Under the pieces are notes generated by a model. That model was given only the letters and a program-made list of their open reading frames with translations, made no database searches and was not told where the DNA came from. Of a DNA stretch of 64,000 nucleotides, positions 1 through 64,000 are shown piece after piece. The position numbers and the translations under genes are program-made. Each line of letters starts with the position of its first letter. The stretch's first letter is position 1. This DNA is from Leptogorgia sarmentosa. Lineage: Eukaryota. The DNA is taken from positions 25,420,001-25,484,000 of the forward strand of contig OZ210885.1 of NCBI GenBank assembly GCA_964658305.1, read 5' to 3'.

Positions 1-41
1 ATTGAAAAGTTACAAAACACAGGATTTTTATCTGTCTAGTT

Positions 42-1192
42 TTACAAATACCCATCCAACAAGCTGGTGGACAGACCTCTGGCTATGCCCATGTCATATA
101 CAGAACTATGAAGTAAGAATATTGTTATTAAATGTATAGAAAAATGAAATACCTGACTTGAGTCATGAGCACCTAAATGACCTTGTTCATTTTCTTCAAC
201 ATTTTCAGCTGTTAATCCCAAAGGTATATCTCTCTGCACTGGCCGTAAATACACCTTCGCTTGACCACACAAAGCTTTAAGTCTGCCAGCTGTGTGTGGC
301 CCATTTACCACATGGAAACCACCATCCAATCCACCACCCCTTTGGTAAAGAAGGAAATCGAACCCTCCTACCTCTGAAAGTTGTGGATAGTTTTCCACAA
401 TTGTATCATAGATAGGTTCCCCATTGTCAATTAATGCAATGGATTTGTCACCAAGGCATGCGTTTGATAGGTCCGTTCTTTCCTTTATATTCTGTGGTGG
501 CCGTTCTGCATCTTTTGATGCAAGGCAAACAAATTTTATAGTACATGTCTGTGCTTTCTTCCTTTTCAATTGTCTGGATTTGGAACTAGATGAACTTGAT
601 CGTTTTCCAAAATTGAACAACCTGCGTTGTTCAGCAATTACCGATACATTGTGATTTTGTGAACGTAAGTTAGAGGAAGTGCCACTTGTTAAGGGAGTTG
701 AAACTCCCACTTGTTGTGGGGTCTGAATAGGAGACTGTACAGGCACAGGCATTACTTGTTGAACATTTGGGGCAGGAGAACCTACGGAAAAGAAATTAGC
801 AAAAAAAGTTAACAAAAAAAATAAACATATTCTATTTTATTTTCATATATGTTTTATTTTCACTATATAGTGAATTCTTTGTATGTGAACATTCAGGCTG
901 TATTTACCCTTATTTAGTCCCTTATATTCATTCACAATCGCGAACCAGAAAAGTGTTAGATATTCAGTTAGTTTCAAAATGTAAAGGATTTGTTTTACAT
1001 AACGGACTTGACATGGTCTTTCAAGATTCAAATATATTGATTGATATAATCAGAATAGTGCATTATACAAATACAATACATAATAAACTCACCACTATTC
1101 TGAGACTGTTCCCAGTTCGAAATTCGATTCGCAAGCATGTATAGCGTGTCTTTGACTTCGTTCATTTCTGCAGCACGTCGATTGGATGCCAT
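42..1192 (-). CDS. 5' part of the HECT-partner gene of element A (G2E3-like N-terminal region); spliced, continues off the window
   Basis: Exon 1 from ATG 1192 (MASNRRAAEMNE..) splices in phase to the acceptor at ~781 (GSPAP..); domain KFVCLAS..P...ER..L..ACLG..YPQL...GGFDFL..CGQAKVYLRP resembles the equivalent domain in elements B and C; HECT domain itself is not in the window. Confidence 0.6.
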
Positions 1193-1264
1193 TACCGCAA
1201 ATTTGCAAACACGTGCGTCTATTTGAGCCAGCGTTACATAGTTAGAATTGGATTGCGGTTGGAT

Positions 1265-1500
1265 TTTCGAATGTTGAATTTCGAATTCAAAAAAGTTGAA
1301 CGTCGAATTTAAGATAGTTGAATGTCGAATTTAAAAATGTTGAATGTCGAATTTAAGAAAGTTGAATGTCGAATTCAAAAAATGTTGAATGTCGAATTTA
1401 AAAAAGTTGAATGTCGAATTTAAGAAAGTTGAATGTCGAATTTAAAAATGTCGAATTTAAGAAAGTTGAATGTCGAATTAAAAAATGTTAAATGTCGAAT
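1265..1500. repeat. Subterminal tandem array, ~21-22 bp unit GTTGAATGTCGAATTTAA(A/G)AAA, about 11 copies
   Basis: Directly visible; no unique spacers. Confidence 0.9.
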
Positions 1501-1583
1501 ATAAATATATTGACCATTATGTAAAATACAAAAACTGGGATGTCAAATAAGAACTTGAATTTTGGCGGATATATAACGTCATA

Positions 1584-1884
1584 AAGCACCAAGTCAGCCC
1601 CAGAAGGACCCACACTCGTTGTCGAAAGCGAAGATGAAGCCGGAGACAAATCATCGCTCGTAACCGGAGGAAACGAAAAATCCGTGCCCGGGAGACTTGC
1701 TAGGCTGTTATTGGTAAGCCGAGGCATAGATAACAACGAGCACAGTACCCTTAAGATACCAGACACTCAAGCAACAAAAAAAAAATTTTTTTAACAGTTC
1801 CAGACAAACCCAAGAAAGAGAACTCAAACGCACCGTGTGAGCAGCAATAAGCAACTGAGCCCCGCACACGCAACTCTAACCAGC
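1584..1884 (-). mobile_element. Probable 5' end (UTR plus start of ORF1) of an L1/Tx1-like non-LTR retrotransposon, interrupted by element A
   Basis: GC-richer segment beginning GCTGGTTAGAGTTGCG on minus; ORF from ATG 1727 (MPRLTNNSLASLPG..) is cut exactly at the element A terminus; family assignment from resemblance only. Confidence 0.35.
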
Positions 1885-3979
1885 ATACAAGACCTCCCTT
1901 CTGATAGGCATAAACGCCTGCCTACGCAGCCGCATATGTGCATAATTACATATCATTACCGACCCACAACAACTTGTGCTTGATGTTAATTAATTTTATT
2001 GCATAAACACATTTATCTACCAATGATAAAGTTAAATTTGGTAAATGCACCCAAGGCTGTTGCGGTGGAAGGTTGTTATACCAGGGCCTTTTACTGGGTG
2101 AGGTGAGGTCAATTACATCTGGCCTTGTTCTCTTTTTTGACTTATCTTCAACCAGTGGCACATGCACCTTGTAATTTTGCCTCATCATCTCAGCATGCTT
2201 CCCAACACGACCAGAAAATGGGTGTTTTGGGCGGCCATAAGATCTTGTTGGTAACTTTTTAATGTTTTTCTTCTTGCCAGCATTATTTGCATTTTTTCTT
2301 TTTATATTGTGATTCCTGCTTTGATTTGGTTGCTGTATTATAATCCCCGCTTCATTTGGTGCTGCACTTCTTGCTTTTTCTAATAATGCTTCAAGGTTAT
2401 TGGCAAGAGTGGAAAGCTGCTCTTTGTCATCTATGAGGAATGTCAGGCCTGAAAGTTCTTTCATAAGGTTACGGCATTTAACACTAAGAGCATTTTTGCC
2501 ACTTGTCCTCTTGGGTGGAAGTGCAGTAAAATCATCATTGTCAGTATCACATATATTCAGCTGTAACTGAACGTTGTTGTTTGGTATTGGAGTTGTCAGC
2601 AACTCATGGGACTTGTGATCTGTTGGTGAGCAGTCAAGTGTTGGTATAATGGTTGCATCCAACAAAAACAGTGGGTTCTCAGTGTAGTTAGGGCTAAGCT
2701 TTTCCCATCTCCATTCTGGAAAGGCTTTCATGCAAGCACAGAAGTGCTTGCTTAAAAGTTTGTTATGCCTCCAGTCCAAGCATTCACAATTAGGCAAGCT
2801 TCGTTTATCACCAAAACTTACTGTGTACTCCTCCCATTAAGACATGTAATTCCTCCCATTGAACTTTGCACTTTAAAGACTCCTGAAGACACCATTTTAA
2901 CCATGGAACTGTTGATATCACTTTCCCAGCGTTTCATTATGTGAGTCACCATTCTGGTAGGTTTGTTGTGCAAAAATTTTGGTACTTCCTTGTTGTATGC
3001 ACGCTATCCATCATGGCATTTCACATTTAGCTCAACATACCTAAAATCATACACCAAAACATTAATTGTGTTGCATTTGTTTGTACCTATTTATATTCTA
3101 ATTAATTTTCAAGCATTAAGAATGGTTGCTCTAAGACTGTAAGCTTATGAAAGTTAACTTCAGTATGGACAGGTCAATACATTGTGATACTGTATTTTAA
3201 ACTGACTACTGTATCCAATGGCAACTCCATAAGTAACTTTTGCAACTGGTTGCTGATAGGCGGATGGGTTTGTCAACAGGGATGGATTTGCTGAGGGGTG
3301 TGCACCCCCCTAGCCTTGGCCAGAAGGGGTACAGGGGGGGTGCTATTTTTTATGATAAAGCAAAAATATTAGAAACAAAATGGGATACAGTAATTTCAGC
3401 AATGAGATGATAATACATTCACAATTACAATGTGAACAATAATGAATAATAACATTACTACAAATCAGTTGCAGTAGTCAGCAGTCAAGCAAGACTACAT
3501 AGGCTAGTGAACATGCCAACTACCGTTACTCCAGCCCGGAGTCACACCGCACTTGAGCACCACCCCCCCCCCCCGCACTTACAATCTTACAAATCTTACT
3601 TTGTAAAAGTCTTTGGAAGAAATCTGTCAATGAGGACTTTTAGCATGTCACTTAAAGAGTATCCTTTGTTGCCAAGCAGGTACTCATGTTTGCTTTATTT
3701 TGCCTCTCAACACCATTGTTAGTGTTGACAGCACAAATGAAATCCTCTGTCCGATATGTTTGACACCATCTCTGTAAAAGACATACAGTATGCAAAAATG
3801 GTTAGTGGTTCGGTACATTAACTGTTTACAACTGTTTTCAACAACCTTTCTAGAAATTTCAAGAATTTTTTAAGGACTGTGCTACCCTGTATATGGGCTA
3901 ATGTACTTAATATTGTTTTGAAACCAAAGGCAAAACTACAACTTGCTTTACAACTGACAGCTAAACATTTTAAGCACCC

Positions 3980-4190
3980 AAACAGGGGCAAAACTGAAGC
4001 ATTAATTGGGGAAGGGGGTAAATATTCATGTGAATATTCATGCTCTGTCTGACAGCTTTCTCCTGAAATAAAACAGCTGATTTCAAGAGAAATTAGTCAG
4101 GCAAGACACAGATATATGAATATTCAATGAATATTCAACCACCTCCACCCCACCCCACCCCAATTAACTGTCTTACTTTTGCCCCTGTTT
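3980..4190. mobile_element. Short MITE in a MULE intron
   Basis: Inverted termini AAACAGGGGCAAAA / TTTTGCCCCTGTTT plus inner TTAATTGGGG / CCCCAATTAA; no clear TSD. Confidence 0.55.
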
Positions 4191-5619
4191 GAAATCTTGT
4201 TCCAACTTCTGTTGTTCCGAAATTTTTGTATTTAAAAGTTACAGTATTTAGGGTTCCAGAAAGGTATATACATACATTAGGGCATTGTGCAAAAGTGTAT
4301 ACCTTGATACTTGGCAGCCACTTGCTTCCAAACCAATTTCTCAACTTTTCATTTTGTTTCCAAATTTTGCTGTCTGTGAGTGCTGTGGTTGATTCTCGAC
4401 ACTGTTCAGATGTAACTGCATGTGAAATGTTGCATAGGAGCCTTAGTACTTGTTGTTTTTCATTAGCAACACCATTATCTGTTTTAGATGTCCACTCTTG
4501 CCATGCTTTCTCCCAATGAAAATCACACAGAAGTACTTCAGCATCTACAGTAAAATATTTTAAAGCAACAAAATGTAAAGCTTGCAACACTTTGCAACAC
4601 TATTTATTGTCCCAGCATTTTTTACGGTTATGCGGTCTTATTTACGGTTAGTACCTGCATATTTTTGAAAATATGCCATTACTGTTAGTAATATTATTAT
4701 AATGTTGTTTCTCAGGAGTTGTATTCTCAGGAATACAATTTCTTTCAGCATGAGGTTGTTGTGAATTTTGCAGCTTATAAAATGTATCCTTCTGTATTTA
4801 AGTTACCTGGAAATATTATTTCAAGAGCTTGGATTTCCTCTTCCACAAAATCCACGATAAAACGTGAAGGTTTCCATGTATCTGAATTCCATTCCTTGAA
4901 AATTGCTAGAGCTTCTTTTATGCATTCAGTGTTCTCATACTGTATGACAAATGAACCAACCACCTGATAACATACATTCATTCTAACACACAGGAAGTAC
5001 AACGGGAGGTCGTACTTTGTTGTTCTATAAGTTGCATCAAGAAGACACATTTGGTTACTGTATCTACTTAGTAGACATCGTTGATCTCTTGTCTGGTGAC
5101 AAAACAGCAATGTTTGGGTTACCTCTTCAGAGTCGTCGGAGAAGCTGTTATCATCCACATCCGCAACAGATTCATCTTCTCCTAACTTCAAAGAATGGGG
5201 GCGGTACAGAAAAAAATCTTGTGGATTAACTGTTTTCCATTTTTGGACAAGCTCCTCCCGTCGACGGAAGAAAAATGATTTGGCTTTCCTTTGTAGAGAT
5301 GATTGTATATGTTCGTTGGATAAAATCGTCTGCAGGTTTTGTCTGGTGGTCGACACCCCTTAAACAAGTTGCATTGTACGAATAGCTCAAGATATCTTCG
5401 TGCTTCGCAAACCATCTTGGGCCAACTCTGAAAGTTTCTCCACTATGACTGGATCCAAAGGCTCTCTTACACCAGCAGCCTGTGGTACGAAAAAGAATAA
5501 AAATAGTAAGAGATCATTTCTTTCTTAAACCGCCACATTAACATACGCTAACTCTCTTAACAAAAAAGTTCAGTATATGTCCAACATGTTCAAAAGCATT
5601 TTTTTAACTTCGATTGAGT

Positions 5620-5740
5620 GGCTAATGTGTAGCGATTTTACGTGTGGCAGACTGAAAAATTTGTCTGACCACGGTGGGATTCAAACGCGCTACCTTTGGT
5701 TTGCTATAGTCCAATCTATATACACTCAGAGTAACATCAC
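5620..5740 (-). mobile_element. tRNA-derived SINE fragment
   Basis: Minus strand CCAAAGGTAGCGCGTTTGAATCCCACCGTGGTCAG with B-box-like T-arm; no full cloverleaf. Confidence 0.45.
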
Positions 5741-5742
5741 TT

Positions 5743-6183
5743 ATGATTAGCATGACAAAATTACTGGATGCTGATTGGTTGAGAGGAGTACAGTAATTTC
5801 ATTAAATTAGATTGTATTAATAATTAATAATTATAATTATTAATTAATCATTAATAATTAATTAGTTAATTAGTATTAATCATTAATAATTATTTATGAT
5901 TAATTCTTAATTGTATTAATTGTATTATTATTAATTAATGATTTAACAAAAAAAACAAAATGGCAGAGGCGGAGGTTAGTAGATGTAATTTTGTCATGTT
6001 AATAATAAACAAATCATCATGCGATGTTACTCGTACAATTAGAGATTAATAGTGCTTGTAATGTTTGGAAATATTGCCAAGCTGGACTTGCCCCGGCGGC
6101 TCGTCTAGTTTTAGCAAAATTTCCAACATTACTCGTACTATTAATTCCTAATTGTACTCGCTATCGCATGATTACCTATACTA
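5743..6183. mobile_element. Non-autonomous element with a long imperfect terminal palindrome (Crypton-like)
   Basis: ATCATGCGATGTTACTCGTACAATTAG..TGGAAATATTGC mirrored by GCAAAATTTCCA..CTAATTGTACTCGCTATCGCATGAT (about 6017-6172); family call is inference. Confidence 0.5.
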
Positions 6184-6516
6184 AACATTCTACACATGAG
6201 CACATTACACAAAATAAAATTCATGGGTGGCTAATGTCGTAGAGGGCCAGTTTGGACCTGTACTAATCACCTTTCCAGTTATGTGGTCTTTGTGTTCAGA
6301 AGGATGAGGCAACTTGATGATATATTGCATCTGAATACGGTCACTTCCGATAGTGTTTGACTTCAGTTCGTCATGCAACTTTTTTGCAGCTTTTCTTCTG
6401 AAGAAAGAAAATCTTCGATCTAAATTATAATTAAAAAAATAAAATAAGAAAATAATTTCGATCTAAATTATAATTAAAAATCCTATTTTTCCGTACATTA
6501 TTTTTATGCAGAAGTG

Positions 6517-6733
6517 TATGGGGCGCCGATGCTGACAAAATTCGCATATTGAATTATCATTCGCAAATGAAAAACTCTTCAATTCTCATTCGCAAAAATG
6601 TCAAATTCTCATTCGCAAATATTGAAAATATCAAATTCGCATTCACAAAAAAATTTCAAATTCGCATTCGCAAAAAATGTCAAATTCGCATTCGCAAAAA
6701 ATGTCGAATTCGCATTCGCAAAAAATGTCGAAT
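6517..6733 (+). repeat. Left TIR of element B with ~24-bp subrepeats (AATTCGCATTCGCAAAAAATGTC)
   Basis: Reverse complement of 12958-13153; left side has one extra unit. Confidence 0.92.
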
Positions 6734-6825
6734 CCTTATTCCAGAAAAAAATGTCGCCGAATTCACTTGGACGGGTTCTTCACTACACTCACTTATATAT
6801 AGCTCAGTTTGGTGTGGTAAGCAAA

Positions 6826-8346
6826 ATGGCAGACCTGCGTTCAATTTTAGAAAGCGTAAACGGCGTGTTTAACGACATGGAAAGCTTTAATAATTCCACA
6901 GCAATTGATCATGAACAATCTACTAACTTAGGATACCTCGAGACATTGACTGTTCGGGCAGAAGAATGTATTCGCCTTCTTCGTACAATAATAGGGCGAT
7001 TAACTGATGTAACAAGGCAAAGACTTGGTGACAACAACATGCAAGTGATGCAACTATGGGAAGATTTTCACCAACTGTGTACTATATTTGAACGAAGCTA
7101 CTACAGCTTTCTTGACCAAAACGTACCATCAACTGATGCCTACAACTTTTCGTGTTACAGAGAAAAAATAACTGGACCTGGTAGACCACGTGTGATAATC
7201 ACAAGACAACAGATCGAAGCATTAAGGGAACTTCACTTTTCATGGTCTTGTATTGCTAGATTACTTGGGGTATCAGAACGTACCCTGGAAAGGAGAAGAC
7301 AAGAATTTCAAATGCCAATGGGAAGGGCCTGCTACTCAAGTGTTAGTGATAACGAGCTTGACTATATTATTTCAGGGATTGTTAGAACCAGTCCAAATGC
7401 TGGTGAAACTTTGGTTCAAGGTGCATTACGACACCGTGGCTTGATGATACAACGTCAGCGTGTACGTGAAAGCTTATCACGGGTTGATCCAATTTCAAGG
7501 TTGCTTCGTCGACGTCAACTAATATATCGTAGACATTATCAAGTAAGAGCTCCAAATTCACTCTGGCATGCAGATGGAAATCACAAACTTATTAGATGGA
7601 GGTTTGTAGTTCATGGAGCGATAGATGGATATTCACGGCTTGTAACCTTTCTGCATTGTAGCACCAACAATCGAGCTGCAACTGTATTGCAACATTTTAT
7701 CTCAGCCGTAGAGAGATTCGGGTGCCCATCTAGAGTGCGCACTGACATGGGACTAGAAAATGTTGAAGTAGCACGTTATATGCTTTTGAGGCGTGGCATT
7801 GGTAGAGGAAGTATTATTACTGGTTCATCAGTACACAATCAAAGAATAGAAAGATTATGGAGAGACGTGTTTCGTTGTGTTTTGTATCAATTTAGAAACA
7901 TATTTTTCTACATGGAAGAGGAGAATATTCTTGACCCCCTTTCTGAATTACATTTGTTTTGTTTACACCATACATATTTGCCGCGTATAAATAGGGCACT
8001 CACAGAATTTGCAGAACAATGGAATCAGCATCCAGTAAGTACAGAAGAAAATCAAAGTCCGTATCAACTTTGGGTAAGTGGCATGCTGGCATCAGCTAAT
8101 TCATTCTGCACAGCAGTTTGCGACGTAATGGATGGTATCGAAGAGCCTTTGTTACAATATTATGGTGTAGATGAAAATGGTCCAATTGTTTCTTCTGATG
8201 ATGGTAATATTGTCGAGGTTCCGCCTTTAATTGTAGAACTTTCACATGAACGAGAACAAATAATTATGGATCAAATAGATCCACTGTCTGAAGACGACAA
8301 TTATGGAATTACCATTTTTATGAGAATGGTATACTTGTTGCAATAG
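6826..8346 (+). CDS. IS3EU-type integrase-like DDE transposase, ~506 aa, intronless, intact
   Basis: HTH region [21 protein letters not shown]; catalytic motifs [37 protein letters not shown]; likely start ATG 6826 (MADLRS). Confidence 0.9.
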
Positions 8347-8719
8347 ATGTAAGTAGCGACTTGGGATTTCAGCGAACTGTGGAATGCTTGCTTGTCAGCA
8401 GGAGAACCCACATGATCCCACCCACTTTGATTTCACTTTTTAATAAACAATGTGAAGACAATGGTGTGTGCCGAAATATATCTTTTCGGAAATGGAAGTG
8501 TAGATTTGAACACATCGACAGCAGAAAAGCGTACATAATTCTTTTGAAATGTATACAAAATTAACCAAACCATGATTACAATAAAAGTAAAGAGAATATG
8601 TTTTAAGTTCTTTACCTAAACAATAACTAAATAGGAATTCATGCAAAAAAACAAGGAACTAAAACAACAATAATTTTGTTATAGGTACTGTAACAGGTTT
8701 CTGGATGCAGTGTATCTCG

Positions 8720-11700
8720 TTAGAACCGACCATATCCTTTCGCACCAAACCCTAGAGCCACATCCATAGCTCGTTTGAAAGAGTGGAAATCGGTGTGACA
8801 ACAAGGTAGGCGGATTTGGTTGAAACATGCACCACTTTCCGGAAGCGTTTTGGTCTGGTCCACAAGTAGATCAACAACCAGTGTTGCTTCACCTGATACG
8901 CTGCTTTCCGCAGTCCAAAACTGGAGGAGGTTTATTGTTGATGGCAATGTTCCATTGTAGTCTAAAACAGATGCTAAGTTATATAGGTATACAGTAACAC
9001 GTGCAACTATCTGTGGCATGAAATAATATATGCATGATGTGTGCACATTAGTGTATGTTACCTTCATTAGTTTTGAGTTGCTTTATGTATTCCAGAAAAT
9101 ATTTATACGATTCGGCTTCTTTCACATTATCAGGGACACATTTTATGCAACAAATCACTTGCTCTGCCGATACTTCGAGATCACATGATTTTGGAAAAAC
9201 TTTTCTGGAAAACTCCGGTTGTCCTTTCAGAAAGGAACACAGTGATATTGCTTCCATGCCATCTCGGATATCCATAATTTGCTTCTGTCGTTTATTTATA
9301 ACGAAATGCCACATTACGTGCCATGCTGCAAGGCCAATATTGCACAGTGTTAGAGTGCAAGGAAATTCAGCTTCCAAAAGTGGTGGCAGAAGCTGATCAC
9401 TTATATCTTTCCATGAGGATGAATTTTCAGTCCATTCCATACTTTCTGTTTGAATCTAAAAAATAATATGAAACATGAAAGAAAATCAGCATTGCTGGAG
9501 GATAATGTATATCACTTGCTATAACCATTAGGCATACACATTAACATATTCTACCTTACACTTTCATTACTGCAGCAAACAAACAGGATTAGGGGCCATA
9601 TAATTATTAATTATTCCCATTATGATGCTTAGACTACATATGAAAAATAATTTGTTGTACAGCCATTACCTTCATAACAAGTGCAGATAACTCAGGATCA
9701 GGAATGTCATCTGGAACAGGAGTTAAGCCTGTTGTTTCACCAGAAATGATATAATTCTTCAGCACAGGAGACAACCCATGGAGACCTGGACCACCATGTA
9801 GAATGCTGTGTGCTATAAACTTCCCCACAGCAACATACATACCACACTGCTGTAAAAATGGGTTTGGAGTAGGAAGTTTGTGATCATCTTTACCTTCAAA
9901 TAAAGGATAGCTGCCATCTCCAGCATTAAGGGGTTCCTTTGCCAGTGCTGCCATTCCAATGCTGAAGTATTCTTTGGTCAGTGCGCCAGCGTCAATGCCA
10001 GTTTCATTGACAAACACTACTTCGGGACGCCTTTTCAAGGACACATGTGGTTTTTTGTACACAGAAAGAATTTGAAAGTTGACATTTTTCCCTAATCTAT
10101 CCATTTTCAAAAACTGTGGAGCCCCTGTGTCATAGTCATCAGGACGAAGATCTCTAATGTACTCATCAAGAGTTTTGACTTGAGAATCTAGTAATTAGAA
10201 TGAGTCAGGTACAATAAGGCATAACTCAGTTCAGAACTGACAGTTCTTCAATATTGTAAGTCAGTTTTAACATAGTAATATATGGCTGCAGGTCAAATAA
10301 ATAACTAACCCAACTTGACTTCATGCTAGGCGCATTAAAACTAATACAACTTTGCTAGAAGAAATTTTGGTAACTGCATTTTACTGTTAAACCATCCACT
10401 ACATACCATCGTCCATGTCACAAATTTCAGCAATTGCTTGATCAAGATCAATTTGATCATCCAGGAGAGTGCGGCATTCATCAACTACAATTGAAAGATT
10501 TTTCCGTCCAGGAAATATTTCAGTTAATCTGCTGAGTGCTACATCTCTATTTACCTGCAACAACAAGAATGTGTTTATTATTTTACTATATGATGCCTAT
10601 TCCATTCCATGTGCAATCTCACATATTTTACACAATTTTAATTGTTGTTTGACCAAAACATGTAGTTCACAGTAGCTAAATTATGGCAGTAGTTTTTCGA
10701 CTTAAATACACAATAATTAATGTGAAAGCATATATATATATATATATTGATTACATATATTAATTGTCACAATGTGGTATCCAGCATTACTGCTGGTGGA
10801 TTTTGTCTTCATTTAGTTGATTATAAATACAAGATTACTTACCAGAGTTCCAGTATAAGAATCAGAGACTATTTTCTCTCTTTGTCCCTGACTCTAAAAT
10901 TTTGTGATAAACAATTTTAAGATAACAATACTGATAAACACTTTTGTGGCCAGTGTATGTTATATACATGCATGTACCTTTTCATCTGAGGAATAAACGT
11001 CCTGGCACATGCCTGAAGAGCATGGGATACTTGTATGCAAGCTTGATGTGGACATAAGTGACGAACTTTGGTTGGTTGCACATGTGACCTAGGAAAAAAC
11101 ATGAATATGTCACCTTTACACCATGGTAATCATGGTTTTGCATGCTTACAGGTACAGAATATGATGTCCATATACCTTCTCAACTTTAGGATAGATGTTC
11201 TGGCTTGTGCCCGAAGAACATGGGATATTTGCATCCAAGACGTTTGTCAAGCTCGATGTGGACACACCGGTAGATGAGCTTTGGCTAGTTGCACAAGTGC
11301 TCTAGGAAAAAAAACACACACACACCAATGTATTGCCTCTACTGTCATGGTGTGCATGGTTTTGCCTGTTTACATGTACAAACAGAATATCATGTCAAAA
11401 ACATGTGCAATATTTAAATGCTATACATGCAGTTGACCAAGTTTATGTATTTGATAAACAGGCCATGGTATTCTGTATTACTTACAGATGCAGGAAAATT
11501 TCCAGAACAATTTGAGTATAAGTAACATCTTATATCCTCATCCTGAAAATGCATGATTATTGTTACATAAAAGACTCAAATTACCTAGGGAAGGTTGATG
11601 CTTCAAACATCTAGTAATATAAGAGAATTGTTACCCTATCATCATCTTCATCATCAGAAACATCTTCATCTGTATCCAGTGCTTTAATATAAACTGCACC

Positions 11701-12861
11701 TTGACCACAAATATGCTTCAGTCCATCACAATTCCACTTGTGACTGTTCAGTACACGTGGCTCAATTATCTGGCCTCCTGATGCCTTAACAAATTTCCAA
11801 CTATATTTGAAACACAAAAAAATATAGTCAGAAGAAATACCACTGACCACTGAAAAAGCTTGCAAAGTTGCTACTTGCTAGAATATCCGATTTTTCCCCC
11901 CAAATTTGACAAAAAAATTCTGACCCATATTGGACCTGTACAAGTGAAGCTACCTTGCCCCTGTCAACATGCAAGCTATGAAAATAGGCAATGTGATTTC
12001 AAATAGAGCTATGATCAACCATATACTCAATAGAATACATAAGGTTTGTTATCTCGTTGTCTCGGTGCACTGTCTTGGTGTAGCAGAAATGGTCGCTTCA
12101 TGATCACGTGTGCATTGTATTATACCAAGACACTGCTAATGGTTGATTGCGCAGATAAACAAAGCACACACATGAGTTAAAAAGTTATTCTTTCGACCAC
12201 GGACTGACTGATGAATAGACTTAACTTAGTGACAGGATAAAAATAAAATAAAAAACATTGAAAGGCGGGTGCTATACTTTTTTGGGCCCACTGAGGTTTG
12301 CGACAACTTATGCGCGAAAATTTCATTAACAACTCCTTCAATTTCTTCCTCTGTCTGGTTTTGTTTTAGTGGCACAGCATGCACAACAAAGCCTTCCTTT
12401 TCCAGTTTGCTGCGCTCCTTGCCTCTGGGAGTGGTTGTTGCGTTTGAACTAAGTAGGACGAAGTCTTTGTATACAATTTTTTCTGCAGCCGGTTCATCTT
12501 TGAAAATGTTTTGTATGGTTCTCTTGCGCCGTCTGCCACTACCTGACAACCTTGGACGTCCGTACGACATTGTGGGGTTGTACCGATTCACAGGGGTTGT
12601 TGCTAGAGCACTAGTGGTACTAGCAGGTACTGTCGATGTAGAAGATTGTTGCGGATTGCGTCCGACCGTTGATGTAGATTGCTGAGAATTGTGTGTATTA
12701 AATCTATTTCGAAGCTCACTTTCGGCATGTTGTAGTTCCGGATTTGAAATTATTCTTTGAATTACACCAGGTAATGAAACGGGTGTTGAATTACTCTGTG
12801 TCTCTGGGTTTAAACGACTAAATAACCTGTCGACAACTCCGTCTACAATTCTGTCCTCCAT
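8720..12861 (-). CDS. HECT-domain E3 ubiquitin ligase (G2E3-like), 10 exons, 798 aa
   Basis: GT-AG exons 12861-12278, 11800-11635, 11542-11486, 11301-11176, 11088-10978, 10893-10843, 10554-10407, 10187-9670, 9455-9062, 8961-8720 join in frame (2397 nt); N-lobe VVFVNETGIDAGALTKEYF, VGKFIAHSILHGGPG; C-lobe LLQFWT..LPESGACFNQIRLP..GYGRF with catalytic Cys. Confidence 0.88.
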
Positions 12862-12957
12862 GTTTATTCACGAGTTCACATGTTCATGAGTGTGTTGGCG
12901 GGAAAATGTTAATTATTCGCGGGGAAAAAATCGCCGACATTTGCGGTTTGCGACTGA

Positions 12958-13153
12958 GAATTCGACTTTTTTTGCGAATGCGAATTTGACATTTTTTGCG
13001 AATGCGAATTTGAAATTTTTTTTGCGAATGCGAATTTGATATTTTCAATATTTGCGAATGAGAATTTGACATTTTTGCGAATGAGAATTGAAGAGTTTTT
13101 CATTTGCGAATGATAATTCAATATGCGAATTTTGTCAGCATCGGCGCCCCATA
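12958..13153 (-). repeat. Right TIR of element B
   Basis: Inverted copy of 6517-~6710. Confidence 0.92.
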
Positions 13154-13301
13154 GAAGTGCATTATGAAATAAATTATATATAAATTAATGTACCTTCATT
13201 CCTGGAAATTTTGCTATTTGTGTAATAAAAATTGTAGCCAGGCATTGCTTTTTCTTTGAGGTCTGGGCAAACAATCTTTTCTTGGAGTGGTAGGCGTGGT
13301 C

Positions 13302-15684
13302 CAGGGCCTATTTTAGTGTGCAGTATTGCACACTTTGTGCAGTATTGAATGAAAAGTGTGCAGTATTAAAATTGTAACCTTACATTACAGAACCAAAAGC
13401 CAAAATGCCAAAATAGAATAAAGATTGCCTAAATATAAGCCAAGTCCCCCAGTTTCATACGATATTTATTCTAATTAATTTAAATTAATTAATTTTCTAA
13501 TACAGTAATAATAAAAAAGCGCGTATACTTCATGTAAGCTTGACCTAATACAAACTCCTGCCCAGGTTTCGTGTTTTCATCACGTCCAAGATGGCGAATT
13601 AATTAAACATTCATAAGAATCGAAATTATGGCGAAATTTGTAGTATATGCAAAGATGTGACACGACCAACATGTCATCGCTGCAAAGCATGTAGCAATCC
13701 AGTGCATAATGTTTTGTGTGCGTCACTTCTTTCTAACGTGATACAAGAATTTGCAATGCGTGCTCAAGCTCATCGACTATGCCAAAAGAGAAAGTCGGAA
13801 AACGCCACTTATCTCACTCGACAGAGCCGCACGAAGGTATGCCTAAGAAGACCAAAACAATTCAGCCTACAATAACGTTTTTACTGAAAAAGAAAGAAAT
13901 TGGTGATTCTTCTGCAAAAACTAGCATAGACAAAGGAAAACCTAAACATTTAGAACGAACTAAACTAGAGTCAAAGCAAAAATAGAGAGCAGCTTAGCGC
14001 TATCACTAAGATGCGATTCTTCAGTTGACAGAAGAAGTATCGACAACTGCCATGTTCTTGCAAAGATTATAAATCAAGATGGCAAGCCAGAGCTTCTGTT
14101 TCTGGGTCCTGATGAACCAAAAGCTAGAGGGATGCCAGGATATGTTCAGGCTGTGAAGGATGCAGTTAACCTGACATCACGTTGGTCTGATGTAGCAAGA
14201 AAAATGACATCTATTGTAACAGATGGCACAAATTTGAACACAGGAGATAGAACTAGTCTTTGGGCATCCCCAACAGCGGAACAGGAAGCTTATGGTTTGC
14301 CTTTGGTAAAAGTTTGGTGCATTGCACACGAACTGATCTTGCATGGAAAGCAGTATCAGATAATGTTTCCGAGGTGAAGTTTCTTTGCTCCAAGATGGTC
14401 GCGATCGCATCATATTTCCATTCTTCAGGAGTTCGGTCAAGAGAACTTCGTGAAGTGGCAGAGGAAAATGGATTCCAGCTGCATGAACTGCCAAAACTTT
14501 TTGAAGTATGCTGGAGTGAGTTCAATTCATCTCTTTTGGAGTCCATGTTGGTCTCTTGGAGAGCACTGGTAAAGTATTTTGAAAAGATGCACGATGCAAC
14601 TTCATGGGGATACTACGCATTTTTGACCAAATTGGAACATTTGAAGCTGTTGGTTTTTGTAGCTGATTTGCTCTTTGTTTTCTCGAGGTACCACAAGAAG
14701 ATCCAATTGGAAAACTTTAACATCACTGACTTGCCTGACTGGAAGTCAGATGTGATAAAAAGACTTGACGATCTATACCATTCACCTGTCTTAGGTGGCT
14801 GGGAATCGTTGTTTGAAAAACAGCATCAACCAGAAGACAATTTTTTTATGGGCATCAAGCTTAAAAGCGCGAAAGAAACCCGAAGAAGACAACATCATTT
14901 GTATGTCAGTGAAACAACGCACATTTTCGAAACTGTGCGATCAGGGATTTTGGAGTCTCTAAAGACTTTTTTGGTGCAAAGGCTTTCATTTGATGAAGAC
15001 CTCCAGACGTTGCTGAAGTGCTTTATTTCATTTCAAGCAAAAGATGAGGAACTTGTGTTAGTGCATCGGAAAATTGCTTGTGACCTACCATTGACGGATA
15101 TTTCTGAGGAGTATTGTGATGCTGTTCGATTACTTGGATCAAATTCATTGTCTTTACTGCAAAAAGTTGAAATCCTTGCACAGGCTTCAGGTGACTATAG
15201 TAGCTTAGCAGTTTTTTTTGCAAGGATTGCAGCTTGTACACCACATTCAACTGATGTAGAAAGGCTGATCAGCTTATAAAACCAGCTCAAGACGTCCGAT
15301 CGCTCCTGTCTGTCCAACGAAACAGTTTCGCACTATCTATATATCAACCTGAATATGCCTGTTCTAGTTCCTGAACTATCCGCGTTCCTGAACTCGGGTT
15401 CAACCCAAGGCCGGCAGTAGAATACTGGTGGAAGCACCCCCACCGATCTGTGGAGCCAACAAAGGCTAAGAGACAAGAATGGTTTCTGAAAACTTTTTGT
15501 GAAGCATCAGAGAAAATTTTAAATTTTAAACACATGTAATAGATATTTGTTGTGTTATTAAGACAATTAAGACATTGTCATTCTATGTTATAATCCTACG
15601 TTATTTTTAATAAGCAATTGTGACGTCAATGATAAAATCTCCTCTGAAATGTGCAGTATTGAAATTTCCTTAGAATAGGCCCTG
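13302..15684 (+). mobile_element. hAT transposon (ZNF862/KIAA1586-like), decayed, inserted in a MULE exon
   Basis: 8-bp TSD GCGTGGTC (13294-13301, 15685-15692); TIR CAGGGCCTATT(T/C)TA; GTGCAGTATT subterminal repeats. Confidence 0.88.
14010..15500 (+). pseudogene. hAT transposase, frameshifted
   Basis: SIVTDGTNLNTG, WCIAH (CxxH), FEVCWS, TPHSTDVERLIS motifs split across frames. Confidence 0.8.
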
Positions 15685-17239
15685 GCGTGGTCATTACTCT
15701 GTAAATGTAAAATTGTTTAGCTTACGCGATTTAGGCCATATTTACACCATTGGCATAGTCAGCAATCGATTTTGTTTACCTATAACATACTATATACTGT
15801 AATTTATTTCATGGAAATTTGCTACCAAAAAATACTGTACGCATTTTGCAAAACTAGAAATATTGCCAACTTGGCATAGTTTTAAAAGTTTTTTCGCAAT
15901 TATTGCAGGTGCCTTTGTACTACAGCATAGAATGAAGAACAAAGTGTGGATGCCTATGCGGAATGAAATGAAGAAGAACTGGTAGCCCTTCATGCGGCCA
16001 TAATCAACGATTGAGGAAGGCTAACAACAGTTACCTGACAATGCTGAGCTTTCTCCTTATTTTTTTGTTTGCTTTTCTCGTGTTTGTCCTTTCCTTGGTG
16101 GCACCACAACACTTTTTCTCCAATATGGACAAATGGGATCCCGTCATATGCAATACTGGGTCCTTGTTGATTTGTGTCCTTTCTCTCCCAGTAAACCTTC
16201 AGTTTGTCTTTCCTGATTTCTACATCACACATCGAGATTAAACAGAGAATATACTTTCCAGTCTGGACCTTAAATGCTTTGTAAACCTACGTATTACAAA
16301 ACGTGGGGCGAAGTGATGTTGTCAGTGTCGATCAATGCCAAACAAAAGTGCAATTTTTTATTATGAATATCATTGTAGTACACATTCAATACATTTTCAT
16401 TGTCCAAAGTTGACAATAAATCACAAAAACCAAGAATTTTAGCGTTGTTTTAATTGTTTTTTAAATGTATCTTAATGTTTAATTCGCACAGTTGAAGCTT
16501 TTTAGCCAATCAGCATAAAGGAAATTGGTTACAATGATATGTCGAAAAATCCTACAAAATAACAAAATACTGTCCGCCCAAGTGCCAATTGAAGTCTCGT
16601 AATTCCCACCAGACGCAGACTTTCGGAACAAATTGCTACAGAAATGTTTACCAACCCCACCCCCTTGTATCAATTCTTTTAAAAAGTATAAAGACAAGGC
16701 AAAATTATATACTGCGAGTTAATGATCGTTTAGATTTGTAGATATCTAGCCCTGGCGTATCCGTCCATTTTCCCACTTGCCTTCGTCAAAACAGGTAATT
16801 TTTTTGCGTTTGCACTTTATTATCCTTAGACAATACTTTAGGTGCAATATGATAAAGCTTACCGTTTGATCCAAAGCTCTTGTCACCGTAGTAAACAATT
16901 AATTTGCTGCTCGTCTCTATTTCATACTTGTTAATGAGCGATTTTACATCCGGCTTCTTCTCTGCTACTACCTTTTGGTTAAAACAACCACCCAAATTTT
17001 TAATGTTTGACATACTTTATTAATATTAAGTAATGTAAATTGCTCATGAATAATGTATAAACCACATAAACCTGAGATCTTCCTGCAAAATTTCAAAAAG
17101 CGCACGCCTAGAAGATTGGATCGTTCAAAATGACCCGATATTGTCGTGAAGTGTTCGTGGAAGTTTTCCGAGGATTTCAACATACTCGTTCCCAGTCTCC
17201 CCACGGAAATCTTATTTCTGAGTATACCATCTAGCGATC

Positions 17240-18862
17240 TCCCTCCCAGGGCGGGGTACGTGTTCCTGTGATCCCTTAACGTTTTTGGCTTTTATCCCTT
17301 GTTCCCCTTTAATAAAATTCACTGTTCCCTGAAAAATGTTTTACATCGTATCCCTTGATCCCAAAAAATATCCTTGTTCCCTTGATCCCATAAAATGTTT
17401 ATGATTGCACCCCATATGTGAATACCTGTTCTCTTTATTTATCTTTCTATTCATAGTAGACAAAATTTTCTTCGAAGCATCTTTTTCTTCTCCTTGGAGC
17501 TCGTGTTTGACACTGGGGGTCTGGATTTGCTTCATCAACTGATTTTTCTGTCGTCTCAGCTGCTTCTGCTACTGTGATGACTTCATTCGTATCTTGAAGT
17601 GCATGAAGAAGAAGGATAAGGTCACCTTCTGCAACCTCTACGACATCTTCACGATAGTCGTAGCAAGTTAGAGCACAAACAATGTTGCTCACATCGACAT
17701 ATATATCTGACCGAATCTTCAGTGAACACGACTGGATTAAAAGGATCTTTAATGAATACTTTGGCTTCCACCCTCCTCAGGCCAACGTACACATTATCTT
17801 GCAGAACAGCTAGTATGAACAACTTATGAGGATCTTTAACACAGACAATCTGGCTGATTTTGTACAGAGTCTCGGCTGTTCCCTTCTGCGATGCAGAATC
17901 TGTCGCTTCTTCACTTAGCACAGTGAAATCTAAAGGTTCTTCAATCAGAGATTCGGCTGAATACAGATTTATAGGCATATTTCCTGGATTGTCCTTGGTC
18001 GTCATGTTGCGCACTGTTTTCTGTGGTACGCTTTGGCCATATACCGCTCTCCAGTTCCTCATCTCATTCACCTGTTTCTCAGAAAAATTGTGTGCCTTTG
18101 GAGGGACGTAACTTGGGCAAATCCTTGTAATTTGCTGTGGTGAAAACTTGTGGGTAGTAGGACTTTGGAGCAGTAAAGTATGCAAATAGTGTAAAACATT
18201 GCCTCTTTAACCGTTCTTTGATGGCCCTACTGAATCTGTGTAATCGAATTCAAGCTGCAGGGGCAGGGCATTCGCATTTCTGCGAATGTGTTTTAGACAA
18301 CAAGCATTAGAAGAGTTTTAATGCTAAATTTAGAGGTGAGACGTGGATTAAGATGGTGCAAAAGGTCCTTGATTTTGCACAGAGATTTTCACGATCCTTT
18401 TTTCATCATCCATAACAACAGAGGAAACAGTTCCTTGTGGACCTTGTGTTACAGCTGTGGTGCCAATAAGATTCATGACTGCATTTACACAGTTTTGGTC
18501 AAAGGTATAAACTCGCTCTAGTCTCTTGATTGCCTGCGAAATCTCTAGTGTGACCGAGGTACTTTTCCTTTTGTGAAGTCCAAACGTTTCTCCAAATATA
18601 TGGAGATGCTCCAAATAATTTACCAAACTAGTAACACTGCTTGTCATACGAAGGGTACTTGTTGCCGTATCGATGGCAAACAGAGTTTGATAATCAAAAC
18701 AGATACCTGTAGGCTGGAAAAACTGGGCTTTGCTTCCGTCTCTTTTGCCCTGTGTTCCCTTGTTCCCAACAATTTAATTAGGGTTCCCATGTTCCCTGAA
18801 AATAATCTGACAATATCCCATATTCTCGGAAGTATATGCCCTTGTTCCCCAAAACCCCTGGA
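17240..18862 (-). mobile_element. Unclassified decayed DNA-transposon-like element with TGTTCCC subterminal repeats
   Basis: Clusters of TGTTCCC(T) at 17260-17390 and 18750-18850, CCAGGG..CCCTGG ends; broken minus-strand ORFs 17447-18647 of unrecognised family. Confidence 0.4.
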
Positions 18863-19902
18863 CAGGAAGTTTATCGTCTCGCATTTATGACTTTTTGCAG
18901 GTGGGACGATTTTCCGTGTGAATGCCCAGGACGTTTATTTTGTAAACACCGCGAAAATTTAAAATATGCCGGACTATTGAAAAATCTCTGAGAATTGCAG
19001 CTAAACTTATTCAAAATTAACTCCCTCTGGGACTCGAAGATGACGACCTTCCCTTCAACAATCGATCTGATTATCCATAATTATTAATAATCCTGATAAA
19101 ATCTTTGTTACCATGACACATTCGTAATGAATTGCATTTTTCTTTTGTTATGCACTGCTTTAATCAGGCACAGAGGTGAAAGAATGCGTTTTTCACCGAG
19201 ATTTTTCAACACGCTCGCATTTGCCTGATTTTCTTCCATATCATACAAGAAATATGTCATTCAACTGCTAAGACCTTGATCTTTATGACCATGCAAAAAT
19301 CACGTTCGTACACCCAGTAATTAACGCACAATGGGATGCCAAAGTTGGATTACCTTTTTTTTGAGACACCCTGTAGTATTCTCACATTTTATAATATTAT
19401 GATGACGTAACGAAATCTATGACGTCATGTAATTCGGGCTTATTGAAATCTCTGACGTCATGTAATTCGGGCTTAAATTGTCTTACTGTAAGAATAAACA
19501 GAATACACATTTTTTGCAACTGTTCATTCAATTAACAGCACAAGCTTGGATCAATATCAGTCCTGCAAATCCAGGGATGCTGGTATTCATAATTATGATG
19601 TATTCTAAACAAGATGTATTATTGTTCAAATGCTTTTTGTTGGTTTCCTGGTATTTCAATGAAAAAATAAACTGAAAACAAACTGTCTCGCTACAGTACA
19701 CAGGGGCGTACATATGAGAGACCTTAAGATGCGCGACGGGAAACGACGACGACGACGAGTAACCGGAAGTCGACTACGAACCTGCGCATGCGTAGATACT
19801 CGTTTCTCTTTGCAGCTTTCGTCTCCTCACGTCAACTACCTCAAAAAGACCTATTTCACGTTGTGAGGACTACGGCTGGAAGAATTGTAAAAAACACTCA
19901 CA

Positions 19903-20985
19903 ATGAGCAGTTCTGTGGGGAAAAACGTATCGAAAAACCATGTCAAAAAAGCCACGTAAGTAATAAAGATATACTTTCCAAAAACAAACTCCGAAAACAA
20001 GTTGACTGTTTTGGTTTTTTCATCCTTCTGATTTGACAATGTGAAACAAAGTCGAAATATCGCGCAAAATGTTTTTTTTAACAGCAAAAATTATTTTCCA
20101 GAGTATATTTTTCTGATATCTTGTCTTTAATTAAAAACCTTCAAAATATGACTTGGGTTTGTAAATTATAAAACGTTTACTTGCACAAAAGCATTGAAAG
20201 GTTTACTGCAAAATGCATTATTTATGTACATGTAAACGATTTTAAAAATTTTACTTTTTTTTCCTTACTGGGTGTTTAATAGGGCTATGTTTTGGACTGA
20301 GGAACATGATATTATCATGTGTCGTGAAATATTGGCCGTGGATCCTTTCACTGGGACAAAAAAAGGAACAGTTCAAAGAGGAGCCAAGTGGACTGAGATT
20401 GTGGATAACCTTATGAAGATTGAAAATCCAAAATTCAAAGTAGACCAAAGTGCAGTAAGGGATAGGTATACACTCCTATCACAAAAACTTGGGAAGAAGC
20501 TAAGAGAAGAAGAGCGGGCTAGTGGCATTGAAACAGATATGACAGAGGTAGAAGATGCTCTGGAAGACATCATCGATATTGAGGATAATTCATTAAAACA
20601 AGTAGAATATAACGCAGAGGTAAAGATGAAGGAAATGGACAAAGAAAAGCAGAGCGCAGAAGATGTACGAAAAAGAGCAATGGAGAAACTTGGAGAAACC
20701 CAAAAGCGTAAAGGCGACAAAGCTGAGGCAGATAATGAAAGGCAACCAAAAAAGAAAAGGTCAAATGGAAGTGACACCATAGCATTCTTGAGAGAAAAAA
20801 ATGTGATGCAGGCTGAAATGAGAAAACAAGAAATGGAACTTAAAAAAAGGAATATGGAGTTACAAGAAAAAAAACATAATGATTTATTGAACCTTGTCAT
20901 TCAGCAGCAACAACAACAAAGCAAGCAAATGCAAGATTTCCAAACCACCATGCTTACTATGATGGCTACACTTGCTAAAAAATGA
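19903..20985 (+). CDS. Harbinger Myb/SANT-like DNA-binding partner protein, 2 exons (19903-19955, 20283-20985)
   Basis: MFWTEEHDIIMCREIL..RGAKWTEIVDNL..AVRDRY..ASGIE plus coiled-coil tail; splice phases compatible. Confidence 0.8.
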
Positions 20986-21299
20986 ATACTGACCCTGTCA
21001 AAAATCTTTTATGCAATCATGTAGTTTTGGCATTGGGAACATTCCCACTTTAACATTATCTGTTTATACCATTTAAAAGTAAAATTGATGACTTTACTGT
21101 CAGTTTATTGACCAAAATGTTACTGTATTTATATGAACATAGTTTCATGCAAAATTTGTGTTATATTAAAGTTTCAAATCATGCATAAACTTCAGTATAA
21201 TACACTAAAATAAGGCCCATTCCATCCAGATCATATGTGATATAAATATATCATGCTTTGCCGTGTTGATAAATCATGCCTGTCAAAAACATCCCTAAG

Positions 21300-21545
21300 C
21301 AGTGGTGGACAGAGGGACAGGGAGTATATGAGCAATATAAACACTTTATATCTCAAATCCAAATGCACTAAAATAGCATTTTTAACCTTGAAATTTCTTC
21401 CAAATTGTGCAGCAAAAATGCTGACGATGCTATTCAGGGTCACAATTAAAAAAAATGGGGGCATGCCCCCCCCCCTCTGAGGTTCATATGCCTTCAACAC
21501 TTACCCTCCCCCCCCCCCCTCAAATTGGCAAAGTTTCCACTGCTG
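21300..21545. mobile_element. Small hAT-like MITE between the Harbinger genes
   Basis: CAGTGGTGGA..TCCACTGCTG imperfect termini, GGGGGCATGCCCCC motif. Confidence 0.4.
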
Positions 21546-21652
21546 TCCCAGTGCAATATGAAATGAATAGCATAAACAGTATAATAGCTTACGTACAAAC
21601 AGCTACATTCATACTACATTGTGTACAGTGCTGGGAATTGTTAACTGTCTTG

Positions 21653-22870
21653 TTAATTACTGAAGTATTCATAAAGAGTAGGGGGTTCTACTCCAAAATA
21701 CTTTGATGTTTGATTATGATACATACAAGTGAGTATATTTCTAAAAAGAGCAGGTACTAAATAAAATTTACCAACAGAACTTAATCCTATTTTAAGGTTT
21801 TTCTTAAAATCCATAAATTTAAAGTAATTTGCAATGTCACCAAATATCCATTCAACAGATACCCTGACAGAACTCATGGATCTGTTAAACTCAAGCATTT
21901 GAGGTGTAATTACAGCATTTCTGTAAGGTGACTGTAAATGTATATGGGGGGTGGGGGGGGGTATGCTGGGTCTCCATACAGGCACATTGCCCTGCCAGTT
22001 GTTGAATAAGCATTTTCCTGCAATAGATTTATTAACCCAGATTCTGCCAGCATTCTTGAATCATGTCTTTTACCCTCTATTAAAAGTTAAAAATGTATAT
22101 TTAAAAAAATATATATACCGGTATGATTCACAATGTTGTCAAATTATAATTAATTATTTACAGTGACAGTATTGATCATTGAATAAAAAAAATTAACATT
22201 CATTACCTACTGGTCCAAAAATTTGAGCAATCATTCCTGATGGCAGTGTGACAGACTGAAATTTAAGAGCATGCACTCTTTCATGCCCATTGTAAACAAG
22301 CCTCTGGTTTTTCTTAGGGCGACATATTGGCCTAACAGTCCCATCAATGAAGCCAAAACAATTATCTAATGCTGCTCCTTTCATTGAAATAGCTTCAGCA
22401 TATTGGCCAAGTTTGATAGGATTCAAGATTGCCTCGTTCCAGCCAGTTATACGGTGTTGGTGTTCCTCATAAATCCAATCCACAACAGTATTTGTGATCA
22501 TACTTAAGACGGGAACTGGTTTACCAAATCGGGGTATCATATCACTGAAACGACAAGGATAAGCAAGTCGTTTCAACAATATGCATAAACCTTCTATTCC
22601 ATCGCAGACTGTGCCTTGTGGACATCGAAACTCCGCTGGTATACGAAGAACTTCAGCTAAGAGCGGTATATCATTTTTCTCAACACGAAATTCTGCTTTG
22701 CAATCAACACTATCCATGGTATCTAAATCAAAATGATCGTACTCTTCGTATGGAAAACATGGATTTTTTGATGTGTGTAGGTCGTACAAAAGCGCAAATT
22801 CTTCGTCATCAATAATATAATCGTCGTAAGCCAAAAGCAATGCATTTCTGGTTTCTTTGAATGAGGCCAT
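21653..22870 (-). pseudogene. Harbinger (HARBI1-like) DDE transposase, frameshifted
   Basis: LKRLAYPCR, CFGFIDGT, GKRHDS, YGDPAYP (out of frame beside a poly-C run), RVSVEWIFG; intron ~22077-22206. Confidence 0.88.
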
Positions 22871-23731
22871 ATTGGAAATGTTTATATTTTGTGAAGTACA
22901 TCATGTGAAATTTATTTAGCCATAGCCGTCGTGCGCTGGCGGTTCCTTAATCACGAATTTTGCAACACCCGACGGCGTTCTCGTTCCAGTCTATTCACGT
23001 TTTTAAGGTAGCCGTCGTCGTTTCCCGTCGCGTATCTTAAGGTCACTATCGATTCTGGTTAGGGGGGGGTGTAAATCATAATGGAGACCGATTCGAGTGC
23101 CGAAGGCACAAGAAACCTAGGGGGGTTTGGGGGCATGCCCCCCCAGGAAAATTTTGAAATTTGGGTCTCGGAAATGGCATTTCCACCATTCTGAGAGCAT
23201 GTTATCTGTTAGAAGGAAGGTGTTAAAACAAGATTTCAATGATGGATTTTAGTTAATAAGAATACGATTAATAAGAATATAAGTCAATTGGACCGATTGC
23301 ACAATAGACAAAAATTTTAAAAATCATGAAATAGTACAATTCATAGCAACGGAGTTAAAGAGCATCCCAAAATTAGTAGAAGTGCAAAGTTTGGGAGCGA
23401 AGTGTGGTAAAATGTGCAAGATATGACCCTATAAAGTCAAGTATAAAGCAAATTTTGTATATTTTATATTAGTATTACGCACAGCAAATTGATACCCCTG
23501 TCGAGAGAAGGGTATCAATTTTGCGTGCATAATATTGTAATATGCCAAAATAGCAAACTCACAGGGGTATATTTTTTGCATTTTACAACATTTCGCAACT
23601 TTTGGGATAAAACTAATAATTACTTTGGGACCACTTTAACGCTGAACACATGAATTGTACTATTTCGAACTTTTTAAAATTTTTGTTGATTATGCAATCG
23701 GTCCAATATTTTATTTAATTAATTTACTTAC

Positions 23732-25377
23732 TTATATTCTTATTAACCGTCCTCTCTTTGTAAGTTTTGACCAACAATTAGCCAGTTCGTCAATGTTGAT
23801 GGTGTCGGTTAGATCGCGCTTGCATGCAAGAGTTAATAGCTCTGTGAGGCGTTCCTGGTTCATGACTGAACGCATGACTGTCTTTACTAGCTTAAGCTTC
23901 GAAAAGCTTCGTTCGGCAGATGCAGATGTCACTGGGGCTGTAATTAGCAACTTGAAACACCGTCTCGTCAATGGGAACAATATCTTGCTATGGAATTGAA
24001 TTTCTCGATGGTTCTCCTGTAGATGGCAACAGAATGCCTCCAGTGCATCCTCATCCGGGCGTACCGACACTGAAAACATTTTGCAGAACTGTTTTAATTG
24101 CCCAATGTTGATGGGGTCATGGTAAGGTGGTTTGAGCAAAGTCAGGGCCGGTTGAAAAATGTTCGTCACTGCCTCTAGGTTTGCTCGCATCCAGTACCTC
24201 AATGAACTCTTTTCTGTAATGGTCCACCAAACCAAGATTGGCTGCCGTTTCTGGCTGATCGTCAATACGTCGAGGCACCTTTCGTACGTGATGATGTCTG
24301 CTGAACTCGTAGTCTGGATCAATTCCATTCTGCTCGGCAACTGTCTTAGCTGCAAGAATCTGGTTGTCTAAGCCATCACTGTCGTTGCGAATGTGCTCAA
24401 GTGTTGTAATTGTTGCGTTCAAAATTTCGATGGTATCAATGATATTCATGTCGATATCTTGAACTTGTTTGGTCAGGCACTTTGTCTTCCCCATGATGTT
24501 TTTCATGAACATCAATGTGACCAAGAAGTTGAATGTTTTTATCTTATTCTGCAACGCTTCCGCTTTCGACCAAGTACTTGTATCATATTTAGGGTCTGAC
24601 AATACATCAAATGCCTCCAATATTATCTCGTAGGAACTCATCATTGCACGAATGGATTCCTCTCGAGCTACCCAACGCGTTGCCGGAAGATTACGCAGCA
24701 TCAGTAGTTCTTTGTCTGACTGTTTCATCTTCTCCCGGTAAACGAACAAAGCAATAGGCTCTGTGTGAGTGAAGAGAATATTCTAAGTATGGATACTGCT
24801 TGTACCACGCTGATGAAAAGCTACATTGTTTGTTCTTATCTTTTATATTTGGATTTCTGGGGTAACGGGTGAGCTTTGGCTGAAATGGGCCTTGCTCTAT
24901 AAGGCAATTCCTATCTGCATTGGACAATATTTTTCGGCTTTTCGCTGGATTGTGCTCCATGGGAATATAATCAGCAGGATCATCAGGGTAGTTTTGGTCA
25001 GTAGAAATGTCAACCTCGACTATTTCTTCACTGCTTTCATTATCATTTTCAGTCTGCAACACTGCAAAATTTTCGGGCGTCTCCTCATGTGATTGACCCT
25101 CTTTTGACTCAGTAACTTGGCCATCTTGTCTATCGATGAGTATTTGTGGTGGCTGCTCTATCTCAGGCTGTTCTACACAAGGAGCAAAGAGAGTAGTGAG
25201 TGATGTTTGGTCTTGTTCTCTACACAGTGTTGTTGGCAGCGTCGTAGCATTGTAATTGGGGTGGGAAGTACGATGGTGTTTACTAGTGTAGTCTTTATTG
25301 AATATTGATCCACAAATTCCACATTTGACTTTGTAACGTCTTCCAACAGGCATCTGTAAAATAACATAGTGTAACAA
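23732..25377 (-). pseudogene. hAT transposase (TTF-type finger and C-terminal dimerisation domain), central core deleted
   Basis: FSSAWYKQYPYLEYS..AYCFV joined directly to LPATRWVAR; PVTSASAERSFSKLKLVKT..RSVMNQERL. Confidence 0.85.
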
Positions 25378-25910
25378 TTATATACGGGCGACTGCACAAG
25401 CATTATTCATAAGTCATGATCATAACATTATATACAGTATAACCAAAAATAGAAACTCAAATTGAAAGATATTGTTTTTATAATTTTATCAAGAAAAAGT
25501 TCATGATGCCTTTTTCCAAAACCAATACTCCGTACACTTTCCCAAAAAAGTCCTCAAAAAATCCGAAAAAGTCCTCAAAATTCAGGAAATAATATGAAAT
25601 ACTTGGTGTAATTTCATCATAAAGGATCGAAAGCATTTCATTCAATGACCTTATACAACGTACAGAATGACGCCTGTCCGCATAACACCACTTGTAAACT
25701 GCATAATCACTTAACATTTTATAATTTATTGCTATGAATGCAGTCGGTCTCGAGATAATTTGTCGGTCTTCGCTCAGCAATGCATTTAATCCTTCTATTG
25801 CATAATTTTGTATTTTGAGACCTGTTGTACGTATTTTGAGACCGACTGGCCAGTGCCTTTGGGGGGGTGGACCACCCCCCCATATTTATGCCCCTGACAG
25901 TACACAACTA

Positions 25911-26601
25911 CCTTGTGAATGGTAAATATGTACCAAGTACCATCTTCCTACTAACTTTGGATCGGAATTTGAGGTCCAAACCTTTAAATACAAAATAAAC
26001 CTACTGAATATATCCTGCAAACCGTACAGAGCAAGAGGAAAAGTCTCGTAAAATCCATGAGCTTGTCATGACCATCTCCTGAGTTAGTATGGTTAGGTCC
26101 CTAGAAAAAATGAAAAAATAAATATTTTATCAGGATGCATAATATCAATCATGCGAATTATTAGCTGGCTTTTACACATTTCTACCATGCCTGTTGCTTG
26201 TGGCACCTTGCCATTACATATCTAGGTATGGTATATGCCATAAAACTAACAATAGAATAATAGATACCATTGAAGTGAATTTGTCCCAACATTTCCCCTA
26301 CGTGCTAATCCGTCCGGATCTACCATGGTCATTACATCATACACCAAATCTCTTGGTACAGCCAATTGGTGTTGTTCCATGATTTTTTTATGCATTGCTC
26401 AATAACCAAGCAACTGACCAGGTGTCTATTTCATGGCGTACTATTCACATACTGGATGCCAAAATGACTAAGTCCTCCGTCCAATGTTCCCAAACTCCAT
26501 GTGTATTAAGGGTAGTCCCTTTTAACGAAGTTTAAAACTTCTTTGCGACAAAGATTCTGGCTAAAGATCATCTCTCAAGATTTCGTCGTCTTTCTGCCAT
26601 A
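25911..26601 (-). pseudogene. Fragment of a divergent IS3EU-like transposase (not in the ORF track)
   Basis: Hand translation: EVLNFVKRDYP*YTWSLGTLD..LLGY*AMHKK..VPRDLVYDVMTMVDPDGL, intron, GPNHTNSGDGHDKLM..FPLALYGLQDIFSRFILYLKVWTSNSDP. Confidence 0.7.
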
Positions 26602-27809
26602 TGGAATTAATTTTGATAACTGAACAAATGCTCTTGCCTCCAGGGGCGGATCTAGGATTTTTCAAATGCGAGTCAAAAATTTTTTAGAGCCATTAGTGGG
26701 CATGGCTTTGAATTTCACAAAGGCATGACCAAAGCGAGAGGGACGATAAAGACCCTGGGTACGAGGCGTGACATTTATGATTTTTCAAAGCTTGTCTGCG
26801 ATCTGTGTCTGCAAATTTATTTTGACTGTTTCGCTATTTCAGGACTCATCAGCATGCCTAGGATACACATATTGTCAAGATTTGCAAAAAACGAGAAAAA
26901 TATTCTTGATTTAAGAAACAATATCTTGTCAAGAAAATCTTAATACGATTTTGTCCCATACGTGACAAAATTTTTCTAGGTAAGAAAATTATGCTTGAAT
27001 TTAAGAAATTATATGTTGTCAGAATAGAAAAAATATCCTATTGAAATCTTAGAAAGATTTTTTTTCTATTTATCACATTTTTCCTTGTAGCACAATTATT
27101 CTTGAATTAAGATAATATATCTTATCAAAATAGAAATATTATCGTGTCGAGATCAAAATTCCATGCATTTGTTCTGCGTGGCAGGAAATTCCAGGATATA
27201 GTTACCATGCATATATTTAATCAATTATGGGTATTATACACCTGACAAAATATTTTAACTAACAATGTTTAACTTATAAAATACTCTGCATAATCTAACG
27301 AATATCAAGCAATAGTTCAACAGCGATAGTTGCTAAACATTATAATATGGCGTTCCAATACAGCCAAAATTACTTATATGTACAAAATACATATGAATCA
27401 CCCCAACTGGATATAATATGTCGCAAAATATAATCTAAATACTCAAAAAAACGTTGTATTGCCACAATGTTCATATAAAACGACACACAAAATAAATGTA
27501 ACTCATAAAAACATTTCGAAACACACTCGATCCGTACCGTGACACAAAATTAATTCGATGTTCACTTAGCAACCGTCCCATCACATAAAAATAATTTGAG
27601 CATTCAAAACATGTTCGTCACAAAGATCAAAGATTAGATATCAAATGGAAGTAAACGTTAACTGTAAAAGCTTTTGACAGGAAACTATCGCAGGAAACGG
27701 AAGTACACATGGAATACATGTACACATGATTTACATGAAGTTATTGCCACAAAAAGATCATGCAAATGAGGTGAGAATTGTGTGAATTAGCAGCGGAAAA
27801 TACGAAAAT

Positions 27810-29302
27810 ATGAATAACAACAATATTACTCAGCTTGTTCGTTCAGTCGTATCTTCGCTACAGAATTTACCAACATCAGGCTCCCAATCCTCTGGGAGTT
27901 CGAGCGGCAATAACAGCAGCACAAACAGGAATATAAATCATGAGTCTGTAAACGAAGAAGTTTCTGAGAGGTTTCGACTTCCTCGTGGTCGGAACGACAG
28001 TTCAGCAAGACGATTACCTAGAGCAAGAAATGGACGCTTTGTTCCCTACACTACTGCTGCCAAAGCTGTTAGAGAAAAAGGAAAAGCAGACATTATCATT
28101 AAAGATGTTTGTTTCCATCACCACGTTGGAAAGAAGTTCCCAGAAGGCAATTTAAACAAGAATTGATCAGCAGAAACTTATTCATTGTTTATTACACTCA
28201 CAATGACATCTGTAAAACCTGAATGTTTGGAAATAGCTAAGTTGGCAAACCAACATAATTTATAATTTATGTTCTTGAATATTTTTTCTTTGCAACACAA
28301 CATTTATATAATTCTGTAATCACACTGTATAAACCAAATTTCCTGTTATTTATATTCCATTTATTCTGTGGTACATGCACCTGTATAGCAATATGATTTT
28401 CTTCATTTAGTTTTGAATTTGTTAAATCTGTTGGCAACAAAATCACAAATGTCAAACTTGCTGACAGGCAAGAAGCAAATGCCAGAATTGTCAGGCATAT
28501 TGCTGGAAATGGTCCCATTTACATCTGTTGCCTATCTCCTAACGATGATGATGAGGTAAATTAATGAGTAGCTAATTTGAAACGGGAACCTTGCTGGCAT
28601 GATTTTTTTTAAGCATGAATTGTTTCCAAATACATTGATACTTATTTTCTTGTATTCTAAGGAAGAAGATATTGCCTTTACATCAGAGCAAATGACCTCT
28701 TTTTGCCTTCATGGAATTCTACTGTCAAGGAAGGCAGAGCTTGATCAGTTTGTTCTTGGCTTGGGACCATTGGTTGACATCATTAAACAACACCCAAAAA
28801 CAATGGAGCCGCTTTTTTTGGCTGGTAGCGAGAAACTGCTGACTGCTGAAGAGTTTCTCTCACTTGTTGAGTATGACAATGTGAATGATTCATTGAAGCA
28901 ACACTTTATACGATATGTACATTTACCAGGTAACAACTTATTGCCAAATAATGTGGATAATGTAATTTGTCCATATTATATGAGAGACAGAACTGAGAAC
29001 ACTACTGCCAACAATCATCATGATTAAGGTAATTAAGCTTGATGAATTTAATTTACTTTTTTTCTCTAGACACACAGATACCCAGTCTTCTGAAGTTTGC
29101 AACTGGTACTCGTTCTATCCCCCCAATGGGTTTCTGCAACCCATCTCTTATAACGGTACTTCAAAACTTGTCAGTTTACCCCAATTCAAACACATGTCCC
29201 ATGGAATTGGAATTACCAGGTGGTGTTACAAGTTTCGAAGATTTTAAGAAGAATATGGATTCAGCAATAGGTTTTCAAGAGGAAGGGTTTGGCATTGTTT
29301 AG
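27810..29302 (+). pseudogene. HECT ligase partner gene of element C; frameshifted, N-lobe apparently deleted
   Basis: FEFVKSVG..RHIAGNGPIYI N-terminal domain; KAELDQFVLGL; LLKFATGTRSIPPMGF..YPNSNTCPMELELP..EEGFGIV. Confidence 0.82.
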
Positions 29303-30720
29303 CCGAATAACTTGTTACTGTAGTGTAGCCATTTAATTTACGAGAAGTTGTGTTTTTTAATACTTTGTTCAGTAGCAAGTTGATCCATTTCAATTGATAT
29401 TTTCTGTATACACTATTCATATTTCAACGTCAAATTGAAACAACAAATGACAACTTTAATTCTTGTTACTGGTAGGCTAGTTGTTGTAAATAGTTAAGAA
29501 TACCAAGAAATCTAACTACACCATCTTCGTCTCCTGCCTGTCCAATGCTGTTCGCTATTTGTTCAATTTGGCAGAGATTTTCCTCTCTCAAATTAATAGG
29601 AGACACAGGAACTGCAACTCTGTAGTCTGACTGCATGCCTGCTGGTGGACCATCTTCATCTATGCCATATTCATCCCAATTCACCTGCTGGTCACTTTGT
29701 ACACTATATACCGCACTATAGTTGGTGTTTCTTGCATCAATCATTCCTTGTACCCATAGCTGACGAGGGCTTAGATTCCTTTCTGTGCTCAAAGGATGAT
29801 TGTTCCATGCTTCACAAAGTTCGTTAAGTGCTGGTTGATGAGGGGAGTATAGACATAATGTAAAACAAATAAGTGTAGCTCATTGGTTGTATCAAGGGAC
29901 AGTGACTCAAGACAGGAAAAGATATTAACAAACCGGCTACATACTATACTGTTCACTTCTCTCCAAAGCCTTTCTATTCTCTGATTGTGCACAGATGTTC
30001 CCATTATGATACTTCCACGATTCAGACCATGAGATTCTAACATAAATCAGGCAACCTCAATATTTTCTAAACCTAGATCAGTTCGCACGCGTGAAGGCAG
30101 GTTATATTTATCCACAGCTTCTCTGAAACATTGCAAAACAGTCAAGGCTTGGTTGTTGGTAGCTACTTTCAAGAATACTATCATCCTCGAGAAGCCATCA
30201 ATTCCTCCATGGATTACAAAACGAAATGGCTGAATATGGCTGAATTAGTTTATGATTACCATCAAGGTGCCTAGTAACAAGCAGTTGATTGATTAGAACG
30301 TTTCCATAATTTTCTCTTTTAGGCCATTCGGGGGGGGGGGGGGAGGGGTGCAATCTGCATGCAGGGAGAAAGATGAGTAGAATTTACTGGTGAAGGTCAA
30401 ACGACTCAAGAAAAGCAAATTAATCTGGTCCACTAGCTATATTAAATTGTTAATCCATGCCACACTCATCCCCCAAAGCCACTATGGAAAAGTTTAGTTT
30501 GTTATTTAATAGTTCATACTTACCATAATGCATTTGGACATGGAACAGAATAACGTCGTCGTATAATACTCCTCGATGCTCTCAAGGTTATCATAACAGG
30601 GTCAACCCGACTGTAGTATTAGTTATCAGCAATTAGAATAACATTAGAATAATTAATGTACTAATTATAATATGGGTATAAATAGGGAGTAACTTTTTAA
30701 TAAAATCAGATAACACTACA

Positions 30721-30738
30721 TGGTGTCAGGAGTGGGAT
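30721..30738 (+). promoter_or_regulatory. Primer-binding site, tRNA-Leu(CAG)-like
   Basis: TGGTGTCAGGAGTGGGAT directly after the 5' LTR. Confidence 0.8.
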
Positions 30739-30845
30739 CATTTCAAACGTTGAGGCAAGAGGATTTTGGAGAATAGTGGAAGAGCGGTCGGTTGACGACT
30801 AAGAGGCGCCACTAACCTCTGCCTGCAATTGCAATTTGAATCCCA

Positions 30846-33800
30846 ATGTCGTTATCTCAAGAAACTACACGGTACGTGCAACATGTACAACAAGTACAAC
30901 CTCCAGAGAAGTTCAGTTTCAAACCCGAAGACTGGCAAAGATGGATTAGACGATTTGAACGATATAGAGTTGCATCAGCACTTGATAAAGCCAGCGACGA
31001 GAATCAAGTCAATACGTTAATCTACACGATGGGGACCGAAGCTGATGATATTATACAATCGTTGGGCATCTCAGAAGAGGAGCAGAAGAGATACGATGTA
31101 GTAAAACAGAAACTTGAAAATTTTTTATTATAAAAAGAAATGTTATATTCGAGCGGGCCAAATTCAATCTAAGATGTCAGCAAGAGAATGAACCAGTAGA
31201 GACATTCATCACAGACCTGTTCAGTCTGGCAGAACATTGTAAATTTGGCAGTCTCAGAGAAGAACTCATCCGAGACCGTATTGTTGTCGGGATTAGGGAC
31301 AAAATGTTGTCAGAGAAATTACAATTGGAAGCCGAATTGACTTTAGAAAAAGCTATGAACTTAGTTCGACAGCGGGAAACGGTAAGAAAGCAGCAAGAAT
31401 TCTTAAAAACGGAAGGAAAAGCTGTGGATAGTGTTAGGACAAGAATGAAGCGACATGCCACGGTGAACACTAAGATGAAAGTATTTGACCGAAGTAAGAA
31501 AGATGCTGATGAAATAAAATGCCAAAGATGTCTGGGACCAAAACACCTACCAAAGAATTGTCCTGCAAAAGAATCGAAGTGCCGAAAATGCGGTAAGAAA
31601 GGACATTGGCAGCGAGCGTGTAGGAGTAAAATTGAAAAACCGACAAATGAGGCTGTATCAGGTGAGATCGTTTCAAATGATTTATTCCTTGGCGAAATAG
31701 TTATCGAGAGTGTTGAATCGCACCCATGGGAAGCAGAAATAAGACTGAATGGTCAAAATTTCCAATTTAAATTAGATTCGGGTGCGGATGTCACTGTAGT
31801 CTCACCACAAATATATAAGCAAATAGCGAATAACCAATCATTAGAAATAACAGACAAAGTTTTAATTGGTCCGTGCAATTACCGATTAAAGTGTTTAGGA
31901 AAGTTTAAGGCAAAATTAAATGTAGAAGGGCATTCAATTGTTGAAGATGTTTACGTAGTTGAAGCATTAAACAGGCCATTGTTAAGCAAAAAGGCTTGTG
32001 TTTCACTCAGCTTATTGCGTAGGTGCAATGTCAATGAAATACATGAGCACACTAGACCTACCAAGTATATAAAGGCTGAACAACAAGAGTATAAACAAAA
32101 CATCATAAACATGTATCCAAAGCTATTTGAAGGTTTGGGCGAAATAGAGGGCGAATACGAAATTAAACTGAAACCCAATGCTCAACCATTTGCATTAAAC
32201 GTCCCGAGAAAATTACCTTTTCCTATGTTTGATAAAACGAAAAATGAAATTGATCGTATGCTGCAAATGGGGGTTATTTCTAAAATCGATCAACCCACCA
32301 ATTGGTGTGCTCCAATGGTAGTGACTAAAAAGGCAAGCGGTGATATTCGAGTGTGCGTTGATTTAACTAAACTAAATGAAAACGTACTTAGAGAAACATA
32401 TCCACTGCCGTCTGTTGAATTCACCATTAGTAAATTATCTAAATCCAAGAATCATCTTGTTTGTTAACAACATTTATTACTCCCTGGGGGCGGTATTGTT
32501 TTAATCGTTTACCGTATGGCATTTCAACAGGGAGTGAGCAATTCCAGAAGTGCATGAATGATATTCTAGCAGGGTTACCTGGAGTTGAAAGCGAAATTGA
32601 TGATTTAATTATACATGGTGAAACGCAAAAACAACATGATGAAAGATTACATGCAGTTCTTAGTACCCTACAAAAGGCAAATGTCACCTTGAATAAGGAT
32701 AAATGCATATTTAATGTTACGACAATCAAAGCCTTAGGACAAGTCATATCAGCTGAGGGTGTAGGACCGGACCCTGACAAGGTTAAAGCCATAAATGAAA
32801 TTCCATCACCTAAGTCTGTGTCAGAAGTAAGATCATTTCTAGGCATGATTAATCAGTTTAACAAATTTACAAAACACCTCGCTACTATATCGAAACCACT
32901 TAGGGAGTTACTAAGTAAAAGCAGTGCATGGCATTGGGGAGAATGCCAGGAAAAAGCATTTCAAGAGTTAAAACAGTGTTTAATATCAGCCCCAATCTTA
33001 GCGTTGTATGATCCAAATAAAGAAACCAAAATTAATGCTGATGCATCCTCCTATGGAGTTGGTGCTGTTCTTTTGCAAAAACAAAATGAAAAAGATTGGA
33101 AACCTGTTTCTTATATTTCGAGAGCTTTAACTGATACTGAAACGAGGTACAGTCAAATCGAAAAAGAAGCTTTAGCATTTACATGGGCCTGTGAGAGGTT
33201 CAGTGATTACATACTGGGTAAATCCATTATAGGTGAAACAGATCATAAACCGTTAGTGCCATTATTAACAACACATTTGTTAGATAAACTTCCACCACGC
33301 ATACAAAGGTTTAAAATGAGATTAATGAAATTTGACTTAGAGAAAATAGTGCACATTCCCGGAAAAGAAATGTACACCAGTGACGCCCTTTCGAGACTTA
33401 TGAGAAGGGACTCGAGAGGGGCCCCTAGTGTTTCGCATGATTGCTCATTTATTTCAGATGCAGAGATGAACTCGTTCATAGACTGCATATACCAAAGCCT
33501 TCCTGCCTCAGATAAGCGACTGAGAGAGATCGCAGAAGAACAACAAGAAGATGATGTATGTAAGAAAATACGACAATATTGTGAAGAAGGCTGGCCAGAA
33601 AGACAATCTGTTCCAGATATCATCAAACCATACTGGAGTGAGCGTGGCGAGATTTCAGTCTGTAAAGGTGTGATACTAAAAGGAAGCAGAATATTAATTC
33701 CATCAAGAATGAGATTGGATGTGCTAGACAAATTACTCCAAGGACACCTCGGAATTACGAAATGTCGAGAAAGATCTAAGCAGTCGGTATGGTGGCCAGG

Positions 33801-34721
33801 ATTAAGTACACAAATCCAGGAGTTAGTGAAGAATTGTCGGACGTGCGCTAGATATCAGGTGAACAAACCAGAACCGTTGATTCCCACTGCATTCCCTCAA
33901 TGACCATGGCAAAACGTTGCAGTAGACTTCTTTAAGTGTGAGAACCGAGAGTATCTGTTGGTAGTGGACTATTTCTCAAGATACATAGAGTTGTGTCCAA
34001 TGAAGAGCAAGACCGCGACGGAAGTGTGTAAGGTCATGCAGACGGTGTTTGCTAGATTTGGAATACCGGAAAAAGTGATATCAGAAAATGGCCCACCTTT
34101 CAACAGTGCTCAGTATGTGATGTTTGCCCAAGAGTGGGGATTCGAGATAAAGAATAGTAGTCCAAAGTATCTGCAGTCTAATGGTGAAGCCGAACGAGCT
34201 GTTCAGACCGTCAAGAAAATCATGAAGAAAGAGAAGGATATTGATAAAGTTCTGTTGGCTTATCGTTCAGCACCTTTGTCAAGCGGATACTCTCCGAGTT
34301 ATTAATGGGAAGAAAAATTCGCACCATGGTTCCAATCGTAGATACTCTATTGGACCCAAAATGGCCGGATGTACAAAAACTGCGGCAAAAAGAAGATGTT
34401 AGTAAATTAAAGCAAAAGCAATATTTCGATAATAGACATAGCGCCAGACCTTTACACCCCTTAAATCCAGGAACTGAAGTTCAGATCACCACCCATGCAG
34501 AACCAGGAGTGATCCGGAAAGAAACCGAATGTACAAGGCAATATGAAGTAGAGACACCTACAGGAACTATTAAAAGAAATAGAGTCCAGTTGGTTCCACT
34601 ACCGCGAGACACTGGTGAGAATCGGAAAAGGGAAACTTCTATTGAACCAGATCTTGTATCAAGACCAAAGAGAACTATAAAATTATCACTCAAAGCTAGA
34701 AAAAGTAAAGGACTGGATTAA
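30846..34721 (+). pseudogene. Gypsy gag-pol (CCHC knuckles, protease, RT, RNase H, integrase)
   Basis: CRKCGKKGHWQRAC, FKLDSGAD, RVCVDLTKLN, EIDDLII, ADASSYG, YSQIEKE, QSNGEAER; frameshifts, stops and a small RT deletion. Confidence 0.92.
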
Positions 34722-37654
34722 ATTAGATTTAATATTCATATTAACATGAACTATCATAAATCATAGGTGGTTTAGTTTTTAGAAAAAAAATAAACGAAAA
34801 AAAAAGGGCATGTAGTATTAGTTATCAGCAATTAGAATAACATTAGAACTAATTATAATATGGGTATAAATAGGGAGTAACTTTTTAATAAAATCAGATA
34901 ACACTACACCGACATAGACTATCTAGGACATGATGTCGTTGTATGTTCATGCCATGACGACGCAAGGCACCTTGCAGAAGCCTATAGCCAATTCTCGGAG
35001 TAACATCTAAACATTCCTGGACAATTTGATCAAGAGCATTGTCATCTATGTTAGTAAACGTCTGGTTACTGTTTGGCATTGAGAACAAACTCCTTCGGCG
35101 TCGTAATGTTCGTTCAGAAATTCCAAGATTGCAAGATATTTGAGCCCATGAAAATCCAACATTGTCATGAAGTGCTTCTAATAACTCATGTGATACGTCA
35201 AGACCTGGTCTACCTATTCCAGATCTTATTACTCTAACAGCAGATTGGGAGGTTGTTGCTGAACGATTCTAATTAGACTGCCCAAGTCGGTCAATAACTT
35301 GGAGGCGTGAAATCAAAACGCTCAAATTTCTTTCATAGCCATCAAGACGATGAGCCAAGAACTCTGCCAAATCAAATGTCAAATTCTCATTGAAAGAAGA
35401 TTGCAATAACGTTAGCAATCTGAAAAAATTCTTCAATTTGAAACTCATTTAATTGACTTCTTAGAGTCGCCATTCGCCATCACTCTATATTGCATAATGA
35501 GTAATAACTATTTTTATCTTACTTCCATTTCCCTTCAGATTGTACAAAAGCTTTTACAGTTTACGTTTACTTCCGTTTCCTGCGATAGTTTTCCTGTCAA
35601 AAGCTTTTATAGTTAACATTTACTTCCGTTTGATATCTAATCTTTGATCTTTGTGACGAACATGTTTTGAATGTTCGAATTATTTTTATGTGACGGGACG
35701 GTTGCTAAGTGAACATCGAATTAATTTTGAAATTTTTAAAAATCGAAATGTTTTTATGAGTTACATTTATTTTGCGTGTCGTTTTATATGAACATTGTGC
35801 CAATACAACGTTTTTTTGAGTATTTAGATTATATTTTGCGACATATTATATCCAGTTGGGGTGATTCATATGTATTTTGTACATATAAGTAATTTTGGCC
35901 GTATCGGAACGCCATATTATATAACGTTTGCCGCAGACTCGTAAACGAACGCCTAAAACAAGATTAACAATAAAGCAAACAACAGTTTTGTGGATAAAGT
36001 GTCGTGGAAAATGAGAGCAAGGAATAACTTAGTTACTCGGTAAAGCATTCAAACTGTTCTATAGCCTTCTTGACGTCGGCCTCGCAATCCGGATGAATTC
36101 AATTATCCTTGAAAATTAGCTGCTGCAGGAACGACATCAAGCCAGTTAGATGGGTAGTCCATATCCAGCAAGTAAAAGGTCGCAAGGAATGCAACCAGTG
36201 CACGCGAAGTTTCCTTTTCAAGGAAAATTTCTTTTCCTAACACCACCATCGCTCCATTACTCTTCGTAACCAACAAGCCAGGGACAGAGGCTTGCCGTTT
36301 TTGTTGCCACTTGTCAGGCTCCTTGTCATCCGAACAATTACAACATAAATTACGTCCCTCAGGTGAAAACGGTGCATACATGTATATACAGTACGCTCAA
36401 AGAGGCTTCCCCTTTCACATGCACATTAGATTCTAATACATGCCATGCGAACCGAACCATGCAAATAGTGTAATTTTTTTAAACTATTGAGAATAAATGG
36501 TCGTTTCAATATTCATTTTGTTGTAATTTAATTGTCGTTGAACAAAACATGCATTGTTTGATACCGACACAAATTACATCAACTGTTTTTCCTATTTATT
36601 GTGCTTACCTGCTTCTCAATAAATGCACTGTTGAACAAAGGTTTAGTTTCGGATGCAAACGGATTGAAAAATTTTAAATTTTCAAGCATAAGAATGCACT
36701 CAGTTCCGACTGTTGCATGCTGCCACGCCTGATCTTTTGCTCTGCTTTGCTTAACACGAGTTTCGTACGAAGGCTTTACGACAAATCGCGAGTTTGCATG
36801 GACGTACAGATACTTGACGTAAATGAACACTCGGAATTTGAAAAATGGCAAAAATGTGGTCGTGTAGTCTTTCTTTCGTACTCTCTGCTCTCACGTTGGG
36901 AGCATTAGTAAGCCATATTGCAATGCAGCATGCATCACAACCAAACTTTAAAGTTATCTGTGGAATAAATGGATGCCCAGATGAGTACATGAAAATTGAT
37001 TCGTATCGCAAACATCTTAGACGAAAGCATCCGGATGAAATGAGTGCCAAGGAAATACAGAATCCAGATGTCAAATACTTCGTCTGGCAATGTGTCAACT
37101 GACGGCGAACATTGTTCAAGCAAAACTGTACCGATAATAGTGTGCGTATTAAGCTGGTTTTAGTTACCGTATTTTCTCATAAACTAAGATAAATGATCTT
37201 AAATTTCAAGAAATATTTTCATTGTCAATTTAAAACAAAGAAAAAAGATCTTGTTAGCATAAAACAAGAAAAATGACTTTTTCCCCTTTCGAGGAAGAAA
37301 GTTTTTTCCTAAACTAAGAAAAATTATCCTCAAGTCACAATATCTCTCGTGGCTGACGTGTATATATATCTAGATCTTTTTTCTTAAAAAAAGGTGTATT
37401 ATCTTAATATTTCTAGCACCAAGTAAAATCATCTTATTTTGAGAAAGAAAAAAGTTTCTCCTTTTCTAGTCGAGAATAAATGTCTGTAAACAAGAAATAA
37501 TTTCTAAAAACTGGAACCATTATCTCCAACGAAGAAATAATTTCTTGAATTAAGAACAAATTTCTTCCCTAGTTTTTCATTTTTTGCAGTGTATTTTGGA
37601 ACTCAAATTACTGTATTTCATCAGTCATTGCTGTTTTTAGTATCCTAAAAATGT

Positions 37655-40600
37655 ACTTTTATACTGCTTTGTGCTGAATAAAGGTTTTAAAATATAAGCT
37701 TGAAATATAAGCATCTTCCGACCTGTTAGCGTTTAACACACCATTTGGTCGATTCAAGTTTAAAAGGCTTCCTTTTGGTGTCCATTGTGCCAGCGAAGTG
37801 TTTAGTAAGCGCTTTTCAGAAATACTGGATGGTCCAGATGGAGTTGCTCATATTCAAGACGATATTATTGTTTGGGGAACTGATCAAGAGAATCACAATA
37901 ATAATTTGAATAAGGTGTTGAAAAGAATCAAGGAATCTGGACTGAAGCTCTAAATAAGAAGAAATGTGAGTTTGGCATACGTGAAATTAAATATGTTGGT
38001 CATATTTTCTCTGACAAAGTGCTTCGTGTCGATAGAAGCGATTCGCATCAAAGATAGAAGCGATTCGCAACATGCCTGTCCCTCAAACAGTTGCTGAAGT
38101 GCACCGTTTTCTCGGTATGGTTGCGTATGATCAGCATACCAAACAGTTTAGAACCTTGCGACAACTAGTTTCGCAGAGTCCAGCGCTTGTCAATGCAAGT
38201 AAATCAGGTCTTGGGGCCATGCTTCTTCAAGCACAAGATGATACATGGTGCCCGGTGGCTTATGCTAGTTGTGCTTTGACTAAGGTGGAGCAAAATTATA
38301 GCCAGATCCGAAAAAGAGACTTTGGCAGTAGTATTTGGAACTGAACATTTTAATCAATATGTTTATGGTCGTGCGTTTCTTGTGTAATCCGATCACAAAC
38401 CCTTGCAGCCGATTTTGAAACGAAACATTGATAAAGCACCCCCGCGTATACAACGTATGCTGCTGCGTTTACAAAAATATGATTTTGAGCTAGTTTTCAC
38501 ACCAGGAACTACCAATCCAGTGGCTCATACATTGTCAAGGGCATTCTCACCTTCGTCTGCTCCAAACGAACTGTCCGTTTGACTATCAAGTACACATGTT
38601 ACTTTCGTACTTACCAATAACCAAGGAGAAATTGAAAGAGATCCAGTCCGCCACTGCGATTGATTCCACACTGCACACCTGCGGCGAGTTGTTTTGAACG
38701 GATGGCCCGAAGATAAAAACCTATTGCCAAACAATGTAATGCCGTATTATCAATGTCGAGCAGAGTTATCAGTCGTAGATGGACTCGTCTTTAAAGGTGA
38801 GCGCGTTGTCATACCGTCAAGCATGCGGAAGGAAATCAAAGAAAAAATCCATCAAGGGCATATGGGAATCGAGAAATGCAAAGTGAGAGCACGACAAGTC
38901 GTCTTTTGGCCAGGCATCAATGCTGAAATTACCGAGATCGTGTCACGATGTCCTGCATGTATCAAGTATCAACAAGCACAAAAGAAACAACCTCTCAAGC
39001 CACATGACGTTCTTGCTGAACCATGGTATAAAGTCGGTATGGATTTAGCTAGTTACAAAAATAAAGACTATTTAGTTATTGTTGACTACTTCTCGAACTA
39101 CCCAGAAGTTAGTCCATTGAACATTACTCATAGTTCCACAATAATATCTCACGTTAAATCGATTTTTTCTTGACACAGTATTAAGATAGTACTAGAAATA
39201 CATACATGCAGCAACCCCTCGCCTTACTAACCAATTAATGCAACTATATTTTTGGAACATGAAGTATTTCAAAGGCTGCCTGAGGTTGTTGTCATGGCAA
39301 CACGATCGGAAATTCATTATTTCTGTAATTTTTTGAAAACTGTCAAATTCACCTTTTATCTTTGTTTTATTGGCATTTTTTTTAAATTTCGAGAACCATT
39401 TGTTATCCGAACGTTATTAGGACTAATATAAACTTGAATTTGGTGCGAAATACTACATTTATTTGCATAAAACGGTTTAATTAAGTCAGTCTTTGATATG
39501 AAACAATTTCCAGCCAATATTTGCTCGTGTTCTTTTGGCGTAAAGTTTGTAAATATTTTGAAGTCCTACCTTTAAAACAATAAACTTATACTCTGGAATT
39601 GAGCCGTGAATAGATTAAATGCGGCTACGGCGACCTTTCATACAAATAGTAGACTGTAGATAGTAAATACGCAAAACAAAGTTCACTGCTGGCAACATAT
39701 TGACGAACTTATCCTGTGTTTGAGTTTCAATCCGTAGTCGTTTTCCCCTTTCTCAGTGTTATATATCTTCTGAGAAGGCTTTCCAAGTCTTACAGTGTAG
39801 GTCTTGTCTTTGTTTTCACCTTTCCAAAGGCCCAAAAGCTTTAAAAAGCTTCAGCTCTTCATGATAGTCACCATAATTTTGAGATCAGTGATAACCACCC
39901 ATACACAGTAACCCAAAATGGCCGCCAAATCAAGCAACTTTGGACTCTGCTATGCCGGAATTATTACCCTTGCCCCTGGCTAACGCCCGGACGGCGCTTC
40001 GTGCAGTGGCCCGGGGAATATCGGACAACAGACCACAATTTTCAAGTCTTGAGTTTAAGCAGTTTGCAACAAAGTGGGAATTTACACATACAACATCAAG
40101 CCCCGAATACCCTAGATCAAACGGCATGGCCGAAAGCGCAGTCAAGATTGTCAAGAAGATTTTTAAGAGAACGGAGTGCATGGACGATGATGCATATCTA
40201 GTATTGCTAGCACATCGTGCAACACCAAGCACTAATGACACAAGATCACCAGCTGAAAAGCTTATGGGCCGTAATATTAGAACACCTTTACCAGACCTCC
40301 GGAAAATGGTTAACAGCAAGAAGGACTGTATAGATAAGGAACTACCTGTGAAGTTTAACCCAGGGTATATAACCCAGAAGATAAAAAATTACTATGATCG
40401 ACCTGCCGACCAGTTACCAGAGGTACCTGTCGAGTCTACCGTTCAAATTCGTGACAAAGAAAAAGGTATGTGGCCACTGAAAGCAAAGGTCTTGGAAACG
40501 CAAACACACCTCGATCGTTAATTGTTGAATCGGAAAAAAGGCTCCACGTTGCGAAGAAACTGCCAAGATTTGCTGATAACAAATGAGAAATTTACAACCG

Positions 40601-41031
40601 AACCAGATACGGAAGATATCCCAGATGAACCTGCCTGTGGTAGTGGAAACAACTCCAATCAGGGTGAAATACAACAGTCCAATTTACCAACAGAGACTGG
40701 AAAGGATGCAGAACCAAATATGATCCAGGACGATGTTTTAACTAATCGGAACAATCATCGCAGAAGCTTGATAGTATCCAAACCTCCAAAACGACTTGGA
40801 TTTGATGATTAGATATATAGGTTATAATGCAACAGTTCTTATTTTGTGTTTAGTTAAGAAAGGAGGGTGTTACAATATCTACTCACCGACCCCCTCTTAG
40901 GATAGGGAATGGATCATGCACAGTGAGGACATGATTGTTGTAGTTAGTGCACGAGGCAGCCAAATATTGAATATTGGCACTTTTATACTGCTTTGTGCTG
41001 AATAAAGGTTTTAAAATATAAGCTTGAAACA
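37655..41031 (+). mobile_element. Second Gypsy element, heavily deleted (RT-RH-INT remnants; 3' LTR 40868-41031, partial 5' LTR ~37655-37704)
   Basis: FNTPFGRFKFKRLPFG, IQDDII, IHQGHMGIEKC, RSNGMAES; GAAAGGAGGG purine tract; LTR segment repeated at both ends. Confidence 0.85.
39192..40017 (-). mobile_element. Non-coding Helitron-like insertion in the Gypsy integrase
   Basis: Minus-strand 5'-TC...CTAG-3', no TSD; removal restores KIV|ISDN. Confidence 0.5.
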
Positions 41032-43045
41032 CGACCCGTACTAATCGCAATTCACAATATTCAAAATTAGTTGCATAACTAAAGCAGGTTAAAACCATTA
41101 AGGCTCTGTCAGTTCGTATCACGTCGCGACAAGATTTTGCACAATGATTATCAGGGATATTCTCCATCGACTGACGAAGTTAGATTTATGATGTTCTAAT
41201 CTGTAGGGGATTTAAAAGTAATTTTAGATTGTAGCGTAGAGTGCAAATTTTCATATCATTAATATTCATAGATCTCATTTTGACCTGAAAAAGGTCAAAA
41301 TACGTCAAAATGAGATCGTGCCATTTGCTTCGTTTCCGGAACAGTTCCTGGTCCAATAGTACAATCGTACTTGTTGAATGAAAACATTCACTGGTCGATT
41401 TAATTTTTACTGATATGCACTTATAACTTGGACACTTTCTCAATTACAGGACGATCAGTGAAAGAACAAATATTATTCGTATATAAATATTATTATGCGT
41501 TAAACGTGCATGCTGATGAGTCAACTTTGAATGCTCTTGATGATGTGCTGTGTGTAATGGAATTGGATTAGAATTATACTTCACAAACTCCGGTCGAAAT
41601 ATATGGGAAAACATATGGTAAAGCTTGCCTTACCGTGCTCTAACTCACGTTTCAACGCTTCCGGAACCGGAAGAGAAAAGGAAAGAAAAGAGGAAGGTCA
41701 CATGACCCCGGATATAAATACGCCAACCCCCCGGTGCACCGTCGGCTTTTTTCCTCGTGCTCACTCACGTGAGTATACTCATACGGTAAGTTTTCGTACT
41801 GTTTTAAGCCTTTACTTCACTTTTGAGCTTTAGATTTGCAGGATGTCTGATAAATCAACTCGTAAATGTCGCTGTAGTGATCGTACATCGCCCACCGAGC
41901 GATCTTACACCACGGTAAACACCGACGCAGGCGGGACAATAACACTGCCCCGATCGCCAACAACGAAACATTGACTAAGATTCTCGAGGGGTTTAACGAC
42001 ATGAAGCAACAGTTTGTGACTTGGACCACTCGTGTCACTGCCATTGAGTCGAAATTGAATGAAACCTCTGCCACAATGGCCCAGTTTTCCGGCGAAATCG
42101 TCGATCGACTGTCAATTCACTTGCCGCAAGAAATCGACAATATGGCGGTCACCAATTCTGCCGTTGAGGCACCTTTAGCTGGCTCTTTGCCACCTTTAGA
42201 CGGCGTTGAGCCGACACATCTGACCGATATCACCGACCTGATCGGTCTTGTTTCGGAGGATGAAACTCCATGCGGGTTTTTTTGACCCCGAGAGTACATC
42301 TCAACGACGATGGGCGCCTTCCGCCCCCTTTGGCAAATTTCTGGAGAAAAACATGCGTAGACGCCTAACTTTAGAGCAAGTTAACGAAATAATCGGAGAA
42401 AATTCTCTCCCTGAAATTGACGCATGTGTTGCGCCTTTACTCGACAAACAGATTCTAGACTATATTCCCGCCAGAAACAAAAGATTCGTTGAACAACGGG
42501 ATAAGGATTTAGCGCTTGTTCAACGCGCCTTACTAAACTCGGCAGGCCCTTTGTGCTGCTTACATGACTGCCTCGAAAATCAGGACAAGATTTCTAATGA
42601 GGAACTGTTAAACACCCTTCAGCAATCACTCTGTCTGTTGTGCTCAGCCAGCCACATAGTGACAACTATTCGGCGTAAGAAAATTCTGGGAGCGATTAAT
42701 CCGGATAAGGCTCAATTAGCCGACAGTGACTTCCCAAATGCGGGAAAGATGCTCTTCGGTGAAGATTTGCCCTCCTTAGCGGCCAAACACTCCGAATTGT
42801 CGCGGAGCCTGGCAAAAAACCTGCAAAAACGACCGTACAGTGCCCAACCCCAGACACCGGGGGGTAGTTCTGGGGCATTCGTGCCCCCCGCCAACAAGTA
42901 ATTTTGACTCCATTACCCATTGAATTGACCAAACCAATCTATGTTTGGCGTGCTGGTCAGCCAGCAACCTCAGCTGGCCTACATAGTTTGTACAGATAGG
43001 GAGCGAGTCTTCGTAGTATGCGGTTTGTACTGCGCCTGTTTAAAG

Positions 43046-44044
43046 TCAACTGGCTCCATCCATGCATCTGGAGACGGACAATCGGGAAGTCAAGGAATCC
43101 TTCACATACATATCCTTAGCTGCAGTTGATTTCCATCTTCCGTGACGTTGAAAATGACGTTCTGGAACACTGGCGTTTGCTGCTAATGTGGCACCTCCTG
43201 CACGCATCGAGTGTGTACTGTACTTTGATATATCGGGTACAATATCCTTGAACAGTTTTTTGAACGACTCCCTGTAGGTAGTGTAGCTTATTGGTTTGTT
43301 GATGATAATCAAACGCTTGTTGACCCCTTTACCTGAAATAGGTCTAAACAAAAATTCAGTAGCGCCTGGGGATATACGAGAACTTTCCAAATATCGTTTC
43401 ATTAATTTTACCGGACAAATACAAGGGTCCGTCAATTCGTTGAGAACAACTGTAGCTCCATCTCTAAGTTGGTCTGTTTTACTTTGCCTTATGTGAATGT
43501 TAACATAATTATTCTCAAACTGTATATCATTTCTTCTTAAATTGATAACCTAAGAACGGCGAAGAAACGCAGCAAATGAAAGTACAAACATAACATAATT
43601 TCTGAGTTGTGTTAGGTCTTTGTAGTCTATATGAGCTCCTAGTTTTTTGAGGTGTTCAATATCTAATGGTTCTTTTTTATTTGGGTGACCTTGACTTAAA
43701 TGCTTAATAATGCCTGCTCTTACTGCAACTAAAAATTGATCTTGGGTTGGAGAAACAAACCCTGCCAGGCTGTGCGCCCAATTGATTGCGTAGAAAATAG
43801 AATTAACAGCAGCAATCGAAGAAGTATCGGATAAATGTTGTAGGTACAATGCTACATGGAAAGGATCTGCTGGCAAATATTGGACGTCTAGCACGCCTTC
43901 TGCGAATTTTTTCCACTTCTGGAATGACTTGCTATATCCTATTGTGGTACTCTCTGCTTTGGAATATAGCATTCTGTTTAAGACCGGTAACGAATTCCGA
44001 TGCAGCAAAATTTTGGGACCAGATTGGACTTTGACTGAAAATAT
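43046..44044 (-). pseudogene. Tyrosine recombinase, one frameshift near 43550
   Basis: AAFLR, IRQSKTDQ, HSMRAGGAT, HGRWKS..MYV catalytic set; splice acceptor at ~44045. Confidence 0.88.
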
Positions 44045-44411
44045 CTAAAACATGGAGAAAACTGAAATATAAATAAATAATTAGTCTACAATGTGTACAA
44101 TATTACCTGCAGTATAGTGAAAAGCACTTCTTGCATAAATGTAAGTATATTCTTGAGCTAATAACTAATTATAAACTCTAAATTTATTAATAACTATTCT
44201 ATGTTATTATGATATTTTAGACACTTCTGTCATGGTCCTGTTAGGCATTTGGGCCGTGATATTGATAGGCACTTGGGCCATGGTATTGATAGGCACTTAG
44301 GCCTGGAACACATATTGTCTTATATAATCACAAAGACAATGAAAACATACGATGTTCTACTTTTCGTTCATATGACACGGTAGTACTGAGGTCACCAAGG
44401 ATAGCACACTG

Positions 44412-46502
44412 TTAAATATTAACTTCAATATTACAAGGCCTTACGTTGTTGGAGAAATCTATTCTTACTGCAACCGTCTCAAATGTAAGAGGCTTATGAC
44501 CAAATATACTGTTTTTTGCTTTGCATTTCAAAAATAGCTTCGAAGAATTTGGTAACTTTAGACAGCCAACAATGAACTGACTCCAATGTACTCCGTCCGG
44601 ACATAATATTGTCCAAAAATGTGCAGATTTCCACACTGGTGCAATTAGGGTGCCTTGCGCTCCACACGTTTTTGCATGATTGACTGTTTTGATTATCAGG
44701 TAGGTGGGTGGACAAAGCCAATTATTATGTTGCGACCAGTCTTGTGTAAAACCGTCGACCCCGCTAGTTCCAGGTTGAAAATACCGTGTATTGAAGTTTT
44801 GAAGTTTGGAATTGTAATGACAAGCGAATCTGTCACACGAATGAGGGCCCCATAACACATCTATGAAATTGAATACGTCATCGTGAAAAGTATAATCATC
44901 AAAATCTATTATTTTGCTGATTTCATCAGCGGCTAAGTTTTTGTCTCTTGGAATCCACTGTATGTCTAAGGATATGCCAAGTGTAATACAAATTGTGAAA
45001 ATTTGGAGCGCAATACTTTGTAATTCATCAACTTTTGAACCGGATGGGATAATTTTAGCAACGTTTTGATTATCTGTGAACCAAACAATTTTTTGAGATT
45101 TTAATTTCTGCGAGAAGGATTTAAGAGCCAATTCCACGGTACGTAGTTCCCTATATGTAGAACTTTTTGAACTTTCTAATTCAGACCAATTTTGGTGAAA
45201 GACCTCTCCTTCCATGCTAATAATGCTAGCACAGCCCGTCTCTGAGGCATCTGAATAAACCGTTTTGTTAGGTATACAGTCTATCGGCCGAATCGGACAA
45301 CCATTGAATTTGGTTAAATTATCCTTCCAAAATCTTATTTCTTCAACCGCTTTATCGGTGAGAGTTATATATGAACTCCAATTTGGAGCAGAATTTATTA
45401 ACGCGTAAATATTTCTTGTCATCAGTTTTGACAGGTTGCCTATGCAATAACCACACGATATGACTTTTCCACAAAGGCTTGCAAGTCTCTTGACGGGTTG
45501 TTTATCGCCTTTATGAGCAAGAATAAGGGCTGTGTCTGACATTATACTGTGCTGCACTCTTTTGGAAGTAACTCTAAATGTGAAGTCAAAAGTATTGATT
45601 CGTACACCCAACCAGGTCATTTCTTGTGTTGGATCCCAAAAGCACTTAGTCTCGTTAGGTAGAAAACCAAATCTGAATAAATCAGCATGAACTTTAAGGC
45701 TGAATATTTTTGCGAGTAAATAAGATCTATCGGCACCTAAACCGTCATCTAAAAATAACGCGATTGTCTTTCCTTGAGATCGCCATAGCTTGATTAAGGG
45801 TTTCAATAATTTTGTAAAGATGTACGGTGCTGAAGATAGACCAAAAGGTAATACTGTAAACTGAAAATATTTTGTAGTTCCATCTTGAAAAGTCCACGCG
45901 AAGGATAGAAAGACTTGGTGATCTTTAAAAATCTCTACGTGGTGGCAACCTGATTTTAGGTCGAATGTAAACATGAAATCCTTTGGTGGTATTATCTCTT
46001 TGACTGTAGAAATATCTTCACAACGAAACTTGTTTTTGAAAATATGAACGTTAATATGTCGTAAGTCTATAATAAGACGCTTCTTACCCGATTGCTGAAT
46101 GGAAACTGATAAGGGATTTATAATTTCTGGAGCTGAATCAACTTCAATAATGCATTGGTTAATCAGAAGTTCATTGAGAGCCTCTTCTACAAAAGCTTTC
46201 TCCCTAAGCGCTGATTTGTTGTTTCTAGCAGTGAATGGAGGCGGCGTGGTCATAAATGGAATTTTATATCCATCCAATATCATGTCTATAAGAAATTTTG
46301 GAGCGTGGATTTCCCTCCAAGCATTCACACACTTTCGTAATCTGCCTTTAACTTTCGCACTAACTCCTTTATCATTGTTCTCATATTCATAGTCTTGTAT
46401 TGATAAAGGCACTTGCGTGGCCAAACTTTGATCATAACATGCATCATTGTAGGAATGTTCTACGACATTGTCGTCGGGTTTCTGAACAGAATCGTTCCTC
46501 AA
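44412..46502 (-). CDS. RT-RNase H-methyltransferase-like polyprotein
   Basis: FDLKSG, VLPFGLSSAP, FLDDG, YSDASETG, SSTYREL, TDNQ, WIPR..N..AD, DRFA..NWLCPP. Confidence 0.9.
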   Translation of the reverse strand: MRNDSVQKPDDNVVEHSYNDACYDQSLATQVPLSIQDYEYENNDKGVSAKVKGRLRKCVNAWREIHAPKFLIDMILDGYKIPFMTTPPPFTARNNKSALREKAFVEEALNELLINQCIIEVDSAPEIINPLSVSIQQSGKKRLIIDLRHINVHIFKNKFRCEDISTVKEIIPPKDFMFTFDLKSGCHHVEIFKDHQVFLSFAWTFQDGTTKYFQFTVLPFGLSSAPYIFTKLLKPLIKLWRSQGKTIALFLDDGLGADRSYLLAKIFSLKVHADLFRFGFLPNETKCFWDPTQEMTWLGVRINTFDFTFRVTSKRVQHSIMSDTALILAHKGDKQPVKRLASLCGKVISCGYCIGNLSKLMTRNIYALINSAPNWSSYITLTDKAVEEIRFWKDNLTKFNGCPIRPIDCIPNKTVYSDASETGCASIISMEGEVFHQNWSELESSKSSTYRELRTVELALKSFSQKLKSQKIVWFTDNQNVAKIIPSGSKVDELQSIALQIFTICITLGISLDIQWIPRDKNLAADEISKIIDFDDYTFHDDVFNFIDVLWGPHSCDRFACHYNSKLQNFNTRYFQPGTSGVDGFTQDWSQHNNWLCPPTYLIIKTVNHAKTCGAQGTLIAPVWKSAHFWTILCPDGVHWSQFIVGCLKLPNSSKLFLKCKAKNSIFGHKPLTFETVAVRIDFSNNVRPCNIEVNI

Positions 46503-46505
46503 TAG

Positions 46506-47189
46506 TCATTTATCTTGCTTCTGAATTGAAGCAGTCACTAAGGGACAAGCGGCTCTCCAATGACCTGGCTTTCCGCAAGAAAAACAAACCCCTGATGATC
46601 TATAAGATGACTTGTATATAGATCTTCCATTATTAAATGGAACAGAACTATTTGCGTGCCAATTAGTGTCTACGGTACTCGTAGAGCGATGCATGTTTTC
46701 AAGCTTTTTGAAACGAGTGGGATTAAATCTTTTGTTTTCTCTAGCCGCCCTGGCTTCTGCTCTATAAATTTTCTTCTCGTCTTCCTCATCTGCCGCTAAA
46801 TCGTGTTGCTTATACTCCAACACCGTTTTCCACCCGTAAGGAGATTTATCGGCTAATCTAATAAGTTTCTGTCGCTCTGTTAAGACAGATTTACCTTTGT
46901 CAATAGCTTCCTTGGCTTGGTCAAGATTGTTGTGGGACAAATGATCACTCGCGTCATCTAAGCACCGCATCACTGCACTAGTAGATTTGAATTGATCTTC
47001 GTTACTCTTCTTTTTAAATACTGGGGTATCTGTGTACTTTAGCTTTTTGATCTCTTTGATTTGTTCATGAGCTTGATCTTCGTTCGTCCTCTTCAGTCCT
47101 TGTACAGTATCAGCGATAAGGCTCGTCATCTGAGTCATAAGTTGCTCGTTGTTCTTGTGAATAGTGCATTGAATTGTTGCTTCGTCCAT
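46506..47189 (-). CDS. Gag-like protein with CCHC knuckle
   Basis: RQKLIRLADKSPYGWKTV..DEKKIYRAE; CFSCGKPGHWRAAC. Confidence 0.85.
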   Translation of the reverse strand: MDEATIQCTIHKNNEQLMTQMTSLIADTVQGLKRTNEDQAHEQIKEIKKLKYTDTPVFKKKSNEDQFKSTSAVMRCLDDASDHLSHNNLDQAKEAIDKGKSVLTERQKLIRLADKSPYGWKTVLEYKQHDLAADEEDEKKIYRAEARAARENKRFNPTRFKKLENMHRSTSTVDTNWHANSSVPFNNGRSIYKSSYRSSGVCFSCGKPGHWRAACPLVTASIQKQDK

Positions 47190-47337
47190 GACAGGTTAAA
47201 CAAAGTTCTGAATGTGACGCTGGTTGACCGTAGATTGAATATTTCCTAACCAGCTCTTGCTTATATACCATTGTATGTCCAATTTGCATCACCACGCCTT
47301 CATTGTTCCATGACGTCAAAATATTAATTTATGCTGT

Positions 47338-50047
47338 TTGGCAATATCACAAATTTCATTAGCTATTCAGGGCCTAAACAGGTCAGGCCAGCGAAGTCAG
47401 GCCAGCGCGGATCTTTTCCCAATAATACTAGACCCCCGAATTTTCGCGGCAGGCGGGACCAGACGAACCGCAGCGGCCCCGCCAATAACTCAGCGAACGG
47501 CACAACTGCCTCTGTTCCTCCGTCACTGGCAGCATATAACTCAAGACCGACAGGTCTTAGAGATCGTTCAGGGTTACCGACTAAACTTTCACGCGAAACC
47601 GTGGCAAAGATTTATTCTGCGAACAACGCCCACGGAAAACGCAAACGTAACGAGCAAGGAAGTTACAGCACTGCTGACCAAAGGGGCTATTATTCCCGTA
47701 CAGTTTTCCCCGAGCAGATTTTACAGCAGCATGTTCCTAGTCCCAAAAAAGGGAGGCTCTTTTCGCCCAGTTATCGATCTCAGTCAGTTGAACAAGTTCG
47801 TCATAAACGAACACTTTCAGATGGAAAACTTACTGTGCGCTACAAATTATTACAAACAAATTATAAACCCACAGGACTTTCTGGTAAAGTTAGACTTCAA
47901 GGACGCTTATCTGATGGTCGGGGTCCACCCCGATTCTCAACCATTCCTGAGGTTCATTTGGCAGGACCAGGTTTATCAGTTTCAAGCCCTGCCATTTGGC
48001 CTAAACACAGCACCGCGGGTCTTCACAAAATTACTCAGACCAGTGGTGGCTTTTCTCCGCACGCGAAACATCAGACTTCTGATTTATCTGGACGACATCC
48101 TCCTGGTGGCATCAAGTCCTTTGATTTTGCACCAGCACACAAGCGTGGTGATAAACCTACTCCAAGATCTGGGATTTCTAGTCAATTTCGAGAAGTCAAT
48201 CCTAACACCAACCCAAATCCTAGAGTTCCTAGGATTCATAATAAATACAGTAACTATGAGGTTTTATTTACCTCCGGAGAAGATAGCGAAAACCTATCGC
48301 CTGTGCAAAGCCTTAATGAAGGCGAATCCGGCACCTTTACATCCCCTATCTCAGCTTCTGGGCTTTCTAGAATCGTGTCGACCAGCAGTATGGCTGGCCC
48401 CACTCCATTTCCGCCACCTCCAGTCATCCTTAATCGAGCAGGTAGCGTTGAACAATGGGGGTTATCACGGCACAGTCCGCCTGAGCGGACCGGCACGGAA
48501 CGAGCTGTATTGTTGGATCCAGAATATCCATCAAGTGAATGGAAGTCCAATTCGCCCCCCTTAACCGAAATGACTATCACGTCGGATGCCTCCAAGATGG
48601 GCTGGGGGGCCACTTGTGGTGATTTTTCAACCAACGGACGTTGGTCACACGGAGAGAGCCTTCTTCACATAAACGTCCTGGAACTCAAGGCGGCTTCGCT
48701 ATACAATCATTCCTGAAGTATCAAGCAAACATTGTGGTGAAACTTTGCCTGGACAACACGACGGCTGTCTCGTATATCAACAACCAGGGCGGAACCCGCT
48801 CTCCAATCTTAACGTCCCCGACACTAGAATTATGGAATTGGTGCCAAAGACACAATATACTTCTGAAAGCGGAATATCTTCCGGGGATCCAGAACGTACA
48901 AGCGGACAGCGAATCGAGGTTATTCAACGACTCGAGTGATTGGAAAATACAATCAGAGATTATAGAACCTTTTCTCAGGGACAGGGAGGTCGACCTCTTT
49001 GCCTCCCGATTGACCAATCAACTGCCACGCTATATCAGCTGGCGCCTGGATCCCCACGCTTACACAACAGACGCGTTCACAGTGGATTGGAGTACCATGA
49101 GGGGATATGCATTCCCCTCATTCAATCTGATCCCTCGCACACTGATGAAGGTGAAGGACGACAATGCCACTCTAATGCTAGTAGCCCCAATTTGGCAAGT
49201 GCAGTATTGGTGGCCCCTGTTGCTACAACTAGCGATAAGCCTCCCAGTTCGCCTTCCATTGTCTCCAACTCTTTTGGAGGATCCGTCCAACCCAGGGGCC
49301 ACTCATCCAATGTACCCAAGACTTCGGCTAGCCGTATGGGTCATCTCCAGCAACGCTGCTCAGCAGAGGGCTTTCCAAGCACAGTTACCTGACTATTGTC
49401 TTCCTCCACACGGCGGTCAACCAACAAAGCCTACGACTCCGCATGGGGAAAGTGGCATAGCTGGTGCCATAGCAGGCAAATTGATCCGATTTCGGCAAGT
49501 ATCAGAGATATCTTAACCTCCCTAAGTGATCAGTTTGACAACAAGCTCCAATACCGCACCATAAACGTTCTCTGTTCTGCCATCTCGTCTGTGCATCCCT
49601 GGGTTGACAGCAAACCGGTTGGACAACATCCTATGGTCATCTGACTCATGAAGGGCATCGCTAATGAACATCCTTCGAAGCCGAGGTATTCGTCAACGTG
49701 GGATGTCTCCCAGGTTATGTCATATTTATCGTCACTAGGGGAGAATGAGCAGCTATGCCTAAAGTTGCTGACTAAAAAACTCCTGATGTTGCTGGCATTG
49801 ATCTCACCAGAGCGGTCCTCTGTTCTATCGGAACTGGATAACAATTTCCTGAAGAAACAGCCAGATGGCTTTACATTCACATTAACGCAACCTCGCAAGA
49901 CAGGGGACCCACGATCTCTCACAGCGATAGCATTTCCATCCTTTCCGGACGACAGCACGCTGTGTCCCTTGGGATGCTTGGATGCATATTTAAACGCTAC
50001 AAGTGTGTTTCGAACTCGCCCTGACTGTAAGAAGTTATTCCTGTCGA
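47338..50047 (+). pseudogene. DIRS RT-RH-MT and truncated YR, with long overlapping frame 47331-48716
   Basis: Motifs as for the DIRS element; frameshifts near 48560 and 48700, stop at ~49642. Confidence 0.85.
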
Positions 50048-50518
50048 CCGTACGCGCAAAAAAAGTACAACTGTTTGATTACTTATAGCTCAGAAACCAT
50101 AAGCAGTAGAACCGTAAGTGGAGTTTCATTGCATCCAGCAATGTCTAACTTAAAGTTTGGTATATTCGACAGGCATTTTCGTCCAAGATTGACTGAGATA
50201 TGAGAGTTTAAACTTTTGTGAACAATTTTCAGACGGTCACAAATTGGCTAAAAACGGCCTATTAAACTGATTTTATAACCGTGTCACAATTTTATCATAA
50301 GCAGCGTTTTAACAAACGTAGTTGAAGTACAAATTTCATCCTCCTTGTAACAGAGATGCTTTCTCTTTTTTGTTTGCTGTTCGGCAACAGAAAAATTAAG
50401 CTACAACTACAAGGCAAAGTTGATTAAAAGTTTTCTCTTAATTCGACGTCCAAAGGGTCGAAGGTCTTTTGAGTTATAAGTAATAATCAAACAGTTGTAC
50501 TTTTTTTGCGCCACCCGG
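50048..50518. mobile_element. Tc1/mariner-type MITE, deleted copy of the family at 60877-61707
   Basis: GCGCAAAAAAAGTACAACTGTTTGATT inverted ends, ..CCACCCGG-TA right end. Confidence 0.8.
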
Positions 50519-50550
50519 TATATCGTTCAAGGATTGGCTCACACAGCGTG

Positions 50551-51849
50551 TCAGCCAATTTCGATTTCTTGTAATTTTCCTTGCACACTCTCAGAAATCG
50601 CTGTATGTAATGGCAATTTAAGTTCTTTACCATAATCCTCTACACTCACTAATGTGCAAGTTGCTGGCAATTCTTTATATTTTACAAAAACAAGTGTCTC
50701 TCTTGTAGCATTTGGTGTCGTGCGCATTTTTATCAATGCACCGTAATTCTCTTTCTCAAGCAATTCCAAAGTACTTAAAAACTCGCTATCACTTACTCCA
50801 CGGATATTTTGTGTAGCTGATTGCTTGAAACCACGCTTTGTCACAACAGGACCATGAAGCAGTAGTATTCCAGCTTTCATCTCATCCACAGTAGGTTGCA
50901 TTTTCTCTGATGCGATGGAACCACCTGTTAAAGAGTCGATGAACTAAATTGAAGATACAATACAAAATATGAAATAAAATCTATAATCCTTATACACCAT
51001 GTCCAACACTTAAGATACCCCCAAAGCTACCCTAACGCAACCCCAAAGCTACCCTAACCTTAACCAACCCTATCATTAACCCAACCCTGACTCTAACCTT
51101 AACCAAGCCTATCCCTATCCCTAACGTTAACACTAACCCTAAACCAACCGTAATGATGTTGAAGACATTTTCATATTGCACTACATTATCATTTATCTAC
51201 TCACCCCGATGATAATTTGTTTCTGCGAGTCTATGTAATGCAAAAGAAGAACGGATTTTTCCACGATATGCACATTTATTTCTTTTGCCAGTGCTCTTGG
51301 CTTTCTTCCGAATTAGGTGTGAAACAACATGCGTAAATACATGTACACAAACAGCCAGTCTTTGTATTAAGTCCACTCTCATGGACTTCGGGCAGGGAAA
51401 ACCTTGCACAATTGCTTCATAAGCTCAAACATTTAGAGGAAAACATCAGTGAAGGATTTCACCGGTATTTCTTCTAGGAAGCTTTTAACAGCTGTGGATT
51501 CATCTGGCGAAGGTCTAAGGCACACTGGAAACCAGAAGAGGAAATAATCTAATAGCCCATGTCCTTGCTTCATACGGCAAATCAATCGCACTGCAAATGG
51601 GACTTGGGTGCAACCAACAATTGCAAAAGGAAGATTCTCCAGGATTTCACAAGTTTCTTCCATAGCAAAACGAAACGAAGTGCGCTCGCCTGAGAACAGC
51701 TCACACAACATCTGAACCTCTCCAGACCTATTCTCCTCTTCATTTTTTAACATTTTGTTCAGGACATCGTACACTTCTGGCAAGACAATACCGGCCCTCT
51801 TTTGGTTGCATATGCACTTAACTAAAGCCGATGTGGTCACTAATCCCAA
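50551..51849 (-). pseudogene. DUF3987-like (P-loop/helicase-like) gene fragment, spliced
   Basis: PEVYDVL..MLCELFSGE..PFAIVGCTQ..GHGLLD.FLF; 5' end lost at a LINE fragment. Confidence 0.5.
51018..51150. repeat. Degenerate (TAACCC)n-like tract in an intron
   Basis: CCCTAACCTTAACC units. Confidence 0.7.
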
Positions 51850-51850
51850 A

Positions 51851-52045
51851 TTGGTTTTATTGCAGATGACCTGGTAATACTCTCCAAATCAAAATTAGGT
51901 CTCCAAAATTGCCTTGGCTGACTACACAAATGGCGTGAAAACTGGCTATTGCAAATAAATCCAAAAATTGTGATTTTTCAGAAATACAACTCTAGCAAAC
52001 AAACAAATATCCAATTTAATTAACATTGATGGCAAAATATTAGAA
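51851..52045 (+). pseudogene. Non-LTR retrotransposon RT fragment
   Basis: FIADDLVILSKSKLGLQNCLG*LHKWRENWLLQINPKIVIFQK. Confidence 0.7.
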
Positions 52046-52489
52046 TTCAAATATTAAAATTCAAAAACAAGAACATTTACACAATTCCATATAACCAACC
52101 ACAAACTACAAATCGAATAAGGTAGATGCCAAAGTTATCCCTCAAGAAAACAAATGAAAGTAAACAAAAATTACTGAAACACACAATGATTTCCAACAAT
52201 CCTGTAATCATTAATCTTCCGAATTTATCACCACATGTTTTGCTAACCGAGAACCATGTAATCATTAATCGTTTTTTCCGAATTTATCACCACATGTTTT
52301 GCTAACTGTCTCAGATCCATGGAACAAAACGCAGTGGGATAGATGGTCCAACTATGTGAACCGTTGGACTATTTATTCTATATGAAATTAATATAGACTA
52401 ATAGGTAATCTATTAGTATTCCCCATGTTCTGTTAGGTCCTCTGACCATTCTAGAGACTTACTTTAGGTCATTTTCGACCATCTTCATA

Positions 52490-53104
52490 GTTACTTCACG
52501 TTATTTCCGATAACATCGCATAATTTTTTTTATTATTTATTTCAAACAATTCAAGAGTTTTGATTGGTTAACAGCAGTGCATTAAATCTTCATATACGAC
52601 ATTATGACGTAATTATGTCGTATATTGAAAATTATACGACATTATGACGTCGACTAATTTATTCTGCATATGCCAAAAGCGGGAAAATAGTGGGAAATAC
52701 AAATGGCTTCCTCAAAGGAAAGGTTCTTCCAAACGTTTATATTGAGTTGAAATAAATTTGTTTGATTTAATTTTTGTTTAGCTATGTTGAATTGCTCTAA
52801 CTGCGACCTTGAAATGTACAACAGCTATAAGAACATTTTCTCTTGTAGTCTGATTGGCTTATTAAGTCTTGCGAACACTATATTATTGTTCTATTTCCAG
52901 TACCTTGCAATTGTGTGTTTTTGCAAGCGCTATATACAAATAAATAATAAAACAATTATTGAATTCGGTCCTCGTAGGATATGGGAATTATTCAGGCCTC
53001 GGTTTGTGTTATCTGGCTCAGCCTTAGGCTTCGGCAGATAACACAAACCTCAGCCTGAATAATTCCTCATATCCTTCTCAGCCTCATTCAATAATTGTTT
53101 AATA
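52490..53104. mobile_element. Non-autonomous element with ~155-bp terminal palindrome (Crypton-like)
   Basis: AAACAATTATTGAAT..GAATTATTCAGGC..GGTTTGTGTTATCTG mirrored by CAGATAACACAAACC..GCCTGAATAATTC..ATTCAATAATTGTTT. Confidence 0.6.
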
Positions 53105-53607
53105 TTCTAAAATAGGTAGAAACATTGGAATACCTGTAATTAGGTCATGCAAAATAAAGCTTTATTATAATATAATTAAAGTATTTTTAACAGTGCAGCA
53201 TTGCAAACCAATCACAGGATAGCATGCAAATTATCAACAATAAACATTCAATATTTGTTGACAGTCACCCGACAGTATATTTACATTTTATTAGCATGTA
53301 TGTATACACTGAATCGAATGCTTTATATGGTGGCAAGGTTTTGAGAATATTGATGTGGATAAAAATCAGTTGAGGAGCAAACCCAGGCTAAAATATATCA
53401 GTGAAAATTTTATCTGTTTGATAGAACAAATATGTGTTAAATCTTATATTGCTGTGGAAAGACTGCGACTTGCGATTTCAAAGCTAAAAAATGTTGAGTT
53501 CAATTCGTCTAGGACGTTATTGACAGTCGCAGAATACATAGTACACAGTTGTCCGTCAGATGGGTACAACATGTCTGGATTCATGTCATTCGATATTCTA
53601 GGGTAAA

Positions 53608-56600
53608 GTGAGACAAACGTAGGACAATGACGTAATGCTGTCTCAAAACAATTACGCAATTCAAACTTCTAAAAATAGTGGTGACAGGAAAGTAGAAGTG
53701 TGTAAGCGTGAACGTGACAGAGAAAGGAGTGAATTTTGTATTTTTGTTTATTTTTCAAATATATGTGGTTGTTATTAAATCTTGTGACAATGGAAGAAAG
53801 ACGTGAGAGACAAATACTTGCCTTGGGTCAACGAGATGAATAAATTATCGGAACTTCTTGGCTAAAAGACAAGCGATAATAACGGCTGAAGAAGTGCGCG
53901 ATAGAGAAATAATTCGACAGCAAGAGAGAGAAATCCTGGAAGAGAAGCTGCAAGCAGAGCTTAAACTTGCAGAGAAAAAGCTGGAAATGGAAAAGGCCGC
54001 GAGAGCAACTCAGGCCAAACTTCCCAAGTTGAAAATATCGCCATTCAATGGGACAGTAGCAGATTGGGTGCGTTTTGAAAACATGTTTGCTACGCAAGTT
54101 GATGCTAAGCCTATAAGCGATGAAGAAAAGTTCGGTTACTTACTGGAAATGGTCAATGGGAAAGTGAGGGAAAAAATCTCGAATCTTAAGCCGAGTTCAA
54201 CTGGTTACACTACTGCATGGGGATGTCTCAAAAGGGAATATGGTCAGACGAAATTGGTTGTAAACGCTCACATTGACGAGGTGGTGAACTTACCAACAGT
54301 GAAAGGATCATCCTATGAGAAGATTTTGGGTTTTTACGAAAGTTTGAGCAAGAATTATGATGCTTTGCAAACTCTTGGTGAGCATGAAAAACTAGACGGG
54401 TTCATGATGTGTACTATTAATAAGTTGCCCCATATAAAGCCGGACTTGGTAAGGGTCGACGAAGAGTGGGAAGAGTGGAAAATATCCGAGCTAATCGAAA
54501 GTCTACAAAAGTGGTTAAGAAGAAATAAAATCGAGGACAGTACTAGTAATTCCAAGCAGACAGCAGACCCAAGGAGAAGGAAAGAAAGTAGTTTGTTTAC
54601 CAGAGGAGATACCGACAACAATAAAGGTAAAAGGTCTCCTTGTTGCATATTCTGTAAATCTGAACACTGGAGTGATATGTGTAAGTCCTGTGTCACTACA
54701 GCCCAAAGGAAGACGTATTTCAGTGAAAACAAGTTGTGTTTTAATTGCGGAAGCCCAGGACACAGGGCCAGGCAATGTCGAAGCCGAGGATGCTATCATT
54801 GTGGGGAGAAACACCATACTAGTCTGCATGATCCGAAAAACACGAAAGGCAGTAATACATTACTCACCGGTTATTCAACTGCAAAAGAAGAAGTTACCTT
54901 ACCATCTATAATACCAGTTAAAGTTCAAGGTGAAGTTTTTTGGGCCTTCCTGGACACTGGATCGGGAAAGAATTTCATTTCCAAGAATGCAACCAAGAAA
55001 CTTCAAATATCACCAGCAAGACAGGAAGCAAAAGATATCATAACAGTCAACGGAACCAAACAGCAGGTTATGCCTATTTACAGTCTCACAATTGAGTCGC
55101 TAGATGGTACAGCCAGAGAGGACATAGAAATAGCTGGATCAACAATGCAAGATTTCACTACTGTCAAAAGACCGGATATAAATAAACTCAAGTGGAATTA
55201 CGAACATACAAAGGTTAAGAGGTTTTACATGACAACGAATGGGGAGAATCCTATACATATGATCTTGGGCGACAGCACATTCTGCAAGATAAAGACGGAA
55301 GAGATTTACAAAGGGAACGCCGGAGAGCCCATTGTGGAAGGTACTTCGTTTGGTTGGCTTATTCATGGTGGAGATATTGCGACCGATGTATGTATGTTTA
55401 CGAGAGAATCGAGCGACTACGAGAAATTGTACACACTAGATGTACTGGGAGTCGAAGGCAGAGGGGAAAATGATCAATTCAAACAATTCAAGAGTTTTGA
55501 TTGGTTAACAGCAGTGCATTAAATCTTCATATACGACATTATGACGTAATTATGTCGTATATTGAAAATTATACGACATTATGACGTCGACTAATTTATT
55601 CTGCATATGCCAAAAGCGGGAAAATAGTGGGAAATACAAATGGCTTCCTCAAAAGACGGAAGAGATTTACAAAGGGAACGCCGGAGAGCCCATTGTGGAA
55701 GGTACTTCGTTTGGTTGGCTTATTCATGGTGGAGATATTGCGACCGATGTATGTATGTTTACGAGAGAATCGAGCGACTACGAGAAATTGTACACACTAG
55801 ATGTACTGGGAGTCGAAGGCAGAGGGGAAAATGATCAATTGGATGTTTGTAAGGAGTTTAAAGAGAACATTATTCGCACGGATGATGGTAGATATGAAGT
55901 TAATGTGCTGTGGATTCCAGGGCAATACTTACCAAGCAACAATCTAGAGTCAAGTCGAAAGCGATTGGTTAACGTATACAAGAAGATTAATCGGGAGGAA
56001 AAGTTAAGGCAGGATTACGAAGAGATTATCGAGAAGCAGCTAGAGTCGGGTATAATAGAAGCTGCACCTGAAAAACCGACTGGAGAAAGAGTGTACTATA
56101 TGCCCCACAAGCCCGTGGTAAGAGAAGAAGCAACAAGTACAAAAGTAAGGATGGTGTTCGATGCCAGCGCGAAGCCGAACCCAACTTCCAACAGCGTGAA
56201 TGATTGCATGTTCACGGGCCCACCACTCCAACCATTACTCTGGGATATCTTAATACGAGCGCGAATGGCTCCGCAACTGATTCTCGCGGACATACAGAAG
56301 GCTTTCTTACAAATCGGATTGAAAGAAGAAGACAGAGACGCGTTTAGATTTCTGTTTAATGTCAATGGAATCGAGGAACATTTTAGATTTACAAGAATAC
56401 CATTTGGAGTCGAGTCAAGTCCATTTATGCTAGGGGCGACAGTTCAGCATCATTTAGACCTTCAACCAACAAAAGTCGAAGAAACGGTAAACGCTTTGAA
56501 AAATAACACATACGTTGACAATATTATGCAAACTGGTAGTGACGTATCCGAACTAGAGAGGTTCAAGTTGGAGGCCACAGAGATCTTGGAAAGTGCCAAA

Positions 56601-59092
56601 CTACCCTTACATAAGTGGGAATCCAACGTTGAAGGGTTAGAGAGCGAAAACATGCCCAATCCATCTAAGATTCTTGGCCTTACATGGGATAAGAAAGAGG
56701 ACGTAATGTATATCTTGGTGCCTGAATATACACAAGAAACTAAAGTTACGAAGAAATCAATTGTAAGCCACCTTGGAAAAGTTTACGATCCGCTGGGCAT
56801 AGTTTCACCAACGATGGCAGAGGGAAAGAGAATTTATCGTGAAGCGTGTGATGAAACAAAGAGTTGGGACGCCGAAGTATCGCTACCTTTGAGACACGAT
56901 TGGTTAAAATGGACGAAACAATTACGAAATGTAAAAATTCCAAGAAGCATAACGAAAGGGGTTCGAAAAATCAAAGAGATCCATCTCCACATTTTCGCTG
57001 ACGCAAGCGCTGTAGCGTGTTCATGTGCAACTATAGCGGTGGTTGATCATTCTACGGGAACTGTGAGAGGCCTGTTGACAGCTAAAGCAAGAATTTCCAA
57101 GAGAAACACGTCGATCCCAAGATTAGAGCTAATTAGTGGACAAATGGCTGCAAACATGGCGAAGAATGTGTGTCAAGCATTGAAACAGCTACCCATCGTT
57201 TCGGTGACTGTGTGGATGGACAGCATCGTAGCATTGTTTTGGATATTGAATCCAGCCAAACCATGGAAGACATTTGTGGCCAACCGAGTGAAGAAAATGG
57301 CAGCCATAACGAGTGATCTGAATATCAACTGGAAATATTGCCCGTCGAAAGAAAATGTAGCTGATCTGGGTAGTAGAGGAGCAAGCATCAATCGAATGGA
57401 TTGTAATGGATGGTTTCACGGTCCAGACTGGCTGATAGACGAAGAGAAACAGCCGGAACAACCAAAGCTCAACAGCACCAAAGACGTAAACGTGGAAAGT
57501 AAACCCTTGAAAGAAGTAGTGTTTCAGGTGGTACACAAAGAAGCAGATGAATGGGATTTATTAGAAAGAAGCTCGTACTGGAGAACATTGCGAGTTACGG
57601 CCTGGTGTTCCAGATTTAAGTACAACTGTCTAGCCAAGGGACAGAAGTTGATGCGAAAGAAAGGACCACTTCAGACGAAGGAAATCGAGAACGCTAGGAA
57701 TAAATGGGTAAAGCGAGTTCAAGATGAAGCTCCCAAAAAGTTGGAGAGTCCAGGATGGAAATTCGTGGCAAAACCGTTCACGGCTACAGCAACGGCTCAG
57801 CTACCAGAATTCCGCACAACTCCCGGGCGACCGTTTGAAACCACGGGGGTGGATTTTGCCGGTCCACTCATTTACAAAGCAACGAAGAAAGAAGAGGCAA
57901 AATGTTACATAATTATTTTCACGTGTGCGACATCGCGAGCGGTTCATTTGGAACTGGCTAAATCGCAAACTGCAGAAGAGTTTCAAGCGAAGTTGAACTC
58001 ATTTATTACAAGGAAAACGAGACCAAGACGTATCATATCAGATAATGCTACTACGTTCATTGCAACTGCGAAATGGATAAAACTAATCAGAAAAAGTGAG
58101 CGGCTACACGATTACTTGGCTAATCAGGATATAAATTGGACATTCAATTTAGCGAAGTCCCCATGGTGGGGAGGACTCTATGAGCGGTTGATTAAAGAAA
58201 TTAAAACAACACTTTACAAGACATTGGGAAAGACACATCTGTTCTATGACCAATTGGAGACAGTGATAATGGATATCGATCGGCATTTAAATAATCGTCC
58301 ACTTACATACGTAGAAAGCGGTCAAGAAGAAGAGCAAATCCTAACTCCTAATACAATTCTCTGGGGACAAGACTCCTATGCGTTGGGAGAGTTAGACGAA
58401 ATGGAAATTGACGAAGTGAGCAGATTGCACAAGCGCCTTGCCCTGGCGAGACAACATGCATGGTCAAGATGGCAAAATGAGTATATTCACGGGCTAATGG
58501 AATATCATCGAATGAATAAGAATACATCACCAGTACCAGAAATAGGCGAGATTGTATTGATAGTTGGGGAGGAAAAGAACAAAGGTCGGTGGATGAAAGG
58601 AAAAGTGGTTAAGCATGTGAAAGGAAAGGACGGTGTCGTTAGAGGGGTGATTATTCTTCATAAGGGTAACTACTTGGAACGCCCAATTCAACTGGTATGT
58701 CCACTGGAAATTAGAAGCGTGGTAATAGAAGATCATGATGGAAATCACAACGCAAGTACAAAGGAAGGTGATAGTGAGGAATTGATGAAAAGACCTGAAC
58801 GAAAAGCGGCAAGAATCGCTAAGGAAAATATGAAAGAACAATTGAAGGATGACTAAGAAACATTAATATTAGTTGGTGTAAAAATTTATAATTCGTTAAA
58901 ATTTGTTAGGGGAGTGTGAGACAAACGTAGGACAATGACGTAATGCTGTCTCAAAACAATTATGCAATTCAAACTTCTAAAAATAGTGGTGACAGGAAAG
59001 AAGTGTGTAAGTGTGAACGTGACAGAGAAAGGAGTGAATTTTGTATTTTTGTTTATTTTTCAAATATATGTGGTTGTTATTAAATCTTGTGA
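53608..59092 (+). mobile_element. BEL/Pao LTR retrotransposon
   Basis: Matching LTR segments ~53608-53787 and 58915-59092; GGGGAG purine tract; exact LTR 3' end and TSD not resolved. Confidence 0.9.
53858..58856 (+). pseudogene. BEL/Pao gag-pol, broken by a duplication/insertion; integrase Zn finger deleted
   Basis: LPKLKISPFNG, three Cys-His knuckles, [57 protein letters not shown]. Confidence 0.92.
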
Positions 59093-59554
59093 GGGTTGTA
59101 TATCGGGGACAACTTCGGTATAAAAGCAAGGTAATTAAACTTGAAACTGGGCTTTTATTATATTTTGTTATTTTTTGCATAAAATGTGATCTGTTTAGAG
59201 ACTAATTTTATGACAGAATTCTGTGCTCAGAACGCAAGAAATGGTAATTCCGAGGTTCAAATTTTGAAAATTTATCGACGAAGAATGGCCTTGAACCCTC
59301 TAAGTTTGTGAGTTTCAGGCATGGCCAGATTTTAGGCTGTATCTGCGCCTGCTTATCTTTAAATGGCACGATTATGAGCTTGTCTAGCTTAGCACTTTGT
59401 TGCTCAAATTTAAACCTGTTCTTGGTATAAGCCCATGTTACGAGTCACAAAATATATGAATATATTAAATATGACTTAGAACTATATAATTATATACATA
59501 TAGTAAATATGGCGGAATATATACAATGTATGTAGTGAAAAGATAGACATGGTC

Positions 59555-59657
59555 CATGTTTCTATGCTTCTATTATTCTATGATTCTATGCTTCTATGCT
59601 GCTCTGCTTCTGTTTCTATGCTTCCATGCTTCTATGACTCCATGTATCTATGCTTCA
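59555..59657. repeat. Degenerate 8-mer tandem repeat (TCTATGCT)
   Basis: Directly visible. Confidence 0.8.
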
Positions 59658-59698
59658 GTGTTTGTTATTCGCTTTAAATCATGGTCTATATCCATATA

Positions 59699-59860
59699 CC
59701 GGGTGGCCCAAAAAAAAGTACTCATCTTTGATTCAGTGTAACTTAAAAAGTAAAAGAGTTGTGACACTGAAACAATAGGCATTGTATTCAGTAATGTCTA
59801 ACTTAAATTTTCGTATATACCATGAGGGTGAGCGTTAGATCATATCGAACAAATGTACAT
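59699..59860. mobile_element. One arm of a related Tc1/mariner-type MITE
   Basis: TA-CCGGGTGGCCCAAAAAAAAGTAC start, similar to 60877. Confidence 0.5.
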
Positions 59861-60289
59861 GACGTCAGAATATTAATTTCACCATTAATTCATAAAAGAA
59901 TTACAACTTCCGCTAAATTATTTTCGCTTCCTTTGGGCATTTTGTCGCTGACTTCCGTTTCCTTTCGATTTATTTTCGAGTGCTTCGATTAATTGTCATG
60001 AGTTTGGAATAAAATTTTAGAATCTTTGTATTAGTGGCTGTTCATTTTATTGCGTGAGTATTTTGAGAAACAATGCGTACGTTTAGTTTCAATTTTGTGT
60101 CTTTTGTTATTTTTTCTATGCCATTCAATGTTATGAATATGCATGCTTGAATATTAATTTGTGCGGTTCAATTTTATTTCGAGAGTTACAACCTATTATG
60201 ATGTTCGATATGAATGTTAATATATAACTATTTTTGACCGGAACGGAACGCCATAGGTGTGCTGACCTCAACCAAAAACAGATAATTCA

Positions 60290-60830
60290 ACAGCTGAATA
60301 TAAGTCCACTGCGGTTGACTGGTCAATGTTTGCCGAGAGGTTTGTTTATCAAGTATTGAGCAATGTAATGAGAAAAGTGGTGGTGTGGACAAAAGAGTAC
60401 AAATCGATGAAACAAAAGTTGGAAAGCACAAATACCACCGGGGCCATTTTGTCGAAGGTCAGTAGGATTGAGGAAAACTCTAGAAAATGCTTTATCGTTC
60501 CAGTAGAAGATAGATCTGAGAAAACTCTTGTTGCTCTTGTGCAGCAGTGGATCTTACCACAAACAACAATCATATCGGACTGCTGGAATGGATATATAAA
60601 CCTCCAAGATTACGGATACTACCATAAAACAATCAAACCATTCAAACGAATTTGTAAATGCTGATGGCGACCACACAAATAAAGTTGAGGGCCACTGGTG
60701 CCAATTGAAAGCAAACCTACCAACACATGAACACAAGAAAGATCATTATGCATCATATTTTGCCGAATGTGTGTGGAAATACAGGCATCATAATAAAAAC
60801 ATGTTTTCGGCTTTTCCTTGAGGATGTCAA
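60290..60830 (+). pseudogene. Merlin (IS1595/ISXO2-like) transposase fragment
   Basis: VQIDETKVGKHKYHRG, VPVEDRSEKTL, TTIISDCWNGY, HTNKVEGHW across frames. Confidence 0.85.
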
Positions 60831-60876
60831 AAAATATACAACCCCTGCAATACATGAGCAGTATCCTGCCCAACTA

Positions 60877-61707
60877 CCGGGTGGCGCAAAAAAAAAGTAT
60901 AACTGTTTGATTACTTATAACTCAAAAACCATACGCAGTAGAAACCTAAATGGAGTTTCATTGCATCCAGCGATGTCTAACTTAAATTTTGGTATATTCG
61001 ACAGGCATTTTCGTCCAAGATTGACTGAGATATGAGAGTTTAAACTTTTGCTAACAATTTTGAAACCTTCACGAATTAGCTAAAAACGGCCTATTAAATA
61101 TTAATACAGCATTAACGACATATAAAGAGATGTACCGTGTTCCAGATCGTGTAAAACAAACGTCTATTCATTAGGAAATGCATGTCCCCAAGCACGAATG
61201 CAGCGTCTTGCCAACTCTTTGGTCCTTCATTAAACGAGGCATAATTATTACTTAGAAGCATACGAGGTGACATTTGCATTTTAGAATTCAGCTTCCCTTT
61301 GGACGTCGAATTAAAATTTAGAAGAAAACTTTTAATCAACCTTGCCTTGTAGCTCAATTTTTGTGTTGCCGAACAGCAAACAAAAACGAGAAAGCATCTC
61401 TGTTACACAGAAGATGAAATTTGCACTTCAACTACGTTTGTTAAAACACTGCTTATGATAAAATAGTGACGCGGTTATAAAATCAGTTTAATAGGCCGTT
61501 TTTAGCTAATTTGTGAAGGTTTCAAAATTGTTAACAAAAGTTTAAACTCTCATATCTCAGTCAATCTTGGACGAAAATGCCTGTCGAATATACCAAAATT
61601 TAAGTTAGACATCGCTGGGTGCAATGAAACTCCATTGAGGGTACTACCGCGTATGGTTTTTGAGTTATAAGTAATCAAACAGTTATACTTTTTTTTGCGC
61701 CATCCGG
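60877..61707. mobile_element. Complete Tc1/mariner-type MITE, 831 bp, ~220-bp TIRs
   Basis: TA TSD both sides; CCGGGTGGCGC / GCGCCATCCGG termini. Confidence 0.9.
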
Positions 61708-62465
61708 TACAACATACTGTCATTAATCTCTCTATTATGTAAACTCCCTCTCAAATAGCCCGCAATGCAATGGACGCTCCTATTACATCACCTTGTGAGT
61801 AACCTTGTAATTCTTGTAAACATGCCCTCATTATTAATGAACACTGATTTTTGAAAATAATTTGTTTTTCTCCAAGAAGTAAATGTGCTACTCTCAACAA
61901 TAATTACATAAGCCCTCCTCTATTAGTTAACAAAATAAATGCAAACCCACTTAATATTCAAGGAAATGCAGTTTGTTGTGAAGTCCTAAATGGTATTACG
62001 TGTTGTGTTTATTTTGCGACACCCTGTATTATAAACCCCCACCCTTCAACAGTCCTGAAAACCCTGTGGATTACCTACAGTGGCAGAGATTCCTGTAATT
62101 AAGGTTATAATTTAGGCTATTTTGTATAATATCGATAATCACCATCGTATACATAAGTATAATCATTATACTTACGTATGTGATGTCAAATTCAAATATG
62201 TAGCCATGTCGCCACATTGCCACATAGCCGGGGGATACAAAGTAATGGCTTGAGGTTGAGGGGTATTCTATAATTGTACCCTAATTTCAAGGGAAGGGAA
62301 TTCAGAGTCTTGTTCAATACTTCTGACTTACATCATGTTATCAAAGTGTTTGCATCCCATTTGACGTAAAGGGTGTTCAATGTAATTGAAGAGTGGATTT
62401 GTCAAATAGATTATTTAATGTATCAAAACGGAATGACAATTTCCAAAGCCGAATTGACAAGGATG

Positions 62466-62600
62466 AGGCAAGAGAACAAAGGGCTGATAGAAAGAATGGG
62501 TCTTCAGAAGCAAGAGAACAAAGGGCAAATAGAAAGAATGAGTTTTTGGAGCCAAAGGAGAAAAGGCTGGCTGAACAAAGATCTGACAGGAAGAACGATT
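62466..62600. repeat. 42-bp tandem repeat (2-3 copies) within short ORFs
   Basis: GCAAGAGAACAAAGGGC..ATAGAAAGAATG repeated. Confidence 0.6.
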
Positions 62601-63027
62601 GTACTGAAAAAAAGAGAAAAAAGATTAGCCAAACAAAGATTTTATAGACAGTTGGCAAGAGAAATGAAAGAATCGTCAAAAACTATGAACTCAAAAAGTC
62701 TGGTTAGGCCAGCCAGTGTAGATATGTACAGCTGTATATTTACAGGTCCACTGCATGTATATGTTGTTGTGAGCAGTTGTGGTAAAAACAGGGCCGTAGC
62801 GAGTGGGTAAGGATTGGCAGGGGTGTGCAGGGTTAATTTGCCGAGTGATGTTAGTGCAATTTGCCTACTTTTTCTATTAAATGTTTTTTATCGAGTCTTT
62901 GTTACATTGTGATCGTTATCGGTATACTGAGTCTTCATTTTACAGTTGTATTATATCTGTTCAAATGTTTACTCTAGGTAATAAGTTGAAAGCAATATTT
63001 TTATATTCGAATGTAAGTTTAGGATAT

Positions 63028-63250
63028 ACAGGGTGTATAAAAAAACGCAATCCTATGTTCAAATACAATTTTCATAATGAAAGGAAATAGAAAATAGGGT
63101 ATATTTACCACCGTTAGAAAGCTCTATCATTCCGCTTTCTTAAGACTGCTTGTTTGTTAAATTTGAGCAAGTAATGTTATTTTTAGTAAGTGTGATTGGA
63201 CAATTTAAAATTTGACATAGCTTGAATTTTATTAAAAATTTAACTTTAGT
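63028..63250. mobile_element. Mariner-like arm
   Basis: TA-CAGGGTGTATAAAAAA terminus; a similar single arm ends near 19373. Confidence 0.45.
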
Positions 63251-63299
63251 TGGTTACAATCATTCAACGTGGCCTGGCTTTCTCAGCAAACACAAATCA

Positions 63300-64000
63300 C
63301 TTCGACGTTGCATTTCCCGTGCAACTCTTCTTATTAGTTCATGATTTCCACGTAAAGCATCTGCTTCAAGCTGTATCTGCCTGTATTTATGTACGTTATG
63401 CCAAACGGTCGTCGAATTTGGGACTTATCGATCCGGGAGAGCTATTCAAAACAAACTTAAAACTTCCCGAATACTTTTTGTTACAAAGTAACCTTCAACA
63501 ATAAAAGTTATTTCTGCTGTAGTGAGCTGTGGCATGATGCCTAAGACTTTAAAATTATTTCACGAAAATATTTCAAACAAAATATTTGCATGCAACGATA
63601 ACATCCCCCTTGGAATTAAGAACGTCGAATTCGAAACATCTAAAAATGATTGCGTAGTTTGTTCTTCACAAATTTCAGTTGCATTGTGTAAGCATCAACC
63701 TGATTATCGAGTGGGAGGGCTTTAACAGCTAATGCGTCAGGTGATTGTGAAGGTGGAAATAATGAAACAGCAGAGTTCTTTCAGATACATCAATTGGTGG
63801 TGTCAAACACTTCAACAAACTTAAACGGCCCTTCTGGCATTGTGAGAACATCAAGGACTTTGTGAAATTGGTTTCTGTAGTAGGTTTGAAGTGAAAACAC
63901 AGTGGTTGTGTGTGCTTGCTCGTCGACATGTCTGGGCGCTTTTCTAGGGCGATGATAACCGTTGAAATCTGCCTCAGCATCAATTTTCGATGTTGCCGGC
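63300..64000 (-). pseudogene. Possible highly decayed hAT transposase C-terminus
   Basis: YYRNQFHKVLDVL and weak dimerisation-domain-like remnants. Confidence 0.3.

Follow-up and report, generated by a model that had tools for sequence, protein, structure and literature searches.

A predicted HECT-type ubiquitin ligase encoded tail-to-tail with the transposase of an intact IS3EU/GingerRoot transposon in Leptogorgia sarmentosa

Within a window of 64,000 nucleotides of Leptogorgia sarmentosa DNA (assembly GCA_964658305.1, contig OZ210885.1, positions 25,420,001 to 25,484,000; coordinates below are those of the window), we find an intact IS3EU/GingerRoot DNA transposon, present as a whole at 6517-13153. 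The element encodes a transposase and, tail-to-tail with it, a second gene whose product, judged from sequence comparison, is a divergent HECT E3 ubiquitin ligase with a probable ubiquitin-like domain in its N-terminal part. We consider it about an even chance (probability ≈0.5) that this convergently transcribed ligase binds and ubiquitinates the transposase of its own element.

The element is flanked on either side by the hexamer GAAGTG (6511-6516 and 13154-13159), confirming the 6-bp target-site duplication reported in an initial annotation of this DNA. Immediately inside lie a left terminal inverted repeat on the plus strand that starts with TATGG (6517-6730) and a right one on the minus strand that terminates in CCATA (12935-13153). 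Aligned with each other over 214 nt, the two arms differ by 4 mismatches and 2 gaps; their outer 140 nt are 99% complementary, and the arms are as nearly identical as had been claimed. They contain repeat units of ≈24 bp, subterminal in the left repeat, which are likely binding sites for the transposase. When the whole window was scanned for ends of this type with a 6-bp duplication, three candidate pairs were returned, and the arms match only in the pair at 6517 and 13153 (25/25, against 8/25 and 13/25 for the other two). As described in portions of PMC10045372, IS3EU elements have TA..TA ends and 6-bp duplications and form a single clade with GingerRoot; termini of the TAYGG..CCRTA type define the group in those portions and in parts of PMC12730594, and a figure legend of PMC10853768 gives two proteins per element. 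The window element agrees in its TATGG..CCATA termini with 214-nt inverted repeats, in its paired GAAGTG hexamers, in a transposase of the IS3/IS481-like DDE, IS3EU type (recognized by its Pfam match and catalytic residues), and in a second protein, here a 798-aa gene model with predicted splicing. With ends, duplication, transposase and two-gene layout all matching, the earlier assignment to IS3EU is supported. The term cut-and-paste, as applied to this element, is a Repbase class label only.

The transposase gene (6826-8346, plus strand) is intronless and encodes 506 amino acids without an internal stop, as expected from the earlier description of an unbroken DDE transposase. The protein matches the Pfam family rva_4 with an E value of 2e-87 and has an N-terminal region with a weak helix-turn-helix match (≈130-161), followed by an integrase core. 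Its catalytic triad, D250, D307 and E342 (DD34E), is invariant in 36 aligned sequences, and by eye its core motifs are those of the Repbase elements IS3EU-1_CVi, IS3EU-1_SK and IS3EU-4_DR as given in Data S3 of PMC10045372. At an E value of 1e-20, at least 2656 of 7994 candidates are relatives, and these come from corals, fish, lancelets, echinoderms and sponges. Among clusters to which a species name is attached, the nearest includes Paramuricea clavata, and its representative is 79% identical. A spacer at 8347-8719 separates the stop codons of the two genes and contains hexamers resembling poly(A) signals on both strands near 8440.

The second gene occupies 12861-8720 on the minus strand and so converges on the transposase. 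Rebuilding it independently from splice signals gave the same 10 exons and 798 amino acids that had been proposed before, with an open frame and GT-AG borders at all nine introns, the splicing being predicted from the sequence. Exon 1 (12278-12861) would supply the start codon, N-terminal helices (placed from the model of a relative), a basic patch and the first half of the ubiquitin-like domain; exon 2 (11635-11800) would supply its second half and an acidic tract, and both exons are also found in relatives. The predicted exons 3 to 7 are placed by splice signals and frame alone: exon 3 (11486-11542) and exon 6 (10843-10893) would encode linker, exon 4 (11176-11301) a Ser/Thr-rich linker, exon 5 (10978-11088) another Ser/Thr-rich linker that repeat analysis (families D5 and D9) identifies as a duplicate of exon 4, and exon 7 lies at 10407-10554. 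The HECT N-lobe begins in exon 8 (9670-10187) and is completed, together with the hinge, in exon 9 (9062-9455), and exon 10 (8720-8961) carries the C-lobe with the candidate catalytic residue Cys764 at 8825-8827, a tyrosine at position −4 and the stop codon. Read from the N-terminus, the predicted protein would comprise helices, a basic patch, the ubiquitin-like domain, a linker rich in Ser/Thr that includes the duplicated exon, and the HECT domain.

The HECT assignment rests on both lobes. Compared alone with solved structures, exon 8 has the N-lobes of WWP1 and ITCH as its top matches (E 0.003), and all but two of the 21 matches listed up to an E value of 10 are HECT domains; exon 10 alone has the C-lobe of AREL1 as its top match (E 0.004), with HECT domains making up all 14 of its matches. 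Cys764, within the motif ESGACF, aligns onto the catalytic cysteine of AREL1. With exon 8 as the query, HMMER recovered 512 relatives among 1.84 billion proteins, and a profile made from 11 database proteins only aligns to residues 436-797 of the ligase model at an E value of 1e-63, unbroken across exons 8, 9 and 10, which places a bilobal HECT domain at the C-terminus. With the Pfam HECT model (PF00632) proposed in the initial annotation, scanned against single exons of the window gene, exon 10 stays below the cut-off (17.6 bits against 23.9) and exons 8 and 9 give no match; 9 of 13 long relatives score above it. A word-index search for longer proteins, queried with exon 8, yielded none among 1668 candidates, and none of 20 pattern matches in viral contigs is a relative. 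For an intronless relative, the ligase of locus L061, a structural model (mean pLDDT 78) matches HECT structures by fold, with a best E value of 8e-11. The N-lobe, C-lobe and catalytic cysteine named in the earlier description are therefore supported, and we regard the product as a divergent HECT ligase on the strength of these alignments and models.

Conservation of the active site points the same way. Of 40 C-lobe segments, taken without dereplication and with a median identity of 23%, 37 retain the catalytic cysteine; the other three end before the cysteine or are not the last exon. Most segments also retain an aromatic residue close to the C-terminus. HECT ligases typically have an E2-binding subdomain and a phenylalanine at position −4. 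The corresponding residue of the window ligase is tyrosine, and the region expected to bind E2 is of approximately the usual HECT length (107 residues) but gives no sequence match to solved HECT domains, the alignment of exon 8 stopping before it. Because the N-lobe of the subfamily of L061 and L036 is shortened to ≈30 residues at the expected E2 site, against the 107 of the window ligase, E2 recruitment may be non-standard there.

The N-terminal module encoded by exons 1 and 2 probably is a ubiquitin-like domain, an assignment that is new in this analysis and derives from modelling. The conserved module of the relative at locus L031, modelled with a pLDDT of 82, resembles ubiquitin-like domains: the best hit of a structure search has a Z score of 7.6 (rmsd 2.8 over 79 residues, with Z never reaching 8), and the 50 chains listed are ubiquitin-like by title with few exceptions. 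Pfam assigned no named domain to the N-terminal module, and Foldseek returned no match to it at an E value of 0.001. A match of exon 1 to Shotoku_capsid (E 0.01), below the cut-off, was dismissed as chance. PHD/RING-like zinc fingers of the kind that mark G2E3 were not found, Pfam giving no match on exons 1, 2 and 7.

Is the ligase a regular companion of this transposase? From 596 related transposase loci on metagenome contigs, 80 were kept, forming 67 clusters at 85%. Where at least 1.5 kb of sequence follows the transposase (42 loci), HECT-gene sequence lies tail-to-tail with it in 31 loci (25 of 34 clusters) and on the same strand in none. Since the profiles behind this count had been iterated on those same loci, we repeated it with the independent profile of database proteins, which found 24 of 42 loci tail-to-tail, none on the same strand, and no match in 12029 reversed segments. 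Pfam HECT recognized segments from 20 of 29 tail-to-tail loci at an E value of 0.01, 14 of them above its cut-off, and the gap between transposase and HECT sequence has a median of 872 nt (35 loci). The arrangement is not universal: no HECT sequence was found in 11 of the 42 loci with enough flank, and it lies upstream of the transposase in three loci (L010, L015 and L033), with HECT matches in 5 of 21 upstream flanks overall. Three complete elements (L044, L067 and L072) have TATGG..CCATA ends, 6-bp duplications of their own and HECT sequence inside. The same window also holds, at 27860-30226, a decayed transposase-HECT pair of another family, for which a search found no ends. The initial annotation had counted it against its reading if most autonomous copies were to lack the second gene; most of the related loci with enough flank carry it, in the convergent arrangement that had been described. 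Taken together, these sequence comparisons indicate that elements of this kind regularly include the ligase, which is not chance cargo.

The two proteins have diverged at different rates, with median identities of 23% for the ligase C-lobe and 43% for the transposase core. Among 28 pairs, one per cluster after seven incomplete, upstream or decayed (window-copy) segments were dropped, transposase and ligase distances correlate weakly and not significantly (rho 0.08, Mantel p 0.16). Tight co-evolution, as would be expected of a binding pair, does not appear in this distance correlation.

The present state of the locus could be followed in seven sequencing runs from two studies under two species labels, in which the share of element words ranges from 0.40 to 0.94. 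In sample S1 (run X1) the body of the element has a depth of 114-141 and unique contigs of the flanks one of 97-129, and in run X2 the collapsed arms, at 344, are about twice as deep as the body (176-195). Read as an indirect guide and not as a count of copies, these depths suggest that a diploid genome has about two copies and that there has been no burst. A contig from run X4 spans the right junction exactly as in the window. In one contig of run X5 the left end adjoins 84 letters that do not resemble the flank in the window, which hints at a second insertion site. No empty-site joint is among the joints listed from the run contigs. The description of the element as recently active draws on its intact frames and near-identical arms; it is tempered by the suggested copy number of about two, the occurrence in several samples and the lack of a listed empty-site joint. 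At least 45 variants lie inside the element, the listing being confined to the best supported, and some come from low-depth contigs. Of those listed, 6 of 23 ligase changes and 2 of 7 transposase changes are synonymous, where 22% is expected without selection, and a nonsense change in the transposase is also listed. The variants among individuals look neutral, so that the selection on the ligase envisaged earlier is not seen at this locus; constraint shows instead across families. Such a pattern is the usual one for a transposon, with selection while it transposes and drift once it is inserted.

For the reading that we favor, in which the ligase acts on its own transposase, one indication comes from predicted docking of L061, a relative whose transposase is 38% identical to that of the window element. 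Residues 1-200 of its ligase dock on its own transposase with a score of 0.54, the best of three controls reaching 0.00; contact agreement is at least 59%, partner pLDDT is at least 59, and the tool grades the prediction as weak. In the benchmark of this procedure, 51 of 78 solved pairs and 2 of 108 mismatched pairs met the pass mark; scores at or below 0.60 took in only 5 of the 78 solved pairs but all 4 passing mismatches. By analogy with other DDE enzymes, the transposase would bind the repeat units within the inverted repeats, cut at the TA ends and integrate with a 6-bp stagger. Host E1 and E2 enzymes would load ubiquitin onto Cys764, and the ligase, docked through its N-terminal helices or its ubiquitin-like domain, may then mark the transposase for removal. 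Removal might clear the protein-DNA complex after integration and open the site to host gap repair, or it might cap transposase levels. Protease-driven disassembly of the Mu transpososome offers an analogy for such clearing. The window copy would have inserted recently enough to remain intact and would now be drifting like any insertion.

A possible but doubtful alternative is that the ligase is active and directed at a host factor that acts in silencing, chromatin or DNA repair, with the transposase serving at most as a tether, a role that the weak L061 docking would fit equally. According to parts of PMC12730594, the same slot in rust-fungal IS3EU elements is taken by an alpha-kinase, and some of these elements add a TET/JBP enzyme thought to aid escape from methylation silencing. 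The faster divergence of the ligase would suit changing targets, as would the different domains that its relatives bear at their N-termini (fn3, Ig, zinc finger and SAM); the fn3- and Ig-bearing relatives, however, may lie outside transposons, and the window ligase is without a known substrate-binding domain. We think it improbable that the protein is instead a structural partner of the transposase whose HECT fold no longer ligates. The model for this is human and mouse G2E3, the nearest named host HECT protein by predicted structure, which has a non-functional HECT domain according to PMC3673628, and the strong divergence of the domain and the shortened N-lobe of one subfamily are compatible with it; retention of the cysteine in all C-lobe segments but three, which end before it or are not the last exon, mostly together with the aromatic residue near the C-terminus, argues for catalysis. 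Very improbable is passive cargo or a domesticated, immobile host gene pair: fragments of host genes, introns included, are known to be captured by GingerRoot elements (PMC6839031), and the few copies, their occurrence in several samples and no listed empty-site joint would suit this reading, yet the layout common to 25 of 34 transposase clusters largely refutes it for the family. Near-perfect inverted repeats, an intact target duplication and the X5 contig linking the left end to other DNA also count against it, and neutral-looking variants with a nonsense allele do not fit a domesticated gene.

If the transposase is indeed the target, a likely function can be named for the gene that accompanies the transposase in animal IS3EU elements. 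In the full-text literature searched, no paper describes a HECT gene carried by a DNA transposon, and the accessory HECT gene of IS3EU seems undescribed within it; Repbase entries, one review (doi 10.1266/ggs.18-00024) and bioRxiv supplements lay outside that scope, and a prior note is possible. A broader proposal, which we advance tentatively and think rather unlikely to hold in full, is that animal IS3EU elements are two-component systems whose self-encoded ligase docks on and ubiquitinates the transposase or its surroundings, that the many genes named 'G2E3-like' in fish, corals, molluscs and hemichordates belong to these transposons, and that the HECT domain of vertebrate G2E3 was taken from such an element. 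PMC9700323 reads an expansion of G2E3 in a hadal sea cucumber, which has 20 copies, as host adaptation, and expansions of 'G2E3-like' genes read in this way may be transposon copies. Transposon ligases would also offer a possible source for G2E3 as a late-appearing animal subfamily, its origin being dated after the chordate/echinoderm split in PMC2837046. An enzyme that would add ubiquitin, encoded by a transposon and keeping its cysteine across many families, allows a direct test of the older proposal that transposition involves the ubiquitin system, and the compact and intact window element makes a transposition test practical.

Several known systems share features with this element. With IS3EU/GingerRoot elements as described in Repbase and in portions of PMC10045372 and PMC6839031, it has in common the TA..TA ends, 6-bp duplication, inverted repeats and two genes, and its transposase belongs to the same 'LWHxDxNHKLIRW' subgroup as IS3EU-1_CVi, IS3EU-1_SK, IS3EU-3_CGi and IS3EU-4_DR (Data S3 of PMC10045372). 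The identification of the second gene as a ligase with ubiquitin-like and HECT domains is made here; neither 'HECT' nor 'ubiquitin' occurs in the main text of PMC10045372 or PMC6839031. The rust-fungal IS3EU elements, as presented in parts of PMC12730594, likewise have TAYGG..CCRTA ends, a 6-bp duplication and an enzyme gene opposite the transposase, but their partner is an alpha-kinase with or without TET/JBP rather than a ubiquitin ligase, and HECT has no match in the supplement text of that paper. G2E3 and GL-Metazoa (class IV HECT), listed as extremely divergent families in the available portions of a 2013 HECT survey (PMC3673628), share a highly divergent C-terminal HECT domain with the window ligase, and the string 'transpos' does not occur in those portions. 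This tie rests on NCBI names, several exon 8 relatives being called 'G2E3-like', and on a structure ranking with the relative P0213, in which G2E3 scores highest among named host clusters (1257, against 927 for SMURF1) and which we treat as a lead only. Unlike G2E3, the window ligase is without PHD/RING fingers, has a probable ubiquitin-like domain, keeps its cysteine and lies inside a transposon. Finally, proteases of the OTU or Ulp1 type are encoded by some Ginger1, Mutator and Helitron elements, and the authors of PMC2836005 propose for them a role in transposition or repair. All of these are DNA transposons with enzymes of the ubiquitin or SUMO system; the OTU and Ulp1 enzymes strip off ubiquitin or SUMO, and those of Ginger1 form one protein with the transposase, whereas the window ligase is a separate protein that would add ubiquitin.

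A second IS3EU-type element, decayed and of a family other than that of the main element, lies at 27860-30226 of the window. Its transposase, on the minus strand, still aligns at 57% over 141 aa and is interrupted by stop codons, and a plus-strand HECT gene stands tail-to-tail with it, with a Pfam HECT match at 29039-29299 (E = 1e-8). A search for the element ends of this copy found none. At the edge of the window, the middle part of a minus-strand open frame (42-836) can be aligned visually to the ubiquitin-like module, the N-terminal domain of the main element's ligase, and the profile of that module gives no match to the frame. This frame is possibly the 5' part of another ligase gene, the third here, truncated by the window edge.

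Outside these parts, inspection by eye of 1946-58856 shows a nest of further mobile-element frames, which we take to be MULE-, hAT-, Harbinger-, Gypsy-, DIRS-, and BEL-like. Two short motifs of high copy number, one inside ligase intron 1 (12083-12119) and one immediately to the right of the main element (13302-13367), show numerous loose ends in all or most of the runs compared; each is probably the end or a remnant of some other repeat. In sequencing run X5, one contig (window 6515-6969) links the left end of the main element to 84 letters that differ from the window flank, possibly a second insertion site. The sole piece present in run X8, which carries another species label, is 520 nt of the ligase gene (9178-9698) with two differences; it may reflect contamination, a label error, or transfer.

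Ligase architecture and gene layout vary among related transposase loci from metagenome contigs. In the subfamily of L061 (ligase at 3490-5259 of that locus) and L036 (3164-5185), the ligases have few or no introns, that of L061 being one open frame, and the N-lobe is ≈80 residues shorter in the expected E2-binding region, with the catalytic Cys retained. The layout differs in L010, L015, and L033, where HECT-like genes lie upstream of the transposase, divergently or in tandem, and two of these genes have C-terminal extensions beyond the C-lobe. Among database proteins related to ligase exon 8, five hemichordate relatives (P0218, P0220, P0249, P0253, and P0309) join fibronectin type III repeats to a HECT domain of the main-element type.
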